Shown piece after piece: positions 1 through 64,000 of a DNA stretch of 64,000 nt (positions are counted from its first letter, which is position 1; each line of letters begins with the position of its first letter). The position numbers and the translations under genes were made by a program. Below the pieces are notes generated by a model, which saw only the letters and a program-made list of their open reading frames with translations, was not told the DNA's origin and made no database searches. This DNA comes from Heterodontus francisci. Taxonomy: Eukaryota. The stretch is taken from positions 85,354,109-85,418,108 of the forward strand of contig NC_090379.1 in NCBI RefSeq assembly GCF_036365525.1, read 5' to 3'.

Positions 1-3000
1 CACACTGTTTCCCTTCCTGGCAATGATGGTGTTTGGCTTGGGATAATATGGTGTATCCATTTTACTCGGATTCTCCCGTCTCAGCAATACTTCACCGAGC
101 ATCACATCAGACTGTCTAGCTCTCCTTCTGTGATCTGCATAAAACTTTGCAGCACCCCGTTTCTCAACATCATGATCTTGAACCTCCTGATCAACTCGAA
201 TGTCCTTCAGCTCTGGTATCTTGGTGCGTATTTTGCGTCCAAATAACAATTCAGCTGGGCTCTTTCCCATTGTCATGTGTGGAGTTGTTCTGTACATGGC
301 CACATATGACAGCAACATCCCCTTCCAGTCTTTACCCTCAGCCTGAGCAATCCTCATCCATTTCGCTAAGGATTGGTTTTGTCTTTCCACTTCCCCATTT
401 GTCTGTGGCTATTTAGGTGTTACTCTGTGACTTGCATGTAATCTACAAAGGTCTGTGAAATGACTTGCGGTCCATTGTCTGAATACAAAGAGAAAGGTAA
501 ACCATGCCTTGCAAATATTTCAGTCAATGCAAACACTGTTTTCTCTGCCGTTGTCAACTTCATTACCACATACTCATTATAAAGGCTATTTTAGTCAATT
601 ATCACTAGTATGGACTCTCCTGATGGAAATGGATCTAAGAAGTCTACTCTACATTCTCCCATGGTCCAGCTGATAACAGTATACTGCATACTGGTTCTGG
701 TGGATTGGGTCAGCTGACAAGTTGACATCCATGACATATTTTGACAAACTGCTCCACTTCTTTCTCTTTGCCTCAACTTTCCCTCTCAGACCAAAAGGTG
801 TTCTATGTATGGCTGAGCTACAGGCTTCACGTTCTCATCAATTGTTAATCTCACTTGGCGATTGTGCAATTTCCCAATTCCTTGAAACACTGGTCCAAAC
901 TCCTTTCCAAGCTCCACATAGGATTTCACAGAATTCACTTTCAATCCAATATGTAGCACCCCCAAGGCTTGGTCAGTTTCTCTACTCAAAAGAGGCTCAC
1001 CATCCTCCTCAATCACTACGAATTCTACCTCTCCATTCCAATCCCCAGCTCTCCACTCGCAGTGAAGCATCCAACAGTTTGCAGTGGGGTTTTAGATGTG
1101 TAAGGATAAAGCTTTTTGACACATTTTTGCGACGTGCACTTGAGTCTCTTTGTCTTCAGTTCCTCCCATAGTGCCCTGCTGATGACATTACTGTCACTGC
1201 CTGAATCTACAATAATGCTCACTTCAACACCCCCAACAATCACTTCAACTTTCTCATGGTTGCTTCCATTGACAGAAAACATGTATCCACGATTGTTTTT
1301 CGTGTCCTCACTCTTTGCATCTTCTTCAACTCATCTCACAGTTGTACTACTTCCATCTCTTGCTTTTACGTGGTTTGACAAGCTTCCCACTCTGTTCAGC
1401 TTTGCTTCTGCACTTCTTGGCAAAATGGTCTTTGCCCTCACATTTTCTGAATATTTTTCCTTTCGCAGGGCAGCAATCATCTCTTCCATAGTGCCCCAAG
1501 TTGCCACATTTGACACACTGGCTGGAATTTTACCCTCAGCAGACGGGAGCCGTCCACTGACCGAAAAATTGGTGGTGATCCCGCCTCCGCTTGGCCTGAG
1601 GATCCAAACCACATTTTGCGGTTCCCAGGTCCTTAATTGATCTGAGGCGGGACTTCCACCTCATTGAGGCAAGAAGTCCCGCCTAATGGAACTGCCAGCC
1701 AATCAGTGGGCCGACAGCTCTCTGTCCCAGCAGTGCCACCGGGAGCAGTGGCCACTGCTGGGACTGCAACCCAGCTGAATACGGAAGATGTCAAGGAGCC
1801 CCAGAGAATAGGTAGGTTTTTGGGGCCTCATTGGGGGCAATCGGTAGGGCCCTGGCGAGACAAGGGTGGTCGATTGGGGGGGGGGAAGGGGGTGGGGGGG
1901 GTTGTTGGGGCATCGGGGGCAGCCCTCTGTCAGGCACAGGGTGCCTGATCAGGAGGGCACCTGCCCCCCGCCCCCCCCCCCCACCCCATCAACCAGGCAG
2001 TCAGAAAGCCACCTACTTTTAACAGGCAGCTTTTCTCAGGCCTGGGCTGCCTGCCAACCAAGGGAAAATTCCTGTGGCGGCGGGCGGAGGTCCTTAAGTG
2101 GCCAGCCACTGTCTCTCAAACATTTGCTGTTTACATTTACACATCCCTGGATCCTTTTGTGTCACTCGGTTAACCTCAGATTTTGTCATGCCGATGGCAG
2201 AAGTGGGACCAGGTTTCATGGTGTGAACTTGCCCATCCACTGCTTCCAATGCAGCTGCTATTTTCAAAGTGTCACCCAATGTTATGTCACTTCCTTTTCC
2301 AGCAGTCTACGTCTCAACTTATCCGACTTTCAATGTTGGACCACCTGATCAATTATCTGGTTATTCAGATCCGTCACAACACAACTGCATCCATTCGACA
2401 CCTGCCTCAAATGAGTCACAAATTGGGCTACTGTTTCCCCCCCTTTCTGTCTCACCTGATGGAAAACATGCCTTTGGAATGTAGCATTTGGCGTCATCAC
2501 ATAATGGTCCTTCAAAGCTTTCACTGCACGCTTACAATCTGCCTTTTCTCCCGTGTCAGGCAATGTCTTGAAAGTCTCCCTCACTGACGCACCCACATTG
2601 AACAGCAATAAGACCTGTCACTGCGCTTTCTGCACCTCCATAACCCCGTCCAAAAACAAACCGTGACTGTCAGCATACATTTCACACTCCTCCGGCCATA
2701 CTTTCCATTTCTCACTGAGGGTACCAGCATCACCGGTCAGATCAAATGGTTCAATTCCCCAGACTGCAGACATATCAGCTCCAGCAAATGCCAATGCACA
2801 ATGCTAAATACCTCCATATTTACCTCTATTATTTTTCTTTATCCTCATTGCCAATGTCACATCTGAGGCTGAAGAGCCACATTTGAAGTCACAGATATAA
2901 CTTTAACAAAGATTTAACAAGCTTTTAATGAAGGCTCCTTCTTACAGCCACAAGTGCTACCTGACCTTACCACAACATGCCAGGTCAGGTGACTACCCAT

Positions 3001-3085
3001 AATAGAGAGTTCCTTTCAGTTTCTCTTCCATGTACTGTATAGTCTCTAATACTCAAGCCCACACATACAATCAGCCATCATGACA
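1..3085 (-). mobile_element. Degenerate, internally deleted Ty3/Gypsy LTR retrotransposon (5' LTR, PBS, gag, zinc knuckle, protease, integrase remnants); runs off window start
   Basis: LTR 2855-3085 bounded by TG...CA, followed on minus by PBS-like TGGCAATGAGG (~2842-2853). Gag fragments in ORFs 2330-2608 (F..RQKGGETVAQF..LR) and 2094-2279. CCHC knuckles ~1410-1520. Retropepsin IVDSGSDSNVIS in ORF 1025-1282. Integrase-core remnants (PFPSGESILVIID; IFARHGLPFSLYSDNGPQ) at ~460-650. No RT/RNaseH recognisable. Confidence 0.85.
1520..2108. mobile_element. GC-rich non-autonomous DNA transposon (Harbinger-like MITE) inserted in the Gypsy gag
   Basis: Starts GGCTGGAATTTTAC. Shares internal blocks (GAAGTCCCGCCT; CCCAGCAG.GCCACCGGGAG..GTGGCCACTGCTGGGACTGCA) with 31474-32152. 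Splits gag between the capsid-like part and the knuckles. Right end appears truncated. Confidence 0.7.
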
Positions 3086-3104
3086 ACCATCTGGCTGCTA
3101 TAGT

Positions 3105-3365
3105 GCAGATTAAAGATCCCATGGCATTACTAGAAGAGCAGGGAGTTATCCCTGGGTCCTAGTCAAAGTCCCTCAATCAATATGACCAAAAAAAACAAAT
3201 TAATTAGTCGTTCATGTCATTGCCATTTGTGAGATCTTACTGTGCAACATCTGGCTGCCACATTCACCTACATCATAAAAGTGACTGTACTTACAAGTAC
3301 TTCATTTTAGGTGAAGCATTTTATGATGCTCTGGAGACATGACAAGGCATTATACAAATACAGAG
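3105..3365 (+). mobile_element. Shark-type SINE fragment
   Basis: AAAGATCCCATGGCA...GCAGGGAGTTATCCC...GGCTGCCACATT...TATACAAATAC core, repeated at ~24610, ~37105 and ~60735. Confidence 0.6.
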
Positions 3366-5039
3366 CCTCCTTATCAAGACTGATAATTGAGTACTGCTGG
3401 GACAGTAATGCCCTACATCAGAAGATACAAGCAATCAGATTCACAAGATTCAGGATTCTCCTATTGTTCTAAAACATTCAGGGTGACCAAAATTACAATT
3501 TCCAATCCGCCAATGACATTTTTTGGCTTACTTCTAAAGTAATATTTCTCATTTAATATTTTTGTTATGATTTTATGGTTTAAAAAAACTCATACGTATG
3601 TATTACCTTGCCATTGTGACAAAAATGAAGCATTCCTGTCTAAGATTTAGTTTCCTATATTCTGAGACGTTACACAAGGAGTTTGACTGACAGTACCTTC
3701 TTGAATTTACCATATAGGTAACTAAATTCTGCCTCATTCCTGTCACTATTTAAAGGTCTTTACTAGCCTATCTTTTTCAAATCAGAAATTCTGTCCGGAG
3801 ACTCTGGAGAGTTAATCAAGCAAGATCACTTCTATAGTTGAAGAGAAAAGGAAAAATAACTATCACATAAGAAAATTAGTCAATTTCCTAGATTAGTACA
3901 AAAATTACAAACTATTATTTTCTACAATATAAAGAGCTAACAAAGTTATTGTAAAAAAAATCTAAGTTGTCCTACTGCTATTATTCACTTCTATTTACTT
4001 GTTCCAATATAATTAATTAATTTCTGGCAGTTTATGATCAAGACAAAGTTTAGAGTACTGTTATTCTGCTGCATACCGAAATCAAGGAGGATCCCATGAA
4101 AATACAGGTTGTATGTGGAATCCAACTGTGCACAAATTAGCTGTCACATTTCCTACGTTACCGCAGTGACTACCCCTCAAAAGTACTTCACTGTCTGCAC
4201 AATGCTTTGGAACTTCCTGAGGTTGTGAAAGGCAACCTCTTTCTTCATCGTTAGTACCTGAAACAATCAGAAAAGGGTTCTCCATTTATTTCCTAGATAA
4301 ACTACCAACTTTCCTTGGATATTAGGGGGAATGAAAACAGTAGTCAGCCAGGGCGTAACTATGAGAATAGACTGAAATACATAAGCCCAAAAAATATCGA
4401 GCAAAAAAAGGCCTAAGAAACCCAAAGAATGTGACAATTGAGTCCTCAACATGTCCCAAAGTGCTTCATAACGAATGAATTATTTCTGAAGTGTGTTCAC
4501 CTTACAGCACTTCAATATTCACAATCTTTTAGCACTTTTCAATTATAAAACTCTAAATTTAAAGTATTTTAACTTGAATTATTAATAAATAAAATTCCCC
4601 CAATGGCAGACAGAGATCTGATGCAAGCAGCTTATGTCAATATTAACAAAACTCCCAAACCTGAGCACCTAATCACACCTGACTTTGAGCAGTTGAATCT
4701 CCCAGTATCTGAACCCTACTCTTGGTCTCAATAGTTTGCACAATGCTGAAAAAAGCAGAGGTCTCATTATACAGAGTGAGGGCTCATCAACGAACACAGT
4801 GATAATAAGGAAGGAAAAGTTGCTGCACAAAGAGGAACTCAGTTGCAATGTGAGGAGAAAATTATTTTGAAAAACCTTTTTTCCTTTCATTTTCATCGTC
4901 AGAAAATTTCATCGACAGGAATTCTAAGCAAATAGGGAACTCTATGAACACATTGTTGCCTCCCAAATCCATGCCCATCTCTCCTGCAACTCCCTGTTTA
5001 AATCCAATCAGGATTTAAATCACTTCAGCCACACACCAA

Positions 5040-5900
5040 AACTACCCTCACCAAAGTCGCAAATTGACCAGGCTGCATTATCCTGCCTTGACCTTTGCAG
5101 TCCATGATGTGGTCGGCCACACCATCCACCTCCAGCACCTCTCTGCCAGTGTCCAGCTCACTGAAACTGCCCTCACTTGGTTCTGCAACCTATCCAATAG
5201 TAACCAGAGCAATCTGCAGCAATTATTCCTCTTCCCAAACCACATCACCACCTCTGGAGCACTGCTGAACCAACCCCCCACTCCCCCCACGGATCTATCC
5301 CCTACTCTTCCTCATCTACTCGTTGCCCCTCGACAATATCATCCACAGGCATGGGGTCACCTTCCACACGGATGCTGACGGCACACAGCTCTACCTCTCC
5401 ACCACCCGTCACTGCGTCTGTGTTGTCAGAATGCTTATCTAACCTCCAGTCTTGGACAAGGGTCAATTTCCTTCAGCTAAGCACTGGGAAAACTAAAGCC
5501 ATTGTCTTCAGCCTCCGCCAAAACATCTTCGCAACTACTCCATCCCCCTTCCCAGCCCCTATCTCAGGCTAAAACAGACTGCAGTCTCAACATATGTGCC
5601 CTATATCCGCTCCATAATAAAGGCTGCCAACTTACGGCTCCATATTATTGTCTACACCTGCCCCACCTCAGCCCATCTGCTGCTGGAACCAAGTGGCAGC
5701 CATAATTTTAGCCATAACATAGACCCCACACACTGGCATTCCATCCCTAAACCTCTCCTCCTTTATGATCCTCCATAAAATCCACGTCTTTCACCAAGCT
5801 TTATTTCACCTCTCTGAACATCTCCTTTGTTGCCTCAACTTCTATTTTTAATTACAATTTTTCTGCATTAAAGGTGCTATATTAATGCAATTTATTATTA
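5040..5900 (+). mobile_element. Decayed LINE-2-like RT/3' end fragment
   Basis: Remnants read TETALTWF, ADGTQLYLST and LQSWTRVNFLQLSTGKTKAIVF (RT C-terminal motifs); tail ...AGGTGCTATATTAATGCAA. Confidence 0.55.
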
Positions 5901-6361
5901 CAGTGCTGCATCCATTAAAAAAAGAGGCTGAAAACGATAAGGATGATCAAATAATTCATGCAGCATGGTAGTTCCTATGGGTTCGAGCCACGGATCTGAC
6001 ATTTGTGGAATGCAACTGAATAATCTTAAAGTAGTAGTGTTAACTTGATATATCTGCTGTTGTTTCACAAACTTAACTTGGGGAGCTGAGGAGAAATTTC
6101 ACAGAAAATCTTGCTTGTGCATTCACCTGCTTCAAGTAAGTACACAGTTGGGAAAACTACATATGATCTGTGTGAGGTACACAGCTGACAGGCTGAACAG
6201 ATTTTGCTGGATCCACACTGTTTGAAGCACCTGCAGTATCACTGTGTGGTTAGCGCCTGTGTTTCTGCTCCACTGCAAAACAACAGGGGTTACAATTTAA
6301 CAGTAATCCAACAATAGCACAGGGGCATCCTAAGGGTGTGAAGTCTGTTGTGTTAATACAA

Positions 6362-6548
6362 AGGGGTGGAAATTATTCTCAGGCGGTGGCTCAAAATGGG
6401 TAGCATCGGGCGCACCGTCTGTTATACACAGTGCTTTATATTCAGTTCCATTGCAGTCAATGGAATTAAATATCAGATGCTGTGCATAACAGGCAGCAGA
6501 TCCAATACCACCCATTTTGCACCACCACCTCAGACAAATTTCTACCCC
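6362..6548. mobile_element. Small palindromic MITE
   Basis: Ends GGGGTGGAAATT / AATTTCTACCCC are inverted repeats. The element folds as an imperfect hairpin centred on TTCCATTG-CAGT-CAATGGAA. Confidence 0.65.
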
Positions 6549-6779
6549 ATCTCTTTCTGCACCGTCCCCCGCCACCACCTCCCAGCAGTTATTGGTATCC
6601 TCAGCCTTAAATACAATGACAGGGGCTGGGGGATGACATTACACTTCAGCTGGCAAACTATGGGTTCAGAGCGTCCCTGCCAGGGTGCAAGCCAGTTACT
6701 CGTCGCCTTGCTCATTCTGTGAGCCCTTGTTCCTCATCAAACCCATCCCACCTCGGCCCACTCTACCAACACCACCGCC

Positions 6780-7512
6780 CCCACCCCCCGCCAATCATTA
6801 TAAAGCGCTCCCCCTGTGCCCAGACCCCACACCCTGCCGTCCAGATCCCATCCCCTGTCCCCAGCCCCGTCTCTGGAAGCCCCCCATCCCGACCCCTCCA
6901 CCCCCCTGTCCCCAGTACAACCCAACCCCTGCCCCCAGCTCCCCCCCCCCCCCCACTCCGGGCCCCAGCTCCCCACCCAACCCCCCCCCATCCCCAGCTT
7001 TCCCCAGCCACCACCCCCCTGTCCCCAGCTTCCCCCCAACCCCTGTCCCCTGCACCCCCACCCCCCTGTCCCCCCACCCTCCATCCCCAGCTCCCCCAAC
7101 CCCCCACTGTTCCCAGCACCCCCACCCCCTGTCCCCAGCTCCCCCCCCAACCTCCCCCCCCATCCCCAGCTTCCCCCCAACCCCTGTCCCCTGCACCCCA
7201 ACACCCCGTACCCCCCCCCAGCCCCCCGTCCCCAGCCCCCCCAACCCCCCACCCCATGCCCCCCCAACCCCCCGTCCCCAGCCCCCCCAACCCCCCACCC
7301 CGTACCCCCCCAACCCCCCGTCCCCAGCCCCCCCAACCCCCCGTCCCCAACACCACCCATACACCCCACCCCGAGCTCCCCCCCAACACCCCAGCCCTCC
7401 CCCCAACCCGTCCCCCACCAAACCCCCCGTCCCCAGCCCCCCCCAACCCATCCCCCCAACCCATCCCCAGTCCCCCACCCCGTCCCCAGCTCCCCCCAAT
7501 CCTCTGTCCCCA
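6780..7512. repeat. C-rich (G-rich on minus strand) degenerate tandem repeat at the start of putative AVEN intron 1
   Basis: Repeated CCCCTGTCCCCAGCTCCCCCCAACCCC-like units. Explains the overlapping Pro/Gly-rich ORFs in several frames. Confidence 0.9.
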
Positions 7513-7516
7513 GTAC

Positions 7517-7729
7517 CTGCTGTCGCTGCTGCTGGGCAGGGAGGTCGCGGCCTCGGGGCTGCCGTGTCCCCCGGGAGCCGCGGCCCCGAGCTCCTCGCCA
7601 GCCCCGGCCTCCGCTTCGCTCCTGCTCCTGTGGCCGCTGCTGCCGGTCCCCGGCGCCCCGAGCTCCCCGGCCCCGGCCTCTGCCTCTGCCGCCTCGACGG
7701 CCGCGGCTCCACTCGGCCGACACCTCCAT
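7517..7729 (-). CDS. AVEN: Probable first coding exon of AVEN (apoptosis and caspase activation inhibitor), RG/RGG-rich N-terminus
   Basis: CpG island. ATG at 7729 in gggATGG context gives MEVSAEWSRGRRGGRGRGRGRGARGAGDR...QQQRQQ (71 codons), ending at a phase-0 donor CAG|GTACTG. Position and orientation relative to CHRM5 and EMC7 match vertebrate synteny. Downstream exons not found in the window. Confidence 0.7.
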
Positions 7730-7789
7730 CCCCGGGCCGCAAAACAGCAACACCGGAGCGGAACAAGGCGAGGCCGCAGGGAAGGGAGG

Positions 7790-9300
7790 CTGGAGCAGAG
7801 AGAGAGAGAGCGGCAGGGGGATTAGAGCGGACAGCGTCAGAGAGTAGCAGGGGGATTAGAGCAGAGAGAGAGTCAGAGAGAGAGGGGGCAGCAAGGGGAT
7901 TAGAGCAGATAGAGAGTCAGAGAGAGAGGGGGCAGCAAGGGGATTAGAGCAGATAGAGAGTCAGAGAGACAGAGAGTAGCAGGGGGATTAGAGCAGATAG
8001 AGAGTCAGAGAGAGAGGGGGCAGCAAGGGGATTAGAGCAGATAGAGAGTCAGAGAGACAGAGGGCAGCAGGGGGATTGGACAGATAGAGGGGTCAGCACA
8101 GGATTAGAGCGGACAGCGTCAGAGAGTAGCAGGGGGATTAGAGCAGAGAGAGAGTCAGAGAGAGAGGGGGCAGCAAGGGGATTAGAGCAGATAGAGAGTC
8201 AGAGAGACAGAGGGCAGCAGGGGGATTAGAGCAGATAGAGAGTCAGAGAGAGAGGGGGCAGCAAGGGGATTAGAGCAGATAGAGAGTCAGAGAGACAGAG
8301 GGCAGCAAGGGGATTAGAGCAGATAGAGAGTCAGAGAGACAGAGGGCAGCAGGGGGATTGGACAGATAGAGGGGTCAGCACAGGATTAGAGCGGACAGCG
8401 TCAGAGAGTAGCAGGGGGATTAGAGCAGAGAGAGAGTCAGAGAGAGAGGGGGCAGCAAGGGGATTAGAGCAGATAGAGAGTCAGAGAGACAGAGGGCAGC
8501 AAGGGGATTAGAGCAGATAGAGAGTCAGAGAGACAGAGGGCAGCAGGGGGATTGGACAGATAGAGGGGTCAGCACAGGATTAGAGCGGACAGCATCAGAG
8601 AGTAGCAGGGGGATTAGAGCAGAGAGAGAGTCAGAGAGAGAGGGGGCAGCAAGGGGATTAGAGCAGATAGAGAGACAGAGAGACAGAGGGCAGCAAGGGG
8701 ATTAGAGCAGATAGAGAGTCAGAGAGACAGAGGGCAGCAGGGGGATTGGACAGATAGAGGGGTCAGCACAGGATTAGAGCGGACAGCGTCAGAGAGTAGC
8801 AGGGGGATTAGAGCAGAGAGAGAGTCAGAGAGAGAGGGGGCAGCAAGGGGATTAGAGCAGATAGAGAGTCAGAGAGACAGAGGGCAGCAGGGGGATTAGA
8901 GCAGATAGAGAGTCAGAGAGAGAGGGGGCAGCAAGGGGATTAGAGCAGATAGAGAGTCAGAGAGACAGAGGGCAGCAGGGGGATTAGAGCAGATAGAGAG
9001 TCAGAGAGAGAGGGGGCAGCAAGGGGATTAGAGCAGATAGAGAGTCAGAGAGACAGAGGGCAGCAGGGGGATTAGAGCAGATAGAGAGTCAGAGAGAGAG
9101 GGGGCAGCAAGGGGATTAGAGCAGATAGAGAGTCAGAGAGACAGAGGGCAGCAGGGGGATTAGAGCAGATAGAGAGTCAGAGAGGGGGCAGCAAGGGGAT
9201 TAGAGCAGACAGCGTGTCAGAGAGAGAGAGGGGGTCAGCACGGGATTAGAGCAGAGAGAGAAAGAAAGTCAGAGAGAGACAAAAAGGGCAGCAAGGGAGT
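7790..9300. repeat. Purine-rich minisatellite (~41-bp unit) with higher-order structure
   Basis: Unit GGGATTAGAGCAGATAGAGAGTCAGAGAGA(C/G)AG(A/G)GGGCAGCA(G/A)G. A variant block GGATTGGACAGATAGAGGGGTCAGCACAGGATTAGAGCGGACAGC recurs at ~8073, ~8355, ~8549 and ~8743. Confidence 0.95.
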
Positions 9301-9315
9301 CAGAACAGGGAGAGA

Positions 9316-9985
9316 ATCATAGAATGGTTACAGTACAGAAGGAGGCATCCAGCCCATTGTGTCCGTGTTGGTTTTCTGCAAGAGCAACTCACCTAATCCC
9401 ACTCCCCTGCCTTTTCCCTGTAGCCCTGCAATTTTTTTCTCCTGAGATAATTATCCAATTCTCTTCTGAAGGCCTCAGTTGAATCTGCCTGCACCACACT
9501 CTCAGGCTGTGCATTCCAGAACCTAACCACTCACTGCATAAAAACATTTTCCCTCATGTTGCTGTTGCTTCTTTTGACAATCTCTTTAAATCGGTGCCCT
9601 CTTGTTCTTGATCCTTCCATCAATGGGACCATAGGAATATAATCCCTAGTGCTGCTCTCTCTCTCTCTGCTCTAATCATTGTGCTGCCCCGCTCTCTGAC
9701 TCTATCAAATCTCCTCTAATCTTCTCTTCTCCAACCTATCCACATAACTGAAGTTCCTCATCTCTGGAACCATTCTCTGGAATCTTTTCTGCATCCTCTC
9801 TAATGCCTTTACATCCTTTATAAAGTGTGGTGTGCAGAACTGGACACAATACTCCAGTTGAGGCCGAAACAGGGTTTAATACGGGTTTATCATAACTTCC
9901 TTGTTTTTGTACTCTATGCACCTATTTATAAATCCCAGGATCCCATATGCCTTATTAACCACTTTCTCAACCTCCCCTGCAACCT
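9316..9985 (-). mobile_element. CR1 LINE 3' fragment
   Basis: Decayed RT C-terminus (LEYCVQF-like CTGGAGTATTGTGTCCAGTTCTG on minus) and CR1-type 3' tail near 9316. Confidence 0.75.
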
Positions 9986-10193
9986 TTACTGTGATTTGTG
10001 CACAGTGTCAGAGAGCGGGAGAGTGAGAGAAACTCACAAAGACAAAGGGAGTCAGAGAAAGCAGCAGGGGAAGTAGCACAGCTACCACATCTCAAGAAGG
10101 ATATATTGATCTTGGGAAGAGGGCAGCACATAGTTACCAGAAAAATACTGAGTCTAAAAGTGTTAAGTAATGTGCATAGGTTGCACATTAGGC

Positions 10194-12137
10194 GTACGGG
10201 ACAGGAGGGTGGACACCTGCCTCATCAGCCTGGACCAGGAGAAGGCTTTTGACAGGATATCGCACACCTACATGATGGACATACTTTCCAAAATGGGGTT
10301 TGGGGAGGGAATCTGCAACTGGATCCAACTGCTCTACACAAACATCAGTAGCGCAGTGTCAATCAACGGGTGGGAATCGGAAAGTTTCCCGATCAAATCT
10401 GGAGTCAGACAGGGCTGTCCTCTCTCCCCGGTCTTGTTTGTTTGCTGTATTGAACCCTTTGCTGAGTCTATTAGGAAGGATGCGAGCATAAGAGGGGTGA
10501 CAATCCCAGGCAGCGGAGGCACTCAGGTCAAAACCTCCCTGTACATGGATGACATCGCCGTCTTCTGCTCGGATCCGCTGTCCATGCGCAGACTGATGAG
10601 CATCTGCGACCAGTTCGAACTGGCCTCGGGAGCCAAAGTTAACCACGGCAAGAGTGAGGTCATGTTCTTTGGGAACTGGGCTGACCGATCCTTTGTCCCC
10701 TTCACCGTCAGGTCAGACTACCTGAAGGTGCTGGGGATATGGTTCGGAAGGGCCGGGGCGTGCACCAAAACATGGGAGGAGCGAGTAGCCAAGGTACGAC
10801 AAAAGTTGGGCATGTGGGGGCAGCGATCTCTCTCCATTGTGGGTAAGAACTTGGTCATCAGGTGCGAGGCGCTCACGTTGCTCTACGTGGCGCAGGTCTG
10901 GCCCATACCCCACTCCTGCGCTGTGGCAGTCACCCGAGCCATTTTCCGCTTCATCTGGGGATCTAAAATGGACTGGGTCCGGAGGGACACGATGTTCAAA
11001 TCTCTGGACAAGGGCGGGAAAAATGTACCCAACGTGGCCCTCACCCTGATGACCACCTTCGTGTGCGGCTGCATCAAGCTGCGTGTAGACATCCAGAACG
11101 CAAACTCCAAGTGTCACTACGTGCTGAGGTTCTATCTGTCCCCGGTGTTGCGAAGGATGGGCCTGGGCACATTGCCGCGGAACGCTCCATGCAGTTGGGC
11201 TGTGCCGTACCACCTATCCTTCGTGGAGCAGTTTCTGCAGGAAAACACCTTTGACCACCGGTCCATCAGGCAGTGGTCTGCACGGAATGTCCTCAAGGCC
11301 CTACGGGAAAAGGAGACGGTGGATCCTGTCGGATGGTTCCCCGAGCAGACCGTCAAAGTCATTTGGCGGAATGCCTCATCACCAGAACTTTCAAACAAGC
11401 ACCAAGACGTAGCTTGGCTGGTGGTGAGAAGGGCCCTCCCCGTCAGATCCTTCATGCACACCCGAAGTCTCGCCCCCGCCGCACAATGCCCCCGCGGTGG
11501 CTGTGGTGGGGAAGAGACGGTCGCCCACCTCCTCCTGGAATGTGTCTTTGCAAAGCAGGTGTGGAAAGAGATGCAGTGGTTTTTGTCGAGGTTCATCCCA
11601 AGCAGCTCTGTAACACAGGAGTCTGTGCTCTACGGGCTGTTCCCAGGGACGCACACCGAGATAAACATCAACTGCTGCTGGAGGACTATCAATTCGGTGA
11701 AAGACGCCCTTTGGTCTGCCCGAAACTTGCTGGTCTTCCAGCGCAAAGAGTTGTCCACCACCGAATGTTGCAGACTGGCACATTCCAAGGTCCAGGACTA
11801 CGTGCTGAGGGACGCACTAAAGCTTGGGGCAGCCGCAGCAAAGGCTCAATGGGGAAAGACCACAGTGTAAGGTCCCCCCACCAAGCTGAACTGAGGGGCT
11901 GGATCCATGGGAAACCCCTCGAACTGTATCGTTAATATTTTCAATTGCTGTAAATGTAAAACTGTAATTGGCATGACAATTGTGAAACGGAAGGGTTGTG
12001 AAGAAACTCATGATAGTATTGAAGGAAACTGATCTCCCTTGCAATGTTTGTATTTTTTGGTGCTGATTTGAAACTGTTTGGCAATGTAATTTTTACAGAT
12101 TTTTATGAATAAAGTATATTTTGGAAATAAAAAAAAA
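10194..12137 (+). mobile_element. 5'-truncated L1/Tx1-clade LINE with uninterrupted ORF2 remnant (RT plus C-terminal zinc-binding region)
   Basis: ORF to 11870: LDQEKAFDRI, GVRQGCPLSP, YMDD, and C-terminal CPRGGCGGEETVAHLLLEC. AATAAA ~12108, poly-A ~12129-12137. TSD ATAGGTTGCACATTAGGC at 10176-10193 and 12137-12154. Confidence 0.93.
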
Positions 12138-12154
12138 TAGGTTGCACATTAGGC

Positions 12155-12555
12155 TTGCATTTCCTTGAGAACAGAAGATTATATGGTGATCCAACTGAGG
12201 TTTTTAAGATGATTAATAAGTTTTTCTCTATTTATCCAACAAACTATTTTCACTGGTGGGGAAATCCAGAACAAGGGCCCATAAGCTTAAAATTAGAGCT
12301 AGGCAATTCTGGGTAATGTTGGCAAGCAGTTCTTCAAACAAAGGGTAGTGCAAATCTGGAACTCTTGCCCCTAAAATCTGTTGAGGCCAGGTCAATTGAA
12401 AAATCAAAACTTAGATAGATATATCTTTGTTCAAAAAAAAAGCTGTTAAGGGTTACAGAACTACGATGGGTAGATGGAGTTATGATACAGATCAGCATGA
12501 TCTAATTGAATGGTGGAACGTGTTCGAGGGGCTGAATGGCCTACTCCTGTTCCTG
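12155..12555 (+). mobile_element. Old CR1 LINE 3' fragment (target of the Tx1-like insertion)
   Basis: CR1 3' hallmarks: AGGGTAGTGCAAATCTGGAACTCT and GATCAGCATGATCTAATTGAATGGTGGA...GGGCTGAATGGCCTACTCCTGTTCCT. Confidence 0.7.
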
Positions 12556-13199
12556 TGCTTCTAGACAGAGATACAGATTGAGAGAAAGTCAGCAGCATCC
12601 CTTTAAACATTGAATGATCAGCACAGAGCCAGGTACATAAGAGAAAGAGCAACAAGTGATCAGCAAAGAGACCCAGACAGAGATAGTAACAACCCCAAAC
12701 ACAGTAATCAGCACAGAGGTACAAAGACAGTGCCAGCAACAACTCTTCAACCAAGGAGGAATTAGCAGAAGGAACTAGCCAAAGACAGAGCCAGCAACAG
12801 TGGGATCAGTACACTGACATAGATAGAGCACCAGCAGCTGCCCTTTAAGACAGGAGGGATTAACAGAGCCACAGATAGAGATAGAGCTAGCAGCAATCCA
12901 TAAACACAGACAAAACTGTAGATAAACACAGATAGAGATACAGTCAACAGTAACCGGTAAATATCAGAGGCATCAATACAGCTAGTCAGATGCAGGTAGA
13001 GCTAACAACAACCACAAACAGAATAGGGATCACTACAGAGATACAGATAATTAAGAGCCCATAAACACAGCAAATATCTGTTCAGCACAGACACACATGG
13101 ACAGAACAACCTGAACACAGGCAAGATTAATATACAGAAACACAGATACAGTTGGAACCAGCAGCAACCTCAAACACAGAACTGACAGTAATAAAGAAA

Positions 13200-13580
13200 G
13201 AAAAAAACTTGTATTTATCTAGCCCTATTTCTAAACTTTAGACATCCCAAAGCGCTTCACAACCAATGAAGTACTTTTGAAGTCAATTTACACATTGTAA
13301 GATCCCACAAATAGCAATGAATAAATAACCAGGTAATCATTCTTATTATGGTGTTGGCTGAGGGATAAATGTTAAGCAGGATATTGGAGACTTCCCCTGC
13401 TCCTTAATTAATGGCATGCAATCTTTTATGTTCATCTGTAAGGGCAAAGGAATCTTGATTTAATGTCACATGCACAAAACAACACTTGCAACAGTGCAGC
13501 AAATTATCTGGATTGGAACTTGACCCCACGATACTCTGATCCAGAATCATGAATACTATCAGTGAGCTAAGGCTATCACT
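13200..13580 (-). mobile_element. SINE fragment
   Basis: Reverse-complement match to the SINE family seen at 3105 and 24500 (CCCAAAGCGCTTCAC, GGTGTTGGCTGAGGGATAAAT). Confidence 0.55.
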
Positions 13581-13701
13581 TAAATAGAGGACTGGATCAG
13601 CACAGAGTCACAGATGGAGGTAGAGCCAACTAGTTGGTAAACACAGAAGGGATTAGTACAAATGCCACCTATTACACCCTGGACCTTGAGAAAACCAGAA
13701 A

Positions 13702-14301
13702 TGTTATAGAAGTGGATGGTCCTACCTTGCTGCTGGCTTGCTGTTATGCCAAATTGGATTAATTCTCCAGCTCTGCGAAAAAAATGCATCGATCACCTGG
13801 CAAGCCCGGATGGCATCCTAAGTGATAATATACAGATCCTCATGCTTACCTGAAGTGTGCCCTAGGATCATAAAATTGAGTGTGATTGTGACCTTTGCAG
13901 CCGCTGACTGAGCAGAGGACTGTCGCTACAGATCTTTATTGTCTCGCTGACGAGGTTCAATCTCCTAATTTGCAGTTCCTCAGTAAGACCTCATTGATCT
14001 GTCTACTCTTCGGGGGCGAGGATATTATCCCAGTCTCCTTTCCTCCATCTTCTGCTCTTACCCTATCTCCGTGATAATGACATACAAGGGCACACCCATA
14101 CCTGCTCTCAATGTGGTGGGTGGCGGCCAAATATACTGGTGGTCACACACACACTCAGGAGCAAGTCCAATTTTGTCGAGGTCAAAAGAAAATTGCTCCA
14201 AAAAATAGTTCTTGGCTGAAATCCATGCTGGTAAAACGTCAGGCTCAAAACCGCCTCACTTCTGTCAGTCTCAGCTGATCCCCTTTATTCCACTTCTAAC
14301 A
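13702..14301 (-). mobile_element. Probable solitary LTR (~600 bp)
   Basis: TG...CA ends with inverted termini TGTTATAGAAGTGGA / TCCACTTCTAACA. Minus-strand AATAAA at 13935-13940. G-rich tract (minus GGGGCGGGGGTTGGTA) immediately before the minus-strand start. No TSD seen. Confidence 0.5.
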
Positions 14302-15209
14302 TACCAACCCCCGCCCCGGTGTGCTGTGATTGTAACTTCTGGAAATTCAGGATGCCAAAGCCACTGGCCCTCATTTTAATATAGATTCGCAAAGCACACA
14401 TAGATACAGAGAAAAATGGAGATAGAACCAGCAGCCAGCATAAACACAGAAGGGATCAGCACCAAGCCTGATATATAGATAAGCAGGAATCCCAGGAAGA
14501 AATCAGTACAGCACACACCATCAACCTATTCACAGAGATGGAGCTACCAGCAACCCCAAGAGATGGGGAACAAAATTTTCAGCACAGAGGAAGAGATAAA
14601 GCCACAGGCAACCCATAAACAAAGCAATCAGCAGAGAGTGATCAGCACAGCACACAGCTCCACAGGCTACCAGCAATACAATGCAAGGTCTGAGCAGAAA
14701 TGGCTAGACACCACCAACCCATAAGCAAAGCTGGCGGAGGACGGGCATGGTGCAAGCAATCTGTTAACTAGAAGGAGCAGCAGGGAAGTTTCAACATATA
14801 CAGGCAGAATCACCATCAACCCATAAACAAAGGTGGTTACTGCAAGTATGGGAAAGTCTGTAGGGTTAACATTCTGGATCAAATTAAGGACATTGTTAGT
14901 TCTTTTTCACCCAAACCTACCTTATGATTACCATACAGAGCCACAAGCAGCAACAGCCCATAAAAACAGGCAGCAACAACAAAATGGAACACATTTTGAA
15001 ATCAAAACTGAGCAACTTTCACTCTTGAGATTTAACATGGTCTACCTGTATGTCATGGTTTTATAAATGTCAGCATTAATGAAAAGTTTATGTCATGAAC
15101 ATTGGTATTATTTTGAATGCATCATTATGATTACTTTAAGCATTTGTATTGTGACCGTGCATTGAATAAATGATATTTTTCTGTTTCTCTTTTCATTTGC
15201 TTTTGTTTT

Positions 15210-15632
15210 AATTCTTCCATGGGATGTGGGCATCATTGGCAAGGCCAGCATTTGTCGCCTATCCCTAATTGCCCCTTGACAGCTGAGTGAGTTGCTAGGA
15301 CCATTTCAGAGGGCAGTTAACAGTCAAACACCTTGCTGTGGTTCTGGAATCACATGTAGGCCAGACCAGGTAAAGACAGCAGATTTCCTTCCCTACAGGA
15401 CATTAGTAAACCAGATGGGTTTCTATGACAATTAGTGATAGTTTCATAGTACCCTTACTGAGATCAGCCTTCAATTCCAGATTTTTTTAAAATTAATTGA
15501 CTTTATTAACTATTTGAATTTAAATTTCACCTGCTGCTATGGTGGGATTTGAACCCATGACCCCAGGGTATTAGCCTGGGCCTGCTAGATTACTAGCTCA
15601 GTGACATAACCAATATGCCACCATCTCCCCCT
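15210..15632 (-). mobile_element. tRNA-derived SINE (V-SINE-like)
   Basis: Minus-strand head GGGGAGATGGTGGCATATTGGTTATGTCACTGAGCTAGTAATCTAG...GGGTTCAAATCCCACC (A/B boxes). Body with CCAGACCAGGTAAAGACAGCAGATTTCCTTCCCT. Confidence 0.7.
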
Positions 15633-16346
15633 AAAATGGAGGTAAATTCACATTCAGTCGTGTTGCATTTTGTTCGTGCAATGGTTTATCAAGCTATATA
15701 GTTAGACATTCTAGTTAAATTATCTACATTGTTGTGCACACACATGTTGCAGTACAAAAATTTGTCTAATAGCAGAGGTTGTCATGAACATTATCAAATG
15801 TCAAGGCCTTGGGTTATTTTGTTTTTCTCAAACTTGGAGATGTTGCAAGAGCAAAAATATTGGAAGATTTAGATTTGGAGTGGCTGCCATCCTTCCTGCC
15901 TTAGGTTGGTCTGCTTGACCCCATAGGAAAAGGAATGGGCAGGGAAGATAAACTGATGGACTAATAGGAAGAGAGTCCAGGTGACTTGATACTCTCCAAG
16001 TTTGAGCCACAGCCTATGCATTACCTGTTCATATTGACTTTGGAGCATCCTCCCTTCACCCCAACATTAGCAGCCATGCCCTCAGACACTGAAACCCGAT
16101 GCTCTGGTATTCTCTTCCTAAATCCTTCCACCTCTCTCATCTCCTTTAACTCGCTCCTTAAAGGTCACCTATTTGACCAAGCTTCTGGTCACCATTCCAA
16201 TAGCTCCTTCTTTGGCTCAGCATCCATTTTTTGATAATACCTCTGTGAAGTGCTTTGGTAAATTTTTCTATGTTACAGGCAGTATATAAATGCATATTGT
16301 ATTTGTTGTTGTCATTCTTACCATCGTCATCAACAATACCTCAAAA

Positions 16347-16676
16347 TAAAGGCCTGCTACCTGACCCGAACCCGACGGGACTCGACGCCATGTGTCGGGT
16401 TCGGATTGGGTTGGGTTGCATTTCCGGGTCCAGCATTCGGGCTCGGGTCGGGCTGGGTCAGACACGCTCTATCACAGGTAAGTAGCTCCACTGTTAATTT
16501 AATTTTTGGACTAGAAAGGTGGTTTTGTTACTGTTATTTTAAGCTTGTGCAGATCAGCAACAAAGTGAAAAACGGAAGGTAAGTTAACTGATGGTCGGGT
16601 CGGGTCAGGCTCGGCAAAAAATGGAAGGACTCGGGCTCGGGTCGGGTTTTTGTTTGCAGACCCGAGCAGGCCTTTA
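16347..16676. mobile_element. hAT-superfamily MITE
   Basis: 12-bp TIR TAAAGGCCTGCT / AGCAGGCCTTTA. Perfect 8-bp TSD CCTCAAAA (16339-16346; 16677-16684). Subterminal (T/C)CGGG repeats. Confidence 0.9.
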
Positions 16677-17688
16677 CCTCAAAAGCATTTTGTCCACATT
16701 TGTTGTGGAGAATGAGAGACTCACCTGTACCATAGGGAAGGATTCACTTTCTGAAAATAGAAGGTTTTATGCTAGCCTTGCGCACAACTGTGATATCTGT
16801 ATAAGAGGTTGAACAACCACTAAAATGGAGGTAAATTGACTAATGGCCATTCTTGTCATGGCACTTATGACCACCAAGACCTTCATCTAATAAGGTTGGA
16901 AGTGTAAGGAAAACAAAATATGTTTAAATCTGTGCCTTTGAGGCTAACCATCCTTCCAGTGTTCCTCAGGGACAAATCTGATTCATCTTAAATACATTTC
17001 TTAATGCCCATGCCTCCATCCCACTCCCCATAACTTCCCAAATGAGCATGAGTGAGGAAAAAATGTTTTCCCATACCATTGTCCACACTGCTGTCAAATT
17101 TCTTACAGATAATCCACCCTAGGTGACATATCTAACAGTCCTTCATTATTGTTTCACCCTCTTAAATGCAGGGAAATAACAAAGTGACACAATTTTAACA
17201 GCCCAGCCAAGAACAAGATTTTATCATGTGGAAAATCATGGACACCAATCTCTTACCAATTTGATATGCAATGTAATGATATACAAACATTATGTTACGT
17301 AATTTTCACATTGCTGACCAAGATCACCATCAACTTAGCAATCTCAGATCAACTTGTGGTCCAAAATTGAGGTAAGGGTCTCGAAAAGGTTGCTGGGCTA
17401 AGAATAAAAATCAAACTTCCTGATAAATTTGCAGGGAAAATATTTCCTCCTATAATTACCTTGTTATTTTGCAACAAAATTAAAATGCCTACATTTGATG
17501 TTATGATTTTAATCACAGATGGCAGCCAAACATTAATGGAAAACGAATGATGGTGTAATGAGAAGCTTTTTATGTTGTCTGATGCTAATAGTAAAAATAC
17601 ATAAAATTAAATAACATCAGAATTATTTACACATGAATAGAGATTATAAACTTTACAAGTATAGAGGCTCAAAAGTCCATAAATGGTC

Positions 17689-18140
17689 TCAGTGGTTTGA
17701 CAACTCTTGTTCGGAGAGTTTGCGTCTCAACTGTTGCTGTTTTTTCTGAGGTTTCTCCCTCTCTGCATTCAGTTTCTGTTGCTCTGCCTTCAGCCGGCTA
17801 ATATTCTTTGTTATTTTTCTCAAAATGACCACTTTTGAGGCCTTGTCATTCTTGGAAAGCTCCAGCATCTCATCGCGAAGATCCAACAGACTGTGCTTCA
17901 ACTCAGTCCTCCTCTACTTCTTCAGGACATTGTGTGTCCTTCGCCTCTCCTCATCCTCCATGTCTGAAGGCTCGGGGCTCAAAGTTGAGGAATTGTGGGG
18001 GAAGAGTACTTGGTCTCATGGAGGTACCTGTCCGTTCTGGTTGGTTGTGGTGCTGGCGGTTCTCTAGAGAGCAGAAGTGAAGGCTAGTTGTGCTGTTGCT
18101 GGGTTTCCAGACTGCACCGTTTGATAATGGTCAGACTCTG
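17689..18140 (-). pseudogene. Myc-family C-terminal fragment (Myc box IV, basic-HLH-leucine zipper), disabled
   Basis: LTIIKRCSLETQQQHN* (cf. c-Myc LVLKRCHVSTHQHNY), then after one frameshift SDMEDEERRRTHNVLKK*RRTELKHSLLDLRDEMLELSKNDKASKVVILRKITKNISRLKAEQQKLNAEREKPQKKQQQLRRKLSEQ (cf. [51 protein letters not shown]). Stops at 18084-18086 and 17914-17916. Confidence 0.92.
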
Positions 18141-18174
18141 CAAGCAGGTTCCTGTCCTTGGAGGTTTCCAGTTG

Positions 18175-19217
18175 GCAATGCTCTTGTGGTTAGTTATGAT
18201 GTTGAGGTCCTTACACGCTGGTAGTCCTCCCATTGCTGATCCGCTCGTGTCTACTAGGTAGAGCGTTTATGGTTTCCATGCCAACTTGCCATAGCTGCAC
18301 TGCCGTGTTAGTGTGCCACTGCAAGGGATGGGTGACCGATTATATGCAGATAGCTTGGCAGTTGTCGATTGTAACGTTGACTTCCAATGACTCTGCTACA
18401 TATCTTTGCGGATTCGGACTGGTAGGATATTTGCACTAGTGCTGGTGTCAACCTTGACCTTGAGTGTATGTTTGCCAGCTTTCTTTGAATACATGATGTG
18501 AATAGTGGCGAAAGCTTCCAATTGTTTGACTTCATCAACATGATGTGTCAGGTTCACAATGTGAAACACCTGTTCATCTTCTGTCTGAGTACTTCTCTCT
18601 GAGTCTTGTCTTAGGTCTGCTTTGCTGTGGACCTCATGTATTGGCTTGCGTTTATGCGGGTCTCTGGCACTTTCTTTGCTGCTGTTGCCCTGTTGTCTGT
18701 TTGTTTGCATCTGACTGTGACTTCTGGCTCAGACTTTGGAGCCAGATTTCTTGCATAGGTGGGCCCAGTGTCCTTTTGCACCGCATACCTTGCACAAGTC
18801 ACGAAATGCAGGACATCTACGCTGTGAGTGGGACCAACCACACTTACTACACTGCTTGCTTGTCCTTTCCGACCTGGTTATGGTGCTGATACTGTTGGCT
18901 ACACCTAGTACTTGTAGGTGCTGTTGTCCAGTTACAAAGGCTTCATATTTCTTGCCATCTTCCAGCAGTGCACCATTGCTGTGACCTTTCCTTTTCCCCA
19001 AGAGGTCTTTCTGAAATGCAACAATGGGTGTTGATATGATCATCAGCTCCATTATACAGTCTGACAGCTCAACTTCTGAAAAATTGCACTCATTGACCTT
19101 ACTACAAGATCGACTGACAAATTGGTCTATTGATTCCTGTGGCTGTTGCCTGTAGGACATCAATTCTAGGCAGTGAATTCTAAAATTCACTCTTAATCTG
19201 AGTTGATCTTCCAGCAC
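18175..19217 (-). pseudogene. Decayed Gypsy gag-protease
   Basis: RQQPQESIDQFVSR, CSKCGWSH...CPAFRDLCKVCGAKGHWAHLCKK, VKVDTSTSANILP...KLSAYNRSPIPCSG...LVDTSGSAMGGLPACKDLNII. One frame throughout, with in-frame stops at 18729-18731, 18396-18398 and 18267-18269. Confidence 0.88.
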
Positions 19218-20939
19218 TTTCCATATCTCAAAACAGCTGTTTATTAACAGCTAACAAGTATATACAGTGTCGAGCTAACCATTTACAGGACCTGCCTCTT
19301 GGTGTTAGAGTAGCAAGAGTGAATCTGGCAAGTAATCACGTGACTGCATCCTGGCACATAGCTCATTTGCATACTAAGATCTTAAAGGGACATCACTGTT
19401 AAAGGCAATCACACCAGATGGGACATACACATTTAATTTCTTGGAGGTATGCATCACACTGTTTTTTGAAAGGACCTACTGACCTGGACATGAAATTATC
19501 AGAATTCTCAAGTTAATCAGAATCACTCAGTTTAAGCTACTTCAAGTTTTGAATTCAATTCAGCTGTCAACTCCACTGAAAAGCTTATTTTACATAACAA
19601 TCCTTTTTTCTACTGTTTATAACAATGTCAGTGCCCAGCACCAAGATGCAATATACAGAGAAAACCAAGAATTTATTTGCAATCTTGTAACAAATATGGA
19701 CAGGTCTACACAATGTGGAGGAGGCATTTTTCTGGTTCGACGAGGATCAGCTGTTTTCTTGTTTAATGGAAGGAAAATCAGACAAATTCTTCTATAGGCA
19801 TGCACTCTGACCCATGCTGATTTTCCAGTATTCACTGTGCTGAAGTGATCCAGTATACCTGCTTTGCCAAATAAGAGAACTGTAAATTTCTGATATAAAA
19901 GCCATATTCCCTTCTTTATTATTAATCAACAATTTTTTTCAAAGGTAAGGGTCTCAAGCAATATGGATCAAAGTCAGATTAATAGAGTTGAGGTGTAGAT
20001 CAGCCATGGTGGAGCAGGTTCAAGGGGCTAATGGCCCACTCATGTTCTTGTGTTCCTAAAACACGAGCTGTCTATATTCGATAGTGGGACCATGTTGCCC
20101 TCTTTATCACATTAATAATATAATAAGATGAATTTACCTTATAGTTGAATTTATGGATATAGTATACTTTTGAACCAATGCATTAACAAGAGAACTATGT
20201 GTTCTGATACTACTGTTGATCGCAAAAGCAACTGAATTATAATTTTAATGACAAAAAGCTGCCATTTGAAAAAAAAATCAAGTGAAGCAGCAATTGTGCC
20301 AGCTAAGCAGACTGTAGCTGTTGGCTCTCATCCACTTGCAACCTGCTCCATCTCCTATGTTGCGAATCAGATAGTGATAAATAAAATTGATTAATTATCA
20401 TGTCTATCACTCCAGCTGATCTGCAGAGACATGAGGCCAGGGGGCCTTTCTATATGCCAAATATAGAGCACTGTATCCTGTAAGATCTTTGGAGCACTTT
20501 AAATTACCTTTAAATAAATATAGCACACCAATCCTTCAACTGAATACTTTTGCCCACATGATAGTTTGTCAAAACCTACTTTTAAGAATTTTTGATGGTC
20601 AAATTTGGATTTAAACAATTCCATTCAATCATTTTAGAATGTGACTCATCTGAGCTACCTCTATCAAACAGTGTAACCTTAATGTACAATTATTTTAAGT
20701 CCTGTTTTTCAGTGGATAAATGCAATGTGTGATATGGTATTTATCTATCACAGGGGGCTCAAGTGCAAAACCTTGTCAGTGCTTAGATGTTCACAATCCA
20801 TCTTAATACTCTGGAATCACTTCCTGATTGCTCTTCAGCGACCTCTGCTGGAAAGTGTGAGAACACAATCAGGGTTCAGCTGTGACGTTACTCTTGCCTG
20901 AATTATCTACTAAGACACCTTAGATACCTTAGTAAGAAT

Positions 20940-21195
20940 GGCCAATTGGTGAAGTACTGGAGGGCTGCAATCACCACTGTAACTGTCAGTCACCGTAAAC
21001 TGGTGCATTCTCCATGGCAACGCCTCTACCAATCAGAGTTCACTTGCCAACCAACCAGCACTCTCTTCTCATACAGTATAAAGTTGTTGTTTTCCCTTAC
21101 ATTGGTATTCTTGTGGATTGTCCTGATGAGTGCAAGACAAAAAGCTTCAACAACATGTCTCTATTTTCAGTAATGCTCAAGTACTGTGCTATCTA
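20940..21195 (+). mobile_element. Penelope-like terminal-repeat remnant with a decayed minimal hammerhead motif
   Basis: TTGTC-CTGATGA-GTGCAAGAC-AAAA-AGCT-TC-AACAA at ~21118-21154. Confidence 0.55.
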
Positions 21196-22130
21196 ACGAC
21201 GATTTTTTTTTCAAAAGTCAGTTTCAGTGATTTTAAATCAGGTTGCTCGCAGGTGGAAAACTGAACATCCTTAATAAAAATTCTTTTTTTTGGTGATAAA
21301 CCCATTTTCATCTGTATTGGTGAAACTGTACCAGGTTATCACTTATCACATCAAAGGATACTGTTTAATTGAAAGAAAAATAAAGAAATAAGACCAATTG
21401 CGCTGTTCATTGAAAATGCTACATTTTATGCAAATTGATTTTATTGGACACTCAAACTGTAACCTAATCAGCAGAAAATCTAGTGTATTTTGGATGCAAG
21501 TTCTCGATTGTGCCCAAAGTAGAAAGTCTAGTTCATAATGTTTTGACTTAAATGATCAACGTTTGGGCACAGCCCTTTTCTGCTTCTGATGAGGATTATT
21601 TTATTGCAGTATTTGTGGCACAGCAACATTTCTGGAACATGTTCAACTCCAAATATCGGTTTTATATAATGCTGCATTAAGAATTTTATATTACTGTAGC
21701 AATATTATATTTGTATTGTGATAAACTACGAGACATTTGAATTACTGATAGTAGTTCTGGAACTAGTTGAAGACTGGGACTAGTTAAAGAGAAAGGGCCT
21801 AAAATGTGCTCAAAATTGTATTGGTTATTCCAGTGCCTTTTCTTTAACCAGTCAAGTCAATCAAAATGATTGACCATATGGCGAAATTATAAGATATTAT
21901 ACTGGATACTGGAAAACAAGTAGTAAGTCACTAAAGCAAAACGTTTTAGTAATCATAATTTTTATTTTTCAGAAAAATCAAAGAAGCAAACAGGAAAGAT
22001 ATGTGCAGAAGAAATTACTCTATTATCATCCCAAGTTGATGTCATTGATATTAGATATCTCATCTGCCTTTAACAGAGTAAAGCGCATTGGTCATTGTTT
22101 ACTATAGATATTACTCCAGTTCCTAAAATC

Positions 22131-23639
22131 ATGGGATCAGATCTTTTTAAGAATACATCTCTAAACAGCAATATCTCCAATCAAGAGGCGGGACACGGCC
22201 TTTTGAAAGTAGTATCAATTGCCACCATTACTGCAATAGTAAGCTTGATAACAATAATTGGCAACATTTTAGTCATTGTGTCATTCAAAGTGAACAGCCA
22301 GCTTAAGACTGTGAACAATTATTACTTGTTAAGTCTGGCCTGTGCTGATCTCATCATTGGAGTGTTTTCAATGAATCTCTACACTTCTTATATACTAATA
22401 GGTTACTGGTCGCTAGGAAATTTGACATGTGACCTGTGGCTGGCACTGGATTATGTAGCTAGTAATGCTTCTGTCATGAACTTGCTCCTCATAAGCTTTG
22501 ACAGGTATTTCTCAATCACACGACCTTTGACCTATAGGGCTAAACGTACACCTAAAAGGGCTGGTATAATGATTGGACTTGCTTGGTTAATATCCTTTAT
22601 ATTATGGGCTCCTGCAATTTTATGCTGGCAGTACTTGGTTGGAGAAAGAACAGTTCGTCCAAATGAGTGTCAGATACAATTTTTGTCTGAGCCCATTATT
22701 ACCTTTGGTACAGCAATAGCTGCTTTCTATATTCCTGTGTCGGTGATGACGATATTGTACTGTCGTATCTACAAAGAGACCGAAAGACGCACTAAGGATC
22801 TGGCAGAACTTCAAGGATCAAATCTAGGGTCTGAAAATGAAGTCGCTTCCTCCAGAAAGACTCTGTTGACATCCTGCTTTGGTTGTGAAGGACGCAAGCT
22901 TTGTAACAGGGAAAGATGCCAAGTATCATGGTCTTCTTCAAACATAAGCACAACAGTGACTCTAAGATCCACACACACACCAAATGTCACAGAAGAATGG
23001 TTAAAAAGTGACAAACTGACTTCTTTTGTTAATTATCCAACATCAGAGGATGATGAAAAGCTTACCACAAAATCAGTCTGCTCAGTGTCTCAGGGACAGA
23101 ATCAGAATGATGAGTGTACTGGTGAAGATGACACAAGGATGTCCTTGGAAGATGTTCTTGTAAAAAAACAAATGCAGAAAGATAAAAAATATGTTTCCTA
23201 CAAATGTAATAAATTGGCCGTTAAAAATAGCAGTTTTTCAACAACTCCAGATACAAGTAATGGTTGCACAGAAATAAAAATAACACCTTGTTCATCTGCT
23301 GACCCAAAAGCCCCATTTATGAAAAATCTTGATCAAAACCTTGGAAGTCAGATCACCAAGAGAAAACGTTTGGTTTTGATCAAAGAAAAAAAGGCAGCTC
23401 AGACTCTTAGTGCTATCCTATTAGCTTTCATTATCACCTGGACACCTTACAATATTATGGTATTAGTGTCAACATTCTGTTCAAACTGTATACCACGATC
23501 ACTATGGCATCTTGGATATTGGTTGTGCTATGTCAACAGCACAGTCAACCCCATGTGCTATGCTCTATGTAACAAAACATTCCGTAAGACTTTTAAAATG
23601 TTGTTATTATTTCAATGGAAGCAGAAAAGAACTGAATAA
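22131..23639 (+). CDS. CHRM5: Muscarinic acetylcholine receptor M5 (502 aa, single coding exon)
   Basis: 7TM motifs: [104 protein letters not shown] at 22131 (AAAATCATGG). Upstream acceptor TTTATTTTTCAG ending at 21972. Flanked by AVEN and EMC7 as in other vertebrates. Confidence 0.96.
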
Positions 23640-24489
23640 AAATTATACTGCCACAGTCAGTATCCAGCCACCAACAAGTAAGTTACACCATGCATATGTG
23701 TATATATGTATATTTAATTGGAATCGTGCAATTCCTTTTATGCAGCATGTGTGATCAACAACACCTTGTATAAATAGTTGGGTTTTTTTGCATATGTTGG
23801 AAGCAGAATTGAATAACCACCTAGATGGAACTAGTTTCTCTGTGGATAAAAAAAATGGAACAGTTTGGCAAGAATGAATGCTAGCTGTAACCACAGCAAA
23901 TTGCGCCACGAGCTTGTCCAGAATTTCCTGTGGTATGACTATTTCAAACAAAAGACATTAAAGTGGCACAGCTGACGTGCACCTCTTGCTGGTACTCAGT
24001 GTTCATAAGTATCTGGCTTGCCACAATGACAAACACTTCACTATGTGAAAGACAAACTCCAGTGCTAAAATTCTTTGTTACAAATCACTCAACAATGGAA
24101 TGCATACAATATATAATTAGAATACTGCAGAGGAAGTTGTTTATTTCATTTATGCAGAGACCCCTTCCTTTTTTCAGACAGTTTCTTTCCTTCTTTTCAT
24201 CGCCCATCCTTTCTTAAAAGTAGTAACTACTGTCAGGCACCTGTTGCCCAGCATGCAATCTTCAGCTGCAATCTTGACTGAGTGTCAGCAGGCTATTAAA
24301 CCCTTGGAAAAGAGGAGGACGGAGGCCATCCCAGGCCAGCTCAATACTGGCCTTATCAAATGTACAACACATGATCTTGCCAGCAGGGGGTGTTGGAGAA
24401 TGATCAGGAATGGAAACCCTGAGTGACTTTCCCTTCCCTGTCATCCATGGCTGGCCTCCAAGTCAAAAAGCTTACAGAATCAAATCCCA

Positions 24490-25960
24490 TGTCAGAGTCT
24501 TAAGCACATAATCTAGGCGTGAGATGTCAGTGCAGTGCTGAGGGAGTGCTGCAGTGTTGGAGGTGCTGTGCTTTGTATGAAGCATTAAACCAACGCCACT
24601 CTCAAAACATAAAAGATCCCATGGCACTATTTGAAGGAGAGCAGAGGAATTCTCCTTCTGGTGTTCTGGTCAATGTTTAACCCTCAACCAACATTAGTGA
24701 CAAAGAAAGATTATCTGGTAATTTATTTCATTGCTATTTAAAAAAGAACAAAGAACAAAGAAAATTACAGCACAGGAACAGGCCCTTCGGCCCTCCAAGC
24801 CTGCGCCAATCCAGATCCTCTATCTAAACATGTCGCCTATTTTCTAAAGGTCTGTATCTCTTTGCTTCCTGCTCATTCATGTATCTGTTTAGATACATCT
24901 TAAAAGATGCTATTGTGCCCGCGTCTACCACCTCCGCTGGCAACGCGTTCCAGGCACCCACCACCCTCTACGTAAAGAACTTTCCACGCATATCCCCCCT
25001 AAACTTTTCCCCTCTCACTTTGAACTCGTGACCCCTAGTAATTGAATCTCCCACTCTGGGAAAAAGCTTCTTGCTATCCACCCTGTCTATACCTCTCATG
25101 ATTTTGTACACCTCAATCAGGTCCCCCCTCAACCTCCGTCTTTCTAATGAAAATAATCCTAATCTACTCAACCTCTCTTCATAGCTAGCGCCCTCCATAC
25201 CAGGCAGCATCCTGGTGAACCTCCTCTGCACCCTCTCCAAAGCATCTACATCCTTTTGGTAATGTGGCGACCAGAACTGCACGCAGTATTCCAAATGTGG
25301 CCGAACCAAAGTCTTATACAACTGTAACATGACCTGCCAACCCTTGTACTCAATACCCCGTCCGATGAAGGAAAGCATGCCGCATGCCTTCTTGACCACT
25401 CTATTGACCTGCGTTGCCACCTTCAGGTAACAATGGACCTGAACACCCAAATCTCTCTGTACATCAATTTTCCCCAGGACTTTTCCATTTATTGTATAGT
25501 TCACTCTTAAATTGGATCTTCCAAAATGCATCACCTCGCATTTGCCCTAATTGAACTCCATCTGCCATTTCTCTGCCCAACCCTCCAATCTATCTATATT
25601 CTGCTGTATTCTCTGACAGTCCCCTTCACTATCTGCTACTCCACCAATCTTAGTATCGTCTGCAAACTTGCTAATCAGACCACCTATACTTTCCTCCAAA
25701 TCATTTATGTATATCACAAACAACAGTGGTCCCAGCACGGATCCCTGTGGAACACCACTGGTCACACGTCTCCATTTTGAGAAACTCCCTTCCACTGCTA
25801 CTCTCTGTCTCCTGTTGCCCAGCCAGTTCTTTATCCATCTAGCTATTTGTGGGAGTTTACTCTGCTTCCTATATTATACTACATTTCAAAGGTATTAATT
25901 AGCTATAAAGCAGTTTGGGACATCCTGATGTCATGAAAGGTGCAATATAAATGCTAGTCT
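24490..25960 (+). mobile_element. SINE split by a CR1 insertion
   Basis: SINE body 24490-24739 resumes at ~25842 (GCTATTTGTGGGAG...ATATAAATGCTAGTCT). Confidence 0.65.
24740..25841 (-). mobile_element. Young 5'-truncated CR1 LINE
   Basis: ORFs 25547-25795 (GVPQGSVLGP, FADDTK) and 24968-25534 (LVRPHLEYCVQFWSP). (TTCTTTG)n 3' tail. Flanked by direct repeat GCTATTT. Confidence 0.93.
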
Positions 25961-28934
25961 CTTTTTTACTTTCTCCTTAACTCAGAGGCATTGGGGTAAT
26001 TTCCCTATTGCCACTCTGAGCAGGTTGGCTAATTAATCACTACCAACAATTGAATCTGGGGCCTTCTGATCTGGATAGCAGGCTGGTCAATAACACGCAT
26101 CACAAAACAATGCAACATGGGCTCTTTTTACTCCACACTTAGGAAATTTATAATTATAGCCATGCCATTCAGGATAAATGGTGAAGGAAAGGAAAGCACC
26201 CGCCAGAAAGGAAGTAGGAAGATGAGAAGAGTTAAGGTGAGTCAACATATGGGAAACTGACACTCATTCTGCTACAAAGGAAGCAGAGGAAGAGGCCTCT
26301 ATTACCTGACCACTCTCTACATCACAGAATGTTCTACACATGTAACCAGAAGGAATTAAGAAAAGGAGGGAAATTCTCAAAAAAATGTTAGTGGTGGGGG
26401 AGATTAGTAATGATTTTACAAGGATAAAAATAATATCATTTTGGAGCATAACTCCCTCCTGAAATAAAGTGATTAAGTTTAGGGATTAAGTTGTGCAGTG
26501 GGTTGGAATTCTATGGGTACATGTTGAGGGTCTGCCTAGGGAACTTTTCACATTCAATGGTAGTAGTCACCCAAAGAGGCACCGTGCCTCCTACATGCCA
26601 TAGTAGCCTCATATCGCCCAATATCTAACAATATGCTAGCATAACCCAGGGCGCAGAAATTTTAGCCCTTTGTGATAGGAACCAGATATTTGTATGCTTT
26701 GCACATGCCCCCATGTGTCTCTCCAATCTTTTTGAAGGCAGATCAAGAATCACCAAGTAAGATGTGGCCTGATACAAATTGCTAAGTTATTTTATTTCAC
26801 AGCAAGTGAACAAAAAGAGTAACTGTTATGATCAGACTCATTTAATTCAATCAGTACTATTTTATCTCTGCATGATAATACAGATGTAATGAATATACTG
26901 CACTTCCCATATCACTGGATTGCCTTGCTTGATTTAAACAGAGTTAACCCCAAACTATCTTCCTGCGTTCCCCTTCCAAACTTATCCAACCCTCACTACC
27001 AGTGTTTTCTGACACAACCTGTCATTTTTAAAATGATGGTGTGTTCGCACCCGAGGCGTCGAGGGGCCGGTAAGATTCCGCCCGACATTCTCCGAACTGT
27101 GTTGGCTAAACGCACTAGGTAAGCTTAGATTCAACATTGGATCCACAGCACAAAACTCTTTGCAACTTAGTGCAAGTTAATAATAGGCAGTGCCTCTCAG
27201 GAAAGACAGAAGGATGGCTGGTGTGGAATATGTAAAAGATCACATTGATCACATTCATAGCCACATATGAGATGGTCTTCTGAGACAGGGCTGTTGAGCT
27301 GCATAGAACAAGCATTACATTACATTTAGTCTACATAAGGGCCTAGTTGCTGTGTATAGATTAAAGCTAGGTGCTAAATGTACAATATGTTTCATTCTCT
27401 AGCACTGATATCCTTCACTTTCATGAGCACAAAAGTTTAACTTGATAGTGATTAAAGTAAGCATATATTTATGATACACCCAGAAAACACTTGACCATTG
27501 TAACTTTGTAAAATCAAAGTGAAAATGAAATAACAGCAATCTTTCTCCGATTCTTTTTACTCTTGAGGGCATTTTTTTGCTCAAAACAAAGCAATTTGTG
27601 TTGTTACCATCAAGTTCTTTGTTGAGTGACAACAGATGTTATGTCGATCGCAATCCTGAAGGTTTAAACTGAATTCTCTTTAAGTTATAAATCATTTGCA
27701 TTTGGAGATGTTATCAATGTCAAGGTGTTTTAGCAATGCTTTTCTACAGAATAAGATTTCAACATTTGTTCACATTTCTTGCAAGGCACAATTTTTACTC
27801 ATGCTGTTTAACTGTTAGACTACAGTAATTGTTTTTCCTGCAGAATTGCGGTGCTGTCCAATGCAAAATCCAAAGACTTTGGTAATCAAAAGAAATAGGG
27901 ACATGCATATAATTATAAGTAGTCAAACCTGGGGTTCTTGTGACATATTTGATCAGTAGTAGTGTCTGTGGTAAATCTGTACTCTTCCAAATTTCTTCAT
28001 TCCTTTCACTTCCATGCTTTGTTTAAAGGTTCTGTGACTAAATATGTTGACCCTGGTCTGCTTACATACTAACTGTTATTATGGTCATTTAGCCCTTGTA
28101 TGAAGTTTGTTCTTCGACTCCTAAGTAATCAATTCATAATTTATATATATTAATGTTAAACGCATTTGACAAATTGAATGAAAAAAATTTATTAATAAAA
28201 TGTTGGTATTACATATATTCACCGGGTTTATAAATGTTTGTACAATTATTGTATTGACTAAACCAATTATTTTTCATAATTATTTCATACTTTTGCCAAT
28301 AAAGTGGAGTTTGTCAATCCTCTTAGTTCATAGCCATGTGTGCACAGTCTAAGAATAAATTTGTGTTCCCAACTCATGCATTTGATCATTTAGATTAGAA
28401 GAGGTTAAAGGGCAATTTTATTGCTTTACTTTAGCTTTGTTGATGTATAATTCCACAATGATTGATATTTCAACCAAATTGCCAATCTTCATATGTAATC
28501 CTGAACAGAGAGTCTCACCAGGCTACACAAATGTGTAGCTGGGCATATGTACGTATTAGCCTCACTTATCTTCACCCAGTATCCACTTCCAACAGGGATG
28601 CTGTTAACAATTAGCAGCAGAATCCTACATAGTTTATCCCTCATTGACCAGCTTGGGAATGTACTGAAACTAATTCTATGCTTCCATTGCATATGAGGGT
28701 TAGATGCCACCAAAAGTGTTCTGAGCTGATAAGTCCAGCATAACCTGTTTGAGATGCCCAGTTGAGCAGCAGAGTGGGCATTGCAATCAGCTATTGTACA
28801 TTTTGTGTACAAACCACAATTTAATTTTACCACCATAGAATCTTACAGCACAGAAACTGGCTACTCAGCCCATCCAGCCTGTACCAATGTTTTTATCCAC
28901 ATTGATCACCTACCCTAAGTCCACTCTCCTGCTT

Positions 28935-29345
28935 GTAATTTGGAGAGGAAAGGGAGGTTGGAGATGGAGTGATAGTGTGCCAGGACATAGGGTTGATGAT
29001 TTTCTTTTGAGGAATGGTTGAAAGGGAGGGTGCACAGTTCCTGAGAAGAGGAAGCCATTTACATTTCAGATAGCATGGGGTCCAATAATTGAAGTTGGGT
29101 GATCAGTAGTTTAGTGAGAATGGAGTCAAAGGAGCTGGTGGTGGATGAAATGAGCTTGGAGAAAACATGGAGGAAGAATGGAGAGAAATTGGAGAGTGAA
29201 GGGGGTTCAAATCTAGGGCAGGGGAGGGCCTGGAGGTGTGTTTGACTTGGTGGGCATGAAGATGGAGGGAGAGGAAGCAGAAAAAGCAGCTGAACAAATG
29301 GTTTCAGTATGAGTGACAAAGAAGTCCATAAGCTCCTCGCACATT
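28935..29345 (-). mobile_element. Decayed LINE-2-like fragment
   Basis: GAGGAAAGGGAGGTTGGAGATGG...GAGGAAGCCATTTACATTTCAGATAGCATGGGG...GGAATGGAGTCAAAGGAGC pattern typical of L2 ORF2 remnants. Confidence 0.5.
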
Positions 29346-30467
29346 GTCAGTACAGTGGGGGGTGTCATGTAACATTAGTTCCTCTTCACTGTACTTAATG
29401 AGTTATATAACATAATCATCACAGCACCACTTTTAAGTGTAAAGCAATAGACTGGGTGCCACGGTGTGCTTTGAATTGATGAACAGTAAATGTTGTTCCA
29501 TTGCAGGATAGTGATATTAGTAGTATTTCCATTTGAGTGAAGATTTGGATGATGAAACAGATAATTTTGTACTCCTTGATCAACTCATGAAACATACATT
29601 TATTATAGCCATAGTAATTATTTTTGAAGAAACTTAAACAATTAGATTTTTAATTTGAACTCAACTCTTCATTAATATTTCTGTGTTTGATGAAAGAATG
29701 CTTGCTTATCAAAAATATTAATTAATATAAGAGTGACAGGTTGTACAACCGAGGAGAATCCATTTCTGAAAATAGGGCAAAAGAACCTTGTAAGAGCAAA
29801 TAGCCCTTTTCGTAGCAGCTCAGGTTTGCTCATTTTAGTTTGCTTTATCTATAACTGTTGTGATCAGTGGGCTTCAGAATCAGTTTTTTCATTTGGGTTC
29901 CCCAATTTTTAATGTTTTTTGTGCTGGTGAATTTTATGTTCATTTTCAACCCAGCATTGACATCACATACTCTCTGTTCATTTGGAAATAAAATTCACTC
30001 TGCTCAACAATATGCCTTAACCCCAAAGTCAATCTGAACACGCTCCTCTTGACATTTCAGTTTTGGACATTAGACAGCCTTGTGGCCTCTTTGAACAACA
30101 CTGCCAATTTAATTTAATTTCAGGCCCTTACAGCCATCATACAGAGATTTCCGTCCCTCCATCTGAGTTGGATTTAAATCAAATTTCCAAAAATGAAATG
30201 ACTGTGTTCAAATCCACTGAATCACTCAATCTCAATCATGTCTTGAATAGGATTTAACAATTTTTTTCCATAAAAAGTAGTTCATACATGCAGTACCATG
30301 TGGTGTAACAAATACATTCTCTGCTCAACTACACAAGATGTATTTTTGTTATCATCCTTGTAGCAAATAATATCTGAATATTCTTAAATGCAAGATTTAC
30401 TTAAGGGAAATATGGCACTTTAAAATATGAACTGAATTGATCTGCATTTCTGCTTTGTGTGCCACAA

Positions 30468-32383
30468 TTATAATTCATCATGTGGGCTATTGCTACAGTT
30501 GACTAGCTTGCTATTAGGTTTTACCATCATCCATGCATACTTGCACAGGTTATCTTTATTACAATCATTCTGCCAGTACACAACATTTCTTCTGTTCAGG
30601 TTGGCTCCAGCACAGGCATTGTACCACCATCCTCCACCTGGTATCCCATGGAGCTCTAGTTTAGCACAGTTCTGAAAATAGTTGTCATTATCACGATCTT
30701 TTGTAGTGAATTCTTGGTTGTCATGATTGTAAGTTTCTGTATCTTGTGTCAGAGCATCAGTTGCTGTACCTTGATAAAGACCAAGTCTGATTTTGTATCT
30801 GGATTCTTCACCTTCAATGCGGAATGGGTCATATTCTCCCCATTTCATTTCTCCATTCATATCAATTAGCTTTATTCCCAACTTGTAAGGACTTGGCTTG
30901 CTAGTAAGTCTGTGCATGAACTCGTTGCCCAGCCAATGATCACCATTAACCAAACCAAATCCTTGCTTGTAGTCCTGCCAAGTTCTGTCAAAGTCCAAGG
31001 AGCTATTAGCGGTGATATGCTGGATCACTGTCCAGCCACCTTCTGCACTCTGCATGTCACAATAGACAACGATAAGATCCTTCATTAGTCGAATGACATA
31101 AAGGCCATCTTTAGCCTTACCTTCTGACTGTTGAAAGATCTCATAACAGTCATTCTGAAAACCTGCACAACACATAGGCAACAATTAAAATAACATTACA
31201 ACCATCTTAGGGATTTCACTTTTTTGCATCTCTTGCAAGAACTCATTGGAAGTAAGACATTATGTGCTGTATCAGAATTGAGTTTATTGTGCAACATAAC
31301 GTCTGGCAAATAATTCACATATACACAGTACTTTATTTTTCTGTCAGCTAAATGTCATAGGCTTATTTCAGTGATAAAATAACATGTTAATAAAAGCCTG
31401 AACTGGTATTTCAGTAGTAGCACTGTATGTTGAATATACTTTACTGTGGTAAGAATGACAAAAATGATATAATGGCAGAATTTTACAATTGGCTGGAGGT
31501 CCCGCCCACTGGCCAAAAAGTCGGGGGCGAGCCTGCCTCCACCAGGCCTGGAAGCCATGCTATGCTATTACGTGGCCCAGGCCTTAATTGGCCTCGGGTG
31601 GAACCTCTGCCCTCTGAGGCAGGAAGTCCCGCCTCCAAGAGCTGCTTCCCAATCAGCAGCCCTGCATCTCTCAGTCCCAGCAGCGCCACCGGGAGTGGTG
31701 GCCACTGCTGGGACTGCACCCAGCCAGCACAAAGGTATGGTGCCTTATCAGGGACAATCGGCCGGGCCCTGGCAAGGCAAGGGGTGGGGTGGGGGGGTCG
31801 ATTGGTAGGGGTGGAAAATGTAGTGCAGTGGGGGTGCCCGATCAGGAGGGCCACAAACCCCCCAGCCTGCAATGAGGCCGCCAGGTTTTACTGAGCAGCA
31901 TCCTGGAGGTCCAGAGCCACCCGCCCGCCGCTGGTAATATACCAGTGACAGCGGTGGCAAGAGGCCTTTAAGTGGCAGTTAATTGGCCACTTAAGGACCT
32001 TAATTGACCTGGGGCAGGCGAGCTGTTTTTTGCCGCTGCCGCCGCTCGTAAAATTGCAGCGGGAGCGGGAAGGTGATGGGAACAGCACCACCCCCTGCCT
32101 CCCATTCCTTGCTGTCTCCAGCCTGCTCCTGTGGGGGCATAAAATTCCGGCCAATGATCAATGCTCCAATTGTCATTATTAACTCACAAAGATATGCACA
32201 CTACACTGAATTGGAAGTTAATTCAAACTTACCACCTTCTTGTTTCATATTGATGATATGAACATAATCCTTTGAAGATAGGAGATGTGCATTTTCCAGT
32301 ACGACTGGTAGTTCAGCACTTGCCAAAATGTTGCACTTCAGCGATGTAAGCAGAATAAAGGTGAAAAAGCCCCGGAAATTCAT
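30468..32383 (-). CDS. Secreted fibrinogen C-terminal domain (FReD) protein, fibrinogen-like protein 1-like; join(32233..32383, 30468..31162), 281 aa
   Basis: Exon A: signal peptide MNFRGFFTFILLTSLKCNILA...KQEG, 151 nt, phase-1 donor G|GTAAGT. Exon B after TGTGCAG: DCYEI...VYCDMQSAEGGWTVIQ...FDRTWQDYKQGFG...HWLGNE...FTTKDRDND...GGGWWYNACAGANLN. Phases match and total length is 846 nt. Upstream acceptor at 32420 implies a non-coding first exon. Confidence 0.9.
31474..32152. mobile_element. Harbinger-like MITE in the intron of the FReD gene
   Basis: Imperfect TIRs GGCAGAATTTTA / TAAAATTCCGGCC; AAT on both flanks (possible 3-bp TSD); related to 1520-2108. Confidence 0.75.
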
Positions 32384-33636
32384 TACAACTGTTTGTTCAA
32401 ATCCGTCAGGAAAATTAAACTACAGAAATAATTCAGAAGTGCTATGTCAAAAACACTACTCATAGGTGAATTAAAGGCTTTCCTATTCATGTTGTTTTTT
32501 TCCCCCAAGCTAAATTTTCACCTGAAGTTAGAGCAGTCTGACAGCCCCGGTGCTAACAGCTTTGGCTTCACCACCAGATGGTTACAAGTAGAGTCGAGGA
32601 ACTACCTGTCTGTCCAATTTGACTACTAGAGTTCTGATGATTTTCTTCAATTCTGGCTAGAATTCCTATGTGGAATGCTTTACAGAGCACCATACAATCT
32701 TGGGAGAACAAGGAACAATTGATATCTTGCCTTGATACAGCAAAAGAAAAATGCCATTAACTGGTAATGAACATTTTCTGGTATTGATGAAGAGAAATTA
32801 GCAACGATTGTAGCTAAATCAACAGTGTGAACCAATTTACCCATTTGGCAGAAGTAGGCAAGAGGTAAAAACAACTATAAACAATAATGCATAGTTATTC
32901 ACTTTTTTTATTCTGAGCTTTCAACTGGTACACACTGAAGTAATTGATTAATTGCAGTTAAACAAAACTAATTACAGAGCAATATATACTTAACCATCTC
33001 AGATACAAATATTTTATAGATCACACTCCTGCTGGTAATTACGTTCTCTGTCTAAATGATTAAAGCATTAAGTAGGACACAGATTATCATCAAGACCACC
33101 TCTTTACACTGGCCTTTCAATTTCAGCTCTAACAAAACAAAATTCCCAATGGAAACCTCTACTAATGCACTGCAGCTTGTACCTTACCTTCCAAAATTAA
33201 GTAAATCCAATTGGTATAATATCAACAAATCTCAGGTTGACAGAAAGAACATTTGTGAAGCAACACAACAGTACCTGCAGTTCATGTGCTATCTCTCTGT
33301 ACTTTGGCAGATGCTGACATTTCAGTCCAATGTGCAATTAGTTCTCAATTCCCAATGTGCTATCAGTTACCCAATTCCAACACGACAAGTTTGTAGGATT
33401 TCAACAAATGTTCTTATCTTTACACTTTGAACCATATTTAAGAAATAACTAGCATTTATATAATGCCTTTCATAACCTCAGAACTTCCCAAAGCACTTTG
33501 CAGCCAATGAAGTAGTATTGAAGTGTAGTTACTGCTGTATGTAGGGAAACATGGCAGTCAATTTGCAAACAGTAAGGTCCTACAGAAAGCATTGTGATAA
33601 TGGACAGATAATCTATTATTTGGTGATGTTGGTTAA

Positions 33637-34446
33637 CATAGAAACAGAGAAAATAAGAGCAGGAGTAGGCCATTCAGCCCTTCGAGCCTGCTCCGCCATT
33701 CATTATGATCATGGCTGATCATCCAACTCGGTAACCTGTTCCCGCTTTCTCCCCATACCCTTTGATCCCTTTAGACCCAAGAGCTATATCTAATTCCTTC
33801 TTGAAAACATACAATGTTTTGGCCTCAACTGTTTTGAGTGAATTCCACAGGCTCACCACTCTCTGGGTGAAGAAATTTCTCCTCATCTCAGTCCTGAAAG
33901 GTTTACCCCATATCCTTAGCCCCTGGTTCTGGACTCCCCACCATCGGGAATATCCTTCCTGCATTTACCCTTGTCAAGTCCTGTTAGAATTTTGTAGGTT
34001 TCTATGAGATCCTCACTCACTCTTCTGAACTCCAGCGAAGACTCAATCTCTCCTCATACGTCAGTCCCGCCATCCCAGGAATCAGTCTGGTAAACCTTCG
34101 CTGCACTCCCTCTATAGCAAGAACATCCTTCCTCAGATAAGGAGACCAAAACTGCACACAATATTCCAGGTGTGGCCTCACCAAGGCCCTGTATAATTGC
34201 AGCAAGACATCCCTGCTCCTGTACTCGAATCCTCTCGCTATGAAGGCCAACATACCATTTGCCATTTTTACCGCCTGTTGCAACTACTTGCTTACCTTCA
34301 GCGACTGGTGTACAAGAACACCCAGGTCTCGCTGCATTATCCCCTCTCTCAGTTTATAGCCGTTCAGATAATAATCTGCCTTCTTGTTTTTGCTACCAAA
34401 GTGGATAACCTCAGATTAATCCACATTATACTGCATCTGCCATGCA
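33637..34446 (-). mobile_element. CR1 LINE 3' fragment nested in a SINE (SINE ~33445-34640)
   Basis: ORFs 34017-34283 (LVRPHLEYCVQFWSPYLRKD) and 33719-33964 (FFTQRVVSLWNSL). SINE sequence GGTGATGTTGGTT resumes as AGGGATAAATATT after the insert. Confidence 0.88.
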
Positions 34447-34644
34447 TTAGGGATAAATATTAGCTAGGATGCCAGGGAGAATTTCCCTGCTTATCTTTGA
34501 ATAGTGCAGTGGGATCCTTTATATCGACCTGTGAGGACAGACAGAGCCTTGGTTTAATGTCCCACCCAAAAAACAACACTCCTGACACTGCAGTGCTCCC
34601 TTACTACTGCACTACAGTGTCAATCTGAATTTTGTACTTATTCT

Positions 34645-34840
34645 TCTTCCCACCCTCCCCACTTTCACTGGCTCAAAACCTATTACATTTCTAACTTCTT
34701 CCAGTTCTGATGAAAGGTCACAGACCTGAAACATTAATTCTGTTGCTCGCTCCACAGATGCTGCCAGACCTACTGAGTATTTCTAGCATATCCTGTCTTT
34801 AGTTCAGATTTCTAGCATCTGAAGTATTTTGCTTTTGCTT
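34645..34840 (+). mobile_element. Penelope terminal-repeat fragment with hammerhead motif
   Basis: Same sequence family as 39707-39850 and 42460-42615; CTGATGA...GAAA core at 34707-34731. Confidence 0.7.
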
Positions 34841-36934
34841 TGTGCTCGAGTATCTGGAGTGGGTCTTGAGCCCACAATCTTCTGACTCAGAGGCAAGAGT
34901 GAACCAAAGCTAACTCATTTACATTTAGCAGACTATTATTGGTCATCATCTGCAAAGGGTCAAAATATATATTTTCAATCTTGTCATCATGTAACATTGA
35001 AAAGAATAATCACTGTCAAGGATAATAAAGTACTAATTTCATATGTAAAATACCAATTGTATTTTCTCAAACAGTTGAAGCCCTGATCAATATCCCTTAA
35101 TGCTAGATCCAGCTACATATGTGAATATGCAATGAATGACTGACTTACTACTTAAATTGCTTAGAAAAAAGTCAAGAGTGTTTAAAACATATAGCCTACT
35201 GATGAATTTTTTAAAAATTGTCAATATTCAGCCATTAGCTATTATGGGCATATTTAGTACATAGTAGCCAATCTCTCATGGAGTTGCAAATAGAAAGGCA
35301 AGACCAAGTGCAGTATTCAGATCTAGCGGGTGCATAAGTTGGTAGGATGAGTGGACCTGGGTGGGAGAGGATGTATGGGATGGGGGAGAAAGACATTTGG
35401 AAAGGTGGACAGGGGATGTTAGAAGAATTGGAAAAGGAGGAAGTGGGAATGGGGAACAAAGGCAGTAAAATTAGCTCAGTAGCAGGATGGGTGCAGGGTC
35501 ATTAACACTCACAGTTGGAAGGCAATGGTGATGGTGAGCTGGTCTGCCCTCCCGCAAAGCTGGATTTTCTCAGTAATGAGGATGTTGGTGTTGGTCCCAG
35601 CTCAACTTTACCTGGAAATTTCCTTTTGATGGGGTTGATTTGCAGTTCCATTATATTGGCTCACATTTCTTGATGAATAATGCAGGACTTCACTTTCCAC
35701 TTAGTGGAAGGAGGGAGCCTTGTGCTTCAGCATCTTCAGGATGGACTTGCTGCTCTTTTTGGGCAGAGTTATTTGAAGTAGAGTTTGATTTTGCTGTTGG
35801 CTGGGGAAGTGGTGAGGATTCTTGTCACCTGGGCCGACTTTGGTACTTGGGGGGAGGTGCGTATACCCATTCATGAATATTTTACTGTTGGGGAGAGGGA
35901 GGTGTAATTAATAGATGGGATTTTGATGTTCAGTGGATGCGGTAGGAAGGATATAAATGGACAAAGGTGAGAGGAAAAAGTTAAAAAGTTTCATGGGTGG
36001 GATTTTCAGGCACTGAAATCACTTCAGGGAGGAGTTGTGGGACTCCCTAATCTATGTGGGATTTTCAAGGGTGCAGTTTGAATCTCGCTGTAAGACTAAG
36101 TACCCACCATATTTAGAGTTAGGGGTTCAACATTGCTTACTTCTTATTAGATGTGTTTCTCCTACCGAGGTCAGTGTGCAATAAGGGTGTGTTTTAGTAC
36201 AACACAGTACTATTAGGTTTATATGCACAATAAAAATAGCACACCTTTCACAATAAAGTATTATGGGATAGAATCTGGAGCTAGAGATTATGCTTTGGCG
36301 TGCATCATCTGGCTGGATCTTGCAGTGAGCGGTGAACCAATGGTGACAGTTGTCCATTGCACTTCCACTTGCCTGTATACTTAATATGAGTTCTTGCATT
36401 AGAAGTTCCTGTCAGCCAACCATCAAAAAAACACATGACCCTCTACAGGGAATCCAGGACTAATGTGAACAAGGTAACTAACTATGTATCCCCATAAACA
36501 ATCAGATTGAAGAATCGTTCATGAGCAGCACAGTGTCTGACTGAACCAGGCAATATCAGTTAGTATATTTAATTCAATGTCAAATCAGGCAGATAAAGTG
36601 AAATAAAGACTGGAAAAGAAAGATTGGATTAAGAGAGGGAGAAAGATAAAATAAACAGAAGGAAAAAGTAAAAAACGTTTTGTCTTGATTTTTAAAAAAC
36701 ATCTCCAACAGTAATTAAAATTGGAAGGAATGAGACTCTAGACTTGTAGAAGTCAATTTTCAGTGCCAGAGAGGTTATTTGGCAGTAATTAGGACTGTTA
36801 AAAGGATCACTGGAATGGAGAAGCCCTCACTTTTTCTGGTAAGTTTAGTGCATATACATCAGGTAATTAGAGCAACTTCATGCCAATCCATGTATTTTAA
36901 TGCTGAGTTTCTCAGTGAGATACAATTATTGAAT

Positions 36935-37350
36935 GGCAGATGTGGCTCAGTTGATTGCAGTCTTGCCTCTGAGTCATAATTCTTGGTTCAGGTCCCACTC
37001 TAGGACTTGTGCACAAAAGTCAAGGCTGATAATCCAGTGCAGTACTGAGGAGATGTTGTCTTTCTGATGAGACATTAAACTGAAGCCCCATCCTGCTTGG
37101 GTAAAAGATCCCATGGTGTTAATCTGAAGAACAACAGGGTAGTTATCTCTGGTGTCCTGCCCAATATTTATCCCTCAATCAACATCACAAAAATAGATTA
37201 TCCGGTCATTATCACATTGCTGGTGTGGGAATTTTCTACGTGCATACTGGCTGCTGCGTTTCCTACAGTGGTGACTGCACTTCATTACTCATAAAGTGTT
37301 TTGAGAGGCCCGGTGGTTGTGAAAAGTGCTGTATAAATGCAAGTCTTTCT
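36935..37350 (+). mobile_element. Near-complete tRNA-derived SINE
   Basis: Head TGTGGCTCAGTTGATTGCAGTCTTGCCTCTGAGTCA...GGTTCAGGTCCCACTC, core AAAAGATCCCATGG, tail GCTGTATAAATGCAAGTCTTTCT. Confidence 0.75.
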
Positions 37351-38093
37351 GTTTTATTATTGGGCATCTTCTGAAGAGCAGGGCATCTTGGACAGCAAAT
37401 TCCAGATTTTTGCACTTAACTGTGCATGTGTGGTTTCGGAGGTTGCTGTCCCATTTAAACTTTAATAACTGTGACCACTGTTAGCCCTCACTGATATTTC
37501 TATCACAAAATCCAGCCCATCACATGTTTATCATTGAACGTATCTGCCACCGCACCACCTACAGACATAAGAGGTTCTACACCGAATTGGGACCCACCTA
37601 CCACTTATAATATGTAATATACTATATGATATATAGGGCTCATTGAATGGGTGGAAAATGTAGTCACACATATTTATGAAGGACCTTAAAGACACCTAAT
37701 AGAAAAACAATTACTGCACAAACATTTCTTCCACATTGACTTAATTGCACAACTGGAAATTGCACGTGAAGAATCTGAACAGGGTCCTAGTTTCAAAATA
37801 TTATATAGTAGCTGCACCTTTTTTAACCTGTATAATGCCAGGCAGCTTCACAGAGATTTCAATCATCCAGGGATGCAGTGAATGCACTGCAACAATATTG
37901 GAGCAATAAAACTATTCAAAGATCAAAAGAAAAATGTTGGTACAGCTCCCAATCTAGTTCATGCCATCCAGAAAGGTATGCACTTTTTCTCTTCTTTTTA
38001 GTCTTTTAGCCATCATGCACAATTCATTGTCAGAGATTGCTCCCAAACATCTGTGAGATGGGTGTGATCAGTGATAGAAATGCACTTGATTCT

Positions 38094-39084
38094 TGTTGTA
38101 TGCTTGGCTACTCTAGCTAGGAGAGATTACTAAGCCTTCTGTAAGTTTTAATAATAACTCCCTCCCTAACAGCACTGTGGGTGTACCTGCACCAGATGGA
38201 CTGCAGCAGTTCAAGAAGGCAGCTCACCACCACATTCTTAAGGGCAATTAGCGATGGGCAACAAATGCTGGCCTTGCCAGTGAAGCTCACATCACATGAA
38301 ACAAATAATTTAAAAAAAACCTTCCATCACTTTGCTGATGATTGAGAGTCAACTGATGGAGACATAACAGGCCAGAGTGGATTTGTTCTGCTTTTTGAGG
38401 ACAGGACATACCTGGGCAACTTTCAAAATTGTTGGATATGTGCCAGTGTTGCAGTTGTACTGCCTCATGTAATGGTGCCAACCTTGTATCTGCCCTTTTT
38501 AAGGATTTTTGGTTTTTCCCGGTGCTGCCTGCCTAATGCGCTGTTAGAAACAATTTTCTACCCTTTTTTAATGGTTGCTCACTAGATCCCCAACAGTTGT
38601 TTGGTTCTCCGACTCGAAGTCTGCGATCGCTGGACCGGGATTTTTTTTCACAGACCACCATGCCGATTGTGGTGCAGCCTGAATGCCTCTGCAAGCCGAC
38701 TCCCCAACTCTCCATTTCGGCCATGGAGCAGCTCTGGAGCTCTTCACAGCCTCTTTTCGAGTTCTGCAGCTTTGGAGCTACTTCTTCAGGTTTGGTGATT
38801 TTCAAAGTTTTCTGGATAGCAAGAACCACCACTGTTCACCATATTGTATGTTTGACTAGTCTATCTAGGAGAGATTACTGAGTGGTAAGTTTTAACAATA
38901 ACTAGTTTATTACATTTCAGGAACTATATACACTTTACTTAAACATGTCTGCGGCCTCCAATGGTCATGATGCTTCTTCTTCTTCTTCTCAACTCTCTTG
39001 CACATATGATGTCTTACATCATCACAGTGGGAGGTGTTACTCACACTGCCCCAAACATTAACCCTTTCAAACCTTTATACTACA
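38094..39084 (-). mobile_element. Miniature, internally deleted LTR element
   Basis: TG...CA ends with 5-bp TSD ATTCT (38089-38093; 39085-39089). LTR start repeated at 38094 and 38842 (T.TTGTATG.TTG.CTA.TCTA.CTAGGAGAGATTACT). PBS-like TGGTGAACAGTGG follows the full LTR on minus. Confidence 0.75.
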
Positions 39085-39199
39085 ATTCTTCCCCCCTCCA
39101 CCAACCCGCCCCCATCCACTGCCCCCACCATGCCATTGGGTTTAGTAGCTACTGACCTCTACTTGGAACAGTAGGGCGAGGCAAAAAAAATTTGGATGC

Positions 39200-39345
39200 A
39201 TAAAGGGGAGGGGGGAGGGATTGGAGGGGGAGGGAGAAGAGGGGAAGGGGAGGAGGAGGGGAGAGGGGACAGTGGAAAGGGAGGGCGAAAGGGGGGAGGG
39301 GAGAGAGAGGGATGGGGGGTGGGGCGGAAGGGAAGAAGGAGGCAG
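39200..39345. repeat. Polypurine (G/A) low-complexity tract
   Basis: ~145 nt almost entirely G and A. Confidence 0.8.
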
Positions 39346-39706
39346 TGGTATATCATGCTGCATTCTGTGCATACATTGACTATCAAGAAAAGGATTTGTT
39401 TCAAGCTTCATTCTTTGTTTGGCTTGGATCTATATATCACATAGATGCCAGGTGAGGACAGGACCAAGCTTGCGTGTAACATTTTCCAGTTGAACACCTT
39501 GCCAGCAGGCACTGCCTATGATTATACATTTGTTCATGGTAGTTGAGGGCTGCCAGTGCCCATGAATTTGAATTCAACCTTCATGTAAGGAGGTGATAAA
39601 TATGGAGGGGAGGGAAGGGAATTATTTACTAAAGTAAACAGACAGAGGGGAAAGTAACTTCCCTTGACACCAAGGCAGCATTTGACCAAGTGTGGCATCA
39701 AAACTG

Positions 39707-42615
39707 TTGCCAGTTCTGATGGAAGGTCACAGAACTGAAGCGTTAACTCTGCTTCTTTCTCCACAGATGCTGCCTGACCTTCTGAGTATTTCCAGCACTT
39801 TCTGCTTTTATTTCAGATTTCCAGTATCTGCAGAATTTTGCTTTTATTTTTGTGTTTAATTCACTGCCATTTCTCTTCCAGGAATGCCTACCTGGAAGAA
39901 GTTCTGATCTTCTCTCCGACGGGATTTCCATTTGTCTCTTTTACCTTGTTCACCTTCATTGCTTTCTATTTACCTCCAAGTGTTTGATAAAGTGTCTACC
40001 AAAACTCACAGCCACATCTCCTTCCTCAATGACCGTCTCCGGCTCTGACCTATTCCATGTGGATTTCAACTGAAGTTCCATCCTTCATGTTTTCAATCCA
40101 CCCAGGATTACAGGTATTTTTGAGAAATACAACATTTCTTGGACTGCTGCTCTCACCACATTCTGCGATCCACTCTCAGTCCCATGCGCCGTCACATGTA
40201 CACACTTGACCTCTCTCTCCAGAAGCACCGACTCACCTTATCTCAAAGCTGTTCTGCTCCAGAGTTTCATTTCGTCCTTCGTCTTATCCGAAGCATTAAC
40301 AAAAAAACTTTTTCTCTTTCTTTCAGGTGTTAAGGAACGTAAGCTCCAGTAGCTCATGGGTATCAAGGCACTTCCAGATCCTCCTTCCCCTTCACTTCCC
40401 TCTGACCCCATCCCTTCTCCTAATCTGACCCCGTGCTGTGTATTCACAATACCCTCTGACCTTCCCATCTCTGACGCTGAACGATCTGTACTTAACAAAG
40501 GACTCAGTTTTATCCCCTTATGCCCCCAACTCAATGAATTTTGTGCTCGGCATGACATTGTGCTCTTCTTCCATTGTCTTCGACTCCAGGCTTACTTCTT
40601 TGACCAGGAGTCCTCCCCGTGACTGTCACTGACTTCATCTCCTCTGGAGGTCTTCCCACTACAACTTCCAACCTCACAGTCCCGCAGCCTGAACAACCTG
40701 CTTTTACCCTCTTCCCAAAATCCACAAACAGGACTGTCCTGGCAGACCCATCGTTTCAGCCTGTTCCTGCCCCACTGAACTTTTGCTTCCTATCATGATT
40801 CTATTTTTTCTCCCCTGGTCCAGTCTCTTTCCACCTACATCCGTGACTCTTCTGACACCCTACGTCATTTCTACAATTTCCAGTTTCTTGGCCTTAACCG
40901 CCTCCTCCTCTCTGTGGACGTTCAATCTCTCTACACCTCCATCCCCCACCAAGACGGTTTGAGGGCTCTCCACTTCTTCCTTGAACAGAGGTCCAACCAG
41001 TCCCCATCCACCACCACCCTCCTCCACCTGGTTGAACTTGTTCGCACATTGAACAACTTCTCCTTCAACTCAACTCATTTTATTCAAGTTAAAGGTGTTA
41101 CTAGGTACCTGCATGCATCCTAGTTATGCCTGGCTTTGTGTGGGATATATCAAACATTTCTTGTTCCAGTCCTACTCAGGCCCCCTCCCTTACCTCTTTT
41201 TCCAGTACAGTATCGCTGCCGCTTCCTGCTCTCGTTCTGAATTGGAAAACGTCATCAACTTTGCTTCCAATTTCCACCTTTCTCTCACCTTTACATGGTC
41301 TATCTCTGACATTTCCCTTCCCTTCCTTGATTTCTCTGTCTCCATCTCGGGGGATAGGCTGTCCACTAATATTCATTATAAGTCCACCGACTCCCAAAGC
41401 GACCTTGACTACACTTCCTCGCACCCTGTTTCCTGTAAGGACTCTATCCCATTCTACCAGATTCTCCGCCTTGTCTGTTCTGATGATGCAGCCTTCCAAA
41501 ACAGCACTTCTGACATGTTTTCCTTTTTCCTCAAATGAGGATCCCCCGCACTGTGGTTGACAGGGCCCTCAACCGTGTCTGACCCATTTGCTGCACTTCT
41601 GCCCTCACCCCTGCCCCTCCCAGAACCACAACAGGGTGCCCCTTGTCCTCACTTTCCACCCCACCAGCCTCCACATCCAAAGGATCATCCTCCACCATTT
41701 CCGCCACCTCCAGCGTGATGCCACCACCAAACACATCTTCCTTTCCCCTCCCATGTCAGCATTCCGAAGGGATTGTTCCCACCGCAACACCCTGGTCCAC
41801 TCCTCCATCACTCCCGACACCACCTTCCCATGCAATCGCAGGAGGTGTAATACCTGCCCTTTTACCTCAACGCTCCTCACCCTCCAAGGCCCCAAACACT
41901 CCTTCTAGGTGAAGCAGCGATTTACTTGCACTTCCTTCAATTTAGTATACTGTATTCATTGCTCACAATGCCAGTCACCTCTACATTGGGGAGACCAAAC
42001 CCAGATTGGGTGACTGCTTTGCAGAACACCTCCACCCAGTCCGAAAGCATGACCCCGAGCTTCCGGTTACTTGCCATTTCGACACACACCTCTGCTCTCA
42101 TGTCCACATTTCTGTCCTTAGCCTGGTGCAGTGTTCCAGTGAACATCACCACAAGCTCAAGGAACAACACCTCATCTTCCGATTAGGCACTCAATATTGA
42201 GTTCAACAATTTCAGAGCAGGATTGGCCCTTTTTTATTTTTTATTTCCTTTTTTAAATTTTGTTTTTTAATCATGTGCCTGTTTTTCATGTGTTTTTAGA
42301 CAGAGCTGCTCATTATTCTACCATTAACAAACTCTCTGGTCTAATGCTTTATCTTTCACAACCATTAACATGCTCTTTGCCTTTGTCCCATGACATCTTT
42401 GTTATTTAATCTCTCCTGTCCTCTGCTCTATCACACACCTTCCCTTTTGTTCTCTTCCCCACTACTACCCCCCACTACACTCGCTTAAAACCTAATACTT
42501 TTGTTACCTTTGCCAGTTCTGATGAAAGGTAACAGATCTGAAATATTAACTCTGCTTCTCTCTCCACAAATGCTGCCAAACCCGCTGAGTATTTCCAGCA
42601 CTTTCTGTTTTTATT
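39707..42615 (+). mobile_element. Degenerate Penelope-like retroelement (RT plus GIY-YIG endonuclease) with terminal direct repeats
   Basis: ERSVLNKGLSFIP; LPKIHKQDCPGRPIVSAC (~40710-40770); DVQSLYTSIPHQDGL; LPFLDFSVSI; VPLVLTFHP; CNRRRCNTCPF; LVYCIHCSQC...YIGET...DCFAEHL. Direct repeat TGCCAGTTCTGATG..AGGT.ACAGA...TTAACTCTGCTTCT at ~39707 and ~42511. Confidence 0.9.
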
Positions 42616-42779
42616 TTTGTATCATCTAAATATGCGTGTGCGCACGTGCAGGTGCAATCACACATTATATATAAAGACAACCTTAGCTTTCCCATTGAAT
42701 GGGTCCTGAACCATTAATTAGAGCAACTACAATTTTCAAATCAAATCTTGAAATACAAAAGTGAACACCATTTAGTCTA

Positions 42780-45700
42780 TATTGCCTCTTCCCATCAGTT
42801 CTGCCAAAATGCATCATCTCATATTTCTCTGTATTAAATTTCATCTGCCACTTGTCTACGGCCTGTTGCAGTTCATTAGCATCATCCTCACTGTCTGCTC
42901 ACAAGTTTGGTATAATCAGTAAGTTTTGAAATTTTACTCTGTATTCCAATCCCAAGTCATTTATGTACATCAAAACAGGTGGTGGTCCTAGAACTGCATC
43001 TTGGAGATCATCCTCCAGTCTGAAAACCAACCATTTACCATGACTCGCTGTTTTCTGTCCTAAAGCCAATTTTTTATCCAAGCTGACACTGACCCTCCTA
43101 TTCCATGAGCCTCAATTTTGATAACCAGCCTTTTATGTGATACTTTGTTAAAGGCTTTCTTAAAATCTATATAGACAAAATCCATTGCTTTCTCTTCATC
43201 AACCTTCTCTGTTACTTCATCAAAAAAAAATTAGGTTAGTCAAGCATGAACAGCCTCTTACAAATCTATGCTGGCTCTCCTATATTAACTCAAACCTCTC
43301 CAAGTGCCTGTATTTTTGTCCCTGACTATTGTTTCTAAAACCTTACCCACCACAGCTGTTAAGCTGACCAGCCAGTTGTTTCATGGAATGTCCTTACAAC
43401 ACCCTTTCTTGAATAAGGGTGTCACATTTGCCACTCTCCAATCCTCTGGCACCTCCCCCATATCGAGGGAAGATTGGAAGGTGGAACGCGTCTCCACTTC
43501 CACTTCTTTAGCAACCTGGGATGCAAGCCATCCGGACCAAGCACTCGAAGTATAGCCAGCATTTCCTGAATATCCTGCCCATCAATTTCCACCTCATCCA
43601 TTACCTCTACCATCTCCGCTTCTGATGCTATTTTGTCAGCATTCTCTTCCTTAGTAAACACTTATACAAAGTACTCATTAAGTATTCTAGCCTCGCCCTG
43701 CACCTCTAAGCAACCTCATATACCAACCTATATCATCCTCTTTGTCCCCAATAGGGTCCACCCCATCTCCTATGACCCACTTACTATTTATATGCTGGTA
43801 GAAGATTTTTTGGTTCCCTTTTATGCTAACTGTTATTCTATTCTCATTTCTCTTTTTGCCAGTTGTATTTTCGTCTTCACCTCCCCTCTCACCTTATTGC
43901 ATTTGGCCTGATTTGCGCTTGAAGAATTCACCTGACTTCATCATACACCATCCTTTTTCTGTTTCATCATATTCTCTATCTCCCTCCTCATCCAAGGAGC
44001 CCTGACTTTGGTTCCCTTACTGTTTGCCCTTGTTGGAACGTACCTAACCCATACCTGAAACATCTGCTCCTTAAAGATCACCCATTGCTCAGTTACAGTT
44101 TTTCCTGTCAATCTTTGGTTCCATGTTACCCTGACTAGATCCCCTCTCATCCCATTTCCAACTTAGAGGTTCTACTTCAGATTGTTCCTTGCTCTTCTCC
44201 ATTGCTAATCTAAACCTTATGATACAATGATCATTCTTACCCAAGTGTTGCTCCCACAGACACCTGGTCCACTTGGCTCACCTCATTCCCCAGCACCAGA
44301 TCCAGCAATGCCTCCTTCCTAGTTGGACCAAGAACATACTAGTCAAGGAGGTTGTCCTGAACACATTTCAGAAATTCCTCCCCCTCCTTTCCCTTTACTC
44401 TATCATTATCCTAATCGATGTTTGGGTGAATTCAAGTCCCCCAATATTACCACTCGATAGTTCCTGCGCATCTCTTTCATTTCCCTGCAGATTTGCTCCT
44501 CCATCTCTATCTCACTATTTGGAGGCCTATAGAATACCTTCAGTAACCTGATCATCCCCTTTTCACTTCTCAACTCTAATCAAATGATTCTCTTTGCCAC
44601 CTCAAGAACATCCTCACTTTCCAACACGACAACATCTTCCCTAATCACTCCTGCCACCCCACCTCCCCTTTTTCCTTCTCCATCTTTTCTGAACACTTTA
44701 TATCCTTGAATATTAAGCACCCAGTCCTCACCATTTTTAAGCCACATTCCATTTATTGCCACATTATATTTCCACACAGCCATTTGTGCTTGTAGCTCAC
44801 CAGTCTTATTCATCACACTTTTGAGTTTACGTGCATGCATTGTAAACCTGCCCTTGCATTCCTCATCGTCCTTCTCCTATCTAATATGATACTACTTCCT
44901 TCTCTAGTATTACCCAGCACTCTAACTCCTTTATGCACTTTCTTTCTCTTTTCTTCTACATGCTGGTGCCCATCCCCTGCCAATTCAGTTTAAACTCTCT
45001 CCAACCACACTAGAAAACCTCCCTGCGAGGGCATTGGTCCCAGTCCTATTGAGGTGCAACCTGTTCCTTTTGAATAGATCTCTGCCCCAGAACTGGTCCC
45101 AATGACCCACGAACCTGAAGCCCTCCCTCCTACACCATGCATTGATCCTCCCTATCTTCCTACTTCGACTCATTAGCATGTAGCACTGGGAGTAATCCAG
45201 AGATTACCATCATCGATGTCCTACTTTTTAAACTTCCTTTCTAGCTCCTGAAAACCTGACCATAGGACCTGCTTTCTCTATGTCATTGGTACAGACATAT
45301 GCCGCAACTTCTGGCTCACTCCTTTCTCCCTGCAGAATATTATGCACCTTCTCCGTGATGTCCTTTACCCTGGCACCAGGGAGGCAACACATCATGCGGG
45401 ACTCATGATAATGGTTACATAAATGCCAGTTTGTTCCCCTAACCACGGAATCTCCTACAATGATTACATTGCTACTCTTTGTTGTTCCCTCCTGTACAGT
45501 CCCTTGCCCAATGGTATGGACCACACTCCTTCCAAGTGTCATCACTCCCGGCAGTGTCCAATGATTAGTTCCAGTTTGAAAATGGCACACACCCCAAAGA
45601 CTCCTGCACTTCATTCTCTTCCATATGGCCACCCATCTACTATCCTGAACTCTTACTGCCTATGGGGTGACCACCTCCTGGAACTTATATTCAGGACGCT

Positions 45701-45850
45701 CTCCTGTTCCCTGATGCTTTGCAGTGACTGCAGCTGCCCCTGAAACTCCCAGAATTCCTGAGCCCAAGCTTCCTACACATGTGGCGTCCTGAAGTTCCCA
45801 CATCGCACAGAAATTGCAAGCACCAGGTCTCAGCTGCCCGACCACGATCT
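42780..45850 (-). mobile_element. Long degenerate CR1 LINE with ORF1 (zinc finger plus SGNH esterase-like) and ORF2 (endonuclease, RT) remnants
   Basis: CNFCAMWE (45660-45845); IIVGDSVVRG...CCLPGARVKDI (45228-45632); GFRFVGHWDQFWGR..LHLNRTG (44985-45179); IQGYKVFRKDGEGKRGGGVA (44580-44840); GPDGLHPRLLK (43422-43661). Confidence 0.88.
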
Positions 45851-47924
45851 AAGAAAAATCTAGTTAGTATCTTATATAAACTAATAATTTTAATTAAAAT
45901 GCCTCTAGATCTGCACTGTGCTAATACTCTTATTAGTTATGCTACTGTTATACTTACCCCAATTGAAATGCTATTAACTAATGTTGTTGGATTGTTCTTT
46001 TCAGTCATGCATTGCCCATCCTCATCAATTCAGCATCCTGTGGATTGAGATCTTAAACTGGAATTTTCTGTCCCTGCGAGTGAGCAAAATTGCGTGTACC
46101 TCGAGCCATGCACATCATATGCTGTGATTACAATCTCAAGATTACAAAGTGTTTCTGTTGAATATACTAATGAAGTTTTCTGCAAATTATAAATTTTCCA
46201 TTGGATTACAAGCAGTATCTTTCGGACGTTAGATTTGGGGGTGGCCAGGAGTGTGTCAATATTTGCAGAGTTCCACAAACAGAAATGTTTGAAAATAAAT
46301 GTGTGTAAATATTTCCAGCTAGAACTGCTGCTTGACATAGTAGAAGTGTTACAAGCTGACACGTTACAATGTTATTTGACTGAATTACAGGACAATTCAG
46401 TACATCTATACTACATTTGTTAAAAAGTCTTGTATCTAGCAGAATCACACTTCAAACTATTGTGAGCAAGGTCCATCACATTTGCAGCTGATTTGCTACT
46501 GTTTCAGGAGTATATCACTACTTTGTGAAATCTGAGCCAATCACAACTGAACAGATACAGAACACAGCAAATCAAACAACAGAAATGGAAACCACCTAAG
46601 TTCAAAAATCTACAAATGAACAATGGTGAAAATGAGCAAGTTACCAATAAGAAAAGGCAAAACAATCCAATTGCTGAAAATCTTTTGCATACTAAACTGA
46701 ATAGCTAATAGATTTACAATTTGACAAACACAAAAATGTGCAAAATTTCACAAGAAAATTAATTTACAGAATAGAATGCTATGTATTGAAAATGCTCATC
46801 ACAATCTTCTTCATTGAAGGTGTGTGTATGTGAGAAGCCTGAAGCTTAAGTTCATACAGGTTCACAGATAGATCAGCCAGATAAACAGATTAACAATATT
46901 AACCTGCAACTTGTAGTAATTTTGATTAAGACTGGTCATTCGCAGGACATGCCAGGAATTGCTGTTTGAAAGTTCTACACCACCACCCTCATCAGCTATG
47001 TATCAATGCAAAGTTACAACAGAAACACCTCCCCCGCCCCCCAGAAGAGTCACTACTCAAAGCAGTTAATGATTTGTGTATAGCACCAAAACACAACTTT
47101 TAAAAGGTACCCTTAAAAACAAAAATTGTTTACTGTAAAATGTCCAACCTTCTGCAAGTGTAGTTGGCAACAAAAAATCAGCGAGTCTAATGTATTTGTA
47201 TTCTAAATGGTTACAGTAACTGCCTCATTTCTTTCCACAGAGCTCAAAAAGAATCATTGTTCATGCGTGCACATATTCAACTTATACAAAAGTTTATCAT
47301 TACTTAAATTAAGTCCTGTATTAATTCTGTGTATGGTAGAACAACATTTTGGCAATTGTTGCAGAGAAATTTTGTATGAGAATTATGTAAATGTTTCAAA
47401 TTCTTATTTGTTGGCGTCTGCAACAAAAGCCAAAAGGTCAACAGATGACCAGTAAAGGTAAATAACTGCTCCACATTAGAGTTTTACCTAACAGTAATGG
47501 GTAAGGAAAATTACGAGGAATGATTAAAAAAAAGCTTGGAAAGGGGGTGCCTGAGAGAACCTTACAGAGGTGTACAAAATATTGAGTAGGGAAATAAAAC
47601 AATCCAAATCATTGTTACAACTTAAACCACAACTTCAGGACAAGGAGATCTAGGTACAAACCAGAGGAATGTACAGGACTATCAAAGCATTTTTTGTTCT
47701 ACAATGATTAATAGCTGAGAAGTGAAAGCAAAAATTAATTCAAAAGGCTTTAAACTGCTATGATAGGGAACAGTAGGTTTCTATGGAAAGATGACCTAGA
47801 TGGACTGAATGGCTTCCCTCAACTGTTATTACTTCTGTGAGACACTGCACTTCTATTTAACTAACCTCACACCTGAAAATCAGGAGGTTAAACTTTAAAT
47901 GTTATTCACAAAATTAATTAAGAG

Positions 47925-49160
47925 TGGATTAAGGATAGCCAGCATGGATTTGTAAAAGGCAGATCATACTTGACTAACGTAATTGAATTTTTTGATGAAG
48001 TAACAGAGAAGGTTGATGAATGGAATGCAGTGGATATTGTCCATATGGATCTTAAGAAAGCATTTGACAAAGTACCACATAAAAGGCTGGTTAACAAAAT
48101 TTTGGTTCAGGGAATAGGAGGGTCAGTGTCCAATTGTATAAAAAAAAAACTGGCTTAAGGACAGAAAACAGCGAGTTGTGGTAAATGGTTGTTTTCAGAC
48201 TGGAGAATGGTAGACAGTGGTGTTCCCCAAGGGTCAGTGCTAGGACCACTGTTTTTTTTTTGCTAATTATAATCTTAGATCTTGGAATACAGCGTAGAAT
48301 TAAAATTTGCCAATGATACCAAACTTGGAGTGGCGGCAAAGTGAGGATGACACGAACTGCCTGCATAGATAGGCTAGCAGAACAGGCAGACAAGTGGCAG
48401 ATGAAATTTAATACAGACAAGTGTGAGGTGATGCATTTTGGCAGAAGGGATAGGGTGAGACAGTTCTAAGGAGTGTGCAGGAATAGAGGGACTTGGGGGT
48501 GCATGTGGATCAATCTTTGAAGGTGGCAGGACATATTGGAGAGCGGTTAGCAAAACATACGGAATATTGGGCTTTGTAAATAGAGGCATAGCGTACAAAA
48601 GCAGGGAAGTTATGCTGAACCATTATAAAGCTCTGGTTAGGCCCCAGATGGAATACTGTGTCCAATTCTGGTCACCACACTTTAGGAAGAATGCAAGGGT
48701 ATTTGAGAGGGTGCAGAGGAGATTTACCAGAATAGTTCCAGGGATGGGGGATTTTAGTTAGGTTGGAAAATATGGGAGTTGTTCTCCTTGGAGTATAGGA
48801 GATTAAGGGTAGATTTGATAAGATATGCAAAGCTTAGACAAGTTAGACAAGAAAAAAAACTTGCCATTAACTGATGGTACAAGGACTAGAGGACATAGAT
48901 TAAAGATTTTGGGCAAGAGATGCAGGGGGAATGTGAAGAACTTTTTTTTACGCAAGTGGCAATGACCTGGAACTCGCTACCCATCAGGTCATTGGAAGCA
49001 GACAATCAATGATTTCAAAAGGAAATTGGATGGGCATTTGAAGGAAATAAAATTGCAAGGCCACGACGATTGAGTGAGAGCGGGACGGACCGGATAGCTC
49101 TATGAAGAGCCGGCATGGACTCAGTGGGCTGAATGGCCTCCTTCTAAGTCGTAAATGACT
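47925..49160 (+). mobile_element. CR1 LINE 3' fragment
   Basis: DIVHMDLKKAFDKVPH (47970-48158), LVRPQMEYCVQFWSPHFRK (48567-48761), CR1 3' tail. Confidence 0.88.
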
Positions 49161-49684
49161 CAATATGCTCATGCCAATGCTACCATTTTGATCATATTAA
49201 GAGTCACTGAGCCATGGTCGACTTGTATTACTTTATTTTATGCACTTGAAATATACATAACTCTGAAACAAAGTTATCTTGAACATATTTTCATTAATTT
49301 GAGACATGCCTTTGCCTTGTCAAAAATTTAACAGGGATTTGAAATGTTTCACTTTTACATTACTTTAATCTCTTGAACAGAATTTGAATGTATTAAAAAT
49401 ACTTACCAAAAGTGGCAGTAAATAAACTAGATTATTCTGCATTACACCTTAATTAAATTATAAGAAATTATTTAGAATATACTAGCCACTGCAAACACAC
49501 AGGATTTTTGATGTTTCAATATATACATAAATACCAAGCCCTTTGTCTTCAAGTCAAGTATGCTTTTTTCAAATTTTATTTTTCTTTGCAAGAAGCTCTC
49601 AGTATTTATTCTACTGGTGATTTTATTTTAAGTGCACAAACAGGCGTGTGTGTATTAACCTTGAATGACACATGGAAGGATGGA

Positions 49685-61566
<11,882 letters not shown>

Positions 61567-62485
61567 TGACGTCTTTTAATAGATGCAGAAATGCGTAAAA
61601 GGACACGTAGCTTCAAATAGAAACACAGGAAATATGCAGCAAAGTATTGAGGTATATCCTCTAGATATATCTTGCTTTTCAAATGTCATTTGGTTTACTG
61701 ATCGAATCTACTATGTTTTGTTTTATTTCAGAGACCTATCATTGAGCCTCTTTTTTTAATATCTCACATTTTAAGTGTCACTTCTAACATCTCCATTATT
61801 GGTGTTGACACCTCTACCAAAATAAAACAGTTTTTACTTCTTGTGATGCTTGATGGTTGTAGCTGGTTAACTCCGCACACATCTACAGCTTTATACTAAC
61901 ATTTTCCTGACTTCATTGGGACAGAACTGCTAATTTAAGAAGCAATGACAGAATTCAAGAGGAGCTTTTCTTTCCAAATAGATTGTTTGCATGATGCACT
62001 CAAGAGGTATTATCGGCACATTTATATGCATTAAACAGAACACTGTGTTTGAAATATTTGCAGCAGTTTGCATTGTTATAACTTTATTGTGAATAAATAT
62101 GTAGCACATTAACTATTTCGGTATCTTCAGACATTTCTCCACTGTTTTTGAAATACTGGTCTTGTTCAGTTAACCACTCTTAAAGCAAGCCAACATTTAC
62201 ATTAAAGTCAATTTATTTTACTGTACACATGTTAAGACTTATGCAGCTATGATATGGATATATTTTAATTTGGTTTGTATTGATAAAGGGGCATAAACAA
62301 TGCAAGCTTTGTACAATCTATTCAGGTATAAGATCATTATTGTACTTATTATTACCACTTGCAAAATGTGAGCATAGAATGACAACCTTTATGGCGTCAT
62401 TTTGGTATAGCGGCTGGTTCGGATATGTTTGGATTATTCCATGAAGCTACTCTGTATTTATGCCTAGGCCACGTCGGGGGCTTGC

Positions 62486-64000
62486 ATAAGAACATAAGAA
62501 CTAGGAGCAGGAGTAGGCAATTCAGCCCCTCGAGGCTGCTCCGCCATTCAAAACGAACATGGCTTATCTCATCTTGGCCTCAACTCCACTTTCCTGCATG
62601 TTCTCCATAACCCTTCAACCTATTTCTAATTAAAAATCTGTCTATCTCCTCCTTAAATTTACCCAATGTCCCGGCATCCACTGCACTCTGGGGTAGTGAA
62701 TTCCACAGACTCACAACCCTTTGAGAAAAGTAATTTCTTCTAATCTCTGTTTTAAATCTGCTACCCCTTATCCTAAAGCTATGACCTAGATTGCCCCACA
62801 AGAGGAAACATCCTCTCTACGTCTACGTTATCAATCCCCTTAATCATCTATATACCTCAATTAGATCTCCTCTCATTCTTCTAATCTCCAGAGAGTAAAG
62901 GCCTAAACTGCTCAATCTCTCTTCATAAGACAAGTCCCCCCCCATCTCTGGAATCAATCTAGTGAACCTCTTCTGAACTGCCTCCAATGCACCTACATCC
63001 TTTCTCAAGTAAGGGGACCAAACCTGTACGCAATACTCCAGGTGTGGTCTCACTAATGCCTTGTACAGTTGCAGCAACACTTCCCTACTTTTATACTCTA
63101 TTCCTTTAGCAATAAATGCCAAAATTACATTTGACTTCCCTATCACCTGCTGTACCTGCAAACTAGTTTTCTGCGATTCATGCACGATGACACCCAGATC
63201 CCTCTATACCGAAGCACTCCGAAGTTTCTCTCCATTAATTTTTTAATGGCTTTCTATTCTTCCAACCAAAATGGATAACCTCACACTTATCCATGTTAAA
63301 ATCCATCTGCCAAATCTTGGCCCATTCACCTAACCTATCCATATCCATTTGTAAATTTCTTATTTCTTTATTGCAACTTACTGTCCCACCTATTTTAGTG
63401 TCATCTGCAAATTTGGCTATAGTACCTTCTATCCCTGCATCCAAGTCATTTATATAGATTGCAAATAGTTGGGGCCCGAGGACTGAACCCTGTGGCACCC
63501 CACTAGTTACATCTTGCCACCCAGAAAAAGACCCATTTATCCCGACTTTCTGTTTTCTGTTGGTTAGCCAATCCTCTGTCCAAGCTAATAAATTGCCCCT
63601 AACCCCATGTGAACTTACCTTGTGTATTAACCTTTTGTGCGGCACCTTATAAAATGCCTTCTGGAAGTCCAGATATACTACATCTACAGGATCCCCATTA
63701 TCCACTTCGCTTGTTACAGCTTCGAAGAACTCTAGCAAATTAGTCAAACACGATTTACCCTTCATAAAACTATGCTGACTCTGATGGATTGCGTTTTGAC
63801 TTTCTAAATGTCCTGTTATTACTTCCTTAATAATGGATTCTAACAATTTCCCAACGACAGATGTTAAGCTAACTGGTCTTTCGTTTCCTACTTTCTGCCT
63901 CCCTCCCTTTTTGAATAAGGGCATTATATTAGCTTTTTTGCAATCCACTGGAACCTTTCCCATATCCAGAGAATTTTAGAATATTATAACCAATGGATCC
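62486..64000 (-). mobile_element. CR1 LINE ORF2 (RT) 3' half; runs off window end
   Basis: ORFs 63235-63963 (YLDFQKAF, GVPQGSVLGP, FADDTK), 62844-63185 and 62580-62801; CATAAGAACATAAGAA tail. Confidence 0.93.

Follow-up and report, generated by a model that had tools for sequence, protein, structure and literature searches.

A minus-strand reading frame resembling the gag and protease of a retroelement runs into a piece of Myc in a stretch of 64,000 nucleotides from Heterodontus francisci (contig NC_090379.1; this whole stretch is referred to here as the window). The locus raises the question of whether a retroelement fused to Myc was once encoded here, how the piece was captured, and whether it did anything for its carrier. 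An earlier reading of the window from its letters alone (the sequence-only reading) proposed an ancestral Gag-protease-Myc polyprotein, from which the protease could have released a Myc fragment able to bind Max and E-boxes. We examined the locus together with its relatives in the same genome, where capture point, donor, helper and later classes can all be read. They form a fossil record of germline oncogene transduction outside retroviruses, and their thousands of copies allow one to ask whether a captured proto-oncogene is cargo, an asset or a liability. The answer that we favour, with moderate confidence, is that Myc was a passenger of a Gypsy element, captured, spread as cargo and decayed in all sampled copies; the passenger was possibly also disarmed.

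The copy in the window

The window copy is one decayed element on the minus strand, from 19416 to 17554, between perfect 5-bp target-site duplications (CCATC on the minus strand) at 19417-19421 upstream and 17549-17553 downstream. It opens with a 5' LTR remnant (19225-19416) that starts with TG and comprises the first ~190 of ~260 nt; the rest of this LTR, the primer-binding site, the leader and the start of gag are missing (about 1 kb after LTR position 190). Then follow, on the same strand, a 5'-truncated capsid-like region of gag (18852-19228), which aligns from residue 71 of the related polyprotein P0002; two zinc knuckles of the nucleocapsid (18753-18851), seen in the translation, with a Pfam zf-CCHC_3 match below the cut-off (E 0.001) and a weak match to retroviral NC structures (E 0.026); a gag-protease linker (18561-18752, limits approximate) with a stop at 18731; and an aspartic protease region (18183-18560) with its catalytic Asp codon at 18449 and stops at 18398 and 18269. 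The protease is assigned by alignment to Gypsy polyproteins and by what we take to be the D-T-G protease motif, whose usual Gly at the third position is replaced in the window copy; a Pfam protease match is absent.

The protease gives way in frame, at 18183/18182 (host coordinate L051:4864), to the captured last exon of the host gene mych (17719-18182, residues 17-173), 87% identical to positions 4864-4393 of the host locus L051; the sequence-only reading had placed this junction too far downstream, at about 18150-18175. The captured exon contains a segment that we presume to be Myc box IV (18083-18134), ending in the stop at 18086; a basic region (17908-17934) with His at 17934, Lys in place of Glu at 17922, a stop at 17918-17916 and Arg at 17910; and a helix-loop-helix with leucine zipper (17719-17907), cut before the host stop codon and in a different frame from gag-protease (Pfam HLH E 2.3e-5). 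The element sequence resumes at 17586-17718 with the end of pol and the 3' region, the polypurine tract being deleted in this copy, and ends in CA with the last 32 nt of the 3' LTR (17554-17585).

As the sequence-only reading had it, translation from 19217 follows a single minus-strand frame through gag, the zinc knuckles, the linker and the protease into the Myc box IV region, and one frameshift separates this box from the basic region; we locate it at 17990-18000, near 17995, and among 50 class D copies (the window's class, see below) it is found in one, the window copy itself. The isolated stops that had been reported are also present, their first bases lying at 18731, 18398, 18269 and 18086, the positions given earlier being those of their last bases; the stop in the basic region lies beyond the part then described. 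The order of pieces, LTR positions 1-190, an internal fragment and the last 32 nt of the LTR, has overlaps of about 4 nt at both breaks; such an architecture could have come from a pair of deletions or from templated insertion into a solo LTR.

Surroundings of the element

A single-exon muscarinic receptor (7tm_1, E 9e-65), presumably CHRM5-like, lies on the plus strand at 22074-23639, 2.7 kb from the element; its frame ends 13 codons before a second stop, and the intervening stretch resembles the usual C-terminus, which suggests a recent premature stop. On the minus strand, an open fibrinogen C-terminal domain of 238 aa (30468-31184, E 1e-49) is probably an exon or a single-exon gene. Tandem arrays occupy 7839-9310, 6782-7482 and 50980-52530 (one array of 44/106-nt units, two G/C-rich with units of about 23-39 nt), and reverse transcriptase (RT) remnants of non-LTR retrotransposons, which we take to be Tx1/L1-, CR1- and Penelope-like, are found at 10167-11870, 24968-25546, 41053-41538, 57693-59177 and 63235-63975. 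A tRNA-Thr called by ARAGORN at 15535-15627 (minus strand) is likely the head of a tRNA-derived SINE.

Element family and parent

The element is a non-autonomous derivative of a Ty3/Gypsy LTR retrotransposon. Its gag-protease frame, with stops written as X, is 35-36% identical over 98-99% of its length to four single-ORF polyproteins, one of which carries RT, RNase H and integrase in the Ty3/Gypsy order. Copies that are more complete retain LTRs of about 260 nt, TG..CA at their ends, together with primer-binding site and polypurine tract. Of 42 elements, 20 could be scored for a target-site duplication and 22 could not; 12 of the scorable ones have a duplication of 5 bp with 0-1 mismatch. Mean identity within LTR pairs is 84% in class A (n=9), 83% in class B (n=5) and 86% in class D (n=27). 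From the single ORF and the 5-bp duplication we suspect a Mag-like clade. An endogenous retrovirus was considered and rejected: all 4 longer homologues are Gypsy-type polyproteins, and in the ~5.3-kb parents the integrase tail and the 3' LTR are not separated by a gap large enough for env.

A 2-kb DNA query of the genome returned 8,714 first-look candidates; among 40 scored, 39 other places are 81-85% identical. Queries with single parts gave 2,888 first-look candidates (myc last exon), 948 (first coding exon), 4,089 (protease) and 2,179 (integrase tail), figures that are not copy numbers. Copies were sampled from the top-scoring lists (about 150 of some thousands) and therefore lean to the best preserved. 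The parent family, located by a DNA query with the integrase tail, is present without myc in the same genome: pol lies upstream in 28/30 integrase-tail matches, all 20 refetched parent copies are free of mych, and parent copies cover P0002 in the order protease-RT-RNase H-integrase.

Donor gene and capture

A profile search with Myc_N found three intact host myc genes, which we take to be MYC-, MYCN- and mych-like (the last also from identity to the public protein P0125), and over a hundred weaker places; the 15 of these that were examined are all element copies. A MYCL-like gene was not seen among 119 scored of 1,624 Myc_N candidates, which gave these three intact genes only. The copies are 85-92% identical to the last exon of L051 (on contig G000:C16), a locus with two coding exons, and 66-68% identical to the other two paralogues, over the bHLH only. 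The L051 protein is identical to P0125 (myelocytomatosis oncogene homolog, Heterodontus francisci), which has orthologues in six other sharks and rays. Since L051 is the closest gene and its protein is identical to P0125, the donor is mych, the fourth Myc paralogue, of which a zebrafish gene has been described (PMC2323570).

Altogether 119 loci were sampled and 5 duplicates removed, and the remaining 114 were grouped by 5' junction. In class A (50 copies) a pol linker, modally of 137 nt, precedes the join to host position 6811; class B (9 copies) joins 6774, class C (2 copies) 6735 and class D, that of the window (50 copies), 4864; three single cases make up the remaining junctions. In the longer copies pol continues for 137 nt more and exon 3 is preceded by 191 nt of spliced exon 2; because they extend past 18183/18182, the window junction is secondary and not the capture point. 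The proposal of an ancestral fusion thus stands for the source elements, whose Gag-protease-Myc frame was continuous, but not for 18183/18182, which is a later shortening.

Capture starts at residue 116 of the host first coding exon, and boxes of the MBI and MBII type are absent from every class, as had been noted for the window. Among the 61 copies with both exons the spliced distance is exact in 49, 3 nt short in 9 and otherwise short in 3; all shortfalls lie within 11 nt and none of the 61 is unspliced. The 3-nt-short junction (9/61 class A-C copies) coincides with a tandem AG at the host acceptor, and a second splice form or a lost repeat codon is possible. The captured piece ends before the host stop, carries neither 3' UTR nor poly(A), and replaces pol. 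At the 5' switch, host mRNA and parent have 7 nt in common, exact in 9/14 parent copies that could be aligned; at the 3' switch they have 6 nt in common, in 15/20 parent copies. An end of the myc part at host 4373 was discarded as a chance likeness to the integrase tail, the switch lying at about 4391. One copy also holds a second, inverted myc piece of 120 nt downstream (L005:3600-3719).

We infer template switching as the mechanism behind this structure. A single-ORF Ty3/Gypsy retrotransposon would have co-packaged spliced mych mRNA, and its reverse transcriptase would have jumped to this mRNA and returned where the two templates had a short word in common. The tail of the first coding exon and most of the last exon would thereby have taken the place of RT, RNase H and the integrase core, with both ends in frame. 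LTRs, primer-binding site, polypurine tract, gag and protease would have remained in the product, and autonomous helpers could then have copied it to the order of thousands of sites, classes B, C and D arising presumably via deletion or recombination with a second helper subfamily. In fact, the gag-protease of class A equals that of the sampled parent (net about 0.001), that of class D differs by 0.04-0.05 and class B is intermediate; moreover, 2/35 class-D-type proteases run on into RT and are nearer to D than to A. From these distances we infer that the 5' half of class D probably derived from a second helper subfamily.

Reading frame and decay

A frame continuous from gag into Myc, expected if the fusion was ancestral, is borne out by the copies: no break is fixed in any class, and neither the stops nor the frameshift of the window are present in all of them. 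The window stops at 18731, 18398 and 18269 occur in 0/45, 1/48 and 3/48 other class D copies, respectively, and the basic-region stop in 0/49. Being private or rare, these breaks are post-insertion decay, and the source elements encoded Gag-protease-Myc. Recurrent stops in myc (up to 21/48) fall at three CGA codons of host sequence. All sampled copies are now dead: none of 70 is free of stops from gag to zipper, and the myc part alone is unbroken in 7/97. A domesticated fusion gene was rejected on this count, although a rare intact locus may lie beyond the about 150 copies sampled.

Protease and myc are in phase in 49/49 scorable class D copies, 27/41 of class A, 5/7 of class B, 2/2 of class C and 0/2 single cases; a second set gives 27/28 for D, 3/3 for B and 1/2 single cases. 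The lower figure for class A arises because the anchors span the 137-nt linker, a site of private indels. The original 3' junction is in the phase of the integrase tail in 17/20 parent copies; on the myc-bearing copies, tblastn matches to pol C-termini were for the most part too weak, and the 3' phase was taken from the parents. Since copies in one class descend from one event, the real test lies in the independent junction classes. Of the words common to gag-protease and mych, 36-37% are in phase; by modal state all four 5' classes are in phase, against about 0.36 expected for each, a chance of about 0.017. The five in-frame junctions need a cause, which argues against pure cargo. The frame probably persisted because its loss would have meant an early stop followed by a long 3' tail, and not for the sake of Myc activity.

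State of the Myc moiety

The basic region's His/Glu/Arg triad specifies CACGTG, and a Glu-to-Gln change abolishes DNA binding (PMC7226237). In the window's class D this Glu is kept in only 2/49 copies; it is kept in 11/41 of class A, 0/9 of class B and 0/2 of class C, and is mostly replaced by Lys. The complete triad is found in 9/37 copies of class A, 0/9 of B and 2/48 of D. Judged by these residues, the sequence-only reading was probably wrong in expecting a Myc fragment that binds E-boxes. The loss of Glu is not a CpG effect, the preceding base being G in 38/39 class A copies. A motif that is NLS-like by resemblance to a known one keeps its first Lys in 37/49 copies of class A and 2/49 of class D. 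Class D is also without the pol linker after the protease and without what we take to be the EEIDVV box.

The helix-loop-helix and three of the zipper leucines are well preserved; the position of the fourth is hydrophobic in 47/49 class D copies, and elsewhere in HLH and zipper the residues are retained at background level. Element-lineage changes shared in class D fall in eight of nine cases at residues invariant in five other sharks, where 5.4 would be expected (P 0.06). Two of the three triad residues are among these nine changes (P about 0.01, post hoc); taking the triad changes together with the NLS-like Lys and a zipper position gives P 0.0007, also post hoc.

Selection and age

An unrooted tree of 91 of the 114 rows, for which 137 CpG-prone columns were masked and 23 rows with gaps left out, has a star-like shape and terminal branches of 0.074; it resolves neither a root nor the order within classes. 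We computed dN/dS from the net divergence between classes A and D, which needs no ancestral sequence. The gag capsid has a ratio of 0.07-0.10 and the protease one of 0.21-0.32 (P<=0.01), both below the neutral baseline, and the zinc knuckles have 1.1-1.9. For myc the ratio is 0.47-0.69 (P(dN>=dS) 0.10-0.27), not below the baseline, which within classes is 0.60-0.86 for myc; the bHLH-zipper alone gives 0.27-0.52 (P 0.11-0.26), which is not significant but lies under the baseline. The sequence-only reading had proposed dN/dS on the Myc part along internal branches; between classes, no purifying selection on it is detected, at the low power set by a net myc dS of 0.025-0.035. Gag capsid and protease have a far higher dS (0.11-0.21), and this difference fits swapped 5' halves; with the 5' half of D from another helper, the constraint on gag and protease may be that of the helpers and say little on the fusion.

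Of 21 residue changes in the host lineage since it parted from other sharks, 12 are also found in class A, three of them ambiguous; with about half of the changes in class A, the capture is old. The host-to-A dS of the last exon (0.07-0.10) is close to the terminal branch length, which points to amplification soon after capture. Absolute dating by a pedigree rate of 7e-10 per generation (PMC10587355) gave implausible ages and was abandoned for relative dating. Among the 120 best matches listed, proteins above 60% identity bear one species label only, weak evidence for an element confined to a narrow lineage. Four sequencing runs presumed to be RNA (two studies, two organism labels) have contigs over all 30 bins, and the class D junction is bridged by contigs in 4/4 of them, where DNA may be present; contigs on the myc part include host mych, the RNA status is a guess, and we draw no conclusion on transcription.

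Cargo, asset or accident

If the Myc part was cargo, it would have drifted, with an early loss of the E-box Glu and, in class D, loss of the NLS-like Lys. Some features can be read otherwise. The capture was in frame at both ends, the Glu survives only in part of class A (11/41) through a loss that is not a CpG effect, and two of the three base-contact residues are among the nine class D changes (P about 0.01, or 0.0007 with the NLS-like Lys and the zipper position, both post hoc); the Myc part might then have aided the earliest element, of class A with the triad intact, through germ-cell Myc/Max or nuclear import of Gag, and have been disarmed later because it harmed the host cell. We consider this sequence of aid and disarming rather unlikely: once the Glu is gone, the change of His adds nothing, the zipper change is conservative, the NLS assignment is one of resemblance to a motif, and a class A gag-protease equal to the parent leaves little time for selection. 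A protease-freed box IV-bHLH-zipper fragment that dimerises with Max would fit the frame open through the zipper in A, B and D source elements, with no break fixed, and the dimer-surface residues kept. After the loss of Glu, such a fragment could only sequester Max, in an Id-like manner, and not occupy E-boxes as Omomyc does. Retroelement proteases normally act inside cytoplasmic particles, class D is without the pol linker after the protease, and purifying selection on myc is not significant; although truncated Myc dominant negatives are known (PMC7226798), we hold a freed fragment to be quite improbable.

The frame itself could be a coincidence of junctions that fell in phase unselected, as shared words do 36-37% of the time; scorable copies number 10 in class B and 2 in class C, and 3/4 single-copy junctions are out of phase. 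These last probably arose by deletion after insertion, where frame need not be preserved, and the chance of about 0.017 for the four 5' classes becomes lower with the 3' junction, so that we give coincidence very little credence. A LINE-made processed myc pseudogene, or a DNA-level insertion into an existing LTR element, would also be spliced and 5'-truncated, but the piece stops before the host stop without 3' UTR or poly(A), pol is replaced and not interrupted, and microhomology is present at both ends; such an origin is next to impossible. The boldest reading joins several of these threads: a germline Gypsy element transduced Myc as acute retroviruses do, the fusion mattered, the frame was selected at five junctions, Myc aided the spread and was then disarmed stepwise at DNA-contact and NLS-like residues, and the near-identical copies, in their thousands, may feed small RNAs against host mych. 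It is attractive but, in our judgement, doubtful, and the passenger reading is the one that we retain.

Comparison with known systems

The six public proteins P0005-P0010, named 'N-myc proto-oncogene protein-like', all lack the basic-region Glu, and P0007 and P0009 contain protease-end/myc junctions; they look like element copies, and Myc gene counts in that annotation would then be inflated. Other protease-Myc fusion proteins were not found among the best 150 of 305 matches. The Solemya velum polyproteins P0001 and P0003, together with P0002 and P0004, are single-ORF Ty3/Gypsy proteins 35-36% identical in gag-protease; they are autonomous and without host cargo, and not close enough to be the helper, which belongs to the shark genome itself.

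The acutely transforming retroviruses MC29, MH2, CMII, OK10 and FeLV-myc carry an intronless c-myc fused to gag and depend on helpers; they are somatic, and keep the transactivation boxes and the DNA-binding triad. The shark element shares with them a replication-defective, helper-dependent LTR element and an intronless myc fused to gag; it differs in being a germline Gypsy element that carries mych, without MBI/MBII and mostly without the Glu.

LTR-mediated retrocopies, among which HERV-K/FAM8A1 and maize Bs1 are cited as examples (Tan et al. 2016, PMC5131818), are in the available text of that article alike in three respects: a partial spliced mRNA replaces internal ORFs, a median microsimilarity of 6 bp is found at both switch points, and the product is re-mobilised as a non-autonomous element. 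The shark copies have intron loss, ORF replacement, both microsimilarities and no poly(A), as such retrocopies do; they differ from those described there in a Myc-family cargo, a gag-pol frame kept at both ends, thousands of candidate copies and several amplified classes. The mechanism is thus already known, and we did not find this cargo or scale before: in the portions available of the literature searched, which comprised neither repeat libraries nor subscription journals, there is no report of a myc-bearing LTR element in sharks or of a proto-oncogene amplified in this way, and the tables of Tan et al. (PMC5131818) could hold a myc case.

In the diamondback moth, according to the text available on PxyMasc (PMC9674220), a regulatory gene has a family of retrocopies, as here, and small RNAs silence the parent gene. 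Omomyc (PMC7226798) and Hydra Myc3 (PMC10177328) resemble the captured piece in having a bHLH-zipper without N-terminal boxes; as their accessible descriptions state, both bind E-boxes with Max, whereas most copies of the shark element lack the Glu that this needs.
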